Assembly (NCBI GenBank): GCA_965226585.1
Contig: OZ245366.1
Coordinates: 64,001-128,000 of the forward strand
Direction: 5' to 3'
Length of the DNA: 64,000 nt
From: Thermodesulfobacteriota bacterium
GTDB lineage: Bacteria; Desulfobacterota_D; UBA1144; Nemesobacterales; Mycalebacteriaceae
Shown here: piece by piece, positions 1 through 64,000 of the stretch
How positions within the stretch are numbered: the stretch's first letter is position 1
How the letters are laid out: every line of letters begins with the position of its first letter
Position numbers and translations under genes: made by a program
The notes under the pieces: model-generated
What the model saw: only the letters and a program-made list of their open reading frames with translations
Databases searched by the model: none
Told to the model about the DNA's origin: nothing

Positions 1-1142
1 TCATCGCCCTTACTCAACTCCCCCGAATCCGTTACCGCCTTCCCCCCTTTATACGCAACCGCATAGCCGCGCCCCAAAATGGCAAGCGGACTTAGCGCGT
101 CAAGCCGCGCCGCCGCCGCGCCGATTTCATAACCGTATGTCTCAACCCTCGCCCCCGCCGCCGCAAGCAGAGAAACCGAAAGCCCGTCCACCTCCATTTC
201 GGCATAAGAAACCGCCGAGGAAAGAGCGGAGGAAAGCCGCCCGCGCATATCTGTAAGCCCGCGCAAAATGTCATCCTTTACCGGAACAACCATCTCCGCC
301 GCCGCAGACGGCGTTGCCGCCCTTCTGTCCGCCGCAAGGTCTGACGCCGTTTTGTCTATCTCATGCCCCACCGCAGACACAACCGGAAACCCGCATCCCG
401 CCACCGCCCTTGCCACCTTCTCCGTGTTGAACGCCGAAAGATCCTCGCCGCTTCCGCCGCCGCGAGCGAGAATAACCGCGTCAACATCTTTGCCCTCAAA
501 CCGCGAAAGGGCGCGCGCTATCTCGTCCGGGGCGGATTTGCCCTGAACCCTTGCGGGCGAAACGGTTATGTGAATGTTGGGAAACCTGTTTTGCGCGGCG
601 GCGATGATGTCTTGCAAAGCCGCCCCCTGCGGCGCGGTTACAACGCCAATTTTGCGGCAGAGAAAAGGAAGCGGTTTTTTCCGGTCTTCTGAGAAAAGCC
701 CTTCTTTGTCCAGTTTTCCAAGCAGTTTTTTCAGAGCCGCCGCTTCCGCGCCAACGCCCTTGGGCTCAACACGGTGAACGCTTATGTTGACGGTTCCGCG
801 TTTTTCATAAAAATCCGCCCGGCACCGGCACAGAACAAGCATCCCGCTTTCGGGAACAAAACCGCCCATCTTTGCCACCGCAGACCGCCAGCAGGTTGCG
901 CGAATTTCGCTGTTTTCATCGCGAAGGGTGAAATACCAGTGTCCGCTGGTGTGCGCGGTAAAATCGGTTATTTCGCCCTCAACCCAGAACGCCCCGCCGC
1001 CGGTTGCGTGGCGCACGGAATCTCCGAGCAGTGTGTTAAGCGAGGTTACGGTATAGACCGTTTCGTCAACGATGTCTCTGAGAAGCGGCGGCTCTTGCGG
1101 GGTTGAGGGTTTGTTAATACTGATGACCTTCCTTTTTGGCAA
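1..1142 (-). CDS. xseA: Exodeoxyribonuclease VII large subunit; 3' end runs off the window; start uncertain (TTG at 1142 assumed)
   Basis: Not in the ORF track. Manual translation of the minus strand gives VYTVTSLN...WVEGEITDF...SGHWYFTLRD...IGVVTAPQGAALQD...ARVQG...ILARGGGSGEDLSAFN...VSAVGHEID...AATPSAAAE...LDALSPLAILGRGYA, which are XseA signature motifs. Confidence 0.93.
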   Translation of the reverse strand, partial: MPKRKVISINKPSTPQEPPLLRDIVDETVYTVTSLNTLLGDSVRHATGGGAFWVEGEITDFTAHTSGHWYFTLRDENSEIRATCWRSAVAKMGGFVPESGMLVLCRCRADFYEKRGTVNISVHRVEPKGVGAEAAALKKLLGKLDKEGLFSEDRKKPLPFLCRKIGVVTAPQGAALQDIIAAAQNRFPNIHITVSPARVQGKSAPDEIARALSRFEGKDVDAVILARGGGSGEDLSAFNTEKVARAVAGCGFPVVSAVGHEIDKTASDLAADRRAATPSAAAEMVVPVKDDILRGLTDMRGRLSSALSSAVSYAEMEVDGLSVSLLAAAGARVETYGYEIGAAAARLDALSPLAILGRGYAVAYKGGKAVTDSGELSKGD

Positions 1143-1500
1143 AGCGCATATTTGCTCCGCCCGTGTCCGCTCCGTTCATATTCGCGTCAATCAGGTGCGC
1201 GCCCTCAAGGTTCGCCCCTTTCATTTTCGCGCCCGAAAGGTCTGATTTTTCAAAGTTTGCTCCGTATAAGTCCGCGCCCGTAAAGTCTGCGTTTTTGAAA
1301 ACGCATCCTTTGCAGAAGGCGAGTTTCATTTTCGCGCCTGAAAGGTTTATGCTTGAAAGGTCAAGCCCTGAGATGTCCGCCCACGCAAGGTCTGGAACGG
1401 CGGAAGGGTTTTCCTCGCGCCACCTGTTCCACTCACCCGCGCCCTTTTTGATGATTTCAATATGTGCGGAATTTGCCATTAGTGGAAAAGTTTTCGCCAA
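1114..1500 (-). CDS. Pentapeptide repeat protein (true start may be ATG 1479)
   Basis: N-terminal 'EWNRWREENP' cap followed by A(D/N)Lxx repeats (ADFTG ADLYG ANFEK SDLSG...). Confidence 0.85.
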   Translation of the reverse strand: MAKTFPLMANSAHIEIIKKGAGEWNRWREENPSAVPDLAWADISGLDLSSINLSGAKMKLAFCKGCVFKNADFTGADLYGANFEKSDLSGAKMKGANLEGAHLIDANMNGADTGGANMRFAKKEGHQY

Positions 1501-1609
1501 CCCGTGTTAGCAAGGCAACACTTTGAACTGTGGTTTTTTCTCTTTTCTGACTGCCATTTTTTACCCTCGCGAAAACCGTAACTTGAAACTGTTCGCACAG
1601 TCAACCGCC

Positions 1610-2212
1610 CTATTTCTCCCGTGTTGACACCTTGCTCATCTTATCGCCCTGCTTTATGGAGTTCACAACTTCCATTCCTTCAACCACTTTGCCGAAAACC
1701 GTGTGCTTTCCGTTGAGGTGCGGCTGGGGCGAGTGCGTGATGAAAAACTGGCTTCCGTTTGTGTCGGGTCCTGAATTCGCCATTGATATTACGCCCGCAG
1801 AATGAACAAGCGGATTGCCGCCCGTCTCATCCTCAAACCTGTATCCGGGTCCGCCTGAACCGGTTCCCGAAGGGTCGCCGCCCTGTATCATAAAATCATC
1901 TATCACGCGGTGAAAAACCACGCCGTCATAAAAACCCTCGCCCGCGAGAAACACAAAGTTGTTGACCGTTTTCGGAGCGTGTTCGGGATACAACTCAAGG
2001 GTTATCTTTCCCTTGTCCGTCTCCATCTCAACGATGTAGGTTTTGCCCCCGTCTATCGCCATTTCGGGCGGCGCGTCCCATTGTTTTGATTCCGTCATTT
2101 TTTCTTCTCCTCCTTTTGGTTGTTTTTCTTCCTTCTTCGTTTCGCCTCCGCCGCCGCAACCCGCGAGAACCGCAAGCAGACAGCAGGCGACAACAAAAAC
2201 TTTTTTTCTCAT
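1610..2212 (-). CDS. Cyclophilin-type peptidyl-prolyl cis-trans isomerase, predicted lipoprotein
   Basis: [37 protein letters not shown] and [10 protein letters not shown] motifs; N-terminal signal peptide with lipobox LAGC. Confidence 0.93.
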
Positions 2213-3183
2213 TCGTCTCCGCTTGCGCCTTCACCCGCGCAAAGGGAAAGACCCGAAACCCGTATGCCGAGTTTTGAGTAGAAATCCGCCACCTCTCGCG
2301 GCGGTTCCGAATCGGTGAATATGTGGCGCAAACGACCGCCGAAAACCGGCGTTCCAATTTTCTCCGCCTCGCTTGAAACCTGCTTCAAACTTTCTGAGTC
2401 AACAAAAAGCACGGTCGGCATAACCTCCGCCACGTCTTTGAGGAAGTCGTCTCCACATTCCGCCCCCGCCGTCCGCGCAGACGCGCAAAGCGGAATGAAC
2501 TTTGCCGCGCGCGAAAACATATCGCCTCGCGGAAGCAGACAGAAAGTTTGAGACTCTTCAAGAGCCGCCCCCGCCTTCTCCGCCGCAGAGCCAACCATAC
2601 GCATAAATCCGCCCTGAGTGAGAGACACCGGGTTTGCCGCTCCGTTGTAAATCTCAATCGCCGCAAGAGACGGAGACACGGCGGAAAAAGTGTCTTCAAG
2701 GGCGTCTGTCATTTTCTTTTTTTTGAGAAATCCGAACTTCAGGGCGGCGCGGAAATCTGTAACAACGCTGTCGGGAGAGCCATTTTGTCCGGCCGAGTAG
2801 TGGACGGCTTTTTTTATGTTCGGATGACGGGCGGAAAGGGTTTGCGCGGTTTCGCGGTTTTTTACAAAGGCGGCGGTTATCTCAGGCAGGGCGGGCGCGG
2901 CGGAGTTTGCGGAAGGGGCGGTTGATATGGCGATGGTTCCGAGCATCAGGGCGGCGGTTTCAGAAACCATGCCGTCATAAGAGGCGGTGGACTCAAAAAG
3001 AATTTTGTTTCCGGGCGTTATGCCCGCGTCCAGAATGAACGCGCAAACGCTTTCCACATCGCTTTCAAAATCTTTCCACGTTATCTGTTTCCAACTCCAG
3101 CCGTCTTTTTTCTGAAGCAGAATGGAAACGCCTTTTCCTTTAACGCCTGACTTTATGAGGGCTGGCAAAGTGTCTGAAATCAT
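2209..3183 (-). CDS. Degenerate/truncated AMP-binding (long-chain acyl-CoA synthetase-like) protein
   Basis: Start re-called at ATG 3183 (MISDTLPAL). [30 protein letters not shown] and FGGRLRHIF resemble long-chain acyl-CoA synthetase segments, but the TSGTTG loop and C-terminal half are absent. Confidence 0.6.
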
Positions 3184-3246
3184 AATCGGGAAATCCCGGG
3201 CGGCGGGAAAAACCGCCTGACGGGTAGTATAATACAAAATCAGAAA

Positions 3247-4632
3247 ATGCGGCAATCTCCCGGCATACACCCTTCCCGTTTTTCCGAACCGCTTTTTGCC
3301 CCTGCGGCGGACATAGTTCGCAGGCTTAAAGACGCGGGGCACTCCGCCTTTATGGTGGGCGGGTGCGTCCGCAACATGACGCTTGGCATTCCCGCCGGAG
3401 AGTTTGACATCACAACTTCCGCCACTCCCGATGAGGTGAAAAAAATCTTCACGCGCACTTATGCGGTTGGCGAAAGCTTTGGCGTGGTGGTTGTGCTTTC
3501 CGGCGGCGGCAGTTTTGAAGTTGCCACTTTCAGAAAGGATTTGGACTACCGTGACGGCAGGCATCCCGAAGCGGTTGAGTACGGAACCAGCGAAAAAGAG
3601 GATGTGGAGAGAAGGGATTTTACAATCAACGCCCTGCTTTTTGACCCTGACGAAAACGCGGTTTTTGACTACACGGGCGGGCTTGCAGACATAGAGGCGA
3701 AGGTTGTGAGAACGGTTGGAGACGCGGAGAAGCGGTTTTCCGAAGACCGTTTGCGCCTGCTTCGCGCCGTGCGTTTTGCGGCGGACATGGGATTTGAGAT
3801 TGAGGAGAAAACCCTTGAGGCGGTCAAGGCAAATGCCGGGGCGATTTCAGAGGTAAGCGCGGAGCGGGTGAGAGAGGAGATTGCGAAACTGCTTACCCGC
3901 AGAAACGGCGGGCGCGGCATCACGCTTATGAAAGAGACGGGGCTTCTTGAGCGCGCGCTTCCCGAAGCCGCCGCGATGGCGGGAGTGGAACAGCCGCCTG
4001 AGTTTCATCCTGAGGGAGATGTGTTTGTTCACACGGTTGCCGTGCTTGACAGGCTTGAGGAGAACACGCCGGAGCGTTCCACGGAGTTGGCATACGCGGC
4101 ATTGCTTCACGACATAGGAAAGCCGCCGACTTTTGAGCCCGCGGCTGAAGGCGGGAGAATTCGTTTCAACGGGCACGACAGGGTTGGCGCGGAGATGTCA
4201 AAGAAAATTTGCCGCCGCCTGCGTTTTTCAAACAAGCAGACCGAAAGGATATGCGAGCTTGTGCGTCATCACTTGAAGTTCAAGGATATTTTCAAGATGC
4301 GTGAAAGCACGCTCAAGCGGTTTTTGGCAATGCCGTATTTTGACGAGCATTTAGCTCTCCATCTGGCGGACTGTCTGGGAAGCCACGGAATGACGGACGC
4401 TTATGAGTTCGCGAAGGAAAAACTTGAGCAGTTTGGTGAGGAGGAGATAAAACCCGCTCCGCTGATAACCGGAAAAGACCTGATAGAAATGGGCTACAAA
4501 CCGTCCCCGCTTTTTTCTGAAATCCTCTCAGAAGTGGAAGAAGCGCAACTTGAGAACAAACTCAAAACAAAAGAAGACGCCCAAAGTTTTGTTGAAGGGA
4601 AGTATCCGCTTTCAAAAAACTCCGGCGGGTAA
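3247..4632 (+). CDS. cca: CCA tRNA nucleotidyltransferase with HD domain
   Basis: VGGCVRN...EFDITT, RRDFTINAL, EDRLRLLRAVRF, SAERVREE, HPEGDV and LLHDIGKP motifs. Confidence 0.92.
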   Translation: MRQSPGIHPSRFSEPLFAPAADIVRRLKDAGHSAFMVGGCVRNMTLGIPAGEFDITTSATPDEVKKIFTRTYAVGESFGVVVVLSGGGSFEVATFRKDLDYRDGRHPEAVEYGTSEKEDVERRDFTINALLFDPDENAVFDYTGGLADIEAKVVRTVGDAEKRFSEDRLRLLRAVRFAADMGFEIEEKTLEAVKANAGAISEVSAERVREEIAKLLTRRNGGRGITLMKETGLLERALPEAAAMAGVEQPPEFHPEGDVFVHTVAVLDRLEENTPERSTELAYAALLHDIGKPPTFEPAAEGGRIRFNGHDRVGAEMSKKICRRLRFSNKQTERICELVRHHLKFKDIFKMRESTLKRFLAMPYFDEHLALHLADCLGSHGMTDAYEFAKEKLEQFGEEEIKPAPLITGKDLIEMGYKPSPLFSEILSEVEEAQLENKLKTKEDAQSFVEGKYPLSKNSGG

Positions 4633-4633
4633 C

Positions 4634-4657
4634 TTGCGGCGCAACGCGGCGCCGCAA
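4634..4657. terminator. Hairpin between the convergent cca and atpE genes; possible bidirectional terminator
   Basis: Perfect 9-bp inverted repeat TTGCGGCGC-aacgcg-GCGCCGCAA; no strong U-tract. Confidence 0.45.
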
Positions 4658-4674
4658 TGAAACCGTCTTCCTTA

Positions 4675-4998
4675 TTAAAGTTTGCCCTGAAGCAAAAACG
4701 CTATCAGAAGCGCGTAGATGACGAGCGACTCAATCAGAGCAAGACCGATAATCATCGGGGTCTGAATCTTTGCCGCCGCTCCGGGGTTTCTCGCGATTCC
4801 CTCAAGAGCCGCCGCCGTAACACGCCCCTGTCCAAGACCCGCTATCCCGGCGGCAAAACCAATGCCGATGCCGGCTCCAAGACCTATGCCGAGTTTGGCA
4901 AGATCTCCAACCTCACCGGTCGCCGCGAACGCCTCAGGCGCGAAGGAAAAAATCCCCGCCACAAAAAGACCGGCAAACATAAAAACAACTTTCTTCAT
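4675..4998 (-). CDS. atpE: ATP synthase Fo subunit c
   Basis: GxGxGxG helix, GLGQG, IARNP loop, IESLVIY with the conserved Glu; strong RBS AGGAGG. Confidence 0.96.
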
Positions 4999-5044
4999 CT
5001 TACTTCCTCCTTTGTAAGGTTTTGTTTTCTATCCTCTAAAACTA

Positions 5045-5731
5045 CTAATGATGCGACTCCGCAAGAGTTATGTAAATCGCGGAAAGCACCGTAAATATAA
5101 ACGCTTGAAGAAAACTGACAAATACCCCCAGCGCAACAAAAAGCGCGGGAATGAAAAAATGCGTCAGATTCATAAAAACGCCCATCACCATGTGGTCGCC
5201 CGTGATGTTCATAAAAAGCCGAAGCGAAAGCGACACCGGACGCACAATGTGACTCACAAGCTCTATGATGAGCATAAGCGGAGCCAGAAACGCAACCGGA
5301 CCCAGAAACTGCTTCAAATATCCCGCCCCGTGCGCCTTGAAGCCGTAGAAGTTGTACATGATGAATATCAGAACCCCGAACGCGAGAGTTGTGTTAAGAA
5401 CGCCTGTCGGCGGCAGAAAACCAGGCACTATGCCAAGCAGATTGCAAAACAATATGAAGAAAAACGAACCCGCCAGCAAAGGGAAATAGTGCTTCGCCTT
5501 CTCACGCGAGCCGAGAATGTTTGTGAGCATATCCAGCAGAAAATCTATCCCGATGAGTTCAATGAAGTTTCTGAAAGTCGCGCGATCGGACGGAAGCGGA
5601 GAGGCGTCTGCAAGAACGCTTTTTCTGAAACGCAGACCCGTAACGACAAGGAAAAGTACGACTACTCCAAGCCCTATTATGTGGTCAAAGGGCGTGAGCC
5701 CGAACAACGAAAACCAGCTAAAATGTTCCAC
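5045..5731 (-). CDS. atpB: ATP synthase Fo subunit a
   Basis: NLLGIVP, RPVSLSLRLFMN (essential Arg), LQAFIFTVL. Confidence 0.96.
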   Translation of the reverse strand: MEHFSWFSLFGLTPFDHIIGLGVVVLFLVVTGLRFRKSVLADASPLPSDRATFRNFIELIGIDFLLDMLTNILGSREKAKHYFPLLAGSFFFILFCNLLGIVPGFLPPTGVLNTTLAFGVLIFIMYNFYGFKAHGAGYLKQFLGPVAFLAPLMLIIELVSHIVRPVSLSLRLFMNITGDHMVMGVFMNLTHFFIPALFVALGVFVSFLQAFIFTVLSAIYITLAESHH

Positions 5732-6134
5732 TTTGTGAGATAAGCCCCGCCGTTACGATTCCTGTGACACCGGCTGTCAGCCCCGTAATAAAACCTAAAA
5801 TATCCAATTCCGCAACCTTGATAAGAAAAACCGCTATCAGAACAAGCACGACTATCTTTATAATGAAAAGAGCCGCCGCTCGCGCGGTCGAGATTTTACC
5901 CGCGCCTTCCGGCTTTGTGAAGGCGGAAACGATTAGCCGCAAAACCGCCACATCCGCGGAGAACAGAACACCCGCCGCAAGCGCGGCAAGCCCGAAACCG
6001 CCGCCAAACGCCGCCCATCCAAACCCCGCCGCCGCAACAGAAAACACAAGGGAAAACAGTTCGGGCTTCCGCAAAAGAGAGGAACCCGCGCCGCCATCGC
6101 CATTTACTTTTTCATCGGTCATTTCATCCGTCAT
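5718..6134 (-). CDS. atpI: ATP synthase protein I (4-TM)
   Basis: Hydrophobic 4-helix protein directly upstream of atpB. Confidence 0.7.
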   Translation of the reverse strand: MTDEMTDEKVNGDGGAGSSLLRKPELFSLVFSVAAAGFGWAAFGGGFGLAALAAGVLFSADVAVLRLIVSAFTKPEGAGKISTARAAALFIIKIVVLVLIAVFLIKVAELDILGFITGLTAGVTGIVTAGLISQSGTF

Positions 6135-6325
6135 CCGAACCTCCTGAGCGTCCGCACGAGCAGAAACATTCCGCCCCCCGCGCCAAGTGTTATACCCGCA
6201 AGCGTCATATACGGGGTTTCAAATCCAAACCTCGCGTCTGCGTAGTCTCCGGCGAAAAGACCCGCCGCAACAGATGCGGCAATCTCAAAGCCCACAACCG
6301 TGAAAACCATCCAGCGGTTTTTCAC
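6131..6325 (-). CDS. AtpZ/AtpI-family small membrane protein
   Basis: GFEIAASV...G.YADARFGFETPY...G pattern; 4-nt overlaps with hemL and atpI. Confidence 0.75.
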   Translation of the reverse strand: MKNRWMVFTVVGFEIAASVAAGLFAGDYADARFGFETPYMTLAGITLGAGGGMFLLVRTLRRFG

Positions 6326-7701
6326 GAAACCGCCCCCTCGCGCCCTTTGGCGGTTCGCGCCCGCGCGGCGGCGGAAAAAGCGCGCTCTGCGGCGCGAACG
6401 GTTTTTCTTATGTCAGCGTCCGTGTGCGCTTTGGACACAAAAGCCGCCTCAAACTGTGACGGCGGAAAAAGAACGCCCTCCCGCCTGAGCGCGGTGTGAA
6501 AAATGCCGAACTTGCCCGTGTCGCAACGGAGGGCGGATGCGTAATCCGTTACGGGCGAAGGTGAGAAAAACACCGTGAACATTGAGCCCGCAGAGTTGAC
6601 CGTTACGGAAACGCCCGCAGTTTCCGCCGCGCTTTTTATGCCTCCGCACAGAAGGGCGGTTTTCTTTTCCAGTTCCCCGTATCCGCGCGCGCCGCCGATT
6701 CCGCGTATGGAGGCAATTCCGGCGGAAACCGCAAGCGGATTGCCCGACAGCGTTCCCGCCTGATACACGGGACCCAGAGGGGAAACCATGTCCATAATCT
6801 CAGCCCTCGCCCCGAACGCGCCGACCGGAAGCCCGCCGCCGATAATCTTTCCGAGGCAGGTTATGTCCGGCGCGACCTTGTAAACGCCCTGCGCCCCGCC
6901 GGGAAAACGCAGACCGGTTATCACCTCGTCAAATATCAGAAGCGCGCCGTGCTTGCGGGTTGTCTTTCTCAAATACCGCAGAAAACCCCGCGCCGGAGGA
7001 ACAACCCCCATGTTTCCCGCAACCGGCTCTATAACAACCGCCGCTATCTGTTTTCCCTTGCGGGCAAAAATCTTTTCCACCGAAGCCGTGTCGTTGTATC
7101 GCGCCGTGAGGGTTTTTGAAGTGAAGGAGCGAGGCACACCCGCGCTTGCGGGAGAGCCGAAAGTTGTCGCGCCCGAACCGGCTTTGACAAGCAGGTGGTC
7201 TGCGTGCCCGTGATAACAGCCGTCAAACTTCACTATATGGTCGCGCCCCGTGAACGCCCGCGCAAGACGGACGGCAGACATAAGGGCTTCGGTTCCTGAG
7301 TTCGTCATCCGTATCTTCCGCATGGATTTGAACTGTTTTGCCACTAATTGAGCGAGTTCTATCTCCGCCTCGCATGAAACGCCGTAACTGGTTCCCGCTT
7401 TCGCGGCGGCGGTTACGGCGCGCACAACTGACGGATGGGAATGTCCGAGAATCAGGGCTCCCCACGAGCCCATATAGTCTGTATAGCGGTTTCCGTCTGC
7501 GTCATAAACTGACGAGCCGCGAGCGCGGGATATAAACAGCGGCTCGCCGCCCACCGCTCCGAATGAACGCACGGGACTGTTGACGCCGCCCACAAGAAGT
7601 TTGCGGGCTTTGCTGAAAAGCGCGGACGATTTTGTGTTTCTGCGTGTGGTTTTTTCCGCCAAATCGCGAACCTCCCGCCGAATGGAAAAGGCGCGGGACA
7701 C
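6322..7701 (-). CDS. hemL: Glutamate-1-semialdehyde 2,1-aminomutase
   Basis: GGVNSPVRSF, NSGTEA, GCYHGH, FDEVITG, LGKIIGGGLPVGA, YQAGTLSGNP and PSQFEA motifs. Confidence 0.97.
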   Translation of the reverse strand: MSRAFSIRREVRDLAEKTTRRNTKSSALFSKARKLLVGGVNSPVRSFGAVGGEPLFISRARGSSVYDADGNRYTDYMGSWGALILGHSHPSVVRAVTAAAKAGTSYGVSCEAEIELAQLVAKQFKSMRKIRMTNSGTEALMSAVRLARAFTGRDHIVKFDGCYHGHADHLLVKAGSGATTFGSPASAGVPRSFTSKTLTARYNDTASVEKIFARKGKQIAAVVIEPVAGNMGVVPPARGFLRYLRKTTRKHGALLIFDEVITGLRFPGGAQGVYKVAPDITCLGKIIGGGLPVGAFGARAEIMDMVSPLGPVYQAGTLSGNPLAVSAGIASIRGIGGARGYGELEKKTALLCGGIKSAAETAGVSVTVNSAGSMFTVFFSPSPVTDYASALRCDTGKFGIFHTALRREGVLFPPSQFEAAFVSKAHTDADIRKTVRAAERAFSAAARARTAKGREGAVS

Positions 7702-7708
7702 GCACGGG

Positions 7709-7774
7709 ATAGTACACGAGATAGTATGAGGGCGCGAGAGTTTTTTAGAGTTAGCCGCCCGCGCCGTTTATAAT
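7709..7774. promoter_or_regulatory. Divergent promoter region hemL / cbiET, with -10 boxes 6-7 nt from the start codons
   Basis: Plus-strand TATAAT at 7769-7774, 6 nt before ATG 7781; minus-strand TACTAT at 7714-7709, 7 nt before GTG 7701. Confidence 0.55.
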
Positions 7775-7780
7775 CCCGCA

Positions 7781-8986
7781 ATGAAACCCGGAGCAGAAAC
7801 AGAGCCCGTGTTTGCGGCGATAGGGATTCCGTGCGAAAGCGGAGAACTGACGCTTAGCGGCAGAGCGGCGGAAGTTGTGAGAAAAAGCCGTGTTTTTTCG
7901 GGCGGAAAAAGGCATTTTGAAAAAGTGCGCGAACTCCTCCCAGCCGGCGGCGAGTGGATAGACATCGGCGGCGACATTGAAAAGACGCTTAAAGAATACG
8001 ACCGGCGGCGGAGGGGCGGAACCATCGTGATATTCGCTTCGGGCGACCCGCTTTTTTACGGAATTGGCTCAACCCTCAGGCGACTGCGCCCCGAATGCGA
8101 ACTTGAGGTTTTTCGCGCTCCGAGCAGTGTGGAAACGCTTTGCCGCAGAGCGGGAGTTGAGGCGGACGGCATTGCGGGGGCTTCTGTTCACGGACGCGAC
8201 TGGCACGAACTTGACCGCGCCCTGATTGGCGGGGAAAAACTCACCGGGCTTCTGACCGATTCCGTGAACTCACCGGATGCGGCGGCGGAAAGGATGGTTT
8301 TCTACGGATTTGCGGATTATAAATGCCTCTGCGGAGAGAGGCTCGGAGAAAAGGACGAGAGAATAAGGTCTTTTTCTTCGGCGCGGGAGATGGCGCGGAC
8401 AGAATTTTCACAGCCGTGCGCCGTTGTGCTTGAACAAATTTCAGAGGCGGGCGGAGAGAAAAATGCGGAAAGCGCGGAGTTTGAAACCTTGCGCGGCAAG
8501 CCCGGAATGATTACAAAACCGGGGGCGCGCCGAATGGCGATAGAACGGCTTGAGCTTGACCGCGCAGAGCATTTCTGGGACATAGGTTTTTGCACGGGTT
8601 CAGTTTCAGTTGAGGCGCGGCGGCGTTTTCCCGCGCTGAGGGTTGCGGCGTTTGAAAAAAACCGCGACTGCGAAGAGGTGATTGAGAAAAACGCGAAAAG
8701 GTTTTCAGCGCCGGGAATAAAAGTTGTTATGGGGGATTTTTTTGAGAGCGGGGCGGAAAAACTTCCCGCGCCGGACGCCGTTTTTATCGGCGGACACGGC
8801 GGGAGGCTTGAGGATATGATAAACACATTGGGGAAAACCGTCCGGCGGGGCGGCAGGATTGTGATAAACAGCGTTACGGAAGAAAGCGGGAAAATATTTC
8901 GCGAAAAATCCTGCGGGGCGGGTTTTGAATTTACCGGTGAGAAAAAAGCGGACAACGTGGAAATTTTAAGCGCGGTGAAAAAATGA
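7781..8986 (+). CDS. cbiET: Precorrin-6Y C5,15-methyltransferase (decarboxylating), CbiE-CbiT fusion
   Basis: FASGDPLFYGIG, SVHGR, GMITK, WDIGFCTGSVSVE and PDAVFIGG motifs. Confidence 0.92.
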   Translation: MKPGAETEPVFAAIGIPCESGELTLSGRAAEVVRKSRVFSGGKRHFEKVRELLPAGGEWIDIGGDIEKTLKEYDRRRRGGTIVIFASGDPLFYGIGSTLRRLRPECELEVFRAPSSVETLCRRAGVEADGIAGASVHGRDWHELDRALIGGEKLTGLLTDSVNSPDAAAERMVFYGFADYKCLCGERLGEKDERIRSFSSAREMARTEFSQPCAVVLEQISEAGGEKNAESAEFETLRGKPGMITKPGARRMAIERLELDRAEHFWDIGFCTGSVSVEARRRFPALRVAAFEKNRDCEEVIEKNAKRFSAPGIKVVMGDFFESGAEKLPAPDAVFIGGHGGRLEDMINTLGKTVRRGGRIVINSVTEESGKIFREKSCGAGFEFTGEKKADNVEILSAVKK

Positions 8987-10527
8987 AAAAAACAGCTGTA
9001 ATTGCGGTCTCAAAAGACGGAATAAAAATAGCTCGCGAAATCGCTGGGGAAACACACGCGGACATAGTTTCCACAAAAAAAGGAGACGGAATAAAAACCG
9101 TCAAATCCGTTTCCGCTTTCACGGCTGAAAACTTCGGCAAATACGGGGGTTTTATATTTATCGGCGCGCTTGGAATATGCGTCCGCTGTATCGCGCCGTG
9201 CATAAAAAACAAAAAAACCGATCCGGCGGTCGTCAACATTTCCGAAAACCGCCTTTACGCGCAGTCGGTTCTGTCGGGGCATGAGGGCGGAGCAAACGAA
9301 CTCGCGAAAAAAATCGGGAAAATTATCGGCGCGCGTCCGGTTATCACAACAGCGTCCGGAATCCGCCCGCTGTGCGTGGGGCTTGGAAGCCGCAGGGGGA
9401 TAGACCCGGCGGAGTTTGTCAAATCTTTTGAGAAGGAGATGGCAAAACGCGGATTTTCGCCTTTTGACATAAGCGCGGTGGCAAGCGCGAAAATAAAAAA
9501 AGATGAAGAGGCTTTTTCCGTTCTTGCCGGAAAACTGGGTGTTCCCTTCAAGGTTTTTGATGAGAGGGAACTGGCGAAAAAAACAAAACCCAACCCGTCC
9601 GCCATTGTGAAAAGAAAAACCGGAACAGACGGCGTTTGCGAGCCCGCCGCTCTTCTGCTTGCCGGAGCGCGGAAACTCGCGCTTGAAAAAACAAAAATAA
9701 CCCTGCCTTCCGGAAAGCAGTACACCTTTGCGGTCGCGGTCGCGGAAAATTACGGCGCGGGCGGGCTTGTTGCCATTGTGGGGGCGGGACCCGGAGACCC
9801 GCGTCTGATAACGGTTGAGGGGCGAGACCTTTTAAGGCGGGCGGATTTAATTCTCTATGCCGGCAGTCTTGTTCCCGAAAATCTGACACTTGAGGCAAAA
9901 GCGGAAGCGGAGATTAAAAACTCCGCCGTGATGACGCTTGAAGAGCAGATGAAAATAATGGAGCGTTTTTACAAAAAAGGCGCGCTGATTGTGCGGCTTC
10001 ATTCGGGCGACCCCGCAATTTACGGGGCAACCGCCGAGCAGATGAAAATAATGGACTCAAAAAAAATGGATTTTGTTGTGGTGCCGGGTGTTTCGTCTTT
10101 TCAGGCGGCGGCGGCGCGGCTGGGGGCGGAACTCACCGCGCCGGAAATAACGCAGACGATAATCCTCACGCGGGGCGAGGGAAAAACCCCGATGCCGGAA
10201 ACGGAAAAACTTGCCGGTATGGCGGCGCACCGTTCCACGATGTGTATTTTTCTGAGCGCGAAAACCGCGCGCAAGGTTCAGGCGGCGCTTCTTGAGAGTT
10301 ACAAACCGGAAACCCCCGTGGCGGTTCTGCACCGCGTAACGTGGGAGGATGAAAGAATATGGCGCGGCGAGTTAAAGAACCTCGCAGACATTGTGAGAGA
10401 CAACAAACTGACGCGCACGGTTTTAATTGTGGTTGGAGACGCGCTGAAAAACGGCGGAACGCGCTCGCGCCTCTACCACCCCGGATGGAAACACCTGTTT
10501 CGCGCCGGAGGGAAAAAGAAAAAGTGA
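8983..10527 (+). CDS. cbiGF: CbiG-CbiF fusion (cobalt-precorrin-5A hydrolase + precorrin-4 C11-methyltransferase)
   Basis: N-half: GICVRCIAP...DPAVV...LSGHEGGAN...VITTAS, GVCEPAAL. C-half: VGAGPGDP, LYAGSLV, RLHSGDP, PGVSSF, QTIILTR. Confidence 0.93.
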   Translation: MKKTAVIAVSKDGIKIAREIAGETHADIVSTKKGDGIKTVKSVSAFTAENFGKYGGFIFIGALGICVRCIAPCIKNKKTDPAVVNISENRLYAQSVLSGHEGGANELAKKIGKIIGARPVITTASGIRPLCVGLGSRRGIDPAEFVKSFEKEMAKRGFSPFDISAVASAKIKKDEEAFSVLAGKLGVPFKVFDERELAKKTKPNPSAIVKRKTGTDGVCEPAALLLAGARKLALEKTKITLPSGKQYTFAVAVAENYGAGGLVAIVGAGPGDPRLITVEGRDLLRRADLILYAGSLVPENLTLEAKAEAEIKNSAVMTLEEQMKIMERFYKKGALIVRLHSGDPAIYGATAEQMKIMDSKKMDFVVVPGVSSFQAAAARLGAELTAPEITQTIILTRGEGKTPMPETEKLAGMAAHRSTMCIFLSAKTARKVQAALLESYKPETPVAVLHRVTWEDERIWRGELKNLADIVRDNKLTRTVLIVVGDALKNGGTRSRLYHPGWKHLFRAGGKKKK

Positions 10528-11318
10528 AAAACGGAGAAAAGAAAATCCCGCCCCGCGTTCTTGTATTCGGCGGCACAACCGAGGGGAAAAAAGCGGCGGC
10601 GGCTCTTGATGCCGGAAAAACGCGCTATTTCTACTCCACAAAAACACGCACGGATTTTAAGCCGTCTGTTTTCTGCGAATACGTATGGGGAGAAATGGAC
10701 GGGAACACCCTGCCGGAGTTTGTGAAGAAAGAAAAAATAAAACTGATTGTGAACGCCGCGCATCCTTTTGCCCGCCACCTTCACGAAACGGTTTCGCTTG
10801 TGTCTGAAAAAATGAAAATACCCGTAATCCGCTACGGCAGAAAATATCCCGAAAGAGTGTCTCACCCTTCCGTTGTTTATTGCGACAACTACTCCGGGGC
10901 GGTAAACGAACTGAAAAACACAAAAGGCGCGATGATTATTTTAAGCGGTGTGCAGACTCTTGCCGCGCTTAAACCCCTGTGGGAAAACAGAGATGACTGC
11001 TACGCCAGAATTCTGCCAAGAAAAACCTCCGTTTCTCTGGCGGTAAAACAGGGCTTTCCCGAAAAGCGGCTCATAACCGCCATGCCTTCACGGGACGCGG
11101 AAAAGGAAAAACAGTTTTTTAAAAAACTGAACATTAAATCAGTCATCACAAAAGAAAGCGGAGACACGGGCGGACAGGACGCGAAAATAAAAGCGGCGAT
11201 TGAAACCGGAGCGAAAACGGCAATTATTAAAAAACCCCGCAGTCCGTTTTTTACGGCAACGGTTTTTTCTCCCGAAACACTTACTGAAAAAATAAGGGAA
11301 ATGCGCGATGTGTCTTGA
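10524..11318 (+). CDS. cbiJ: Precorrin-6A/cobalt-precorrin-6A reductase (start re-called at GTG 10524)
   Basis: LVFGGTTEG, NAAHPFA and ITKESGDTGG...KI motifs; GTGA overlap with the cbiGF stop. Confidence 0.9.
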   Translation: MKNGEKKIPPRVLVFGGTTEGKKAAAALDAGKTRYFYSTKTRTDFKPSVFCEYVWGEMDGNTLPEFVKKEKIKLIVNAAHPFARHLHETVSLVSEKMKIPVIRYGRKYPERVSHPSVVYCDNYSGAVNELKNTKGAMIILSGVQTLAALKPLWENRDDCYARILPRKTSVSLAVKQGFPEKRLITAMPSRDAEKEKQFFKKLNIKSVITKESGDTGGQDAKIKAAIETGAKTAIIKKPRSPFFTATVFSPETLTEKIREMRDVS

Positions 11319-12420
11319 AACTCCTCCCTCCGACACAAAAAAAATGAAAACCGGACTCACCACCGGCGCCTGCGCGGCGGCTTGCTCAAAAGCGGCGGTT
11401 TTGTGCCTTCTGGAAGGAAAGAAAATAAAAAATGTTGAAATAAATCTGCCGGGCGGAAAAACAGCGAGTTTCAAGATAGAAAATTGCGAAAGCGCGGGAA
11501 ACAGCGCGACCGCAACAACGGTGAAAAACGCGGGAGACGATCCGGACGTTACGCACGGGGCGGTTATAGGGTGCTCGGTTTCTCTGAACAACACGGGTGA
11601 AATAAGGTTCGCGCGCGGAAAAGGGGTCGGAAAGGTAACCCTTCCGGGACTGGGAATAGAGATAGGAGAACCGGCGATAAACACGGTTCCGAGAAAGATG
11701 ATGAGCCGTATCGTGAAGGGCCTGCTGAAAGAAAACGGGCGCGGCGGCGAAGGGGCGGAAATAAAGGTGTTTGTTCCCGAAGGCGCGAAACTGGCGAAAA
11801 AAACCCTGAATTCGCGGCTCGGCATTGAGGGCGGCATATCCATTATAGGAACAACGGGAATCGTAAGGCCGTTTTCCGCCGCCTCATACGTCGCAAGCAT
11901 AGTGCAGGCGGTGAAAATATGCTCTGAAAACGGATGCGGAAAGGTTGTCGCGTCATCCGGGGGAAGGAGCGAAAAGTATCTCAAAAAACAGTTTCCCGGC
12001 CTGCCGGACTACGCTTTTATACAATACGGCAACTGGATTGGCAGGCTTCTGGACGCGGCGGAAAGAGAAGGAATTCAAGACCTGACCCTTGCGACAATGC
12101 TCGGCAAAGCGGTTAAACTTGCGGGCGGCGATATGGACACGCACAGCGGAAAAACCCTTTGGGACAAGGAAGTTGCGGCACAAGCGGCGGAGAGATGCGG
12201 GGCGCGGGAAGCGGCGGACAAGATTAGAAATCTGAACATCGCGCGGCGGCTTACTGAGATTTTTCCGCTTTCCGGCGGAGAGCCGTTCTATGTTGAACTG
12301 CTTAAACAGTGCCGAAAACACTGCGCGCAGAGATTCAGCGGCGTTCTCAGACTCGCCCTTGTTGGAACTGACGGGCAAATAGTGTGGTATCCTGAAACGG
12401 AAGATGCGGACAATGGCTGA
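11308..12420 (+). CDS. cbiD: Cobalt-precorrin-5B C1-methyltransferase
   Basis: [63 protein letters not shown]. Confidence 0.95.
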
Positions 12421-14149
12421 AAAAAGCGTGAAAATCTTTCCATTTACGGCGATAACAGGGCAAGACGACTTGAAACTCGCCCTTGCGCTTTGCGCGATTG
12501 ACCCGCAAACAGGCGGGGTTCTCGCTCGCGGGGAAAAGGGAACGGGAAAAACAACTGCGGTGCGCTCGCTGGGAGATATGCTTTCAGGCGGCGGACGGGG
12601 GTTTCCCGTTATAAACCTGCCCATCGGCGCGACTGAAGACAGGGTTCTCGGCGCGATTGACCTTGAAAAACTGATTAACGAAAAGCGAGAATCGGCTCGC
12701 GCGGGGCTTCTTGAACAGGCAAACGGCGGAATCCTCTACATAGACGAAGTGAACCTGCTTGACGACTATTTGACCGACATACTTCTTGACGCGGCGGCAA
12801 CCGGCGAATATATGCTGGAAAGGGACGGAATTTCACGAAATGTGAAAACGCGCTTCCGCCTTGTCGGAACAATGAATCTGGAGGAGGGAGACCTCAGACC
12901 CCAGCTTTTGGACAGATTCGGCTTATGCGTTGACGTGAAAGCCCCCGCAAGCGCGGAAGCGCGGAGGGAAATAGCGCAAAATAGAATGGGTTTTGATTCA
13001 AATCCCGAAAAGTTTTCCTCTGATTTTGAGGAAAAACAGGAAAAAATGCGGGAGCGCATAGAAAAAGCGGCGGAAAATCTTGAATCCGTTAAGGTGACTG
13101 AAGAAATTTTTGAAAAAGCGTCCGCGCTCGCGATTGAAAGCGGAGCGGAGGGAATGAGGGCGGATATTCTGATTGTTAAATCCGCGCGCGCGTTTGCCGC
13201 GTTTGAAGGCAGAGACAAAACCGCCGCGGGCGATGTTGAGAAGGTTGCGCCTTTTGTTTTAAGACACAGAAGCCCGGCGGACACACCTGCTGACAAAACG
13301 GAAAAAAAAAACTCCCGAAATCCCGACCTTGAAAACGGCGACCTGAAAAACGTACCCCCGAAGCATGAAAAAGACGAATTTCAGGTAATTGCCGACTCCG
13401 GATGGTTTTACAGAGCGGAAAAACCCTTCTCGCCTGAGGGGGATTACAGAGGAATTGAAATTGACACGGAGCCGCCGCCCGAAAGACGCGGGCGTTTTGT
13501 GAGCGCGGAACCCGCCGCCCGGGCGCGGGACAAAACAAAAAATGGAAAACAAAAAACCGATATTTACGAAACCGCGCGGCAGTGGGTTGCTCGCGGAGAG
13601 TTCAAAATTCACCGCAGAGCCGGGCGCGGGCGCGGAAATATATCCGTTGTTTTTCTCGTTGATTCCAGCGGCTCAATGGCGGCGGGAAAACAAATAGCGC
13701 ACGCGAAAAAAATCATCGGAGAAACGGTTCGGGAAAACAGGGGGAAGAAGGTGGAGTTCTCCGGAGTGGCTCTTGTGAATGACGGCGCGCGCGTTTTTTC
13801 ATCTTCGGGGACGGATTCGGGAAAACTGATTGAAAATCTCAAAAACCTGAAAACCGGCGGAAGAACCAACATGAGCGCGGGCATCGCGCTTGTCGGACAA
13901 ATTTTGAAAAAAACCGCGAAAAGAAAAACATCATCCGCCGTTCACATATTTACGGACGGCAGAATAAACTTTTGCGAAAACGGCGGAGACCCTTTTGAAG
14001 AAAGCGTGAAAAGATTTGGAGCTGTTATAGACAAATCGGTAAAAACAACCGTTGTTGACACGGAATCGGGTTTTGTGAAAATAGGGGCGGCAAAAAGGTT
14101 TGCCGATAAAACCGGAGCGTCTTATGCGCGGGCGGACATGGGAAAATAA
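12413..14149 (+). CDS. ChlI/ChlD-like chelatase subunit (AAA+ plus VWA), probable CobS/T substitute
   Basis: FPFTAITGQ, Walker [18 protein letters not shown], Walker [24 protein letters not shown]-terminal VWA with MIDAS DSSGSM and TDG. Confidence 0.9.
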
Positions 14150-14165
14150 ACGGGAGGGAAATACA

Positions 14166-14738
14166 TTGAAGATTTACACAAAAAAAGGCGACACGGGAAA
14201 AACCGCGCTTTTCGGCGGAAGGCGTGTTGAGAAAGACGACACGCGAGTTGAATGTTACGGAACGCTTGACGAGGCAAACTCAACCATCGGGCTTTTGCGC
14301 TCAAAACTCGGCGAAAAACACGAGTGGCAGAGCAATCTGCACAAAATACAAAAAGACATGATGGATATGATGTCGCACCTTGCGCGTCCGTCTGATTCGC
14401 ACAAGGAAAATAAAAACCCAATGCCGGAAGACGGCGCGGTTTTCTGTGAAAACTGGATAGACGAAATTGAGGAGAATATGTCGTCTCCTTCGGACTATTT
14501 TCTGCTTCCGGGCGGAAGCGAAATATCCGCGCTGTGCCATGTTGTTAGGACGCAAATCAGAAGAGGAGAGCGCAAACTTGCCGCGCTTATGAGAGAGGAT
14601 GAAGTTCACCCCGCCATACCTTCATACATAAACCGCCTTTCGGATCTGTTTTTCACCCTCGCGAGAGCGGAGATGGACTCCGCCGGAGTTGCCGAAGAAA
14701 AATGGCAGTTATTTCTTTACAAAAAGAAAAAGAAATAA
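14166..14738 (+). CDS. PduO-type ATP:cob(I)alamin adenosyltransferase (start re-called at TTG 14166)
   Basis: KIYTKKGDTG, YGTLDEANS, FLLPGG, RRGER and YINRLSDLFF motifs; GGGAGG RBS upstream. Confidence 0.92.
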   Translation: MKIYTKKGDTGKTALFGGRRVEKDDTRVECYGTLDEANSTIGLLRSKLGEKHEWQSNLHKIQKDMMDMMSHLARPSDSHKENKNPMPEDGAVFCENWIDEIEENMSSPSDYFLLPGGSEISALCHVVRTQIRRGERKLAALMREDEVHPAIPSYINRLSDLFFTLARAEMDSAGVAEEKWQLFLYKKKKK

Positions 14739-14741
14739 AAA

Positions 14742-16970
14742 TCAAAGCGGTTTGAGATAAGACGCGAGAAGCCTTTTCTTTCCGGCTGAGCGGAAAACCA
14801 CCGTTACCGTCGCTTTAGGTCCGCTTCCCTCAACCTTCACAACCTGCCCGCGTCCGAATTTTTTGTGCAAAACAAAAATGCCCGCGCAAATAGAAACGCT
14901 CTGCTGAGAAACACTGCTTTCGGTTGAATCCCCGTCAGGAAGCGCGAAAACCGCCCTTTTCATCCCGGAGACGCGAACTTCTTCGTGTTCAAAAACAGGA
15001 ATGGACACAAAATGTTCGTCTGCCTTCAAATGTTTGGGAATTTCACCAAAAAATGGAGAGGGAGACGCGGCTTCAGTTATCCCGTGTAAATTTCTCTTAA
15101 CCGGATAACAAAGGAAGAGCCGCTTCATCGCCCGTGTCATTCCGACATAAAAAAGCCGTCTTTCCTCCTCAATATCATCAGTGCGGGAAAGAGGAATAAG
15201 ATTCTGGTTCACCCCTGCTATGAAAACGACCGGAAACTCAAGACCTTTGGAAGCGTGAAGGGTCATAAGTTTCACTTTTTTCCCGTCTGTTTTCGCGTCT
15301 GTGTCGCTTGCGAGCGCGATACCCTCAACAAACCCCTGAAAACCGTCGATATTTTCGGGATTGTTGTCATATTCCTGCGCGGAGTTCAAAAAGCCGTCCA
15401 TGTTTTCCAATTTGTCTTCATCGTTTTTGAGAAAATCCTTGTAGCCGCTTTTTTCTATAATGTGACCGAGTACGTCAAAAACCCCCCTGTCCAGAGAAAA
15501 TTCTGACAATTCGTCCATCATAATCACAAACTTCTCAACCGCATCAGCCGCTCTTTTTTTCAAAAAGCCCCCTTTTGCGGCTCTGCGCGCGGCTTCCATA
15601 ATTGACACGTCATTTGCCGAAGCGTAACGGGAAATCTCTTCAACGGTTGCTGTTCCTATACCCCTCGGCGGAGTGTTGATTATTCTCGCCGCAGCCATAT
15701 TGTCTGAGGGATTTACGATAAGACGCAGATAGGAAACCAGATCCTTAATTTCCGCGCGCGCGTAAAAACTTAACGCGCCGACAAGTTCACAGGAAATACC
15801 CGACTCTTTGGAAAATCTTTCCTCAAGAAGACGAGACTTGGCGTTTGTGCGATAGAGAACAGCAAAGTCTTCGGGCTTAAAGTCTCCGGAATCAACAAGT
15901 GATTTTATTTTTGAAACAACAAAATCCGCCTCGTCAAATTCGTTGCGCGCCTCATACACGCCCAGCGGTTCGCCCTTTTCCCCATCCGTCCACATATTTT
16001 TTTTAACCCCGAACTGGTTTTCGCTGATAAGGGCGTTTGACGCTTCAAGTATCGTTGAGGTTGAACGATAGTTTTTATCAAGTTTAATTTCCTTCGCCCC
16101 CGGAAAATTATTTGAAAACTCGAGTATGTTTTTCACTTCCGCCCCGCGCCATCCGTAAATAGACTGGCTGTCATCACCGACCGCGAAAACATCGGCATTG
16201 TTTTCTCCGAGCATTTTTACAAGTTGATACTGAATGCGGTTTGTATCCTGATATTCGTCAACAAGGATGTGGCTGAAACGTTTTCTATATTTTTCCAGAA
16301 TTTCACGGTTATTCCCGAAAAGACGCATGGCGAGCAGGAGCAAATCGTTAAAATCAAGCGCGTTGGAGTTTTTCAATGCAATATCGTAACTGTGCATTAA
16401 TTCAATTTTTGGCGCGATATTTCTTTCCCAACTCTCAAAAGAATCTCTGGACGGCGGATAATCGCCGCCCCTTTTAAATCTGTCTATTAACGACATCACA
16501 ATTTCCGGCGACACACTCGTCTCCTCCATCCCCATGTCGGCAATGCATGTTTTGAGTACTCTTTTCTGGTCGCTATTGTCGTAAATGACAAAGTTGCCTT
16601 TATATCCGAAACCAAGATTCTCGATTTCGCTCCGCAATATACGCGCGCAGATTGAATGAAAAGTTCCAAGCCATATCCCCGAAATCTTGTCGGGAACAAG
16701 CATCTCCACTCTTTCTCTCATCTCACGCGCCGCTTTGTTTGTGAAGGTTACGGCGAGGATTTCGGACGGGCAAACCCCTTTCTCTTTTATAAGAAATGCT
16801 ATGCGGCTTGTCAGAACACGGGTTTTCCCCGAACCCGCCCCGGCAAAAACAAGAAGATGCCCGCCCGTGTGACAAACCGCCTCAAACTGTTTGGGATTCA
16901 AATCGGGAGTGTCAACAGGGGATGATTCAAGTGTTACAACATCCGGTTTGAGGTTTTTATTTTTTTTCAT
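14742..16970 (-). CDS. pcrA: UvrD/PcrA superfamily-1 DNA helicase (start probably ATG 16970)
   Basis: AGAGSGKT, VTFTNKAA, VDEYQDTN, VGDDSQSIYGWRGA, NYRST, MTLHASKGLEF, EEERRLFYVGMTRA; C-terminal HKKFGRG Tudor-like domain. Confidence 0.93.
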   Translation of the reverse strand: MKKNKNLKPDVVTLESSPVDTPDLNPKQFEAVCHTGGHLLVFAGAGSGKTRVLTSRIAFLIKEKGVCPSEILAVTFTNKAAREMRERVEMLVPDKISGIWLGTFHSICARILRSEIENLGFGYKGNFVIYDNSDQKRVLKTCIADMGMEETSVSPEIVMSLIDRFKRGGDYPPSRDSFESWERNIAPKIELMHSYDIALKNSNALDFNDLLLLAMRLFGNNREILEKYRKRFSHILVDEYQDTNRIQYQLVKMLGENNADVFAVGDDSQSIYGWRGAEVKNILEFSNNFPGAKEIKLDKNYRSTSTILEASNALISENQFGVKKNMWTDGEKGEPLGVYEARNEFDEADFVVSKIKSLVDSGDFKPEDFAVLYRTNAKSRLLEERFSKESGISCELVGALSFYARAEIKDLVSYLRLIVNPSDNMAAARIINTPPRGIGTATVEEISRYASANDVSIMEAARRAAKGGFLKKRAADAVEKFVIMMDELSEFSLDRGVFDVLGHIIEKSGYKDFLKNDEDKLENMDGFLNSAQEYDNNPENIDGFQGFVEGIALASDTDAKTDGKKVKLMTLHASKGLEFPVVFIAGVNQNLIPLSRTDDIEEERRLFYVGMTRAMKRLFLCYPVKRNLHGITEAASPSPFFGEIPKHLKADEHFVSIPVFEHEEVRVSGMKRAVFALPDGDSTESSVSQQSVSICAGIFVLHKKFGRGQVVKVEGSGPKATVTVVFRSAGKKRLLASYLKPL

Positions 16971-16983
16971 CTGCCGAGAGATT

Positions 16984-17730
16984 TCAGTCCGTTTTTTTGC
17001 CGCCTTTCGTCTCGCCGTGCCCAAAGTGTATGCCGCACTCCTTGTCTGAGCCGGTTTCCCACCACCACCTGCCCGCCCTTGAGTCCTCTCCGGGCTTCAC
17101 GGCTCGCGTGCAGGGGGCGCAGCCGATTGACGGGTATCCCATGTCGTGAAGCCGGTTGTAGGGAACTCCGTTTGATTTCACATATTCGCACACACGGTTT
17201 TCAGTCCAGTCAACTATGGGGTTCACTTTCAAAATTCCGCCGTTAGCATGGTCTATCTCAAACTTTTTCGCGTCCGCCCGCTGAGCGGTCTGCTCTCTGC
17301 GGAGCGATGTTATCCACCCGTCAAGACCTTGCAAATACTTGCGGAGCGGGTTGACCTTTCTGACTTCACAGCAAAGAATACGGTTCTCAACGCCTTTGTA
17401 GAAAAGGTTTATCCCGCGCTCCGAAACCATCCGTTCAACCTCCGCCGTGTCGGGGAAAACCAACTCCACCTTCGCACCGTAACGTTCTCTGACCTTTTCA
17501 AGAACTTCGTATGTCTCGGCGTTCAGCCGCCCGGTGTCAAGCATGAAGATGCGCGCGTCCGGCTTGACCTTCATAAGAATATCTATGAGAACGGAGCCCT
17601 GTATCTGAAAACTGGTGGCAAGCGACACTTTCGGGTGAAGTTTTTCCATCGTCCACAACAGAACTTCTTCCGGGCTCGCGCCCTCAAAACGCCTGTTCAA
17701 CTCTTCGGTCTGTTCCTGTGTGAATTTCAT
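16984..17730 (-). CDS. cysH: Adenylyl-sulfate (APS/PAPS) reductase, 4Fe-4S type
   Basis: LDTG, CCEVRKV, YPSIGCAPCT, RAGRW and KECGIH; the CC and CxxC cluster ligands indicate an APS-reductase type. Confidence 0.93.
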   Translation of the reverse strand: MKFTQEQTEELNRRFEGASPEEVLLWTMEKLHPKVSLATSFQIQGSVLIDILMKVKPDARIFMLDTGRLNAETYEVLEKVRERYGAKVELVFPDTAEVERMVSERGINLFYKGVENRILCCEVRKVNPLRKYLQGLDGWITSLRREQTAQRADAKKFEIDHANGGILKVNPIVDWTENRVCEYVKSNGVPYNRLHDMGYPSIGCAPCTRAVKPGEDSRAGRWWWETGSDKECGIHFGHGETKGGKKTD

Positions 17731-17737
17731 GGAAACC

Positions 17738-18715
17738 CTATTTTATCACAAACATCATCGCAACCGCGTATCCGACTGCCACCGTAACGCACGGCACGGC
17801 AACCCAGAAGAAACCTATTCTCAAAACGTGGCGGTTTCTCGCGGTTTTGCCAAACCCGTGCTGGGCGCACGAAAAGCCCACAATACCGGCGGTTACAATC
17901 TCGGTTATTGAAACCGGAATGCCGTAGAGAGACGCCACAACGATTATCACCGCCGCAGTCGCCTCAACGGTTATCGCCCTTATAAGACATATCTCGGTTA
18001 TCTCCTTTCCAACGGTTTCAAGCACCCTGCCTCCCAGAATAATCGCGCCCGCCGCCATTGCCACACCCGCGAAAAGCGCGCCCGTTGAAGACTCAAAAAG
18101 CCCAAGCCCCACGATGGGACCCACGGCATTTGCCGAATTGTTCGCGCCCGCGGAAAACGCGAGAAAGGTTCCCGAAACCGTTACGCACCACTTGAGAACG
18201 CGGCTTACACCTTCCTCGGAAAAGTTGTCAACAAAGTAGTTGAGTATCCGGTAGTAGAGAAACTTTCCGACAAAAAACCCGACCGCCCACGACAGCACCG
18301 GAGCGGCTATCCACCAGCCGATTATCTGAATAAAACGCTCGTGATTGAGAGCGCCGTAGTAAAGCCCTATGCCCGCGATGGAGCAAACGATGGCGTGCGT
18401 TGTGGCAACCGGAACGCGCGAGATGTTTGCCACCGAGACAAACACAAGGGCGATGACAAGCACAAGAGCGGTCAGCAAAGCGTCTGAGGAGAAAACATCC
18501 TGCGGCACGATGCCTTTTCCCATTGTTTCAACCACCGGCGCGCCTGCAATAACCGCGCCCAGAATGGCGAAAACGGCTATAAGAACAACCGCCTGCCTCT
18601 TTGTTCTCGCGCCCGCGCCGTATGAGGTTGCCATCGCGGCGGCGGAGTTGTTCGCCCCCACGTTGATAGCGAGAAGACCCGACAGCACAACCGCGACTAT
18701 TAAAATCGTTTCCAT
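17738..18715 (-). CDS. PiT-family anion permease, probably CysP-like sulfate permease
   Basis: Two PiT repeats, VGANNSAAAM and FSAGANNSANAVGP; co-oriented directly upstream of cysH. Confidence 0.8.
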   Translation of the reverse strand: METILIVAVVLSGLLAINVGANNSAAAMATSYGAGARTKRQAVVLIAVFAILGAVIAGAPVVETMGKGIVPQDVFSSDALLTALVLVIALVFVSVANISRVPVATTHAIVCSIAGIGLYYGALNHERFIQIIGWWIAAPVLSWAVGFFVGKFLYYRILNYFVDNFSEEGVSRVLKWCVTVSGTFLAFSAGANNSANAVGPIVGLGLFESSTGALFAGVAMAAGAIILGGRVLETVGKEITEICLIRAITVEATAAVIIVVASLYGIPVSITEIVTAGIVGFSCAQHGFGKTARNRHVLRIGFFWVAVPCVTVAVGYAVAMMFVIK

Positions 18716-18736
18716 CTCAAAACCTCACCCATAGAC

Positions 18737-18779
18737 AACAAACAAAAACGCGCCCTCCCCCGTTTTGCGGGGAAACACG
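18737..18779 (-). terminator. Attenuator terminator-like hairpin in the permease leader
   Basis: Minus strand CGTGTTTCCCCG-CAAAA-CGGGGGAGGGCGCG followed by TTTTTGTTTGTT, about 20 nt before the permease start. Confidence 0.65.
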
Positions 18780-18842
18780 AATAAAAACGCCTGTTTTCCT
18801 CATCTTCCGCCCATTAGAGGACGGAGGAAAACCGCGTTCAAA

Positions 18843-18926
18843 TCACATACAGCAGGAACAGCGCGCGCAACCGCAGAAACGGGCGGCGCGAAAAGAAATA
18901 AAAAAACTGTAAAGCGCGTCTGACAT
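18843..18926 (-). CDS. Cys-rich leader peptide MSDALYSFFISFRAARFCGCARCSCCM (27 aa)
   Basis: Manual translation; 5 Cys in the last 10 sense codons; lies between a sigma70 promoter and the sulfate permease-cysH genes. Confidence 0.75.
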   Translation of the reverse strand: MSDALYSFFISFRAARFCGCARCSCCM

Positions 18927-18953
18927 TGCTAAATTGTCCGGCTCCGAGCGTTA

Positions 18954-18982
18954 ATGCTATGCGGAACAGGGGTGAAAGTCAA
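18954..18982 (-). promoter_or_regulatory. Sigma70-type promoter for the leader-permease-cysH unit
   Basis: TTGACT (18982-18977), 17-nt spacer, TAGCAT (18959-18954). Confidence 0.65.
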
Positions 18983-19026
18983 TTCCGCCGGGCGCGCCAA
19001 ATCCGTTATAATGGTCTTTCTGAGCA

Positions 19027-19533
19027 ATGGCAAAATCACGCAAACCCGTCATATATCTGGCAAGCCCGTACGGTTTTTCAACCCGGCAGAAGGAAGTGCT
19101 TCTTCCCGAAATCGTGAAAGAACTTGAAGACACGGGCGCGACCGTGTGGGAGCCGTTTGAGCGCAACAACCAGAAGGAAATCCTTTCAAAAAAGGGCTGG
19201 GCTTACAAGGTGGCGCGGGCGGACTTTAAGGACACGCGCGATTGCGATGCCATTTTCGCCGTTGTGAACGGAACCCCGCCCGATGAAGGGGTCGCGGTGG
19301 AACTGGGAATCGCGATGGCGCTGGGAAAACCCACCTTTCTGTTCCGCGACGATTTCCGCAGAGTTACGGACAGCGAAAACTATCCGCTCAACCTGATGCT
19401 GTTCGCGGGCATGCCCGAAAAGAACTGGCGCGACTACTACTACACCTCGCTTGAAGAGATAAAATCGCCGAAAAAAGCTCTTGTGAAATGGATAAAAAAA
19501 CAGACCCGCACACAGCGGAAAAGCGCGGGCTAA
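19027..19533 (+). CDS. Nucleoside 2-deoxyribosyltransferase family protein
   Basis: IYLASPYGF, CDAIFAVVNG, DEGVAVELG (catalytic Glu) and NLML motifs; TATAAT at 19007-19012. Confidence 0.85.
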   Translation: MAKSRKPVIYLASPYGFSTRQKEVLLPEIVKELEDTGATVWEPFERNNQKEILSKKGWAYKVARADFKDTRDCDAIFAVVNGTPPDEGVAVELGIAMALGKPTFLFRDDFRRVTDSENYPLNLMLFAGMPEKNWRDYYYTSLEEIKSPKKALVKWIKKQTRTQRKSAG

Positions 19534-20078
19534 CTCTGCGCGGTCAGCTCATCAGCGTCAAATATCGCGTGAAAACCTATGCCTTCTTTCTCAAAAAGGG
19601 CTTGCGCGTCTCCGCGTTTCACAATCGCCATCACGCTTAAAACCTCAGCACCCAAAGCCCTAACCGCTTCTGCGGCGCGCATAACCGAGCCGCCCGTTGT
19701 AACAACATCCTCAACAAGCACGGCGCGGTCTCCCTTTTGCAAGTTTCCCTCTACGCGCCTCTGAGTACCGTGCCCTTTTTCCTGCTTGCGAACGATAAAA
19801 CCGCGCAGAGATGTGTCTCCGCACAGGGCGAGCATCGCGCCAACTATCGGGTCGGCTCCAAGCGTGGGGCCGCCGATGGCGTTTACCCTTCCGTCTTTTG
19901 AAAACAGGTCAAGGAAAATTGCCGCCGCAAGCCGCGCCCCTTCGGGGTCCAGGGTGGTTTTTCTCGCGTCTATGTAGACGCCGCTCTTCTCGCCCGAAGA
20001 CAGCGTAAAATCGCCAAACTCCACCGAGCGGGCGATGAGTATGGAGCGCAAGCGGTTTCTCTCTTTTTTAAGACTCAT
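19530..20078 (-). CDS. pyrE: Orotate phosphoribosyltransferase
   Basis: FTLSSG, YIDAR, GGPTLGADP, RKQEKGHG and PRPP loop VEDVVTTGGS. Confidence 0.95.
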   Translation of the reverse strand: MSLKKERNRLRSILIARSVEFGDFTLSSGEKSGVYIDARKTTLDPEGARLAAAIFLDLFSKDGRVNAIGGPTLGADPIVGAMLALCGDTSLRGFIVRKQEKGHGTQRRVEGNLQKGDRAVLVEDVVTTGGSVMRAAEAVRALGAEVLSVMAIVKRGDAQALFEKEGIGFHAIFDADELTAQS

Positions 20079-20145
20079 GGAGCGGAAGGGAAACTACACG
20101 GCTTCACCCTCTTGTTCAATCCGTTATTGTTTGCCGGACGGGAAC

Positions 20146-21498
20146 ATGAAAAACATAAGCGTGATACCGGGAGCCGCCGCCGCGGCTTTGCTTTGGATTG
20201 CGGCGGCATTTTCGGGAAGTTTTGCCTCCTACCCCGAAGGCGTGGAGGAGATGCCGGTTGCGGAGCTGACCGCCCTGCTGTGCGCGGCGGGGGTTCTCTA
20301 CCTCGCGGCGATTTGGAAGGCGCGGGACGAGGAGGCGGGAACTTTCGCGGTTGTTTTCGCAATCGGGCTTTTGATGAGGGCGGCGGCGTTCTTCGCTCAC
20401 CCTGTTCTTGAAGACGACTACTTCAGATACCTGTGGGACGGCGCGGTGGCGGCGCGGGGAATCAACCCCTACGTCTTTTCTCCCGCCGAAGCGGTTTCGG
20501 CAAACGCGGGAGACGCCCTTCTCTTGCTCGCGCAAAACTCAGGCGGTGTGGCGGGGCGGATAAACCATGCGGAACTCACAACCGTATACCCCCCGGCGGC
20601 GCAGGCATTTTTCGCCCTCTCCCATCTCGCCGGAGCGTGGAGCGTGAATGTGTGGAGGGCTGTTCTGCTGGCGGCGGATGTTGCGACATTCCTTATACTC
20701 CGGCGCGTCTGCCGGGGGCGCGCCAATCCGGCAATCTACTGGTGGAATCCGCTTGCGGTTTTCACGATCTTTTTCTCTTGCCACATGGAGGCGCTGATAC
20801 TGCCCTTTGCCGCGGGCGCGGTGTGGGCGGCGGGGAAAAAGCGCGGCGTGCTTGCGGCTTTTCTGCTTGCCGTCTCGGTGTCGGTAAAGTTGTGGACGGC
20901 GGTTCTCGCGGGGACGGTCGCAAGGGAGGCGGGAGGCGCGGCGAAAAGAACCTTCGCCCTGCTCGCCCTCTGCGCGGGCGCGGCGGCGGTAACGACTCTG
21001 CCGCTTTTTCTCTACGCTTTCGGAGAAAACTCAGGCATCGCGGCGTATGCGGAAAGCTGGGAAAACAACAGCTCTTTTTTCAGGATAACGCTGTTTTTGT
21101 GCGAGACGGCGGTTGAGGCGGCGGGCTTTCACACCGGGCACGGGCAGTTTGCCGCCCGCATTGCCACCTGCGCGCTGATTGCCTGCGGAGCCGTCTACGC
21201 TTCCACATCGGGCAGATGGCAAAAAGCCGACCTCGCGGGCAGATGCCTGTTTATCTCGGCGCTTGTGTTTCTTGTGATTCCAACCCAGTTCCCGTGGTAC
21301 TACTGCTGGGTCGTTCCGTTTCTGGCGATGAGAAGCGGGGGGGCGAAGTGGTCTCTGCTCGCGCTCACGGCTCTGCTTCCGCTTTACTATCTTAAATACG
21401 GAGCCGTAACGGGTGCCGCCGCAGACGCGCTTGTGTGGATACAGTTTGTTCCGGTGTGGATTATGCTTGTGTTTGAAAACCTGAGGGGAAACAAATGA
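20146..21498 (+). CDS. Polytopic GT-C fold glycosyltransferase (GT87/DUF2029-like); start re-called at ATG 20146
   Basis: LEDDYFRYLWDG, GINPY, TVYPP, YWWNPL and FPWY motifs; many TM helices. Confidence 0.75.
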   Translation: MKNISVIPGAAAAALLWIAAAFSGSFASYPEGVEEMPVAELTALLCAAGVLYLAAIWKARDEEAGTFAVVFAIGLLMRAAAFFAHPVLEDDYFRYLWDGAVAARGINPYVFSPAEAVSANAGDALLLLAQNSGGVAGRINHAELTTVYPPAAQAFFALSHLAGAWSVNVWRAVLLAADVATFLILRRVCRGRANPAIYWWNPLAVFTIFFSCHMEALILPFAAGAVWAAGKKRGVLAAFLLAVSVSVKLWTAVLAGTVAREAGGAAKRTFALLALCAGAAAVTTLPLFLYAFGENSGIAAYAESWENNSSFFRITLFLCETAVEAAGFHTGHGQFAARIATCALIACGAVYASTSGRWQKADLAGRCLFISALVFLVIPTQFPWYYCWVVPFLAMRSGGAKWSLLALTALLPLYYLKYGAVTGAAADALVWIQFVPVWIMLVFENLRGNK

Positions 21499-22421
21499 AT
21501 TTTGAAAAAGAGATGGAAACCGCTCTTTCTGCGGTGACTGAAGCGTGCGGGATTTGCGTCCGCGCCCGTGAGGGCGGGATATACAAGGAAACCAAGGCGG
21601 ACGGAACTCCCGTTACGGCGGCGGATTACGCGGCGCAATTCGTTATCGTCCGCTCCATTGCGCGGCGTTTTCCCGCTGACGGCATTGTGGCGGAAGAAAC
21701 GCCCTCCTTTCAAAACGGGCAAATGGCGGAAGAGGTTTTGAAACTTCTTCCCGAAGCCGGGGCGGATGAAATGGCGGAGATGGTTTCACGCGGCGGAGAT
21801 GCGGAAAGGTTCTGGGCAATTGACCCGATTGACGGAACGGCGGGCTTTATAGAGGGCGCGCAGTTTGCCGTTGCGGCCGCGCTTGTTGAAAACGGAGAGC
21901 CCGCGCTCGGTATCCTCGGTTGTCCGGGACTCGGTTTTATAATGTGCGGAGCGCGGGGACGGGGAGTGCGCAAGGTTGACGTGAAAAAAGCGCAGAGTGG
22001 CAAAGGGGCGTGGGAAAAACCGCGCGGAAGGGGAACTGTTCTGTGCGAAACGGCTCGGGGAACGGAAGAGGCGTATTCCGTAACGCGCGAAATTATGGGA
22101 GATATTGAAAAAAGCGCGGGAGAGACGGAAACGATAAGGATGGACGGGCAGTGTAAATACGCGCTTGTTGCGGCGGGGCGGGCGGATGTGTTTATGCGCG
22201 TTCCCAATTCCGGCGGCAAAAACGGACGCAGGGAGAACATCTGGGATCATGCGGCGGGAGCGGCGGTTGTGAGCGCGGCGGGCGGCAAAGTGTCTGACTT
22301 TTACGGAAACCCGCTTGACTTCGGCGCGGGCTTTACGCTTGCGGAAAACAACGGAGTGGTTGCCTCTGCGGGAGCGGTTGCGGACGTAATTATGGAAGCG
22401 ATACGCAAAACGGGATTTTGA
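21495..22421 (+). CDS. 3'(2'),5'-bisphosphate nucleotidase, HAL2/inositol monophosphatase family
   Basis: PVTAADYAAQ, IVAEE, WAIDPIDGT, DGQCKY and ENIWDHAAG...GGKVSD motifs. Confidence 0.85.
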   Translation: MNFEKEMETALSAVTEACGICVRAREGGIYKETKADGTPVTAADYAAQFVIVRSIARRFPADGIVAEETPSFQNGQMAEEVLKLLPEAGADEMAEMVSRGGDAERFWAIDPIDGTAGFIEGAQFAVAAALVENGEPALGILGCPGLGFIMCGARGRGVRKVDVKKAQSGKGAWEKPRGRGTVLCETARGTEEAYSVTREIMGDIEKSAGETETIRMDGQCKYALVAAGRADVFMRVPNSGGKNGRRENIWDHAAGAAVVSAAGGKVSDFYGNPLDFGAGFTLAENNGVVASAGAVADVIMEAIRKTGF

Positions 22422-22492
22422 AAAAAATCGCGCCCCGCGACTTGCGCGTGTTATTATGATATTTCAGAATAATCGGAAAGGGAGAAACAACA

Positions 22493-23818
22493 ATGGCTTC
22501 AAAAAAAACAAAAACCGCCAAACTTACAAAACGCTACGAAGAGGCGCTCAAATACCCTCTTTTTGACTCAATATTCAACCGCCGCTCGCGCAGATTCGGG
22601 CTTGGAATGGAACTGCCTGAAACAAGCACACTGGGATTCAAATCGTCTTACAAACCCGTGCCGCTTGATGAGTTTGAAGAGGCTCTTCTCGTGTGGTCGG
22701 GGACGGGGCTGACGGGATTGTGCCTTGCAGACCTGCCTCCCGAAAACGGAATTGATCTTCTGTGCCAGTGGACGGGAAGAACATGGCCCTCCGCCTGCAA
22801 CAATCACGGAACGGAACTTTTCTTCACAAACGACAAGGGGCTTTATCACGTTGACGTAAAGCACATGCTTCCCGAACCGGGCGAGCTGGACATGTTTTTC
22901 AAAATGGGAAAACAGAAAAGAATTGACCGCCTTATGGAACTCTACAGGGGCAGCATCGTTAAACTTGAAAATAAAAGAGCCGACCTGCCCGACAAAATGC
23001 CCGGACTTTTTGACTTCAACCAGTGGAACACGAACAAGCCGGGAACCTCGCTGTTTATTCCGGTAACCGATGTTACGGAGGAGTATCTGAACCTTTTGCT
23101 TCTCTACTGCAGCAGCACCTACGGTTTTTCAATCACGGACGACCTGACGGGCAAACCCGCCGGGATTGACAAGTGGATAAAGAAGGGGCGCATAAAGGGC
23201 GAGGTGAAACTTTCGCTGTTTGACCTTGAGGTGAGAATCCTCACGGGGCTTAACGTTGAGCAGGCGTTTATGTGCCAGAACATGAGTCTCGCGCTTCAGG
23301 CTCTCGGGCTCGCGGGATGGACTTTCACGGGGCTTGTGCCGCGCTTCGCTCTCGGCGCGGTGCCAGATATGTTCAAGGGGCTGGGCTTCAGATTCATTCA
23401 GCCAAAACGGGGTTCCATAGATCCGCCGCCAACTATTCCGGTGGGAAGAGACGGAGTTTTTGAAGGTTACTGCCCGCCATATTACAAAAACATGGATGCC
23501 GCGATTGACGCTTTTCTTGAGCACAAGGCGTCTGCGTGGACAAACGACAAACCGTTTCCCTACACCGAGCCGGACAAACACCTTATGCAGGCTCCCCAGC
23601 CCACTGACACGACAATTCAGATTGTGCGCGATGTGGCGAATTACATTTACGACAGATACGGGCGTTTCCCCGCGTTTGTAGACCCGATGTATATGCGGCT
23701 TGTTTTTCAGGCAATGAACATAGACACCGAATTCTACGACAAGTACTACCCGAAGGGGTCGTACACCGACACGCACGCTAAAGCGTTTGAGGCAAACAGG
23801 AAGATGAGGAAAAAATGA
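22493..23818 (+). CDS. Uncharacterised nitroreductase-fold (SagB/ThcOx-like) flavoprotein
   Basis: FMN-binding-like NRRSRR, GRTWPSA and AFMCQNMSLALQALGL; RBS AAAGGGAG; no close named family recognised. Confidence 0.6.
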   Translation: MASKKTKTAKLTKRYEEALKYPLFDSIFNRRSRRFGLGMELPETSTLGFKSSYKPVPLDEFEEALLVWSGTGLTGLCLADLPPENGIDLLCQWTGRTWPSACNNHGTELFFTNDKGLYHVDVKHMLPEPGELDMFFKMGKQKRIDRLMELYRGSIVKLENKRADLPDKMPGLFDFNQWNTNKPGTSLFIPVTDVTEEYLNLLLLYCSSTYGFSITDDLTGKPAGIDKWIKKGRIKGEVKLSLFDLEVRILTGLNVEQAFMCQNMSLALQALGLAGWTFTGLVPRFALGAVPDMFKGLGFRFIQPKRGSIDPPPTIPVGRDGVFEGYCPPYYKNMDAAIDAFLEHKASAWTNDKPFPYTEPDKHLMQAPQPTDTTIQIVRDVANYIYDRYGRFPAFVDPMYMRLVFQAMNIDTEFYDKYYPKGSYTDTHAKAFEANRKMRKK

Positions 23819-25083
23819 AAATCGCGATTGTCGGAAACGGTATCACGGGCATCAGCGCGGCGATTGAAGCCAGGCGGCTGAAACCCGAATGGGAGATTAC
23901 CGTTATATCCGGCGAATCAGATTTTCACTATTCGCGCCCCGCCCTGATGTACATATACATGGGGCACATGAGTTACCGCGACACCAAACCGTACGAAGAC
24001 GGATTCTGGCGGCAAAACCGCATAAACCTTCTGCGCGGCTGGGTAACGGGAATTGACTCGAAAAACAGCCGCCTGATGCTTCACGGCAAAGAGCCGGAGG
24101 GTTACGACAAACTTCTGCTGGCGGTTGGAAGCAAACCCAACAAATTCGGATGGCCCGGACAGGATTTAAAAGGCGTTCAGGGACTCTACGACCTGATGGA
24201 CTTGAGGGAACTCTACGAAAACTCCAGGGGGCTTAAACACGCCGTTATAACGGGCGGCGGACTTATCGGAATTGAGCTTGCGGAAATGCTCCACTCGCGC
24301 GGCGTGCACGTAACCTTCCTTGTGCGCGAAAAATCCTACTGGAACCGCGTTCTGCCGGACGAAGAGTCCGCGATGGTCAACAGGGTGATAGAAAAAGAAG
24401 GGATTGAACTCCGCCTTGGCGCGGAGCTGGCTGAAATTCTTGACGGCGGAGACGGAAGGGTTTGCGGTGTTGTCACAAAAGACGGGCAAAGAATAGAGTG
24501 CGGATTTGTTGGTCTGACGGCGGGCGTGAGCCCAAACACCGCCCTTGCCGGCGAAGGCGGCATTGAAACGGGCAGGGGAATCCTTGTGGACAGGGGTTTC
24601 AAAACGAGCGCGGAAAACATCTATTCCGCCGGAGACTGCGCGGAGATAGTAACCGGAGAGGAAAGAAATCTTCTCCAACAGGTCTGGTACACGGGAAAAG
24701 CGCAGGGAGTAGCCGCCGCGCAATCGATGTGCGGAATCGAAACGCGCTACGAGCCGGCAACATGGTTTAACTCGGCAAAGTTTCTTGACCTTGAATATCA
24801 GACCTACGGACAGGTGAACATGAATGTTGCGGGCGAGGAAAGCCTCTACTGGGAACGCCCGGACGGGCTCGCCGGGCTCAGAATCGTCCACGCGGGCGGG
24901 GCTGTAATCGGTGTGAACGTGATGGGGCTTCGCTACCGCCACAAGGTTTGCGAGGGTTGGATTGAGGAGAAACGCCCGCTTGACTACGTTCTGGACAGAC
25001 TGGGAGACGCGAATTTCGACCCGGAGTTCTACTCCCTTTATGAAAAGGAGATAGCGGGCGTTTTCAGGGAGAAGACGGGATGA
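23815..25083 (+). CDS. NAD(P)/FAD-dependent oxidoreductase (Pyr_redox_2, rubredoxin/ferredoxin reductase-like)
   Basis: IVGNGITG, YSRPAL, GGGLIGIELAE and IYSAGDCA; ATGA overlaps on both sides. Confidence 0.88.
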   Translation: MKIAIVGNGITGISAAIEARRLKPEWEITVISGESDFHYSRPALMYIYMGHMSYRDTKPYEDGFWRQNRINLLRGWVTGIDSKNSRLMLHGKEPEGYDKLLLAVGSKPNKFGWPGQDLKGVQGLYDLMDLRELYENSRGLKHAVITGGGLIGIELAEMLHSRGVHVTFLVREKSYWNRVLPDEESAMVNRVIEKEGIELRLGAELAEILDGGDGRVCGVVTKDGQRIECGFVGLTAGVSPNTALAGEGGIETGRGILVDRGFKTSAENIYSAGDCAEIVTGEERNLLQQVWYTGKAQGVAAAQSMCGIETRYEPATWFNSAKFLDLEYQTYGQVNMNVAGEESLYWERPDGLAGLRIVHAGGAVIGVNVMGLRYRHKVCEGWIEEKRPLDYVLDRLGDANFDPEFYSLYEKEIAGVFREKTG

Positions 25084-26564
25084 CAACGGACGCGAAGACA
25101 CTTGCGTATGACTACGACGAAGAAACTCTGGGCTTTGAAGAGCCGGAGGTTTCAAGCGCGGAGGATATTTCCGTTGCGGAAAAAATTTGTCTCGCCCTTG
25201 TCGGGGCGGGAGTGGTGGCTTTTGCCGTTCAGTTGGCCGGAGGTCTGTTTGCCGGCACATGGGCGGGAATTGCCCTCGCGTTCGGTCTGCCGTGCGCGGG
25301 GGCGGCGGGATATTTCATCCTTTCCTACACGGGAACAACGGCGGGAATAAAAAACAACGGCGCGTATTTCGCGAACATCTCCTCTCGCGGCTTGCTCGCG
25401 TGGGTCGCGGGGATTGTGATGACGGGTTTTTACATCCTGCTCTACTGGTATCCCTCAACGCTTGAAGGCGCGGTGAGAATGACAGACCCCGTCTCGATGG
25501 CTCTTTCGGGCGGCGCGGCGGACAGGTGGTTTCTCTACGGATTTCTCTACACACTTGCGGTTTTCACCTTCGGGATAAGAATGATAATGCGCTACCGGCA
25601 CAATCGGTATCAGCAAATCCGCACGGTGTCTGTGATGTTTTTTCAACTGGGTTTCGCGTTTTTAATCCCACACATTTTGAAACTGTTTAATCAGCCGGAG
25701 TTTTACTTCAGTTACTTCTGGCCCCTGAAATACGACTATCTTTTCCCCGGCACGGTTTCGCATATCATGAGCAGCCCGGGCGGGCTTGGCGTGTTTTTTA
25801 TCTTCTGGGGAGCGGTGATGACTTTTGTGGCGACTCCGTTGCTAACTTACAGGTTCGGCAAACGGTGGTATTGCTCGTGGGTTTGCGGTTGCGGCGGGCT
25901 TGCCGAAACCATGGGCGACCCGTGGCGGCAGTTGTCTGACAAGTCCGTAAAGGCGTGGAAGGTTGAGAGGTGGATGGTTCACGGCGTTCTGGTTTTTGTT
26001 GTGATTACAACCGCGCTTCTGTGGGCAAACTCGGCGACCGGCGGCTGGCTGTTCGGCGGGATTTCGCAGATGTTTTCAAAATGGTACGGCTTTTTCATAG
26101 GCGCGGTTTTTTCCGGCGTAATCGGTGTGGGTTTCTACCCGATTATGGGAACAAGGGTGTGGTGCAGGTTCGGTTGCCCGATGGCGGCAGTGCTTGGAAT
26201 TTTCCAGAGGTTTTTCTCCAGATTCAGAATCACGACAAACGGCGGGCAGTGTATGTCGTGCGGAAATTGTTCGACCTATTGCGAGATGGGAATAGATGTG
26301 CGCGCCTACGCACAGAAGGGGGAGAACATCATCCGCGCTTCGTGTGTCGGTTGCGGAATATGCGCGGCGGTTTGCCCGAGAGGAGTATTAAAACTTGAAA
26401 ACGGCGCGACCTTCTCAGACCGGTACAGGGGAGCCGAAAACCCGTTCGGCGCGCTGATTGAAGCCGTCAAGCACGACAACACAAGCGGGATAGTGGAGTT
26501 GCCGACAAAAGCAGGGGCGGTGAAGTTTGTCAGGGGGATGAGGGATATGAGGGTGAGGGGTTGA
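25080..26564 (+). CDS. Membrane 4Fe-4S protein (NapH/YccM-like plus ferredoxin domain)
   Basis: Multiple TM helices; RWYCSWVCGCG, RVWCRFGCP, CMSCGNCSTYCE and CVGCGICAAVCP. Confidence 0.88.
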   Translation: MTTDAKTLAYDYDEETLGFEEPEVSSAEDISVAEKICLALVGAGVVAFAVQLAGGLFAGTWAGIALAFGLPCAGAAGYFILSYTGTTAGIKNNGAYFANISSRGLLAWVAGIVMTGFYILLYWYPSTLEGAVRMTDPVSMALSGGAADRWFLYGFLYTLAVFTFGIRMIMRYRHNRYQQIRTVSVMFFQLGFAFLIPHILKLFNQPEFYFSYFWPLKYDYLFPGTVSHIMSSPGGLGVFFIFWGAVMTFVATPLLTYRFGKRWYCSWVCGCGGLAETMGDPWRQLSDKSVKAWKVERWMVHGVLVFVVITTALLWANSATGGWLFGGISQMFSKWYGFFIGAVFSGVIGVGFYPIMGTRVWCRFGCPMAAVLGIFQRFFSRFRITTNGGQCMSCGNCSTYCEMGIDVRAYAQKGENIIRASCVGCGICAAVCPRGVLKLENGATFSDRYRGAENPFGALIEAVKHDNTSGIVELPTKAGAVKFVRGMRDMRVRG

Positions 26565-26615
26565 GATGGTTGAACATCTCAAGTCTGTTTTCCCTCGGCA
26601 GATATACTTCCACCC

Positions 26616-29018
26616 ATGCCTTTGATTGAAGTAACCCTTCCCGGACTTGTTGAAGACAGCTTTCACTACTCCGTTCCGGAGGGGTTGAAAGACGGCGCGA
26701 AAATTGGAAAACGAGTTCTGGCTCCGCTGGGAAACCGGCGTACTATCGGGTTTGTAACAAAACTCTCACCAAAACCGCCCGAAGGCATCAAACTGCGCGA
26801 CATCATTGATGTGATTGACGACGAACCGCTTTTTGACGAAAAACGGCTGGAGTTTTTCAAATGGATAGCGGACTACTACATCTGCCCTCTGGGAGCCGTT
26901 CTGAAAGCCGCACACCCTTCCGGGCTCGGCAGTATGAGAGTGAAAAGAAAAGCGTCTCTCACCGACAACGGCAAAGACGCGCTTGAAAAAGGCGCGTTTA
27001 CACAAAGAGAAGAAACGGTGCTTCGCGCCCTCTCAACGGGAAATATGTCGCTTGAAAACCTTTTTGAGATTGCCCCGGGCGGCAACTTCGCGAAGGTCTA
27101 TTCGCTTGAAAGGAAAGGTCTCGTGGAAATTGAATACGAAGTCAAGCGCGGGGCGAAAATCCGCTACGAAACCCTCTACTCCGCAACCGCCGGAGCAAGC
27201 GCGCGAAGCGAAATATCAAACATGCCCGCAAAACGCGCCGTGGCGGAGTTTCTTGAGGAATACGGAAAAACATCGACTGAAAAAATAAAAAGCGTTCTGG
27301 GAAACTCATGCGCGCCGCATCTGAAATGGCTTGAGAAAAAGGAAATCATCACCGCAGAAAAAAAGGAAGTGGTTAGAGACCCGTTCGCAAATATCAAGGC
27401 AGACGGCAAACCGCCGCCCAAAATGACCGCCGAACAGAAAAAAGCGTTTTCAGAAATAAAAAAATCACTCGGCGAAAAAACCCCGCAACCCTTCCTGCTT
27501 CATGGCGTTACGGGAAGCGGCAAGACTGAGGTTTATTTGAAAACCATCGCTGAAGCGGGCGGACAGGCTCTTGTTATGGTGCCGGAAATCTCGCTCACTC
27601 CGCAACTGGTTCAAAGGTTCAGAAGCAGATTCGGAGACGCGGTTACGGTTATGCACAGCCTCCTCAGCGAGGGGGAAAGGTTTGACTCGTGGCGCAGAGT
27701 CAAAAGCGGCGAGGCAAAAATAGTTATCGGGGCGCGCTCGGCAATCTTCGCGCCGTTTTCAAACCTGCGCCTGATTGTTGTGGATGAGGAACACGAAAGA
27801 AGTTACAAACAGGAAGACAAACAGCCGTGCTATAACGGGCGCGACCTTGCGGTTGTGCTCGGACAAATGTGCGGATGCGCGGTTATTCTCGGCTCCGCCA
27901 CGCCATCTGTTGAGACATACCGGAACACGATAACGGGCAAATTCCGCTATATCTCAATGCCGCTGAGGATTGAAGGAAGCGCGCTTCCCGGCATTGAGAT
28001 TGTGAAGCAGGAAAAAACCGTTTTCTCGCGTCCCCTCAAACAGGCGCTGATTGAAAACAGCAAAAACGGCGGACAGGCAATTCTGTTTCTGAACAGAAGG
28101 GGCTTTTCCACCGCGCTTATCTGCGGCGGTTGCGGGGAACTGCTTTCGTGCCCGAACTGCAGTATATCGCTCACCTATCACAAAAAGGGCGATGTGGTGA
28201 AGTGCCACTACTGCGGACTGGATGAGAAGTTTGACGATACCTGCGGAAAATGCGGCGGGAAATTCAGACGGGCGGGCATGGGAACGCAGACGATTGAAGA
28301 TGAGGCGAAAAAAATTCTTCCCGAAGCGACTGTAGAGAGAATGGACAGCGACTCTGCAGGCGGAAAAACAAAACTGCTTGAACTCTACGGGAAACTTGAG
28401 AAGGGAAAGATAGATGTACTTGTGGGAACACAGATGGTTGCCAAAGGGCACGACCTTCCGGGAGTTACGCTTGTGGGAGTAATCGCGGCGGACACGTCTC
28501 TCGGTATGCCTGATTTTCGCGGCGGGGAGATAACTTTTCAGACTCTCACACAGGTATCGGGAAGAGCCGGAAGGGCATCGGCACCGGGAAAAGCGCTGAT
28601 ACAGACCTCAATGCCCGACCATCCGGCAATCAGGTACGCGGTTGCTCAAGACGCGGTCGCCTTTCTTAAAAGCGAGATTGAGTTCAGAAAAAACAGCAAA
28701 TGGCCTCCCTTTTGGCGGGTTTCCGCGCTCAGGTTTTCGGGCACGGATGAAAAACTTACGGGCGCGGCGGCGGAGCGCATACACGCGCTTGCGGTCAAAT
28801 CCTCGGCAGAGTTGAAATCCGGCGGCGTGGAAATAGTGGGCTGTTCCCCGTGCCCGGTTTACAGAATAAAAAACCGCTTCAGATGGCATATAATTATGCG
28901 GTCTGAAAGCCCCAAACTTCTGGGCGTTTTCACAAAGGCGTTAAAAGATGAGGCGGAAAGAACGGCTCCCCCGAAAACCCGCATCATTGCCGACATAGAC
29001 CCGATGAGTTTTCTTTGA
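26616..29018 (+). CDS. priA: Primosomal protein N' (replication restart helicase)
   Basis: LHGVTGSGKTEVY, VPEISLTPQ, VDEEHE, SATPS, FLNRRG, four CxxC zinc motifs, GTQMVAKG, QVSGRAGR. Confidence 0.97.
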   Translation: MPLIEVTLPGLVEDSFHYSVPEGLKDGAKIGKRVLAPLGNRRTIGFVTKLSPKPPEGIKLRDIIDVIDDEPLFDEKRLEFFKWIADYYICPLGAVLKAAHPSGLGSMRVKRKASLTDNGKDALEKGAFTQREETVLRALSTGNMSLENLFEIAPGGNFAKVYSLERKGLVEIEYEVKRGAKIRYETLYSATAGASARSEISNMPAKRAVAEFLEEYGKTSTEKIKSVLGNSCAPHLKWLEKKEIITAEKKEVVRDPFANIKADGKPPPKMTAEQKKAFSEIKKSLGEKTPQPFLLHGVTGSGKTEVYLKTIAEAGGQALVMVPEISLTPQLVQRFRSRFGDAVTVMHSLLSEGERFDSWRRVKSGEAKIVIGARSAIFAPFSNLRLIVVDEEHERSYKQEDKQPCYNGRDLAVVLGQMCGCAVILGSATPSVETYRNTITGKFRYISMPLRIEGSALPGIEIVKQEKTVFSRPLKQALIENSKNGGQAILFLNRRGFSTALICGGCGELLSCPNCSISLTYHKKGDVVKCHYCGLDEKFDDTCGKCGGKFRRAGMGTQTIEDEAKKILPEATVERMDSDSAGGKTKLLELYGKLEKGKIDVLVGTQMVAKGHDLPGVTLVGVIAADTSLGMPDFRGGEITFQTLTQVSGRAGRASAPGKALIQTSMPDHPAIRYAVAQDAVAFLKSEIEFRKNSKWPPFWRVSALRFSGTDEKLTGAAAERIHALAVKSSAELKSGGVEIVGCSPCPVYRIKNRFRWHIIMRSESPKLLGVFTKALKDEAERTAPPKTRIIADIDPMSFL

Positions 29019-29037
29019 GGCGGCGGAAACTGCCCTT

Positions 29038-31821
29038 ATGACCGGAAACGGAATAAAAACAAAACTTGCTCCCGACCCTGAGTTTGCGGAACTCACGCTT
29101 GAAAGGTTTGAGAAAGCGCGGAAAAAAGCGTCTGACAAGGAAAAACGGACGATTTTTGAGATAGCGTCGCACAGCCGCTTCCTCGCCCGGGCGGCGGTGA
29201 GAGACCCCGCCCTCGCTTTATTCGCGCTGTCAAACAAAGCGAAAACCAAATCCGAGATGGGAAAAACGCTGTCATCTCTGAGTCGCGCGGCGGAGGATAC
29301 GGACGATTTTTTTAATGAAGTCAGGCGTTTCAAATACCGGCGGCTCGCGCAGATAGTGCACGAAGACATAAACGGAGACGATTTTACGGCAACAATGGCG
29401 GAGCTGTCAGACCTTGCGGAGGCAGTTATAGAGGCTTCCGTGGCGAGGATATCCGCGGAAACCGGCGCAGACGGCGCGGGGAAATTCTGCGTTCTGGGAA
29501 TGGGAAAACTCGCCGGAAGGCAACTCAACCTCAGTTCCGATGTTGACCTTATCTACGTTTACGAAGACAAGGGAGACGCACAGCCGTTTGTCAGACTTGC
29601 GCAAGACCTCACCGCGAGAATAGGCGGAAACACGGAGAACGGATTTCTCTACAGAGTTGACCTCGGACTGCGCCCCGGCGGAATGAAGGGGACAATTGCG
29701 ACTCACACCGAAGGGGTTCTTGAACACTACTTCTACAGGGGCGAAACATGGGAAAGAATCGCGCTGATGAAGGCGCGTCCGGTGGGCGGCGACAAGCGGC
29801 TCGGCAGGGAACTGCTTGCCAAACTGGAGCCGTTTATCTACGAACGTAGCAACGATTACAGCCTGATTGAAGACATGGCGGAGATGAAAAAGAAACTGTA
29901 CGGAATCCGCAAAGAGCGAGACGTTAAACTGGGCGCGGGGGGCATAAGAGAGATTGAGTTTTTCACCCAGACGCTTCAGATACTGAGCGGCGCGAGCAAA
30001 AATCTTAGAGACCCGAACACTTTGAGCGCACTGAAAAAACTGCTTCGCAGAAAAACCATACCGCCCGAAATCGCGGATGTTCTGGAGAAAAATTACATAT
30101 TTTTGAGAAAGGTTGAGCACAACATACAACTGGAAGAGGAGGCGCAGACCCATTCGGTTCCGGCTCCGTCTGAAAAACTTTCGCGCCTTGCCGCGCGCAC
30201 AGGTTTTGAGAGCGCGGAGGAGTTCAGCGAAAAACTTGAAGCGGTGATGAAAGAAACCGAAACCGTCTGCGGGGAACTTTTCAAAAGCCCTGAGAAAGAA
30301 ACCGAACCGAAACCCGCCGGACGCTGGGAGAAAGAAAGTGTGAAAATTACCGAGTTTCTCACAAGCGGCGATGTGGACAGAAAAACCGCGCTCCGCAGTC
30401 TTGAGTCTCTGGGCTTCAAAAACCCGGCAGACGCGCTTGAAATTATCGCAGACCTTGAATCCCCCGATGCCGGCGGAGGCGACCTTCGCGCGCGCGGACT
30501 TGTGAGAAAACTTATGGGAGTTCTTTTCAAACAGGCGTTCAAGGGCTCAAACGCAGACCTCGCGCTGATGAACCTCCAGCGCCTGATGACTCACCAGGAA
30601 TGGAAGATGTCCATCTATCCGCTCATCACCGCCGCTCCCGACACTCTGGAAATTTTCATAAAAATTATCGGCTGTGAAAGCCCCGTGAGTTCGTTTCTCG
30701 CGCACAACCCCTACTACATAAACTCGGTCGCTCTCAAAAGTTCGGGCAAACTCGGCGACAAGGATGAGATAGTCCGGTCGCTGTCAAAAAGCATGGCGCA
30801 ACAGCGCGACTACGAACAGAAACTGGAAACCCTGCGTCACTTCAAACACATTGAAACGCTAAAACTGTATGTCGCGGAGTTTGAGAAAAAGACCGATTTT
30901 CTCCGCACGGGCGGATACCTTTCCCTGCTCGCCTGCATTGTGCTTGAATCCGCCCTTGAGATGGCGCGGCGGCTTACGGGCGGCGTTTCAACCGCAAAAA
31001 CCTGCGTTCTGGGAATGGGGAAACTTGGCGGCGGAGAGCTGGGTTACTCTTCGGATCTGGACATCATCGTGATACACGAAGGCGATGAAACCGACAAATA
31101 CGTGCGACTCGCGCAAAAACTTATCGGCCTTGTTTCCGTACCCGACCGCTACGGGCATTTCTACGAAATAGACACGGCTTTGAGGCCGTCGGGCAATTCC
31201 GGCACGCTTGTAACGTCTTTTGAATCTTTCAAAAAATACAACGAAAACCCGGGCGGCGCGCGCCTGTGGGAGAGGCAGGCGCTTATAAAGGCATCTCACT
31301 GCGCGGGCGGGAAAAAACTGGGCGCAAAGGTTATGCGGGAGGTTGAAAGGTACGTGTATGAGATGCCGCTTGAGAAAAACTTTCACCGCGAGATAGATCA
31401 CCTGCGCAAACGGATGGAAAACGAACTCGCGCGGGAGGACGAAAACAACTTTGATTTGAAAAAAGGCATGGGCGGAATGGTGGATGTGGAGTTTCTTGTT
31501 CAGGCGCTTCAGTTGAAGCACGGCGGGGAAAAAAGCGGACTGAGAACCCCAAACACCGTTAAAGCCCTTGACCGTCTCACCGTTGAGGGGGTTATTGGAA
31601 AAAGGGAAAGTAAAACCCTGCGGGACGGTTATATTTTCCTCGGAACCCTCGCCGACTTGCAGGGAATTTTTAAGAAAGACAACGCAAGCAGGGTCAGCGC
31701 GCGCGATTTTGAAAGACTTTCAGGCGAATTCGAGCGCGTGTCCGGCGGAAAGAAATTGCGCGCAAAATACGTTTCGACAACCCGGGCGGTGCGTGAAATC
31801 TACGAAGGATTTTTTAATTGA
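29038..31821 (+). CDS. glnE: Bifunctional glutamine synthetase adenylyltransferase/adenylyl-removing enzyme
   Basis: Two nucleotidyltransferase domains: GMGKLAGRQLNLSSDVDL...RVDLGLRP...WER and GMGKLGGGELGYSSDLD...IDTALRP...WERQAL. Confidence 0.94.
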   Translation: MTGNGIKTKLAPDPEFAELTLERFEKARKKASDKEKRTIFEIASHSRFLARAAVRDPALALFALSNKAKTKSEMGKTLSSLSRAAEDTDDFFNEVRRFKYRRLAQIVHEDINGDDFTATMAELSDLAEAVIEASVARISAETGADGAGKFCVLGMGKLAGRQLNLSSDVDLIYVYEDKGDAQPFVRLAQDLTARIGGNTENGFLYRVDLGLRPGGMKGTIATHTEGVLEHYFYRGETWERIALMKARPVGGDKRLGRELLAKLEPFIYERSNDYSLIEDMAEMKKKLYGIRKERDVKLGAGGIREIEFFTQTLQILSGASKNLRDPNTLSALKKLLRRKTIPPEIADVLEKNYIFLRKVEHNIQLEEEAQTHSVPAPSEKLSRLAARTGFESAEEFSEKLEAVMKETETVCGELFKSPEKETEPKPAGRWEKESVKITEFLTSGDVDRKTALRSLESLGFKNPADALEIIADLESPDAGGGDLRARGLVRKLMGVLFKQAFKGSNADLALMNLQRLMTHQEWKMSIYPLITAAPDTLEIFIKIIGCESPVSSFLAHNPYYINSVALKSSGKLGDKDEIVRSLSKSMAQQRDYEQKLETLRHFKHIETLKLYVAEFEKKTDFLRTGGYLSLLACIVLESALEMARRLTGGVSTAKTCVLGMGKLGGGELGYSSDLDIIVIHEGDETDKYVRLAQKLIGLVSVPDRYGHFYEIDTALRPSGNSGTLVTSFESFKKYNENPGGARLWERQALIKASHCAGGKKLGAKVMREVERYVYEMPLEKNFHREIDHLRKRMENELAREDENNFDLKKGMGGMVDVEFLVQALQLKHGGEKSGLRTPNTVKALDRLTVEGVIGKRESKTLRDGYIFLGTLADLQGIFKKDNASRVSARDFERLSGEFERVSGGKKLRAKYVSTTRAVREIYEGFFN

Positions 31822-33233
31822 GCCCCGAACACGGCAAAAAAAGATGCGTTATTCTGCTCGCGGACGGCTCGCGCAGTGATGTTTTTGAGTATCTGCTGGA
31901 ACGCGGAAAGTTGAAAAATATATCCCGCCACATAGTTGAACCGGGCGCGTTTATTACCGCCGCTTCGGTTTTCCCCTCCACAACGGGACCCGCCTACACT
32001 CCGTACCTGACGGGAAACTTTCCCGGAAAATGCGGAGTGCCCGGAATCCGCTGGCTTGACCGCGACCTGTGGGACAAACCTTTCACCTTCAGGCGCATGA
32101 GAAGTTACGTGAGTTACGAGGCAATGTTTCTCAACAACGACATGACCACCCATCCGCCTCTGCTGTTTGAACTGATACCCTCGAGCGTGAGCGTGTTCAA
32201 CGAGATGAACAGAGGACTGCTTCCCGGAAACAACCTGACGAAATCATCATCGGCGTTCTGGAAACTCAAGAGCCATTTTTTCAAAAACGGCTCGTCAATC
32301 GATAGAGCGGCGGCGGATAAATTGCTTGACCGTCTGGACAGCTCCGTGGAAGACCTTCCGCTTTTCTGTTTCGCCGTGTTTATGGAGATAGACTCGCTTT
32401 CGCACAAACTGCACCCTTTCCACAAAAAAGTTGTGGACGCCTACATAAAACTTGACGGCATAGTGGGCGAAGTGGTGGAGAGGCTTGAAAAAAAAGGCGT
32501 TCTTGACAACACGCTGTTTCTGATTGTGAGCGACCACGGAATGACGGCGACACACACGCATCTCGACCTCTCGGCAATCCTTAAGGATAAAGGTTTCAAA
32601 CTGCTTGAGTACCCGAACATATTCCGCAATTTTTTCGGAGCGGACTGCTCCGTGATGGTTTCGGGCAACTCAATGGCGCACATATATTTCAGAAACGCCT
32701 GCGGAGAGACGAAAAAAAGCGTGGCGAACTGCCTCGCCTCCAGACGGGAGATAGACATCGTGATGAGAAAGGAAACCTGCGGGTGGATTTCCATAACGAG
32801 TTCAAGGGGAAGCGGGCGCGTAAAAGTGCGGGGAGACAAAATTTTCTACGAGACAGCGGAGGGAGACCCTTTCGGGTTTCCGCCGATGAAGAGCGAAATA
32901 TCGAAAGACGAACAACTCTCGCTTACTTTTGAAACCGGATACCCTGACGCCCTGCTTCAGGTGTGCCAGATATGTGAATCGTCACGCGCGGGCGACATCA
33001 TAGTGAGCGCGAAAGCGGGCTTTGATTTAAGGTCGCGTTTTGAGTTTCCCGAACACCGGGCGTCTCACGGCTCAATCTCCGGAAGCCACACCCGCGTTCC
33101 CGTTATGATGAACATTAAAATCGGCGGCGGAAAAGCCCGCACGGTTGACATCTACCCGACTGTTCTCGACCACATGGGAATTGAAACTCCGGAAAATATT
33201 GACGGCAAAAGCCTTCTCGCGCGGCGGGGCTAA
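31818..33233 (+). CDS. Alkaline-phosphatase superfamily (nucleotide pyrophosphatase/phosphodiesterase-like) protein
   Basis: LADG, FPSTTGP (Thr nucleophile), DSLSH, SDHG and SHG metal motifs; no signal peptide. Confidence 0.82.
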   Translation: MSPEHGKKRCVILLADGSRSDVFEYLLERGKLKNISRHIVEPGAFITAASVFPSTTGPAYTPYLTGNFPGKCGVPGIRWLDRDLWDKPFTFRRMRSYVSYEAMFLNNDMTTHPPLLFELIPSSVSVFNEMNRGLLPGNNLTKSSSAFWKLKSHFFKNGSSIDRAAADKLLDRLDSSVEDLPLFCFAVFMEIDSLSHKLHPFHKKVVDAYIKLDGIVGEVVERLEKKGVLDNTLFLIVSDHGMTATHTHLDLSAILKDKGFKLLEYPNIFRNFFGADCSVMVSGNSMAHIYFRNACGETKKSVANCLASRREIDIVMRKETCGWISITSSRGSGRVKVRGDKIFYETAEGDPFGFPPMKSEISKDEQLSLTFETGYPDALLQVCQICESSRAGDIIVSAKAGFDLRSRFEFPEHRASHGSISGSHTRVPVMMNIKIGGGKARTVDIYPTVLDHMGIETPENIDGKSLLARRG

Positions 33234-33733
33234 CCACCCAGAACCGCTTTCTCTATATCCTTCTCAACCGTCTCTTCGGACTTTGAAGTGGCAACCGCTA
33301 TCTCGCTTGAGATAAGGGAGAAAGCGTTTTCCATTATCTGCTTCTCGCCGAAAGAGAGGTCTTTTTTTCTGCTTATCCTGAGGATGTCGCGAAACACTTC
33401 GGCAACCTCAAATATGTCACCGTTTTTTATCTTCTCGGAGTACTCTTTGTGCCGTTTGTTCCATGCCTGTTTCTTGCCCGCCGGAGACGATTTTGTTTTC
33501 TGCGCGAGCAGTTCAAAAACCTTGCGGACGCGGTTTTTTGATACCACTTTTCTCATGCCGACACTGTTTGTGTTCTTCACGGGAACCATAACAGTTATGT
33601 CGTTCTTGAGGGTTTTGAGTATGTAGAAGGTGGTCTTTTTGCCCGCTATTTCCCTCTTTTCCACGGACTGAATCTTTGCGACTCCGTAGACGGGGTAGAT
33701 AACGTTATTGCCGGGCTTGAACTGTACTGCCAT
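33230..33733 (-). CDS. carD: CarD family RNA-polymerase-binding transcription factor
   Basis: F.PG..VIYP.YGVA.I, VMVPV, WNKR (conserved Trp) and LSFGEK. Confidence 0.92.
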   Translation of the reverse strand: MAVQFKPGNNVIYPVYGVAKIQSVEKREIAGKKTTFYILKTLKNDITVMVPVKNTNSVGMRKVVSKNRVRKVFELLAQKTKSSPAGKKQAWNKRHKEYSEKIKNGDIFEVAEVFRDILRISRKKDLSFGEKQIMENAFSLISSEIAVATSKSEETVEKDIEKAVLGG

Positions 33734-33862
33734 GGAAGGAGGAGCGAACGAAAGTTACCCATTTTAACCGCGCGAGGCGTGCCGGTCAAATAGTGCGGGC
33801 GGCAAAGTTTGTGATAAAATAGCGGGGCGCCGGGGGCTTTTCCCGCCTCAGGCGGCGGACAG

Positions 33863-35149
33863 ATGCCCGAAACAAAAATCATAAGAAACTACACGGAAAG
33901 GGGCGAAGACTCGCGCCTTCTTGATTCGTACCTGAAATCCGGCGGATACACCGCCCTGAAAACCGCGCTGGCAATGGAGCCTCAGGAGATTGTGGACAAG
34001 GTCAAAGAGTCGGGGCTTCGCGGACGCGGCGGCGCGGGTTTTCCAACCGGCTTGAAATGGGGGTTCATCCCGCATGACACGGAAAAACCCGTCTACCTGT
34101 GCTGTAACGCCGATGAGAGCGAACCGGGCAGCTTCAAAGACAGGGAGATTATAGAACGAGACCCTCATCAAATGCTTGAGGGAATGCTGATAGCGGCGCG
34201 CGCGGTGGGGGCGCGAAAGATGTACATATACATCAGGGGCGAGATGCCCTTCGGGGCGGGCGTGATTGAAAACGCCCTGAAGGAGGCGTATGCCGCCGGT
34301 TATCTGGGAGAAAATGTTATGGGCTCCGGCTTCAATGTGGACGCCGTTCTTTTCAGGGGGGCGGGCGCTTACATCTGCGGAGAGGAGACCGGAATGCTTG
34401 AATCCATTGAGGGAAAAAACGGCGAGCCGCGGCCGAAGCCGCCTTTTCCCGCGCAGTCGGGTCTGTTCGGCTGTCCCACGGTTGTGAACAACGTGGAAAC
34501 GCTCGCCTGCGTTCCGCACATAATAAACCGGGGGGCGCAGTGGTTTTCATCAATCGGCACGCCCAAAAACACGGGAACAAAGATATTCGGACTGAGCGGT
34601 TGCGTGAACCGCCCGGGGCTTTACGAACTTCCGCTCGGCATCTCTCTGCGCGAACTGATATACGAATACGGCGGCGGCATTGCCGGAGGAAAACAGCTTA
34701 AAGCCGTCTCCCCCGGCGGTTCGTCATCCGCCATTCTCTCAGCGGACGAGATAGACATTACGATGGATTTTGACACGCTCAACGGGATTGGCTCAATGCT
34801 TGGAACTGCGGGTGTTACGGTTATGGACGAAACGGTTTCAATGGTGAGCGCGGCGCGCAACCTCGCCCATTTCTACAGAGACGAATCGTGCGGTCAGTGC
34901 GTACAGTGCCGAGAGGGAACGTGGTGGCTTGAAAAGATGCTTTCAAGAATAGAGAGCGGAGCGGGCTCGGAGGAATATCCGGACATCATTCTTGACGCCT
35001 GCTCGCAGATGAGAGGCACAACCATTTGCGCTCTCGCAGACGGCTGCGCGATGCCGGTTGACTCCATAGTGCGCAAGTTCAGAAACGAGTTTGATGAAGC
35101 GATAGCGGGCGGCGGAGTAAAATCCGCGAGCATGGGAAAGTGGGAATAA
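33863..35149 (+). CDS. nuoF: NADH:quinone oxidoreductase subunit F (NADH/FMN-binding)
   Basis: SGLRGRGGAGFPTGLKW, NADESEPG, GAGAYICGEETG, NNVET, ESCGQCVQCREG and ICALAD. Confidence 0.95.
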   Translation: MPETKIIRNYTERGEDSRLLDSYLKSGGYTALKTALAMEPQEIVDKVKESGLRGRGGAGFPTGLKWGFIPHDTEKPVYLCCNADESEPGSFKDREIIERDPHQMLEGMLIAARAVGARKMYIYIRGEMPFGAGVIENALKEAYAAGYLGENVMGSGFNVDAVLFRGAGAYICGEETGMLESIEGKNGEPRPKPPFPAQSGLFGCPTVVNNVETLACVPHIINRGAQWFSSIGTPKNTGTKIFGLSGCVNRPGLYELPLGISLRELIYEYGGGIAGGKQLKAVSPGGSSSAILSADEIDITMDFDTLNGIGSMLGTAGVTVMDETVSMVSAARNLAHFYRDESCGQCVQCREGTWWLEKMLSRIESGAGSEEYPDIILDACSQMRGTTICALADGCAMPVDSIVRKFRNEFDEAIAGGGVKSASMGKWE

Positions 35150-35160
35150 TATCCGCTGTC

Positions 35161-35234
35161 TGGCTGGGGCGAGAGGATTCGAACCTCTACTGCCGGAGCC
35201 AAAGTCCGGTGTCCTGCCATTAGACGACGCCCCA
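35161..35234 (-). tRNA. tRNA-Gln (anticodon TTG)
   Basis: Acceptor stem TGGGGCG/CGCCCCA plus GCCA; anticodon arm CCGGA-CT TTG GC-TCCGG; GGTTCGAATCC T-arm; follows ispE. Confidence 0.96.
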
Positions 35235-35268
35235 GTGCGGGACTAAAATACACAAAACGGGCGGCGTC

Positions 35269-36144
35269 TTAAAGACCGGAGGCGAACTCGCCGCCGCCCT
35301 TGCCTTTCCATCCATTTATTCCGCGAGCGAGAAAACAGTCAAAATCCCCGGAATTGACGATATCAAAAACCGCGCGGGCGTTTGTCTCGTCTTCAAAGAC
35401 CGAGAAGAATGCCGAGCCGGAGCCCGTCATGCGGAATGCGGCTCCGGAGTCTGCCTCAAGGCGGCCGCAAAACCGCGCAAGGTCGGGATAGAGAGCGAAC
35501 GCCGGAGGCTCAAGGTCGTTTACCATCTCCAGCGGCGGGCTTATGTTCCACATCTTTTTCCCGCCCGCTCGCGCGGGGGAGGCGGCAAGTCCGTCCCATT
35601 TGCGGTAAACATCCGCCGTTTGAGACGGAAAACCCGGAAAGCAGACAACATAGAACAAAAGCGGAAACTGTTTCAGCGGCTCCGTTTTCTCTCCCGCCCC
35701 GGAAACTCTGCACGTTTCGCAGTCAATAAAAAGGGAAACGTCCGAACCTGTTTTGCGGGCGAGTTCGCGGAGCGCGCGCGATGAGAAAGCCCCCGTGGCG
35801 CGGTTGAGGCACACAAGAACGGCCGCCGCGTTTCCGCTTCCGCCGCCCAGCCCCGCGCCTGCGGGAATCTTTTTGTTGAGGAATATGCGCGCGCCCGCAC
35901 GAACGCCGGACTTTTCAAAAAACAGTTTCGCCGCTGTAAACGCGGTGTTTTCTTCAGGCGGACAGACGGGCGTATTGGTCTCAAGAGTAACGCCTGAGTC
36001 TCCGGTCATCTCTATCCGCACCTCGTCAAAGATATCTACGGGCTGAACAACCGACTCTATTTCGTGCATGCCGCCCGCAAGCGCGCACGTCACGCGGAGG
36101 TTGAGATTTATCTTTGCCGGAGACAGAATCGTGAACTCTTTCAT
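35269..36144 (-). CDS. ispE: 4-diphosphocytidyl-2-C-methyl-D-erythritol kinase
   Basis: SPAKINL, KKIPAGAGLGGGSGNAA, GSDV, NDLE and MTGSGS. Confidence 0.95.
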   Translation of the reverse strand: MKEFTILSPAKINLNLRVTCALAGGMHEIESVVQPVDIFDEVRIEMTGDSGVTLETNTPVCPPEENTAFTAAKLFFEKSGVRAGARIFLNKKIPAGAGLGGGSGNAAAVLVCLNRATGAFSSRALRELARKTGSDVSLFIDCETCRVSGAGEKTEPLKQFPLLFYVVCFPGFPSQTADVYRKWDGLAASPARAGGKKMWNISPPLEMVNDLEPPAFALYPDLARFCGRLEADSGAAFRMTGSGSAFFSVFEDETNARAVFDIVNSGDFDCFLARGINGWKGKGGGEFASGL

Positions 36145-36183
36145 ACGCCGTGTTATTATGTTTCCGCCACGCGGGCAAGTCCA

Positions 36184-36570
36184 ATGTTTTTCAAAATCCT
36201 CCCCGTTTTTGTGATAGTCCCGATAGTTGAGATAGCGATACTCATCAAACTGGGCGGGCTGATAGGGGGCTGGGAAACCGTTTACATAGTGATTTTGACC
36301 GCCGTGCTGGGAGCCGCTCTCGCGAAACAGCAGGGGCTTTCGGTCTTAACGTCAATCATGGAAGACATGAACGCGGGCAGAGCACCGTCCGCAAATCTGA
36401 TGGACGGGCTTATGATTCTCGTTGGAGCCGTGGTGCTTCTCACCCCCGGTCTTGTTACCGATTTCGCGGGTTTTCTTCTTCTCATCCCGCAGACGCGGCG
36501 GCGAATAAAATTTTTTGTTCAGAAAAGGGTTGAGAAAAGAATGAACATCATAGACATCAGCCCGGACTGA
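36184..36570 (+). CDS. fxsA: FxsA family membrane protein (start re-called at ATG 36184)
   Basis: PIVEIAILI, TAVLG...KQQG and LLTPGLVTD..G.LLLIP..R. Confidence 0.88.
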   Translation: MFFKILPVFVIVPIVEIAILIKLGGLIGGWETVYIVILTAVLGAALAKQQGLSVLTSIMEDMNAGRAPSANLMDGLMILVGAVVLLTPGLVTDFAGFLLLIPQTRRRIKFFVQKRVEKRMNIIDISPD

Positions 36571-37933
36571 AATCGAGAGCCGCATTGACTATCGCGGAAG
36601 CAACCGGACTGCCGCCCTTCCTTCCCCTTATGACGACAAAAGGCGTGTCTCCCGCAGCCGCTTCAAGGCGCGTTTTTGACTGCTCAACATTGACGAAACC
36701 AACGGGCGCGCCCACCACCCCCAGAGGTGTGAAAGGCTTTGCGCCGCCGTGTGACCCTGCAAGCGCGTCCGCTATCTCCATAAGGGCGGTGGGAGCGTTG
36801 CCAACCGCGAACAGCGCGCCGGGATGCTCCCTTATCGCCACTCTCATCGCCGCGCGGCTTCTGGTTATCCCCTCTTTGCGGGCAATTTTCAGAGACTCGG
36901 GGCTGTCAAGATAGCAGAAAGCACGCGCGCCGGTTTTCTCAAGGAGGGCTTTTGAAATGCCCGCGAGAACCATATTCACATCCGTAACTATCTCGCCGCC
37001 GCGCAAGCCTCCGCTCCATTTTTCTATCGCGCCGCCTGAGCAATGGAAAAGCGTCTCATACTCAAAATCGGCGGTTGTGTGAATGCACCGCTTTATCGCG
37101 CTCAGTTCTCCGGGCTGTTTTGAGCCGGGGGATTTAAGACCGCTCTCAACGCTGTCGAAACTCTCGCGGTATATGGCATCAGCGGGTTCCGTGGCGGACA
37201 CGCGCACCCCTCTGGGCGTTACCATCGCGCCGCCTGAAAAGAATGTTTCCGAATTGCCTATTATCAAAAGCGAAAACATGTCTATCTCTTCCGGGTTGAG
37301 GCGGGAAAGCGTTGTTACGCGGGCGTTTTCGTCCTCCCTTGAAACGTTGCGCACAACTCCAACCGGAGTTTCAGGAGCCCTTATTGAGAGAAAAATCTCC
37401 TTGAGGCGCGGCAGTTGCCAGTATCTTTTTTCGCTTCTGGGATTGTGAATGACGGTAACGAAGTCGCCCCCGGCGGCGGCGGCGATGCGCTTTTCTATTG
37501 TCCGCCACGGGGTTAGCAAGTCTGACAGGGAAACGGAGCAGAAATCGTGCCCGAGCGGCGCGCCCAGTTTCGCGGCGGCGGCAAGGAAAGCGCTCACGCC
37601 CGGAACAACTGTTACTTCCGTGCCGCTACCTATCCGCCGCTCCGCCGAATGAACCACGGACGCCATTCCGTAAACACCGCTGTCGCCCGAACTGATAACC
37701 GCCACATTTTTTCCGCTCCGGGCAATTTCAAGAGCCGCTTCCGCCCTCTCGTCCTCTTCGGAAAGCTCCTTTTCAATCCGCTCGCAACCCTCAGGTATCA
37801 AGCCTTCCACAAACCGGAAATAGTAGCGGTAGCCGACAACCGCCTGCGCGCGGGCAAGCGCCTCTCTGGCAAGCGGCGTGATGTGCCCGTCCGCTCCCGG
37901 ACCCACGCCCACAACCGTTACGCTGCCCGGCAT
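36557..37933 (-). CDS. cbiHC: CbiH-CbiC fusion (precorrin-3B C17-methyltransferase + precorrin-8X methylmutase)
   Basis: N-half: VGVGPG, SSGDSGVYGMA, GAPLGHDF..SLSDLLTPW, VTPRG. C-half: IHTTADF, TDVNM, GNAPTAL, PVGFV, GRKGGS. Confidence 0.93.
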   Translation of the reverse strand: MPGSVTVVGVGPGADGHITPLAREALARAQAVVGYRYYFRFVEGLIPEGCERIEKELSEEDERAEAALEIARSGKNVAVISSGDSGVYGMASVVHSAERRIGSGTEVTVVPGVSAFLAAAAKLGAPLGHDFCSVSLSDLLTPWRTIEKRIAAAAGGDFVTVIHNPRSEKRYWQLPRLKEIFLSIRAPETPVGVVRNVSREDENARVTTLSRLNPEEIDMFSLLIIGNSETFFSGGAMVTPRGVRVSATEPADAIYRESFDSVESGLKSPGSKQPGELSAIKRCIHTTADFEYETLFHCSGGAIEKWSGGLRGGEIVTDVNMVLAGISKALLEKTGARAFCYLDSPESLKIARKEGITRSRAAMRVAIREHPGALFAVGNAPTALMEIADALAGSHGGAKPFTPLGVVGAPVGFVNVEQSKTRLEAAAGDTPFVVIRGRKGGSPVASAIVNAALDFSPG

Positions 37934-38637
37934 TTGTTGAGCCTCTTTGAAATTATGAACAGCGAAAAATACGGAAGGGCACCGTCAGAAATATCCTCAG
38001 GATGTTGCGTTATCATCTGCCCGTCTCCGCTGACATCTTTACAATACACAAACTCGTAGCCGCCCTCTTTTATCATCTGCGCCACCCCGGACGCGCCGCG
38101 CGGTTTTATAACAACCACCGTCTCAAAACTGTTCGCCGCGCTCCGTATCTCGCTCGCGGACACAGAGCCGGCAATCACGGCTATCTTGTCGCTTCCAAGC
38201 CCAAGGCAAACATCCGCCGCGCAACCGGCGGCGGAAAGTGATGAAACCCCCGGTATCAACTCGAAACTTCCCGGAGGAAATCCCGAACACAAAATACGGA
38301 ACGCCGTGCTGTAGAGCGAAAGACAGCCCTCGCACACAACTGAAACTGAGAAGCCCCGCTTGAGGTTCTCACGCAATTTGTCGCGCACGGGGGCGTACGC
38401 GCTTTCCGATGACTCTCTGCTTTTCATGTCAACATGGAACGGCTCCGCCCTGCTGTCAATCCCGTAGTGGCGCAAAATTGAAAGGGCGCGACTGCCGCCG
38501 TCTGTTTCGGGATAATAGATAACGTCCGATGCGCGAAGGGCTTCAAGCGCCCTAACGGTTATCAGGTCGGGCGCGCCGGGACCGAGAGAGATGCCTCTCA
38601 AACGCGCCTGAGGTTCGGGGTCATTTGTCCTGCTCAT
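37918..38637 (-). CDS. cbiL: Precorrin-2 C20-methyltransferase
   Basis: GISLGPGAPDLIT, CEGCLSLYST, IPGVSS and LPYFSL. Confidence 0.85.
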   Translation of the reverse strand: MSRTNDPEPQARLRGISLGPGAPDLITVRALEALRASDVIYYPETDGGSRALSILRHYGIDSRAEPFHVDMKSRESSESAYAPVRDKLRENLKRGFSVSVVCEGCLSLYSTAFRILCSGFPPGSFELIPGVSSLSAAGCAADVCLGLGSDKIAVIAGSVSASEIRSAANSFETVVVIKPRGASGVAQMIKEGGYEFVYCKDVSGDGQMITQHPEDISDGALPYFSLFIISKRLNKCRAA

Positions 38638-39562
38638 TCAAAACGCCTTCGGGCGGAAGAGATCCCCTTACGTGGAAATGGTGACCCACCTGCTCTCTGC
38701 CCTTCTCATTTTCAAAACCGACTATGCGGGTTCTGTATTTGCACAACTGACAGTTCATGTTGGCGGTTCCCGTCTCAACCTCTTCGATTCTCTCGCTGAG
38801 TATGTCAAGTATGAGGTCGTGCGCGCCGAAAGGTTCTGTGTAGAAAATCTCCTTTTGCGAAACATCGCGGCGGGCTTCAATCAGAGAGTAGATCCTTTTC
38901 AGAAGAACTCCCGTGAAAAGAAAAACGGGAACGGCGATTATCCTTGAATACGGAAGCCGCTCGAGAATCTCAAGTGTATCCTCAAGTCCGGGTTTCGTAA
39001 CGCCTATGTACGCGGTGCGGGAGAAACCGAAACCCATGCCCTCCTCAAGCATTCTCGCCATTTTCGCGACATCGGAGTTTCCGTCCGGGTCGGAAGTTCC
39101 CCTGCCCACAACCAGCAGACAGCACTCCCCTCTTGGGCGCGGGGGAAGTTTGCTCTCGCACCTCTCTATGAGAAGACGGCACAGTTCAAGCAACTGGGGC
39201 GAGACGCCGAGAAAACTGCCGAAACGGATGCTGAGGTTTTTATGAGCCGCCTGCAGGGAGTTCATCTCAAAGGGCATATCGTTTTTCGCGTGCCCGCCGG
39301 CAAACAAAATCGCGGGCAGGGAGATGATGTCTCTGATGCCTTTTTCCATCATGGAACTCACCGCAACATCAAAAGTCGGGTGGGAGAACTCAAGAAACCC
39401 GTAGTCCACAACCGCTTCGGGATGGCGGTTTCTCATTCCGTCAACAAGGGCTTTGAAACCGCTCACACCTTCGGGGTCGCGGCTCCCGTGTCCGCATATC
39501 AAAATGCCCTTGCGCTCCCCGCCGGGCGGTGTGTTGCTTTGAGATTTCAATTTCTTTGCCAC
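38621..39562 (-). CDS. cbiX: Sirohydrochlorin cobaltochelatase, long CbiX
   Basis: GHGSRD, GFLEF, GGHAKND, VGRGTSD, LFTGVL, Fe-S motif MNCQLCKYR and short His stub GHHFHV. Confidence 0.92.
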   Translation of the reverse strand: MAKKLKSQSNTPPGGERKGILICGHGSRDPEGVSGFKALVDGMRNRHPEAVVDYGFLEFSHPTFDVAVSSMMEKGIRDIISLPAILFAGGHAKNDMPFEMNSLQAAHKNLSIRFGSFLGVSPQLLELCRLLIERCESKLPPRPRGECCLLVVGRGTSDPDGNSDVAKMARMLEEGMGFGFSRTAYIGVTKPGLEDTLEILERLPYSRIIAVPVFLFTGVLLKRIYSLIEARRDVSQKEIFYTEPFGAHDLILDILSERIEEVETGTANMNCQLCKYRTRIVGFENEKGREQVGHHFHVRGSLPPEGVLNEQDK

Positions 39563-39628
39563 TCCCCTTCCTGATGAAGATACTCTATTGGGCGTTTCAA
39601 TTCCAAAATCCTCACGGCGGGAGTAAAT

Positions 39629-40588
39629 TCAAATCAGAATTTCAACAGCCGCGGCAAGGGCGGCAGACAGAACTGTGACGGCGGTGTTCACCTTTTTTGC
39701 CGCCGTGTAGTCGCCCGGGAAAAGCGCGCGGGGATTTGAGCCGATAAACGGTTTGACGGACGGCTCTCCGCCGTATGTCGCCTCTCCGCCGAAGCGGCAG
39801 TCCAGAATTCCCGCGAGCGCGGCTTGCGGAAAACCGGCATTCGGGCTGGGATGACTGCGCCCGAATCTGAAGATAAAAACAAAGGCGCGGCGGCTTGGAG
39901 CAACCGCCGCCATAAGAAAAGCCGTAATGCGGGCGGGAACAAAATTCGCGGCGTCATCAATCCGCGCCGCCGCCATGCCGAAGCGAAGGTAGCGGCTGTT
40001 TTTGTAGCCCGTCATTGAATCCATCGTGTTGACCGCCTTGTAAGCCATCATCGCCGGAACGCCGCCAATCAGGTAGAAAAAAACGGGAGCCACAACACCG
40101 TCTGACAAATTTTCAGACATCGTCTCAAGCACGGCCGTTCTTATGCGGGCGGGGCAGAGTTTGTCCGTGTCGCGCCCGACAATCATCGAAAGCCGCCGCC
40201 GCGCAAGCCCGGTGTCGTTCTCCTCAAGGGCTGAAAAAACCGCCCCGCACTCGGCGGTCAATCCCGCTCCCGCAAGCCCGAAAAAAACAAACAGGGACGA
40301 AAAGGCAATGTCCACTGCGGGTCCCGCTGAAGCGGCAAAGGTTTTAGCGAGCGAGAAAACCCAGAAAACCGCTGAAGTGAAAAAGACGGCAAAAACCGCG
40401 CCTTTTACGGCTCTGCCCGCTCCCCGGTTGAGGGCGGCATCCGCGCGGGATATGACGGCTCCAAAAAGCCGGACGGGATGCGGAAGACGCGGAGGGTCTG
40501 CAAAGATAAAGTCCGCCGCAAGCCCCGCGACAAGAGCGGCTGAAGCGATAACCGGAGCGGAGAGAAGGTCGGATGTGAAAACGCCCAT
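39629..40588 (-). CDS. cbiB: Adenosylcobinamide-phosphate synthase
   Basis: DP..LPHPV, IVGRDT, ENLSDGVVAP, YKAVNTMDSM.GY, DD.ANF.PAR and HPSPNAG. Confidence 0.95.
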   Translation of the reverse strand: MGVFTSDLLSAPVIASAALVAGLAADFIFADPPRLPHPVRLFGAVISRADAALNRGAGRAVKGAVFAVFFTSAVFWVFSLAKTFAASAGPAVDIAFSSLFVFFGLAGAGLTAECGAVFSALEENDTGLARRRLSMIVGRDTDKLCPARIRTAVLETMSENLSDGVVAPVFFYLIGGVPAMMAYKAVNTMDSMTGYKNSRYLRFGMAAARIDDAANFVPARITAFLMAAVAPSRRAFVFIFRFGRSHPSPNAGFPQAALAGILDCRFGGEATYGGEPSVKPFIGSNPRALFPGDYTAAKKVNTAVTVLSAALAAAVEILI

Positions 40589-40597
40589 TGTCAAGTC

Positions 40598-40675
40598 TGG
40601 CAGTCCCTACGGGATTTGAACCCGTGTTTCTACCTTGAGAGGGTAGCGTCCTGGGCCAGGCTAGACGAAGGGACC
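40598..40675 (-). tRNA. tRNA-Glu (anticodon CTC)
   Basis: GGTCCCT/AGGGACT acceptor plus GCCA; anticodon arm CTACC-CT CTC AA-GGTAG; GGTTCAAATCC T-arm. Confidence 0.95.
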
Positions 40676-40693
40676 CTTTAAGACAGAAACGAT

Positions 40694-40721
40694 ATTCTAT
40701 ACGGGACGGGCGGGCGGTCAA
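40694..40721 (-). promoter_or_regulatory. Sigma70-type promoter for tRNA-Glu (and probably cbiB)
   Basis: TTGACC (40721-40716), 16-nt spacer, TAGAAT (40699-40694). Confidence 0.6.
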
Positions 40722-40733
40722 ACCGGAGGGGCG

Positions 40734-41891
40734 TCAGTCCTCGGGGGCGTCATTTTCCTTTTTGCGAAGATAAGTCGGAACATCCAGATCTTCGCCGCCC
40801 TCGGTAGCGGGCTTTCCGCCGCGGGGGGTGAAAAGGTCGTTTGCGCCCGTGCCCGTGCCATTGGTCTGTTTTCTCTGCGGAGCCGCAGGCGGCTGGGGCG
40901 CGGCGGAGCGCGAACCCGCCTCTTCAATTCCGGTCGCGATTATGGTGATTCTGACTTCCTGCCCGGCTTCCTCTTTGCTGTATTCACTGTATCCGAATAT
41001 GAGTTTCACGTCGCTGCTCGCTTTCTTCGTCACGTAGTTGCAGGCTTTTTCAAGTTCGTCAGTTCCGAAATCCGGCGGAGCAACTATGTGGAGAAGCACA
41101 CCTTGCGCGCCCTCAATTGAAAGTGCTCCGAGAAGCGGGCTTTCAACCGCGGTTTCGGTGGCTTTGACCGCTCTGTCCGCGCCCTCGGCGCTTCCGGTTC
41201 CCATTATCGCCTTGGAGCCGGCTTGACTCATTATCGTTTTCACATCGGCGAAATCGGTGTTGATGAGTCCGGGGCTGTTGATAATCTCCGTTATTCCGCT
41301 CACGGCGCGGAACAGCACATCGTTCGCGCTGGCAAACGCATCCTTAAGAAGAGCGGGGTTTTCACGGTCGCACAGTTTGTCGTTGGGAACAATTATCAGT
41401 GTGTCCGCTTCTCTCTCAAGCCTGCTGATTCCCTCGTTCGCAATCTCCATTTTCGCTTCTCCCTCAAAAGAAAAAGGAAGCGTTACTATCGCAACCGTGA
41501 GGGCGCCGACCTCTTTTGACGCCTTGCAAACCACCGGCGCGGCTCCGGTTCCGGTTCCCCCGCCCATGCCCGCCGTAACAAAAACCATGTCCGTGCCTTC
41601 AAGCATTTCGCTTATTCTCGCCTTGTCTTCAGTGGCGGCGTCTTCACCGACTGAGGGAATTCCGCCCGCGCCGAGACCGCGCGTGGAACGGCTTCCTATC
41701 TCCAGTTTGTTATATGGTTTGGATTTGTTGAGGTGCTGGGAATCAGTATTGACGGCTATGAAGTCAACACCTCCAAGCCCCCTGTCCATCATGGAGTCCA
41801 GCGCGTTACAGCCGCCGCCGCCAACTCCCACTATCTTAATCTTCGCTTTAAGGTGGGCTTCCGGTGGAACTATTGTGAACCCTGCTGCCAA
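40734..41891 (-). CDS. ftsZ: Cell division protein FtsZ
   Basis: VGVGGGGCNA, GMGGGTGTGAAP, NTDFADV and C-terminal DLDVPTYLRK. Confidence 0.98.
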   Translation of the reverse strand: MAAGFTIVPPEAHLKAKIKIVGVGGGGCNALDSMMDRGLGGVDFIAVNTDSQHLNKSKPYNKLEIGSRSTRGLGAGGIPSVGEDAATEDKARISEMLEGTDMVFVTAGMGGGTGTGAAPVVCKASKEVGALTVAIVTLPFSFEGEAKMEIANEGISRLEREADTLIIVPNDKLCDRENPALLKDAFASANDVLFRAVSGITEIINSPGLINTDFADVKTIMSQAGSKAIMGTGSAEGADRAVKATETAVESPLLGALSIEGAQGVLLHIVAPPDFGTDELEKACNYVTKKASSDVKLIFGYSEYSKEEAGQEVRITIIATGIEEAGSRSAAPQPPAAPQRKQTNGTGTGANDLFTPRGGKPATEGGEDLDVPTYLRKKENDAPED

Positions 41892-41925
41892 TGTATGCGC
41901 CTCCGCTCCGCTTGAGAAACGGAAA

Positions 41926-43161
41926 TCAGAAATAACCCGCGAACCACTTATTCATCCAGTCGTGCACTTTTTCAAATATTTTTCCGTCTCTCACCCTTAT
42001 CCTACCAGAGTGTTCACGGGATTCCACTCCGTAGTGTATAAGCCCAACGCCCGTTGAGAACGCGGGACTGCAAACCTCCTCGTTGTCGCCGTAAATACCC
42101 ACGGGAACTCCGAGACGGGCTTCCATGCCGAAAATTTCTTTTGCCATCTCAACCGCGCCTTCCATCGCGAGGCTTCCGCCCGTGAGAACAACCTTGGATG
42201 TTGGACTGCTGGCGGCAACGGCGGCGGGAATTTCATCTCTCGCAAGCTCAAGTATTTCCCTCATCCTCGGCTCTATGACTTCGGCAATATCGCGTTGTGA
42301 AATCATTCGTGTTGTTGTATCAGCACACCGTATCTCCACATTCGCGGCGGTTCGCGCCATGCGTGCGAGGGCAACTCCGTGGTCTTCCTTTACTTTTCGC
42401 GACTCCATATCGGAAACGGTGTTGAAGCGGTGCGATATGTCTCTGTCAATATTATCTCCGCCGAGTGTTATGTTCTGCGTGTATTTGAGGATGCCGCCTT
42501 TGCCGAAAACCGCTATATCTGTTGTTCCGCCGCCGCAGTCCACAAGCACAACCCCAAGGTCTTTTTCCGTTTCGGTTAGAACGGCCATGCTTGACGCTAT
42601 CTGCTCAAGCACTATGCCGTTGACGTCCAGACCGATTCTGTGAATGCAGTCTATAAGGTTTTTTGTGTCGGCAACCTGTCCACTCACTATGTGTATGTCC
42701 GCCTCTATTTTTTGACCCCGCATACCGAGAGGGTTGCTCACCGGTTTCTGCCCGTCTATGGAGTATTTGCTCGCGACCGCCTGAATAATCTCCCTGTCCG
42801 GGGAAACAACTTTCGCGTTTGTGTTCTCTATAAGACGCTTGAGGTCGCCGTCCGTAACCCCGTCCTCGCTGACCGCTATTTTGCCGGGAACATTCTGGCT
42901 TTTGACGTGGCCGCCCGCTATTCCCACAAAAACGGAGGTTATATCTTTGCCCGACGCCCTTTCCGCCTCCGCAATCGCCTCCACTATGCAGTCACTGGTT
43001 TTTTTGATATCAACAACGATTCCCTTGCGGAGCCCCGTTGAAGGGTACGTTCCCATGCCGAGGATTTTGATATTTTCCCCAACCATCTGCGCGACAATGG
43101 CGCATATCTTGGTGGTGCCAAGATCAAGTCCGTAAAAAGTTTCAGATTTTTCCGCGCTCAT
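41926..43161 (-). CDS. ftsA: Cell division protein FtsA
   Basis: GLDLGTTKI, DCGGGTTD, VLTGG and C-terminal amphipathic WMNKWF. Confidence 0.96.
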   Translation of the reverse strand: MSAEKSETFYGLDLGTTKICAIVAQMVGENIKILGMGTYPSTGLRKGIVVDIKKTSDCIVEAIAEAERASGKDITSVFVGIAGGHVKSQNVPGKIAVSEDGVTDGDLKRLIENTNAKVVSPDREIIQAVASKYSIDGQKPVSNPLGMRGQKIEADIHIVSGQVADTKNLIDCIHRIGLDVNGIVLEQIASSMAVLTETEKDLGVVLVDCGGGTTDIAVFGKGGILKYTQNITLGGDNIDRDISHRFNTVSDMESRKVKEDHGVALARMARTAANVEIRCADTTTRMISQRDIAEVIEPRMREILELARDEIPAAVAASSPTSKVVLTGGSLAMEGAVEMAKEIFGMEARLGVPVGIYGDNEEVCSPAFSTGVGLIHYGVESREHSGRIRVRDGKIFEKVHDWMNKWFAGYF

Positions 43162-43165
43162 TTTT

Positions 43166-43888
43166 CTATCCGCCGTTCAGCCTGAGAATTCCAACCCCTT
43201 CGCGGCGGAGGTTAATATACTTTGCCTTTCGCCCGCTCGCATAAAGGTTGCGGGTTATTTTTTCAAGTTTTTCCCACAGCCCTTTCAAATCCGCCCCCAT
43301 TTCTATGACAGTCCCCTGCCGCGTGAAGATGTCAACGCCCTCCTCTCCCGGCACGGACACTTCCGATATGTCATCCCATCCGGGCGCGGCAACGGAGGAA
43401 AGAGAGAGTTTAAGCACCTCTATGCCTCCGGAAACAAAACCCATCGGAGACCTCAAAACCGGATAGTCCATTCCGTAATTCCCGGCGGGAGCGGCTCCCA
43501 GCCGTGCGCCGGAGCCGTCAAGGTAGTAAAGTTTTCCATCATCCGCCGCGTAGAGGCAGAACGGGATTTTCTCTTTAATGCTTATGGCGACCTTGCCGCT
43601 GAAGTTTCTGCGGGCGGAAGCTTCTTTTATCCACGGGGCTTTTTCAAGCGCCCCTGACACGGAGCCGGGCATAAGCAAAAACGTCCCGCCCTCGTGAGGC
43701 ATCCCAATTCTTTTCAAAACGCTTTGGCGCGAAACCGCGTTTGCGCCCTCAATCACAACGGTATCAATAACAAGCGCGCTTTTTGCCGCGAAAAACATCG
43801 CGCCCAGACACACGGCGGCGGCGCACACCTTGAAAAAAAGCGATAAACGCGGGCTGTTTCCACGCTTTCTTTTTCTTCTTCCGGTCAT
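43166..43888 (-). CDS. ftsQ: Cell division protein FtsQ/DivIB
   Basis: Basic N-terminus, one TM helix, POTRA-like PWIKEA, C-terminal YINLR; position before ftsA. Confidence 0.85.
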   Translation of the reverse strand: MTGRRKRKRGNSPRLSLFFKVCAAAVCLGAMFFAAKSALVIDTVVIEGANAVSRQSVLKRIGMPHEGGTFLLMPGSVSGALEKAPWIKEASARRNFSGKVAISIKEKIPFCLYAADDGKLYYLDGSGARLGAAPAGNYGMDYPVLRSPMGFVSGGIEVLKLSLSSVAAPGWDDISEVSVPGEEGVDIFTRQGTVIEMGADLKGLWEKLEKITRNLYASGRKAKYINLRREGVGILRLNGG

Positions 43889-44772
43889 ATCACGCAAACC
43901 TCTGTTTCCAAATCTATGCCTCTTTCCCTGAGAGCCTTGTCGCGGGCGATGCTTATCAATTCAAGCACGTCCGATGTTGTCGCCCCGCCTTTGTTGACTA
44001 TAAAGTTCGCGTGCACCGGCGAAAACTCTGCAGACCCGACTGAAAACGATTTCATTCCGAGCTCTTCAAGAAGCCGTCCGGCTTTTATCTGCGGCGGATT
44101 TTTGAAGATTGAGCCCGTGTTCGCCTCGCTGACCGGCTGTGTGGCTTTCCTGAGCCTCAAACTCTCCCTTATCGCCGAAACGCTCTCTGTGCTGTTTCCG
44201 GAGCGCAAACGCAGACGCGCGCTCAGCACGACCGCACCGGAAGGAATTCCGCCTCGCCTGTATCCCGAATCCAGTTCGTCCGCGCGCAGTTCGTGCACAC
44301 AGCCGTCGTGCCAGACGGCAACGCTTTCAACCGCTTGCGCCATTTCTCCCCCGTTCGCACCCGCGTTCATAAACACCGCGCCGCCAACAGTTCCGGGAAT
44401 TCCCGCCGCGAACTCAAGCCCGGAAAAACCCATGCGCGCGGTTCCGTTCATCACGGCGGCAAGAGAAGCTCCGCAATCGGCGGACACAACCCCTCCGGGA
44501 AGAATCTCAAAATCTTTGAGGCGGCAAGTGCTAACCACCGCGCCCTCAAATCCGCCGTCTCTGACTATCGTGTTTGTGCCGCCTCCGAGAACCGTGAATG
44601 GAACGGACTGCAGGGAAAGCTCTTTGAGCGCGCGGAGAAGAGCGGGCTGCGTTTGCGGATAGACGATAACCTCCGCCTCGCCGCCCACCTTCATCGCCGT
44701 GTAAGACGACATGGGAAACCCCGGCAGGATTTCGCATCCGTTTTTTTTCAAGTCTTTTATCAAGCCCCTCAT
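43885..44772 (-). CDS. murB: UDP-N-acetylenolpyruvoylglucosamine reductase
   Basis: GGGTN, GLEFAAGIPGTVGGAVFMNAGA, GSIFKNP, HANFIVN and LETEV. Confidence 0.96.
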   Translation of the reverse strand: MRGLIKDLKKNGCEILPGFPMSSYTAMKVGGEAEVIVYPQTQPALLRALKELSLQSVPFTVLGGGTNTIVRDGGFEGAVVSTCRLKDFEILPGGVVSADCGASLAAVMNGTARMGFSGLEFAAGIPGTVGGAVFMNAGANGGEMAQAVESVAVWHDGCVHELRADELDSGYRRGGIPSGAVVLSARLRLRSGNSTESVSAIRESLRLRKATQPVSEANTGSIFKNPPQIKAGRLLEELGMKSFSVGSAEFSPVHANFIVNKGGATTSDVLELISIARDKALRERGIDLETEVCVI

Positions 44773-46133
44773 CTCAACTCATCCGCAACCGCGTCCGCGC
44801 AACGCCAGACATTGCCCGCGCCGAGAGTGAGAAGAATATCTCCCTCACCGAGATCGTTTTTCAGCAGTTTCACAAGCTCTTTTTCGCACGGGGCGTAAAC
44901 CGCGCCCTCGCCGCCCGCGGCTTTCACCCTCTTTACCATCTCCTCAGAAGTCGCCCCCTTTATGGGCTCCTCCCCGGCGGCAAAAACATCCATAACATAA
45001 AGGCGCGGAACCTTGCTGAGCACATCCACAAAGCCGTCAAGAAGAAGCCGCGTCCGCGTGAACCTGTGCGGCTGAAACACAACAACCGGCTGTGATGAGA
45101 ACGCGTCTCTGACCGAATCAAGCGTAACTCTTATCTCTTCGGGATGGTGTCCGTAGTCGTCTATAAACTTTATCCCCCTGACCTCGTCTCTCAGTTGCAT
45201 CCGCCTTTCTATGCCGCCGAACCGTTCAAGCCCCCGGCTGATGAGTTCGAAACTCACTCCCATTTCCATACCCACGGCAATTGCGGCAAGCGAGTTGACG
45301 GCGTTGTGTCTGCCGGGAACGGAAAGACGGACGCGCCCCGGTTTGCCGCCTTTGAAAAAAACCTCGAAATTAGTCTCGAATCCCTGCGTTACAACTTTGC
45401 CGAGACGAATATCCGCGTCCGGATTTTCGCCGTAGGTTATGAACCTTTTGGAAGCCCGCCTGGCTATTTCGCGCACATGAGGGCAGTCAACGCAGAGGAC
45501 GGAAAATCCGTAAAACGGAGTCCTTTCAAGGAAATCAAGAAATCTGTCGCGCAAGGTTTCCACCGTTCCGTAGTAGTCAAGGTGCTCGCGGTCAACGTTT
45601 GTGAGAACCGAAATGGCGGGGGAAAGACGGGAGAAAGAGCCGTCACTCTCGTCCGCCTCGACAACCATTATATCTCCGCCGCCGAACCTTCCGCTGCCCA
45701 GAGCGATAACCTTGCCGCCAACCACAACGGTCGGGTCAAGCCCGCCTTCGGTAAGAACGGAAGCCGCCATTGATGTGGTTGTGGTCTTGCCGTGGCTTCC
45801 CATTACCGCCACGCCCAGTTTCATCTTCATAAGTTCCGCGAGCATCTCAGCCCTCTGCACAACGGCAATGCCGAGCGCCCTCGCGCCCGTCACTTCGGGG
45901 TTTGAGTCTCGAATGGCTGAGGAAACAACCACAACATCCGCCCCCGCCACGCCTTGCGCCCGGTGCTCGCGGCTCACAACCGCACCCGCGCTTTCAAGCG
46001 GCGCGATATCGGCATGCGTTCCCGTGTCCGAGCCGGAAACCTCGTAGCCCATACTGAGAAGAACCTCGGCAAGCCCCCTCATTCCGGAGCCCGCAATTCC
46101 AACCATATGTATCTTTTTGAACCTTCCGTGCAA
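44769..46133 (-). CDS. murC: UDP-N-acetylmuramate-L-alanine ligase
   Basis: GIAGSGM, GSHGKTTTT, EADESDGSF, DDYGHHP and FQPHRFTR. Confidence 0.96.
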   Translation of the reverse strand: MHGRFKKIHMVGIAGSGMRGLAEVLLSMGYEVSGSDTGTHADIAPLESAGAVVSREHRAQGVAGADVVVVSSAIRDSNPEVTGARALGIAVVQRAEMLAELMKMKLGVAVMGSHGKTTTTSMAASVLTEGGLDPTVVVGGKVIALGSGRFGGGDIMVVEADESDGSFSRLSPAISVLTNVDREHLDYYGTVETLRDRFLDFLERTPFYGFSVLCVDCPHVREIARRASKRFITYGENPDADIRLGKVVTQGFETNFEVFFKGGKPGRVRLSVPGRHNAVNSLAAIAVGMEMGVSFELISRGLERFGGIERRMQLRDEVRGIKFIDDYGHHPEEIRVTLDSVRDAFSSQPVVVFQPHRFTRTRLLLDGFVDVLSKVPRLYVMDVFAAGEEPIKGATSEEMVKRVKAAGGEGAVYAPCEKELVKLLKNDLGEGDILLTLGAGNVWRCADAVADELR

Positions 46134-46136
46134 CTT

Positions 46137-47234
46137 TCACCCGCCAGCGAGAATCTCTATTTCGTCAGCTATTCTCTTTGCCGCATCCGGAGCCGCAACC
46201 GCGGCCGCCGCGCGCGACATCCCCCCCAGCGTATTCCAGTTAAGCAATGTTTGTAAAGTTTTGGCAACCGCTTTTTCCGACATTTCCTTTTCGTCAATAA
46301 CAACAGCGGCTCCGGCTTCCTCCATCATCTGTGCGTTCGCGTGCTGGTGGCGGCGCGCCGCGAAGGGATAGGGAACAAGAACGGACGGCAGTGAAAACAG
46401 GGCTATCTCCGCAACCGCACCCGCGCCCGCCCTTGATACGACAAGGTCGGCTTCGGAGTAGCATCTCGCCACATCCGGACTGAAATCAAAAACCTCCGCT
46501 TCTATGGCGGCGGACTCGTACGCGCGCGCGACTTCAGGGGCGTCACGCTTTCCGGTCTGGTGTATCACTCTCACGGGTATCTGTCCGCTGTTTTTCAGCT
46601 CCGCCACGGCGGGAGGAACCAGACGGTTGAGGGAGCCCGCGCCCTGACTGCCGCCGAGCACAAAAATCGTAACGGATTGCGGGGGAGACGGACGCTTCCT
46701 TTCCGCGCTTTTGAGGGCGGCGTTCACAATCTCACGCCGGACGGGGTTGCCGACAAGACGGATTTTGCCGGCGGGAAACTGCTGTTCTCCCCGGCGCGGA
46801 AAAGCAAGAAACACCCTGCGCGCGATCTTTCCGAGCAGTCTGTTGGCAAGCCCCGAAACGCTGTTCTGTTCGCATATCGCCACCGGAACCCCCATTACGC
46901 GCGCTGCAAAAACGGCGGGAAAGGAAGCGTATCCTCCCATTCCGACCGCCACATCGGGGCGGAACTTCGCCACTATAAAAAGTGACTTCAAAACACCGAG
47001 CGCGGCAAGGAAAGCGCCCGACACAAGCCGAAAAAGACCGCCGCCTGAAACCCCCGCGCCGCTTACGGCTTCAAACCTGTATCCCGCCTCCGGAATCAGA
47101 CGGCTCTCAAGCCCTCTGCGGGTTCCCACAAAAAGAATCTCGTTTTCTGGGTCTCTCGCGGTTATCTCCTCGGCAATCGCGAGAGACGGGAAAATGTGTC
47201 CGCCCGTTCCGCCGCCTGATATAAGAACCTTCAT
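46137..47234 (-). CDS. murG: Lipid II GlcNAc transferase
   Basis: GGGTGGHIFP, GGYAS, EQN, GNPVR, GGSQGA, SRAGA and HQHANA. Confidence 0.97.
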   Translation of the reverse strand: MKVLISGGGTGGHIFPSLAIAEEITARDPENEILFVGTRRGLESRLIPEAGYRFEAVSGAGVSGGGLFRLVSGAFLAALGVLKSLFIVAKFRPDVAVGMGGYASFPAVFAARVMGVPVAICEQNSVSGLANRLLGKIARRVFLAFPRRGEQQFPAGKIRLVGNPVRREIVNAALKSAERKRPSPPQSVTIFVLGGSQGAGSLNRLVPPAVAELKNSGQIPVRVIHQTGKRDAPEVARAYESAAIEAEVFDFSPDVARCYSEADLVVSRAGAGAVAEIALFSLPSVLVPYPFAARRHQHANAQMMEEAGAAVVIDEKEMSEKAVAKTLQTLLNWNTLGGMSRAAAAVAAPDAAKRIADEIEILAGG

Positions 47235-48361
47235 TTTTTCCGCGCCCCCGCCCTTGAGACGCTCAAAATAACGCCCACCGCGCCGAGGCTTACAACAAGG
47301 GAAGTGCCTCCGTAACTGAGAAACGGCAGGGTCAGCCCCTTTGTGGGCATCATCGAAAGCGCGACCGCCATGTTCAGCGCCGCCTGAAAAACTATGAGCA
47401 GGGAGTAGCTCATAACAAGATGGAAGCCGAAAGCATCGGGAGCCATAACCGCTATCCTCACGCTTCTGAACAGAAACACCGCAAACGCCGCCACAACCGC
47501 GAAAACGCCCGCGAAACCAAGCTCTTCGCCAATTATGGAAAGAATAAAATCGGTGTGCGCCTGCGGAAGAAAAAACAGTTTCTGATTGCTCGCCCCGAGC
47601 CCCTGTCCGAAAAGACCGCCCAAACTGAAAGCCATCATAGACTGAACCGCCTGATAGCCGGAATCAAAGTAGTTTCCCCAGGGGTCGAGAAACGAGAGAA
47701 GGCGCGTTTTTCTGTAAGGCTCAATCCAGACGGCAAACACGGTGAAGCACATCGCGCCTCCGGCAAGGGCGCACAGATGCGCAACCCTCGCGCCGCCAAG
47801 AAAAAGCATGATGCCCGTAACACAGAGAATTATGAACGCCGTGCCGAAATCGGGCTCAACAAATATCAGCCCCACGTAAATCCCGCCGAGCAGAAGATAC
47901 GGCACAACTCCGCGCAGAAAGTTTTTCATCAATTCGCTTTTGCGCGAAAGCGATTCAGCCATGTAAAGAAAGAATATGAACTTGGCAAACTCAGACGGCT
48001 GGAAAGCGAAACCGCCCACTTGAAGCCATCTTCTCGCCCCGAAAACCTCTCTGCCAACGCCCTCAAACAGAACCGCGCACAGCAAAGCAAGACCCGCGAA
48101 ATATGCGGGCATCGCAAGCCGCTTCAGCATTGTGTAGTCCGTCATCGCCACAACGAACATCACAATAAAACCGATTGCGAGGTAAATCATCTGCAGTTTG
48201 AAAAACCGCCACGAATCGCCGTGGGTCTCAAGGGCGTAGACCGAACTGGTGCTGTAAACCATCAGCGCGCCCGCAAGAGACAGCACGGAAACAACCGCCA
48301 GCAGGGTGTAGTCAAGACCCGCGAAAACGCCTTTGCGCGAACTACCCGAATCTCTTAACAA
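47231..48361 (-). CDS. ftsW: SEDS peptidoglycan polymerase FtsW (start re-called near TTG 48361)
   Basis: GARRW, QPSEFAK, EPDFGT, GYQ, LPQAHTDFI, EELG and PTKGLTLPFLSYGG. The upstream extension in the ORF track overlaps murD. Confidence 0.95.
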   Translation of the reverse strand: MLRDSGSSRKGVFAGLDYTLLAVVSVLSLAGALMVYSTSSVYALETHGDSWRFFKLQMIYLAIGFIVMFVVAMTDYTMLKRLAMPAYFAGLALLCAVLFEGVGREVFGARRWLQVGGFAFQPSEFAKFIFFLYMAESLSRKSELMKNFLRGVVPYLLLGGIYVGLIFVEPDFGTAFIILCVTGIMLFLGGARVAHLCALAGGAMCFTVFAVWIEPYRKTRLLSFLDPWGNYFDSGYQAVQSMMAFSLGGLFGQGLGASNQKLFFLPQAHTDFILSIIGEELGFAGVFAVVAAFAVFLFRSVRIAVMAPDAFGFHLVMSYSLLIVFQAALNMAVALSMMPTKGLTLPFLSYGGTSLVVSLGAVGVILSVSRAGARKK

Positions 48362-49679
48362 TTCTCTGAAACTCCCTTCCCCTTTCTTCAAAAGAGGAAA
48401 ACATATCAAAACTGGAACATGCGGGCGAAAAGAGTATTGAGCCGCCCGGACGCGAATTTTCCACCGCGCTTGCGACCGCCTGTTCAAGCGATTCGGTGAG
48501 AACGGTTTTTGCAAGTCCTCCCAACTCGGCAAACATGGCGTCCCGCGATTCGCCGAAAAGCACAAGGGAACTGACCTTGCTTTCAACGGGAGAGCGCAAA
48601 ACCGAATAGCCGGTTTTTTTGTCTCTGCCCCCGGATATGAGAACAACGGGAGGTTTGAGACTGTCAAGGGCTTTCGCGGTGGCGGCGGGGTTGGTGGCTT
48701 TTGAATCGTCATATACTCTCGCGCCGGAAAGGTCGCGCACAAACTCCATTCTGTGGGGCGGCGGTGAAAACTCCCGCGCCGCCGCCGCCGCTTCGCCGGA
48801 TGGACAGCCCAGTATGGATGAGACGGCAATCGCCGCCATCGCGTTTTCCATATTGTGCTTTCCCTCAAATTTCGCGCCGGAAAGGTCGTATGTTTGCCCG
48901 CCGCAGAAAACCCGCGCTCCGCTTGCGGTTACAACTCCGGGAGCGGGAGCGGAGAGAGAGGAGTCAAAAATTATTTTTTGAGACCGGGAGTTGCGGGCGG
49001 CGGACAAAGCTTCAGAATCCGCGCCGTTTACAACCGCCCATTGTTCGGGCGTCTGGTTCGCGAAGATTTTTTTTTTGGAATTTGCGTAGTCGGCATAGGT
49101 GGGATGAACATCAAGGTGGTTGGGCGAAATGTTCAGCAAAACGGCGATGAGCGGGCTGAATGACGAAGTTGTTTTGAGTTGAAAACTGCTCATCTCCAAA
49201 AGCGCGATGTCGTATTCGCTCTCCCTGCCGACCGAATTTATGTAAGGGTCGCCAAAGTTTCCTCCGGCAAAAACCCGCCTGCCGCACCGCCTGAGAATAG
49301 AGGCCGTAAGCGCGGTGGTGGTGGTCTTTCCGTTTGAGCCCGTAACCGCCACAACGGGAAGGCGGCTCAGCCGGAACGCGAACTCCGCCTCGCCGGTAAC
49401 TGACGCGCCCTCCCGCCGCGCGGCGCGCAATGGCGCGATGCCGGGCGGAACTCCGGGGCTCAGGATAACCGTGCCGGCGGAGGCAAATGTTTTCTCCGTG
49501 TGTCCGCCCGCCTCAACCTTCACGCCCAGTTCTTCCATCTCCGCGCATTCGGGAACCTCTTCGCGGGGGCGGGCTTCGGTGGCGGCAACCTCGGCTCCGG
49601 CGCGGACGAGAAAACGGCAGAGAGCCGCCCCCGTTTTTCCGAGACCGGCAACCAGAAACTTTTCGCCTTTTATTTTCAA
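48342..49679 (-). CDS. murD: UDP-MurNAc-L-Ala-D-glutamate ligase
   Basis: GLGKTG, SPGVP, TGSNGKTTT, EMSSFQL, DDSKATN and SPACSSFDMF. Confidence 0.96.
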   Translation of the reverse strand: MKIKGEKFLVAGLGKTGAALCRFLVRAGAEVAATEARPREEVPECAEMEELGVKVEAGGHTEKTFASAGTVILSPGVPPGIAPLRAARREGASVTGEAEFAFRLSRLPVVAVTGSNGKTTTTALTASILRRCGRRVFAGGNFGDPYINSVGRESEYDIALLEMSSFQLKTTSSFSPLIAVLLNISPNHLDVHPTYADYANSKKKIFANQTPEQWAVVNGADSEALSAARNSRSQKIIFDSSLSAPAPGVVTASGARVFCGGQTYDLSGAKFEGKHNMENAMAAIAVSSILGCPSGEAAAAAREFSPPPHRMEFVRDLSGARVYDDSKATNPAATAKALDSLKPPVVLISGGRDKKTGYSVLRSPVESKVSSLVLFGESRDAMFAELGGLAKTVLTESLEQAVASAVENSRPGGSILFSPACSSFDMFSSFEERGREFQRIVKRFG

Positions 49680-49688
49680 ACTCTCCGC

Positions 49689-50804
49689 CTACCTGACCTT
49701 CAAAGTCGCAAGCGCCATAAGCGCGAGCACAAAAGAGACTATCCAGAAACGGATGACTATCTGAGACTCATGCCATCCGGATTTTTCAAAGTGATGGTGA
49801 AGCGGCGACATTCTGAAAAGACGCCCCCCCTTGAGACGGAAAAAGCCGACTTGAAGAAGAACCGAAACCGTCTCGGCGACAAATATGCCGCCAATAAGCA
49901 CAAGCAGAATCTCCTGTTTTGTAACAAGCGCGGCAAGCCCGATTGAAGCCCCGAGCGCGAGGGAGCCCGTGTCTCCCATAAAAACCCGCGCCGGATATGC
50001 GTTGTACCAGAGAAAACCCAGACACGCCCCGCCAACTGCGGCAAGAAAAACGGCAAACTCCCCCGCGCTCCGGACGTAGGGAATATGAAGGTAGTTCGCA
50101 AGCGTTACGTTGCCCGCCACAAAAGCGAGTATGTAGTAGGTTCCGACCGTAACGATAATTGAGCTTATCGCGAGCCCGTCAAGCCCGTCCGTGAGGTTGA
50201 CGGCGTTTGAGGTTCCTATCGTAACAAAAAGCGCGAGCGCGAAATACATCCACCCGAACTCATAGACCGCATCTTTGATAAACGGAAACGCGACCGAGGT
50301 GAACGAGTATTCCCTCACGGCTTCGCCCGCCCTTACGTACATCGTGAAGCCCGCATCCTGAATACGGAGGAAGATGAAAACCAGCACAATCGCCGCGGCG
50401 CACTGAATGGCAAATTTCAGACCGGCGCTCATCCCGCGAGACCCGGACAGTTTCATCCAGTCGTCCGCGAAACCGATACAGCCGAACACAACCGTGAAAG
50501 CGATGGAATAGACAACAACCGGCTCATTCAAGTTGCCCCATAAAACGGTTGAGAAAACAACCGCGAGAACTATGAACAGACCGCCCATCGTGGGCGTTCC
50601 GGATTTTGCCATGTGCTCTTGCGGCCCGTCGGGGCGTATTTTTTCCCTGATTCTGCTCCTGGCAAGAAGCGTTATAACCCTGCTGCCAAGCAGTACGCTC
50701 AAAAAGAAGGCAAAAACCCCCGCGCCGAAAGAGCGGAAGGTTACGTACTTGAAAATGTTAAGCAGGGTGGCATCGTCTTTGAGAAGATGAAGAAGGTAAA
50801 GCAT
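49689..50804 (-). CDS. mraY: Phospho-N-acetylmuramoyl-pentapeptide transferase
   Basis: GTPTMGG, GFADD, NAVNLTDGLDGL, FMGDTGS and PLHHHFE. Confidence 0.97.
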   Translation of the reverse strand: MLYLLHLLKDDATLLNIFKYVTFRSFGAGVFAFFLSVLLGSRVITLLARSRIREKIRPDGPQEHMAKSGTPTMGGLFIVLAVVFSTVLWGNLNEPVVVYSIAFTVVFGCIGFADDWMKLSGSRGMSAGLKFAIQCAAAIVLVFIFLRIQDAGFTMYVRAGEAVREYSFTSVAFPFIKDAVYEFGWMYFALALFVTIGTSNAVNLTDGLDGLAISSIIVTVGTYYILAFVAGNVTLANYLHIPYVRSAGEFAVFLAAVGGACLGFLWYNAYPARVFMGDTGSLALGASIGLAALVTKQEILLVLIGGIFVAETVSVLLQVGFFRLKGGRLFRMSPLHHHFEKSGWHESQIVIRFWIVSFVLALMALATLKVR

Positions 50805-50824
50805 GGCGTTTTTGCGCGGGAAAC

Positions 50825-52213
50825 TCAGCCCGTTGTGTCCGTCTCCAGCCTCCGGACTATCTTCTCCATCGCCATCGCGCGAGAGCCTTTGACAAGAACG
50901 AAATCACCGGGATTTGCTATCTCCCTGATTATATCAGCCGCCTCATCATGTAACACGGTTTTCTTCACGGAAACTTCGCCCCCCGCTCCCGCGCAAACCT
51001 CATCCGCCATCGCGCCGAAGCCGATTAGAAAATCCACCCCGCACCGAGCCGCTTTTTCTCCGCAGTCGCGGTGATATTTTTTGCTCAAGTCGCCCAGTTC
51101 AAGCATATCGCCCAGAACCGCTATCGCCCTGCCGCCGCCTGAGTTTTTAAGGCGGCAAAGCTCTTCAAGCGCGGCGCAGACGGAATCCGGATTGGCGTTG
51201 TAGCAGTCGTCTATCAGCGTAACGCCGCCCTTTACCTCACGCACATCCATCCTCATCTCGCCCGGAGTGAACGCGGCAATTCCTTGCGCGACCTCATCCG
51301 CCTCAATCCCCGTTCCGAGGGCGAGAGCCGCGGCGCAGAGAAAGTTCATCACGTTGTGCGCGCCCGCAGAAGACGCGGTTACGGGAAAATCTTTCCCCCG
51401 GATTCTCATGTTGAAACTCAAGCGGGAGGCGGAGGGCTTTATGCCGGAAGCAAAAACATCCGCCCCGGAATGGAGAGTTGAAAACCCGGTCTTTTCGCAA
51501 TCAATTTCAGAGGCGATGCCGAGGGCGAGAGTATCGTCCAGATTTACGGCAAGGCGGTTTGTTTTTCCAAACGCGCTGAAAAGGCGCGCTTTTTCTGAGG
51601 CAATTTTCTCCATATCTCCAAACCTGCCTATGTGCGCCGTGCCTATGTTCGTAACCGCGCCTGCGTCCGGCGAGGCTATCTGAGCAAGGCGGTCCATCTC
51701 ACCGGGAGAGTTTATTCCCACTTCGGCAACGCAGATTTCGCTCTCCTCTCCGGCTTCAAGAAGCGTGAGCGGAAGCCCCAGATGGTTGTTGAAACTTTTG
51801 CGGCTCGCAACTGTTTTTCTCCCCGAAGATTTCAGAACCGCCGTAAGAGCCCGCGCCGTTGTGGTCTTTCCCGCAGAACCGGTTATGCAAACGACTGTCA
51901 AATTTTTCAGGCTCTTTCTCCACGCAAGGGCAAGGTCTCCAAGGGCGGCGGCTGTTGAGACGGTTTCTATGAGAGGGGCGGACGGATTTTCTCTCTCCGC
52001 GAAACTTCCCGCTTCAACAACCGCCGCGCCCGCGCCCGCGCGAAAAGCGTCTGTGATGTAATCGTGACCGTCACGCTCCGCTTTTATCGCGAAAAAAAGG
52101 TCGCCCCGCCGGAGAGTGCGGGAGTCTATGGAAACGCCGCCGTAGCGCGCGGGAAAACCGCCGCCCGCTTCCGTTCCTCCGGTCGCCTTCAAAACAAATC
52201 CGTGCTCTATCAA
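50825..52213 (-). CDS. murF: UDP-MurNAc-tripeptide-D-Ala-D-Ala ligase
   Basis: TGSAGKTT, NNHLGLP, DDCYNANP, GDMLELG and VKGSR. Confidence 0.96.
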   Translation of the reverse strand: MIEHGFVLKATGGTEAGGGFPARYGGVSIDSRTLRRGDLFFAIKAERDGHDYITDAFRAGAGAAVVEAGSFAERENPSAPLIETVSTAAALGDLALAWRKSLKNLTVVCITGSAGKTTTARALTAVLKSSGRKTVASRKSFNNHLGLPLTLLEAGEESEICVAEVGINSPGEMDRLAQIASPDAGAVTNIGTAHIGRFGDMEKIASEKARLFSAFGKTNRLAVNLDDTLALGIASEIDCEKTGFSTLHSGADVFASGIKPSASRLSFNMRIRGKDFPVTASSAGAHNVMNFLCAAALALGTGIEADEVAQGIAAFTPGEMRMDVREVKGGVTLIDDCYNANPDSVCAALEELCRLKNSGGGRAIAVLGDMLELGDLSKKYHRDCGEKAARCGVDFLIGFGAMADEVCAGAGGEVSVKKTVLHDEAADIIREIANPGDFVLVKGSRAMAMEKIVRRLETDTTG

Positions 52214-53700
52214 TCCGCGTCCCCTCTGAGTTTCAGAAAATCCGCCGCGACAACCCTGTCGTCAAAAGGCAGGTTTTCGCCCATAACGGCTTGATATGTT
52301 TCGTGTCCCTTTCCGGCTATCAGCACAAAATCCCCCGCAGTCGCAGACATCACCGCATGGCGTATGGCTTCTTTTCTGTCGGCTATTTTGAGCACCGTGC
52401 ATTTGCCGCGAGCCGTTCCCGCCTCTATGTCGCTGAGTATCTCCACAGGGTCTTCGCTTCTCGGATTGTCAGAAGTGAGAACCACAACATCCGAGTTTTC
52501 GCTTGCCACCCGCCCCATCTCCGGGCGTTTATCCCTGTCGCGGTCGCCGCCGCAACCGAACACGACAAACATCTTTCCCCGGCACAGCGGGCGCGCGGCG
52601 CGGATAACCCTGTCAAGAGCGTCCGCCGTGTGGGCGTAGTCAACAAAAACGTCTATTGCGGCGGATAAGCCGCCTATTCTCTCCATTCTTCCCGGCACGA
52701 AAACGGGAGCGGAAAGCGCGGCGGAAACTTCGTCCGGCGCAGAGCCGAGGCAAAGCGCGGCGGCTGTGGCGGCAAGTATGTTTGAGAGGTTGTGCCCGCC
52801 CATGAGGTTTGAGTTCACTTCCGCGTTTCCCCACGGAGCGCGGATTGAGACCGCCATTCCCGGCGCGGATGCGGAAACTTGCTGAGCAAAAACATCTGCG
52901 GAAGCGTCTTCGCTTGAATAGGTTACAACTTCGCCCGCCGCCACGCGCGCTATCTCAACCCCGACGGGGTCGTCAATGTTGACGACTGAAAATTTTTTCT
53001 TCTTTCCGCTCGCGGCGAGCAATTCGGTAAAAAGTTTCTTTTTGGTATCCGCGTACTGTCCGATGTTTTTGTGATAGTCCAGATGCTCAGGCGTGAGGTT
53101 TGTGAAAACCGCCGCGTCAAAATCGCAGGCGTCCGCCCTTTTTTCGCTTATCGCGTGGGAGGAAACCTCCATGCACACCCTCTCCGCCCCTTCGCCGCGC
53201 ATCAGGGAAAAAAGTTCTTGAAGGTCTGCCGCACCGGGGGTTGTCATCTCCGCGTCCCGGCGCAAAGAGCCGCAATCTATCTCAACCGTTCCGATGTTTC
53301 CGCAAACGCCCGCGCGCTCCCAGATGGCTTTCAGGAGGTGGCAGACGGTTGTCTTTCCGTTTGTGCCGGTAACGCCCGCGAGTGTGAAAGCGGATGACGG
53401 GCGACCGTAAAAAAATGCCGCCGCCCTTGCCGCCGCCTCTTTTGAATTTCCCGTAACCGCGCACGGGACGGAAAGCCCGTCTATGCGCCGCTGTCCTATG
53501 ACGGCAACCGCCCCTTTTGAAACCGCTTCGGGGGCGTGAGTGTGCCCGTCTGACGCCGCTCCCTTTATCGCGACAAAAACGTCTCCGGCAGACACGCGGC
53601 GCGAGTCTGAGGTAATGCCGGTTACGACAGCCGTCTTGCCCGCCCCGCCGGTCTCAAAGCCCAGTTCCTCAGACATCCGCTCAAAACTGACGGATTTCAT
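52210..53700 (-). CDS. murE: UDP-MurNAc-dipeptide-meso-diaminopimelate ligase
   Basis: GTNGKTT, MEVSSH, DYAHT, GCGGDRD, DNPR (meso-DAP type) and AGKGHE. Confidence 0.96.
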   Translation of the reverse strand: MKSVSFERMSEELGFETGGAGKTAVVTGITSDSRRVSAGDVFVAIKGAASDGHTHAPEAVSKGAVAVIGQRRIDGLSVPCAVTGNSKEAAARAAAFFYGRPSSAFTLAGVTGTNGKTTVCHLLKAIWERAGVCGNIGTVEIDCGSLRRDAEMTTPGAADLQELFSLMRGEGAERVCMEVSSHAISEKRADACDFDAAVFTNLTPEHLDYHKNIGQYADTKKKLFTELLAASGKKKKFSVVNIDDPVGVEIARVAAGEVVTYSSEDASADVFAQQVSASAPGMAVSIRAPWGNAEVNSNLMGGHNLSNILAATAAALCLGSAPDEVSAALSAPVFVPGRMERIGGLSAAIDVFVDYAHTADALDRVIRAARPLCRGKMFVVFGCGGDRDRDKRPEMGRVASENSDVVVLTSDNPRSEDPVEILSDIEAGTARGKCTVLKIADRKEAIRHAVMSATAGDFVLIAGKGHETYQAVMGENLPFDDRVVAADFLKLRGDAD

Positions 53701-55601
53701 ACACCGCCGCCCTCAAAGGAAACCGAGCATTTCTCTCCCTTCTTTATCAGAGTTCCGGGGCGCGGGGTTTGCCTGACCGCGTATCCGCTTCCGCTGACTC
53801 TCAAATCAACCCCCGCTTTTTCAGCCCACGTGGCGACATCGCGCAAACTTCGCCCCCGCAGGTTTGGCATTGAAACGGGCAAATCAGGGCGCGCGCTTGC
53901 CGTCTGTGTCTCAACTATGCCGAGAGTTCTTTTCACTATCGCCTTGAATATGGGCGCGGCTACAGAAGATCCGGATTTTCCTCTGCGCGGTTTGTGCACG
54001 ATGACGGCAAGCGCCATGCGCGGGTTTTCCACCGGGGCGAAGCCGAGAAATGACACGACATAAACCCCTTCCATATATCCCCTGCCTCTGACTTTCGGAA
54101 CCTGCGCGGTTCCGGTTTTGCCCGCAACCGCATAACCCGGAATTTTCGCCCGCTTCCCGGTTCCGCGCTCAACGGTTTGCCTCATCATGTCTGACACTTT
54201 GCGCGCCGCGTCATAGGAAATCACCTTGCCTTCAACCTTCGGGTTTTTGACGAGAAGCAGGTTTCCCGATGTGTCAACAACTCTGTCAACTATGTAGGGA
54301 TTCATCAGATAGCCCCCGTTGGCTATCGCGGAAACGGCGGCGGCCATTTGAAGCGTGTTCACCGAAACACCCTGCCCGAACGATATTGTGGCAAGCCCGA
54401 CCCTGCCCCAGTTTTTCGGCGCGGGCAATATGCCCCTGTGCTCGCCGGGAATGAGAGTGCCGCTTTTTGAGCCGAAACCGAACTTGCGAAGGTATCTGTG
54501 ATAAAGCGGCGCGCCCATCAGTTCGGCGATTTTTGAGGCGCAAATATTGCTTGAAAAAATTATGGTTTCCGTAACGGTAAGATCCCCGTGCGGGGAGGAG
54601 TCGTGTATCTCTGTGTTTCCTATGCGGCGCGTGCCTTTTTCGCAGTCAAAAACCGTGCGCTCGTTCACGAGTTTTTCCTCAATCGCCGCCGACACAAGAA
54701 ACGGCTTCATTATTGAGCCGGGCTCAAACGCGCGCCAGACGGGCAGGTTTCTCGACTCAATCTGCGTGTAGGAGCCGAAACTGTTGGGGTCGAAAAAAGG
54801 ATATGACGCCATCGCCAGTATGCGCCCCGTGTGCGGGTCCATAAGAACCGCGCTCGCGCTCTCGGCGGATGACTTTTCAACGCCTTTTTTGAGTTCCTCC
54901 TCAACCACGTACTGAATGCCGGAATCTATGGTGAGAAACACATCCGCGCCGCTTGTCCGCTCGCGCACGTTCGGGGCGTGAAAAAGCATGGAGCCGCCCT
55001 TGCCGTCTCGTTTCAGGCGTATTCTGCTGTCTCTGCCGGCAAGGTAGCGGTCAAGGGCGTATTCAAGCCCCTCTATCCCCCGAAGGTCTGTGTCGGTAAA
55101 GCCCACCACGGGACCCAGCATATAGCCCTGCGGATACACCCTTTTCTGCTCTTTTATAAACGAAAGCCCTTTGAGTTCAGCCGCTTTCAGCATATCCGCG
55201 ACTTCTGATGACATCTTTCTCTCAAGCCACACAAACGATCTTTTTTTCCTTTGGGCGCGTTTCAAAACAAAGTCGTAGTCAAGCCCGGAAATCTCCGCCA
55301 CCTCGCGGGAAAAACCTTCGGGGTCTGCAATATCGGCGGGTGTGAGATATGACGAATAAGACGGTTTGCTTGACGCGATGAGCGCGCCCGTTGAGTCGAA
55401 AATGCCGCCCCTTTTAGATTTCAGGGTCATGTAGCCGATCTGCTGTTTTTTGGCGTGTTCAAACGCCTTGCCGGTGTTGAGAAACTGGAGGTCAAAAGCC
55501 CTGTATGAGATTGCGAGAAAAAAGCCGCAGAAAACCCATAAGCACAGCGCAAGACGCCGCCGCGAAAACGGAGTTCCCGCTCTTGATCTTGAGGGAATCA
55601 T
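53697..55601 (-). CDS. ftsI: Class B PBP (FtsI/PBP3) with C-terminal PASTA domain
   Basis: RGGIFD, RVYP, GIEGLE, SxxK (GSIMK), SSN and KTGT; C-terminal MPNLRG PASTA. Confidence 0.95.
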   Translation of the reverse strand: MIPSRSRAGTPFSRRRLALCLWVFCGFFLAISYRAFDLQFLNTGKAFEHAKKQQIGYMTLKSKRGGIFDSTGALIASSKPSYSSYLTPADIADPEGFSREVAEISGLDYDFVLKRAQRKKRSFVWLERKMSSEVADMLKAAELKGLSFIKEQKRVYPQGYMLGPVVGFTDTDLRGIEGLEYALDRYLAGRDSRIRLKRDGKGGSMLFHAPNVRERTSGADVFLTIDSGIQYVVEEELKKGVEKSSAESASAVLMDPHTGRILAMASYPFFDPNSFGSYTQIESRNLPVWRAFEPGSIMKPFLVSAAIEEKLVNERTVFDCEKGTRRIGNTEIHDSSPHGDLTVTETIIFSSNICASKIAELMGAPLYHRYLRKFGFGSKSGTLIPGEHRGILPAPKNWGRVGLATISFGQGVSVNTLQMAAAVSAIANGGYLMNPYIVDRVVDTSGNLLLVKNPKVEGKVISYDAARKVSDMMRQTVERGTGKRAKIPGYAVAGKTGTAQVPKVRGRGYMEGVYVVSFLGFAPVENPRMALAVIVHKPRRGKSGSSVAAPIFKAIVKRTLGIVETQTASARPDLPVSMPNLRGRSLRDVATWAEKAGVDLRVSGSGYAVRQTPRPGTLIKKGEKCSVSFEGGGV

Positions 55602-55936
55602 CTGCCCGCGCCTCCGTCTCCGTTTTCAGACTCGTAGATAAAATCGGAATGGCGCGGCTCTCTGAAGCCGCGTTTCTTTGCCGCTTCGCCAAGCCGTTTG
55701 CTTGAAAAAATCTTATTGTAGCGCAGTTCCGCCTCGTCAACCTCTTCCACCAGTTTTGTCTCCGTCCTGATGTTTTCGGAAGTCTCATAGGCAACGGAAA
55801 AACGCTCAATCCTCAGGCGCACGTAACCGGCAAGCACGGCGACAACAACCGCGCATCCGGCAAGCACTTTGAAAAAGAACGAAACCCTTTTGAACATCAT
55901 CCACCGCAGTCTTGATTTTGCTTTCCGGTTTTCCAC
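55598..55936 (-). CDS. ftsL: FtsL-like bitopic coiled-coil division protein (start uncertain)
   Basis: Basic N-terminus, TM helix, coiled coil, RL...A...GF..P; located between rsmH and ftsI. Confidence 0.65.
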   Translation of the reverse strand: MENRKAKSRLRWMMFKRVSFFFKVLAGCAVVVAVLAGYVRLRIERFSVAYETSENIRTETKLVEEVDEAELRYNKIFSSKRLGEAAKKRGFREPRHSDFIYESENGDGGAGR

Positions 55937-55946
55937 GAACTTGCCC

Positions 55947-56903
55947 CTACACCCTCTCCGCAACGCGGATTTTTGAACTGCGCGCGCGCGGGTTTCTCAA
56001 AATTTCCTCCGCAGACGGAAGCGCGGGTTTGCGTGTAATCACCTTCACGGCGCGCTCTTTGCCGCATCCGCAACGGGGAAGCCCCGGAGGGCACACGCAG
56101 TCAAGACTCATAAAGTTGAACGACTTTTTCACAACCCTGTCTTCAAGGGAGTGAAACGAGATAACCACCATTCTCGCGCCGGTGTTGAGAATCTGCGGCG
56201 CTTTTTCCATAAAGGTTTCAAGGTTCCCTATCTCGTTGTTCACTTCGATTCTGAGGGCTTGAAACGTTCTGGTCGCGGGGTGGGTTTTCGGCGGATGAAA
56301 CCGCGCGGGTATCGCTGAGGAAACAATGCGGGCAAGTTCGCGCGAGGTTTTCAAAGGGTTGTGTTCGCGCTCTCTCACGATGGCGGAAGCCACACGCGAG
56401 GCAAACCTTTCCTCGCCGTATTTTTTGATAATTCCCGTAAGTTCGCGTCCGCCCGCCGTGTTGACAATATCCGCCGCCGTGATTTTAAGGGATGTGTCCA
56501 TTCTCATGTCAAGCGGCTCGTCCGCGCTGAAACTGAAGCCCCTTCCGCTTTGCGATATCTGCATGCCCGATATGCCGAGGTCTGCGATTATGCCGTCCAC
56601 TTTTTCTGTGCCCGAAGAGGCAACCGCATCTTCTATCCGGGCAAAGTTCGTGTTGACGATGGAAACCCTGTCTCCGAACCTTTCAAGCCGCCTCCGGGCT
56701 ATGCTCACGGCATCGGGGTCTGCGTCAATCCCTATGAGTTTCGCGCCCTCTCCTGCTGATGAAAGAATCGCGTCCGAGTGTCCGCCCGCTCCGACCGTGG
56801 CGTCAACGTATGTTTTTCCGGGGCGGGGACGCAGATAGGAAACCGCCTCTTCAATCATTACGGGACTGTGAAGAGTCTCATCTGGCGGGGACGCGGTTTT
56901 CAT
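55947..56903 (-). CDS. rsmH: 16S rRNA C1402 N4-methyltransferase
   Basis: HSPVM, DATVGAGGHS, RGFSF, PLDMRM, YGEE, TFQALRIEVN, ISFHSLEDR and NPRARS. Confidence 0.97.
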   Translation of the reverse strand: MKTASPPDETLHSPVMIEEAVSYLRPRPGKTYVDATVGAGGHSDAILSSAGEGAKLIGIDADPDAVSIARRRLERFGDRVSIVNTNFARIEDAVASSGTEKVDGIIADLGISGMQISQSGRGFSFSADEPLDMRMDTSLKITAADIVNTAGGRELTGIIKKYGEERFASRVASAIVREREHNPLKTSRELARIVSSAIPARFHPPKTHPATRTFQALRIEVNNEIGNLETFMEKAPQILNTGARMVVISFHSLEDRVVKKSFNFMSLDCVCPPGLPRCGCGKERAVKVITRKPALPSAEEILRNPRARSSKIRVAERV

Positions 56904-57001
56904 CTGATTGCCCCGTTAGTATAATGCGGGCTGTCCTCACAAGGCAACATTTGTTATGTTTGCCTCTGTGCCCGTCTGTGCGGGCGGAACCGGAGAAAAG
57001 T

Positions 57002-57214
57002 TTGAGTGTTTTCACGATAAAAATCGCGGACAAAAAAGAGAACGTTGTTTTCAACTCAATACTTGGAGGATACTCCCACATAATGTGGATAAGAGCGGAA
57101 AACCCTTCAGACCCTGTTGTCAGAATTTTCACCACGGAAGACCTTGAAGACGAAGCGCGCGCCATTTTGGAGCGGATGAGAGAGGAAGTGGTTTTTGAGT
57201 TTGTTGATGAATGA
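57002..57214 (+). CDS. Small 70-aa protein, DUF4911-like
   Basis: TTG start with GGAG RBS; MSVFTIKIADKKENVVFNSILGGYSHIMWIRAENPSDPVVRIFTTEDLEDEARAILERM...; overlaps the murJ start. Family call is from pattern recall. Confidence 0.55.
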   Translation: MSVFTIKIADKKENVVFNSILGGYSHIMWIRAENPSDPVVRIFTTEDLEDEARAILERMREEVVFEFVDE

Positions 57215-58760
57215 CCCGGGCGGCGGGAAGAAGGCTCTGCGCGACTGGGGAACAGTGGGCGCGCTTACGTTTGCCAGCAGGATAGCGGGTTACGCGAGAG
57301 ACCTTGCGGTGGCATATTTTCTGGGAGCCGGATACCAGAGCGACGCTTTTTATGTGGCATTCCGCATACCCAACCTTTTGAGGCGGCTTTTCGGCGAGGG
57401 AATGCTGTCGGCCTCTTTCATACCGGTTTTTACCGAACACACACGGAAAAACGGCGAACAAGCCGCACGCGAGGGTTTTTCCGCCGTAGTTGCCGCGCTG
57501 ATTGTAATTCTGGGGATTGTTACCGCGCTTGGCGTTATTTTCGCGCCGCAGATAGTGCGTCTTTTCGCGTCCGGATTCGGGCAAGAGTCTTTTGAGCTTG
57601 CGGTTTCGCTTGTGCGGGTGATGTTTCCCTACATACTTTTTGTTTCTTTCTCGGCGGTTTCAATGGGCGCGTTGAACTCTGTCGGGCATTTTTTCGCGCC
57701 CGCGATATCGCCCCTGCTTTTCAACATCGCCTTCATAGCGGCTCTTGTGTTGTTTCACGGCGCGTGGAGCGAGCCCGCCACCGCCGCCGGTCTGGGTGTT
57801 CTCGCGGGCGGCGCGCTTCAGAGCGTGGTGAACATACCGTTTTTGAAAAAACGCGGTCTTTCTCCCGGTTTCAGCGGTATTTTCAAACATTCCGCTTTGC
57901 TGAAAAAAATCGGTGTTTTGATGATTCCCCAGTTGTTTGGTGTGGCGGTCTACAACCTGAACATCATAGTGAACACGCAATACGCGTCTCACATGGAGAG
58001 CGGGACGGTTTCGTATCTGTATTTTGCTGAGCGGCTGACCGAGTTTCCGCTTGGCATCGGCGCGGTGGCAATCGCGACCGTTCTTCTCCCGCGTCTTTCC
58101 GCTTGCGCGGCGGAGGGAGATATGGACGGATTCAGGCAAAACTACGGCGGGCTTTTGCGTATGACATTTTTCATAACCCTTCCCGCGATTGCCGGTCTTG
58201 CCGCGCTCGCCCTGCCCGTCTGCTCCGTGCTTTTTGAGAGGGGGGAATTTACTTCACAAGACGCGCTTTTTTCATCTCATGCGCTCCTTGGATATGCCGC
58301 AGGCTTGTGGGCGGTTGCGGGAATAAGAATCACCGCGCCCGCTTTTTTCGCGCTGAAAGACACAAAAACCCCCGTTATTGCCGCCGCAATCTCGCTTGCG
58401 GTCAATCTCGCGCTGGGATACGTGCTGGGCTTCACTTTCGGGCTGAAGCACATGGGGCTTGCGCTTGCGAGTTCGGTTTCTGCGGCGGTCAATTTCCTCA
58501 TTCTTTTCAGTCTTTTGAACGGAAAGACGGGAAACATAGCCGGAAGCGGTTTCACGGCGTGGTGGATTAAAGTTGCCTTGCTCGCCGCCTTTTCCGGGTT
58601 TGCGGCAAAGGGGTGTTATGAAGCTGTAAAAACCCTCGCGCCGGAGGCAGTCGCCCTTGCAATGGCAATCGCAACCGGAGCCGCATTGTTTATACTCGCC
58701 GCAAAGTATTTGAGGATTGAAGAAGCGGAGAAACTTTTGGGAATGGTGAGGGGAAGGTAG
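57207..58760 (+). CDS. murJ: Lipid II flippase MurJ (MviN)
   Basis: SRIAGYARD, AFRIPNLLRRLFGEG, FIPVF, YFAERLTEFPLG and LFERGEF. Confidence 0.96.
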   Translation: MNDPGGGKKALRDWGTVGALTFASRIAGYARDLAVAYFLGAGYQSDAFYVAFRIPNLLRRLFGEGMLSASFIPVFTEHTRKNGEQAAREGFSAVVAALIVILGIVTALGVIFAPQIVRLFASGFGQESFELAVSLVRVMFPYILFVSFSAVSMGALNSVGHFFAPAISPLLFNIAFIAALVLFHGAWSEPATAAGLGVLAGGALQSVVNIPFLKKRGLSPGFSGIFKHSALLKKIGVLMIPQLFGVAVYNLNIIVNTQYASHMESGTVSYLYFAERLTEFPLGIGAVAIATVLLPRLSACAAEGDMDGFRQNYGGLLRMTFFITLPAIAGLAALALPVCSVLFERGEFTSQDALFSSHALLGYAAGLWAVAGIRITAPAFFALKDTKTPVIAAAISLAVNLALGYVLGFTFGLKHMGLALASSVSAAVNFLILFSLLNGKTGNIAGSGFTAWWIKVALLAAFSGFAAKGCYEAVKTLAPEAVALAMAIATGAALFILAAKYLRIEEAEKLLGMVRGR

Positions 58761-59153
58761 TTATTTGGTGGTTGCGAGACGGTAGAAATCCAGGGCATTA
58801 TTTCCTGTGTACTTTGATTTTTCAACACCCGCGCATATCTTGTCGAGTAATTGCCTGTCTATTGAACCCAGAGGTTTTGCCTTCCCGCTTTGAATATTCA
58901 TTTCCATATCATCAAAAGACTCAATCCTCGTATGCCTGTAAGAAATGTAGCTTTCTTGCCTTAAAAATTTATGCTCGCCTTTGTTAACAACGCAAGTTTT
59001 GTCATAACGCATCCCCTGATGTATTGAGGAAAAACTGACCAGAAGCACTTTCCGGTCGTGCTCCGCAATCAGGACAAAAAGGTGTTTTGATTTAGGGTCG
59101 TTCTCGGTTGGTGTGGGCAACAAGAAAACTGTCCCCCTTAAAGGGATAAACAA
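58761..59153 (-). CDS. Hypothetical protein; putative PemK/MazF-fold toxin
   Basis: 130 aa downstream of a Panacea antitoxin; beta-rich pattern KHLFVLI...LLVSFSS...H.FL..ESYI...LLDKI resembles PemK-like folds (inference). Confidence 0.5.
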   Translation of the reverse strand: MFIPLRGTVFLLPTPTENDPKSKHLFVLIAEHDRKVLLVSFSSIHQGMRYDKTCVVNKGEHKFLRQESYISYRHTRIESFDDMEMNIQSGKAKPLGSIDRQLLDKICAGVEKSKYTGNNALDFYRLATTK

Positions 59154-59161
59154 ATTTTAGG

Positions 59162-59722
59162 TCACCTTTCTGAGAAATATCTTTCTATCGCTCTGTCTTT
59201 ATCAAACTGTTCTTTGAGATACTCCGCCTGTTTTTTGGAAAAGCCGAGAGCAGAAAAGAGAGTGTCAAAATCAATGGGGACAGAAGACCCTCTGGGATCT
59301 TCATATTCGGGAAGTGTGTGTGTGTAGTCTCTTATCTGCCATCTGTTCATACTTCCGAACTTTTTCCAGACAGAGTCCATAACCTCTCTATCCGCCCTGC
59401 TGAGTTCACCCAAGTCGTCATCGGTCAAATCGCTGTCAACCAGAGAAACGGTGTGGTTTTCTATCCCGGAAATCACTGAATTCCAGCCCCCGGATGCGGA
59501 CTTCTGTTCTCCGCTCATCAAGTTCAAAGTGTCGGAAAGAACCGGTCCGTGAGGCATTGAAACCATCCGGTCGCCTGACATTGAAAAGCCGTGCTTTTCA
59601 AAGCACTCTCTGTCAGAAAGGTAAAGAAGTTTCATCAACTTCAAGTGGGGCATAGACCCGTCTTCTGTTTTCAAAAGGAAGAAAGCCGCCATCTCAGCTA
59701 CTTTCCGTTCATTGACTACCAT
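59162..59722 (-). CDS. Panacea-domain (DUF4065/SocA-like) antitoxin
   Basis: KLMKLLYLSD, HGPV and WQIRDYTHTLPE motifs typical of DUF4065. Confidence 0.85.
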   Translation of the reverse strand: MVVNERKVAEMAAFFLLKTEDGSMPHLKLMKLLYLSDRECFEKHGFSMSGDRMVSMPHGPVLSDTLNLMSGEQKSASGGWNSVISGIENHTVSLVDSDLTDDDLGELSRADREVMDSVWKKFGSMNRWQIRDYTHTLPEYEDPRGSSVPIDFDTLFSALGFSKKQAEYLKEQFDKDRAIERYFSER

Positions 59723-59835
59723 ATCTTGTGAACCCCCATGATTGGCAGAACTATTTTAATCACTGCAAATCCTTTTTCAACAGAGAAGTTTACCGAGCTA
59801 CCTTTATCAGTATAGAATACGAACCGTTATTTGCC

Positions 59836-61962
59836 ATGCCGAAGCAAGATTATATCCAAGAAATACTGAAAGACAGTAAACACAGTCTTTCCCTCTTTTC
59901 GCTGAAAGAGGTAAAAGATTTAGAAAGAAGAATCTTTACTAAAGAGTCCAAAAGTAAGAACGGTCAACCCAAGAATGTTCCGTATATCAAGTGTGTTGTA
60001 AGAGAGAAAGACATACAACTGAAGCCCGAAGAGGTTGTCCGGCAACTCTATGCTTCAAGACTCATAAATGGATACGGCTACGGCAAAGACAGATTAACCT
60101 TTGAATACCAAGTCACCTTCGGGAAAGAGAAAAAGAAAGCCGACATAGCAATATCTGACAAAAACCGTTCTGACAGCCCATACATCATAATTGAAATAAA
60201 GAAGCCATCGCTCCAAGAAGGCAAAAACCAATTACGTTCTTACTGCAACGCCACTGGAGCACCTATCGGCGTATGGACAAACGGCGGAAAAATCTCGCAT
60301 TACAACAGGAAAGACCCAAACTATTTTGAAGACATAACAGATATACCAAAAGAAAACCAAACTCTGCAAAACATTCTCAGTGAAAGATTCACGCTCAGAG
60401 ATTTGATTATCAAAGACAAACTCGCAAATGAACGTAAATCTTTGAAAGATGTCATATTGGAAATGGAGGATGAAGTTCTGGCAAACGCAGGGGTTGATGT
60501 GTTTGAGGAAGTCTTCAAACTGATATTCACCAAACTTTACGATGAATTTTTAAGTCAGGAAGACAAAACAATAATTAACCATCGCCTCAAGTTGGTTACA
60601 AAAACTGCGGCAAGTGAGGAACCCAAACTGTATGGAGGTCCCGCCCCAAGTTATCTTGAAGGGTCGGACTATGAGGCATTGAAAAATGCTGTGGAAAGAA
60701 TTGATAACCTCCTGATGGGCAGAGATATGGAGTTCAGAAATACGGGGCAAACAGACTCTGAACTCAAAGAAAAGATACAAGAACTCTTTGACGAAGCAAA
60801 GGAGCAGTGGAAAGGGGTATTTCCTGAAGAATCATCTTTTGAATTATCAGATAGTCACCTGTCTATATGCGTATCCAGTTTGCAGGATGTGAAGCTTTTT
60901 AACTCCAATCTACTGGTCGTAGATGAAGCGTTTGAATATCTCGTCAACAAGTCAGCCAAAGGAGAAAAAGGGCAGTATTTCACTCCTCGCCATGTGATTG
61001 ATATGTGCGTTCAGATGCTAAATCCCAAGAGGGGTGAATATATGATTGACACTGCCTCCGGAAGTTGTGGTTTTCCCGTGCATACAATCTTCAAACTGAC
61101 CGAAAATTTGTTTACCAACACGGAAATCTCACAAAAAGATAAGCAAGACATTCTAAAAGTTTTTGGAATTGATTTTGATGAAAAGACAGTGCGTGTTGCC
61201 CGCACCCTGAACTTGATTGCGGGGGATGGAGAAACCAATGTACTGCATTTGAACACATTGGACTTTGATCGCTGGAATGACAAAACCGAAAAAGACGCAA
61301 AGTGGATCAACACCTACGGTAAAGGCTTTAAGCGGCTGGAAAAGCTCAGAACCGAAAAAAAGGGAAACAAGCAATTTAACTTCGATATATTGATGGCAAA
61401 TCCACCATTTGCTGGAGACATTAAGGAAGGTCGCATCCTGCACAAGTATGAGTTGGGATTTAAAGCAGATGGCAAGGCACAGGACAAGGTCGGAAGAGAG
61501 ATTCTATTTATTGAAAGAAACCTCAACTTTCTCAAACCTGGTGGTCGCATGGCAATTGTGTTACCTCAAGGCCGCCTCAACAACACTTCAGACAAATACA
61601 TCCGGGAATTTATTGCCCACCATGGACGTATCCTTGCGGTGGTAGGCTTGCACGGCAATACTTTCAAACCTCATACTGGTACTAAAACCAGCGTACTGTT
61701 CGTGCAGAAATGGCACGATAAATTGTGTCCCGAAATGGATGACTACCCCATCTTTTTTGCGGTGTCAGAAAAGGGCGGTAAAAACAATTCAGGTGATTAT
61801 ATCTACGTCAAAAATAAAAATGGACAATATGAACTGGATAAAAACGGACACCTGATTGTTGACCACGACATGCATAATCACGATGGAAAATTACCGGAAG
61901 GCATAGCAGAAGCGTTTATTAAATGGGCAAAAGATGAAAGTTTGTCATTCTGGATGGAGTGA
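59836..61962 (+). CDS. Fused restriction endonuclease (HsdR_N-type PD-(D/E)xK) and N6-adenine methyltransferase (start re-called at ATG 59836)
   Basis: PEEVVRQ, ADIAI...IIIEIKK...QLRSY nuclease; GQYFTPRHV, motif I IDTASGSCGF, motif IV NPPF. Confidence 0.9.
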   Translation: MPKQDYIQEILKDSKHSLSLFSLKEVKDLERRIFTKESKSKNGQPKNVPYIKCVVREKDIQLKPEEVVRQLYASRLINGYGYGKDRLTFEYQVTFGKEKKKADIAISDKNRSDSPYIIIEIKKPSLQEGKNQLRSYCNATGAPIGVWTNGGKISHYNRKDPNYFEDITDIPKENQTLQNILSERFTLRDLIIKDKLANERKSLKDVILEMEDEVLANAGVDVFEEVFKLIFTKLYDEFLSQEDKTIINHRLKLVTKTAASEEPKLYGGPAPSYLEGSDYEALKNAVERIDNLLMGRDMEFRNTGQTDSELKEKIQELFDEAKEQWKGVFPEESSFELSDSHLSICVSSLQDVKLFNSNLLVVDEAFEYLVNKSAKGEKGQYFTPRHVIDMCVQMLNPKRGEYMIDTASGSCGFPVHTIFKLTENLFTNTEISQKDKQDILKVFGIDFDEKTVRVARTLNLIAGDGETNVLHLNTLDFDRWNDKTEKDAKWINTYGKGFKRLEKLRTEKKGNKQFNFDILMANPPFAGDIKEGRILHKYELGFKADGKAQDKVGREILFIERNLNFLKPGGRMAIVLPQGRLNNTSDKYIREFIAHHGRILAVVGLHGNTFKPHTGTKTSVLFVQKWHDKLCPEMDDYPIFFAVSEKGGKNNSGDYIYVKNKNGQYELDKNGHLIVDHDMHNHDGKLPEGIAEAFIKWAKDESLSFWME

Positions 61963-63365
61963 TAAGGATGCAGTTTTCTGTTATAAATTTCTCTGAAGTA
62001 AATTTGCATCCCGATTATCGCTGGGATGGAGAATATCTATGTTCCAAACCATATAAAAATGTTGATATCAACTATGTAACCGTTGGTGAAGTATTACTAT
62101 CAACTCAGTATGGCTTGTCCATCAAAATGAACGAAGAAGGAAACGGGAAAAAAATATATCGAATGAATGAAATTAGCAATATGATGTGTGAGCGTAACAT
62201 ATTGAAATACGCTCCTATTAGTGAAGTAGAAACTGCCAGATATTTGCTAAAAGATAAAGATGTTCTATTTAATCGTACCAATTCGCAACTTTTTGTTGGT
62301 CGAACAGGTATTTTCAGGTCGTTCTCTGATGAGCCGTTTGTTTTTGCTTCATATCTTGTCCGCATGGTACCTAATTCTGATATGGTTACTCCAGAATACT
62401 TAACTGCCTTTCTAAACACAAGCTATGGAATACTAGATGTAAAACGAAGAGCAAGAGCATCTATAAATCAATCAAATGTTAATGCTGAAGAGTTAAAACG
62501 TGTTGAAATACCTCTGGTTTCTCGTGAACTCCAAGAGAAAATCACAAAAATATTTGATCAGGCATTTAAGCTTATTCAAGAATCAGAATTTAAGTTCAAA
62601 CAATCTCAAGACATCATCCTTCCTGAACTCGGACTATCAAACTGGCAACCAAAACACCAACCAACCTTTATAAAAAACTATTCCGACACCCAAACAGCAG
62701 AACGCATTGATGCGGAATATTACCAACCTAAATATGAAAGTCTCATAAAAGCCATTCAACGCTACTCTGGTGGTTGCGATGAACTGAAGAACTTAACAAC
62801 GATTAAGGATAAAAACTTTGAACCCAAGGATAAAAAACAGTATAAGTATATAGAGTTGGCCAATATCGCAGAAAGGGGCGAGATTAGAGATTGCATGGTT
62901 GAAATGGGACAAGATTTACCCACAAGAGCAAGGCGTAAAGTGTCAACCGGGGACGTTATAGTCTCTTCTATTGAAGGCTCTTTGTCCAGCATTGCTATTA
63001 TAGAAAAACAACTCAACAATGGGCTTTGCTCAACAGGATTCCATGTTGTCGAGCCTACGTATTTTAACTCAGAAACATTGTTCGTGTTAATGAAAAGCTT
63101 TGTTGGTCAGATACAACTGAAAAAAGGATGTAGTGGAACCATACTAACCTCAATAAGTAAAGAAGAAGTAGAAAAGATAACGTTGCCAAAGATACAAAAA
63201 AAGAAACAAAAACAAATTCAGCAAAAAATCACAAAAACAGTTGAACTTAGGGAGAAATCCAAACTACTGTTAAATGTTGCCAAACAAGCCGTGGAGATAG
63301 CAATAGAGAAAGATGAAAAATCAGCGATAAAATGGCTCAAGGAAAAGACAAAAAATGTCAAATAA
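61959..63365 (+). CDS. Restriction-modification specificity (HsdS-like) subunit with two target recognition domains
   Basis: Repeated RWDGEY / RIDAEYY openers, DVLFNRTNS, FASYLVR, GDVIVS, CSTGF and helical spacers; GTGA overlap with the RM gene. Confidence 0.88.
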   Translation: MIRMQFSVINFSEVNLHPDYRWDGEYLCSKPYKNVDINYVTVGEVLLSTQYGLSIKMNEEGNGKKIYRMNEISNMMCERNILKYAPISEVETARYLLKDKDVLFNRTNSQLFVGRTGIFRSFSDEPFVFASYLVRMVPNSDMVTPEYLTAFLNTSYGILDVKRRARASINQSNVNAEELKRVEIPLVSRELQEKITKIFDQAFKLIQESEFKFKQSQDIILPELGLSNWQPKHQPTFIKNYSDTQTAERIDAEYYQPKYESLIKAIQRYSGGCDELKNLTTIKDKNFEPKDKKQYKYIELANIAERGEIRDCMVEMGQDLPTRARRKVSTGDVIVSSIEGSLSSIAIIEKQLNNGLCSTGFHVVEPTYFNSETLFVLMKSFVGQIQLKKGCSGTILTSISKEEVEKITLPKIQKKKQKQIQQKITKTVELREKSKLLLNVAKQAVEIAIEKDEKSAIKWLKEKTKNVK

Positions 63366-64000
63366 GTTGCAATTAACTAAAGCACAAAAGATTTGGCTCC
63401 AAGAGATTCATAAATTGGGAAATGACTTCTTCCCAAGTTCTGCAAGGGTTATCTTGCGTAAAAAGTTAGGAAAGGATTTTTCGGCAGAAAAAATACCTCA
63501 TGTTTGTTTTTATGACCCAAAACATCTTTCTCTGATTGGTATAAGAGAAATCAACCCAAACTCGCAAATTCTTAAAGATGCTGATTCTGTGATTAGGTGT
63601 CTCAAGAAGCATATAGAGTCGGGGAAATACCCCATTCCCAAACTTCAAACCAAGGATATTAAGGAACAAGTAGGCGTTGGCGATATAGATATAATTAAAA
63701 TTTTAGACCTGATAGAAAGGATAGATCTACGTATCCACCAAAAACCCGGATTCGATTGGAAGGAAAACAAACCCTATAGTGAACAAATAAACACAGTCTC
63801 TTTCTCTATGGAAGACAGAGAGTACCAATCCATTGATGATTTGGGACGAGATGCACACTATCTAGACAGTTTCCTTGAGTATGAAGATTTAGACACTTCA
63901 ATGGACAAGTGGTTGGGCAGGTTTGGTGGACAGCCTAACACATATCCGCAATCCATTTTTTTACAACAAAAAGAAAAATCTCAAGAAACAGAGCCGGTCA
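63355..64000 (+). CDS. Hypothetical protein, partial (runs off the window)
   Basis: Not in the ORF track. Manual translation is open for 215 codons (MSNKLQLTKAQKIWLQEIHKLG...QETEPV); overlaps the S-subunit stop. Confidence 0.75.
   Translation, partial: MSNKLQLTKAQKIWLQEIHKLGNDFFPSSARVILRKKLGKDFSAEKIPHVCFYDPKHLSLIGIREINPNSQILKDADSVIRCLKKHIESGKYPIPKLQTKDIKEQVGVGDIDIIKILDLIERIDLRIHQKPGFDWKENKPYSEQINTVSFSMEDREYQSIDDLGRDAHYLDSFLEYEDLDTSMDKWLGRFGGQPNTYPQSIFLQQKEKSQETEPV

Follow-up and report, generated by a model that had tools for sequence, protein, structure and literature searches.

A candidate cysteine-sensing leader before a CysP-like permease and an APS reductase gene in one genus of Dadabacteria

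In the classical attenuators trpL and hisL, control codons for the amino acid of the pathway are followed by a stop codon just before a hairpin and by a terminator-like hairpin with a U-run. For cysteine, leaders without terminators have been predicted in Actinobacteria (PMC1262725, available text), and the leaderless polycysteine sORF Ms5788A has been described as an attenuator in mycobacteria (bioRxiv 10.1101/834739, available text), which, within the literature found, are the only bacteria in which cysteine-codon attenuation has been shown experimentally. The original prediction for the locus described here named Actinobacteria as the group with such leaders, but they are also predicted outside it: uORFC-8-2, upstream of cysS in Rhodobacterales, is predicted in the available text to combine a Cys uORF and a terminator in cysteine-dependent attenuation (PMC8632094). 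In the Salmonella speF leader, translation of the uORF orf34 (speFL) opens a long-range helix between leader and RBS, and Rho adds termination (PMC6386406, available text). A uORF, translation repression and Rho are also brought together in the available text of PMC12121999, while that of bioRxiv 10.1101/2020.06.22.165886 makes no mention of cysteine. In mostly open-access literature, supplements aside, we found no description of the element reported here or of a Cys leader in Dadabacteria.

We analysed a 64,000-nt stretch of DNA (the window) from a 1.48-Mb genome (G000), in which a Cys-rich leader ORF lies before genes for a permease and an APS reductase (Table 1). The promoter and the 27-codon ORF, with five Cys in its last 10 codons, are located as originally predicted, and the ORF (18926-18843) translates to MSDALYSFFISFRAARFCGCARCSCCM. 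The TTGACT-17-TAGCAT site is one of two promoter-like sites in 18500-19400 (shuffle mean 0.3), from which we infer a transcription start near 18947. Cys accounts for 1.0% of residues genome-wide; among 678 intergenic small-ORF candidates, the leader is the top Cys frame and the sole one with five tail Cys (one further candidate has four), and five Cys in 12 codons were reached by 1/500 dinucleotide shuffles of this leader. No Rfam family matched the leader, and its peptide gave no match in Pfam or NCBIfam. The 16S 3′ end in this genome reads CACCTCCTT. The best NCBIfam match of the permease is the Bacillus CysP model, at 220.8 bits and under its cut-off of 400. The order cysH-uvrD is found in 5/5 genus loci of sufficient length and in 0/25 others; no minus-strand sigma-70-like site was found within cysP/cysH of G000, and uvrD is likely in one transcript with these two genes. 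Upstream, a nucleoside 2-deoxyribosyltransferase-family gene (19027-19533, plus strand) lies between pyrE and the leader in this genome, divergent from the leader, and in G001, G003 and G004 pyrE directly precedes the promoter. Elsewhere in the window, 7781-14738 (plus strand) holds a cluster resembling cobalamin biosynthesis, with a chelatase-like subunit and an adenosyltransferase confirmed and the rest assigned by eye; the Rfam search of the window gave no cobalamin riboswitch at or above the cut-off.

Table 1. Features of the leader and the genes behind it, in window coordinates.
Feature	Position	Strand	Description or basis
Candidate sigma-70-type promoter	18954..18982	-	TTGACT 18982-18977, 17-nt spacer, TAGCAT 18959-18954
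H0, 5′ strand	18911..18947	-	Leader 5′ UTR, start codon, codons 2-6
Cys-rich leader ORF	18843..18926	-	27 codons, ends Cys-Ser-Cys-Cys-Met-UGA
Helix H1	18849..18910	-	Codons 6-7 (18910-18906) with last two Cys codons (18853-18849)
Helix H2	18862..18890	-	Mid-leader strand with first Cys codons
Hairpin 1	18785..18839	-	After stop codon; base under ribosome at stop
Hairpin 2 with U-rich run	18739..18779	-	
H0, 3′ strand	18729..18757	-	Hairpin-2 3′ arm, U-run, spacer up to permease Shine-Dalgarno
Permease RBS and start codon	18713..18730	-	Sequence: GGGTGAGG 18730-18723, ATG 18715-18713
PiT-family (CysP-like) permease	17738..18715	-	PF01384
Thioredoxin-dependent APS reductase (cysH)	16984..17730	-	TIGR02055, 258 bits, above 235.3 cut-off
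UvrD/PcrA helicase	14742..17024	-	Immediately after cysH

The permease has orthologues in 38/41 genomes of the order, and the leader is present in 6/6 genomes of the family, all from one small-genome genus with permeases 78-83% identical. The six leaders have 26-28 codons, 5-9 Cys, a Cys-Met-UGA end and a permease ATG 117-135 nt beyond, and gaps in their alignment are multiples of three inside the ORF and not after the stop. At least two consecutive Cys codons occur in all six; the last 12 codons hold at least three Cys in 6/6 and at least five in 5/6 (null at most 2/500). TTGACT, with a TA..T-like -10 box at 16-17 nt, and both hairpins also recur in 6/6, such that the Cys cluster and the stems, whose absence from relatives would have spoken against the original prediction, are kept throughout the genus. 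Within it, tail Cys codons are fewest, and hairpin 1 is weakest, in G002.

From 115 fetched permease loci we kept 83, after dropping 21 duplicates, eight without a 5′ end, two with less than 300 nt upstream and one without a hit, and a frame with at least three Cys in its last 12 codons occurs in all six genus loci and in 2/77 others. The two outside frames (L018 and L035) are weak and unconserved, with a three-Cys null of 2-18%, and are taken as chance, that at L018 because L013, from the same genus as L018, lacks it. Searched at the DNA level, 101 genomes of the order gave the leader only in the six of the genus described here, along with five further hits of 22-28 bases (E 0.004-0.008), and a metagenome scan yielded no additional genus member (44 loci, best segments 26-66% identity). 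Unlike uORFC-8-2, the element stands in front of a permease gene. Neither in G000 nor in five relatives was another conserved Cys leader found upstream of sir, cysK/M or cysS, with an isolated two-Cys frame upstream of cysS in one of the five.

Several codon-level features are fixed as well. Met-UGA (18848-18843, minus strand) is invariant in 6/6, as are TGT-TCC at Cys -5/Ser -4 and TGT at Cys -2, and a U-rich stretch that separates H1 from H2 (18905-18891, minus strand) is unpaired. These invariant positions and the stretch may reflect a methionine input, a pause site or a site for S1 or Rho. Two forms of read-through were considered and rejected, namely UGA read-through in frame to the permease, which is unconserved, with stop-to-ATG distances falling in all three frames, and selenocysteine read-through, given that no SelB scored over the TIGR00475 cut-off in G000 (94.6% complete).

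RNAalifold, run on the six genus leaders, recovered unaided hairpins 1 and 2, two helices that involve the Cys codons (H1 and H2) and a helix, H0, that closes the structure by joining the 5′ UTR to the region of the U-run. In this consensus structure, which is derived from the same sequences that it is scored on, 93.7% of cells pair and the covariation score lies above that of 500/500 shuffles. As the alignment is poor in variable parts, we set the duplex energies of own-genome pairings against those of cross-genome pairings for 18 segment pairs, drawn after inspection, using 720 permutations that ignore kinship. Only two of the 18 tests fall under 0.05/18, those of H0 and H2, each at the permutation floor (p = 0.0014). 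H2 forms about 9-11 bp in the free state of 5/6 leaders, while in G001 it forms only with a ribosome at or near the stop, and both-side changes are seen in three of its five aligned pairs; H1 has five pairs, 96.7% of cells paired and one pair changed on both sides in 2/6.

Behind the stop codon, hairpin 1 is present but longer (18839-18785) than the 18832-18793 first assigned to it, with -26.4 kcal/mol (z -5.1), 0/200 shuffles as stable, a cognate p of 0.0097 and a base helix significant in 6/6. Hairpin 2 with its U-run lies where it had been placed (-17.1 kcal/mol, z -2.1, 5/200 shuffles, cognate p = 0.27). It passes the terminator test in 4/6 and fails in G001 and G003, and the gap between hairpin 2 and U-run is at most 2 nt in 4/6 and 6-8 nt in G001 and G003. 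A further proposed pairing, of the Cys-Ser codons with hairpin 1, is possible at -15.4 kcal/mol versus -24.9 for hairpin 1 itself, but it is populated in no ribosome state (at most 0.6 bp). The element has traits of trpL and hisL in its control codons for the pathway amino acid, its stop codon within bases of a hairpin and, in 4/6, its terminator-like hairpin with U-run. Unlike in those leaders, however, the control codons form part of the 3′ strand of the first hairpin, and the freed strand is therefore behind the stalled ribosome.

The original prediction took a helix between the leader and hairpin 2 as the main competing structure, whereas the best-supported competing helix is H0, which it had overlooked. 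H0 runs beyond the U-run to the permease SD in 6/6 (13-16 bp in G001, G003 and G004), and in 6/6 the real 5′ end outperforms 1000 dinucleotide shuffles (fractions 0.001-0.041). The portion of H0 past U-run position 8 is cognate-specific alone (p = 0.0028), and H0 therefore needs read-through RNA. It is populated in the free full-length leader of 5/6 (not G001) and covers the SD itself in only 2/6 folds; an extension over SD and AUG was rejected, being seen in this genome and partly in G004 only, with a cognate p of 0.55.

The consequence for the permease RBS can be estimated from the cost of opening the region -25..+9, which, like the segment borders, was picked after data inspection and on six related sequences. 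Covering the leader as far as a ribosome stalled at codon -5 lowers this cost in 6/6, from 14.1 to 8.4 kcal/mol here and from 10.8 to 6.4, 12.4 to 7.7, 17.5 to 6.6, 12.4 to 7.9 and 8.1 to 5.9 kcal/mol in the relatives. Masking lowers opening costs trivially, and for this reason only the 5′ end was shuffled as a control: the real 5′ end raises the opening cost above that of shuffled ends in 4/6 (0-1/60), with a marginal effect in G005 (6/60) and none in G002 (58/60 shuffles cost as much or more). A narrower region, -16..+9, gave no consistent cost change, and a stalled ribosome by itself shifts the cost of the RBS region by at most about 2 kcal/mol.

From the sequence evidence as a whole, it is likely that the leader senses cysteine supply via ribosome stalling. 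With a probability of roughly 0.48, we further propose that it reports charged tRNA-Cys to the cysP-like gene and cysH mainly as a translational lock. When cysteine is ample, the first ribosome would clear the leader, H1/H2 and hairpin 1 would fold, and H0 would then close over the leader start region and the entry to the permease RBS, giving the OFF state, to which termination by Rho, encoded in the genome, and by hairpin 2 with its U-run may contribute. With cysteine short, a ribosome stalled on the Cys codons would block H1/H2, and the freed mid-leader strand could take the loop and 3′ arm of hairpin 2 in an 18-bp helix; trailing ribosomes would cover the leader start, so that H0 could not form and the RBS would be open, giving the ON state. 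In the folding model, this switch would need ribosome queuing or folding kinetics. We favour H0 as a mainly translational OFF state because intrinsic terminators are sparse in the genome (22/260 gene ends versus 8/260 inside genes), rho is present, no promoter was detected for uvrD behind cysH, and H0 stands out in the tests above. Such a lock and termination at hairpin 2 are mutually compatible, and termination may be the main output, since hairpin 2 with its U-run is a good terminator in 4/6.

The chief rival, possible but less likely than the translational lock, is a transcription attenuator in which hairpin 2 and its U-run would terminate and a Cys stall would free the mid-leader strand, preventing termination. 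H2 would then act as an anti-antiterminator, with the terminator forming once the ribosome reaches the stop. At its centre is the 18-bp duplex between the leader and hairpin 2 of the original prediction, which is real here at -29.4 kcal/mol and strong in 4/6 genomes (-23 to -29 kcal/mol), but weak in 2/6 and without clear cognate specificity (p = 0.08). The accompanying logic of ON upon shortage is supported. The partner strand, 18890-18871, is normally sequestered by pairing with the Cys codons in a hairpin (cognate p = 0.0014), and a stall would therefore free it. In constrained folding with a 28-nt ribosome mask, where a ribosome in a loop is treated as free unpaired bases and long-range helices are overstated, stalling at Cys -8 to -3 releases the mid-leader strand, and this strand then pairs with the base of hairpin 2 in G000, G004, G002 and G005. 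Codons -8, -5 and -3 were masked in all six, although -8 and -3 are not Cys in G002.

The proposal of two folds selected by ribosome position is borne out by this folding only in part. Stalling cuts the predicted terminator-base probability 30- to 1000-fold in G000, G004 and G002, an effect equalled by 1, 2 and 4 of 70 shuffled leaders, respectively, the last being marginal, whereas the switch is absent or reversed in G005 (31/70), G003 (54/70) and G001 (23/70). G001 switches at its upstream Cys codons only, and the switch in G005 varies with the footprint chosen. The same architecture is predicted for uORFC-8-2 (PMC8632094, available text), which also favours attenuation, and in one variant the inner part of H0, which abuts the U-run in all six duplexes, would be the terminating duplex and the outer part a fail-safe on read-through RNA. 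Nevertheless, the 18-bp helix takes mostly the 3′ arm of the terminator, and no stall-specific sequestration of the 5′ arm was found: until the 3′ arm has been transcribed, every state holds the 5′ arm with 1-9 kcal/mol. The segment pairs D:E and C1:E are not cognate-specific (p = 0.20 and 0.23), and, in contrast to trpL and hisL, no antiterminator taking this arm was found. When a strand pairs immediately 5′ of a U-run, it tends to promote release and not to prevent it, which makes 3′-arm capture doubtful as antitermination. In addition, attenuation leaves unaccounted for that H0 covaries past the termination point, and it would shut off uvrD together with the operon.

Other switching schemes were rejected. 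With everything upstream of the ribosome masked, both hairpins form in the stalled and stop states alike, and a his-type cascade (Cys codons with the post-stop strand, hairpin-1 3′ arm with hairpin-2 5′ arm) is not cognate-specific (p = 0.62 and 0.20). Pairing of the post-stop strand with the hairpin-2 3′ arm reaches -28.6 kcal/mol in G001 (p = 0.026), yet it is populated in the G003 stop state only.

Rho-dependent attenuation as the primary output, with the pyrimidine-rich leader interior as a loading site that stalled or queued ribosomes would cover, is unlikely. The rho gene is present, an 18-19-nt pyrimidine-rich stretch is unpaired between H1 and H2, and Rho has been suggested for actinobacterial cys leaders (PMC1262725, available text) and demonstrated for speF (PMC6386406, available text), but this stretch is short and its pyrimidines are mostly U and not C, the downstream RNA is highly structured, and the covariation of H0 is left unexplained. 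We consider a reverse logic very improbable, in which a stall would let hairpin 1 and a U-run terminate and a ribosome at the stop would open the hairpin base, turning the genes on with plentiful cysteine. In its favour, a ribosome at the stop masks the conserved base of hairpin 1, which every Cys stall leaves free; hairpin 1 has a U-run behind it in G000, G001 and G003, of which the latter two have poor hairpin-2 terminators; and with no ATP sulfurylase found, the pathway could run in either direction. However, G004, G002 and G005 lack a U-run behind hairpin 1, and the presence of sulfite reductase and a cysteine synthase-family gene, together with cysP-sat-cysH in relatives, points to assimilation. 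Equally improbable is a small Cys-rich peptide with metal or sulfur binding in place of a sensor, for which 5-9 Cys per 26-28 residues and a conserved C-terminal pattern could speak, but against which stand the variable Cys count and spacing, the tying of Cys codons into covarying H1 and H2, the position directly before sulfur genes and the lack of a Pfam or NCBIfam match.

Returning to the translational lock, it resembles Ms5788A in its short ORF with Cys codons near the stop before cysteine-pathway genes, and in that stalling relieves an RNA duplex limiting access to the downstream RBS, which here is predicted only. Unlike leaderless Ms5788A, it has a 5′ UTR of 14-24 nt, as counted from the predicted promoters; its Cys codons find their partners inside the leader (H1, H2) instead of in the SD region, and near the RBS it is the start region of the leader itself that supplies the closing strand. 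No pairing of the Cys strand with the RBS was found among the top 32 of 91 segment pairs. With uORFC-8-2, it shares tandem Cys codons inside the first stem, a further stem and a U-run, whereas that uORF controls cysS, has two Cys codons and two stems, and in the available text is described with no long-range closing helix (PMC8632094); the sequences were compared via Rfam only, which gave no match. As in speF, a long-range helix is predicted to join the 5′ end or uORF with the downstream RBS region, here supported in 6/6 up to the SD but over the SD itself in only 2/6 folds; speF differs in its arginine/ornithine signal, its leader of about 500 nt, a helix directly over the SD and, in the available text, no Cys run (PMC6386406). 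In its predicted mode of action the element resembles the mycobacterial and speF leaders, but it belongs to neither type, and it fails one defining test of the classical attenuators.

The pathway behind the leader is only partly as first described. The label of sulfate uptake and reduction holds for the permease and APS reductase but is incomplete, as Sat and CysD were each found in 0/6 genus genomes; CysN was not above the cut-off in G000. Across the order, Sat occurs in 11/41 genomes (f5, f6 and f7), in f6 and f7 between permease and cysH, and permease and APS reductase are kept without a Sat found in 30/41 (G000-G005, f2, f3, f4 and f8), which implies another APS source or another permease substrate. 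Sulfite reductase, cysteine synthase-family genes and cysS are present. At G000:C1:623985-625161 (L147:486-1662, plus strand), a gene for a TusA/YedF-like sulfur carrier stands immediately before one for a CysM-like cysteine synthase, a pair that suggests a carrier-based or thiosulfate route to cysteine. In G002, the sulfite reductase match is split over two open frames of 433 and 116 aa (C5:28101-29272) and a cysteine synthase-like region has several stops (C12:40440-41208), through either decay or assembly error.

The leader occupies a slot that is filled differently in most relatives, where pyrE is followed by a divergent sigma-54 activator (weak receiver-domain match) and then the permease. 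Scanning with a pattern that we take to represent the sigma-54 motif, we observe it 52-103 nt upstream in 56/77 other loci, in 0/6 genus loci and in 2/83 controls. The rpoN gene was found in 0/6 genus genomes (95-98% complete, three of them single contigs) versus 33/35 others. An orthologue of the activator (at least 56% identity) is present in 23/35 other genomes of the order and was not found in the genus (0/6), in family f8 (0/8) or in G006, G007, G014 and G024. At L089:1415-2815 (minus strand), the activator lies between pyrE and permease and faces a conserved sigma-54 motif, making it a candidate dedicated regulator of sulfate assimilation in Dadabacteria. In a midpoint-rooted permease tree of 29 sequences, with one duplicate and a partial G002 sequence left out, the genus forms one clade (100/100) and pairs with f8 (92/87); in f8, pyrE adjoins the permease across a gap of about 100 nt that carries no leader. 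The simplest reading is that the activator was lost first and that the sigma-70 promoter and leader arose once in the genus stem, likely after loss of both the ancestral sigma-54 promoter and the activator. Such replacement is not obligatory, as other lineages have lost the activator without gaining a leader.

A bolder reading, which we regard as doubtful, is that a newly arisen sensor reads ribosome traffic rather than position, with the queue behind a Cys stall shielding the leader start and thereby keeping a one-shot helix from locking leader and operon RBS together, and that it replaced the circuit of sigma-54 and enhancer protein when sigma-54 was lost from the lineage; if true, this would be an instance, datable in the lineage, in which an RNA switch took the place of a transcription system that had been lost. 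At about 230 nt, the element is a compact construct for asking whether queued ribosomes signal in an amino-acid attenuator. The locus also flags a gap in sulfur metabolism, with APS reductase and permease kept, and apparently regulated, without an ATP sulfurylase found. The element extends the cysteine-codon leaders to a distant lineage with a different wiring, and its origin can be assigned to one genus, at the position where most relatives have a sigma-54 promoter and divergent activator, as an example of reduced genomes regaining regulation after sigma factor loss.
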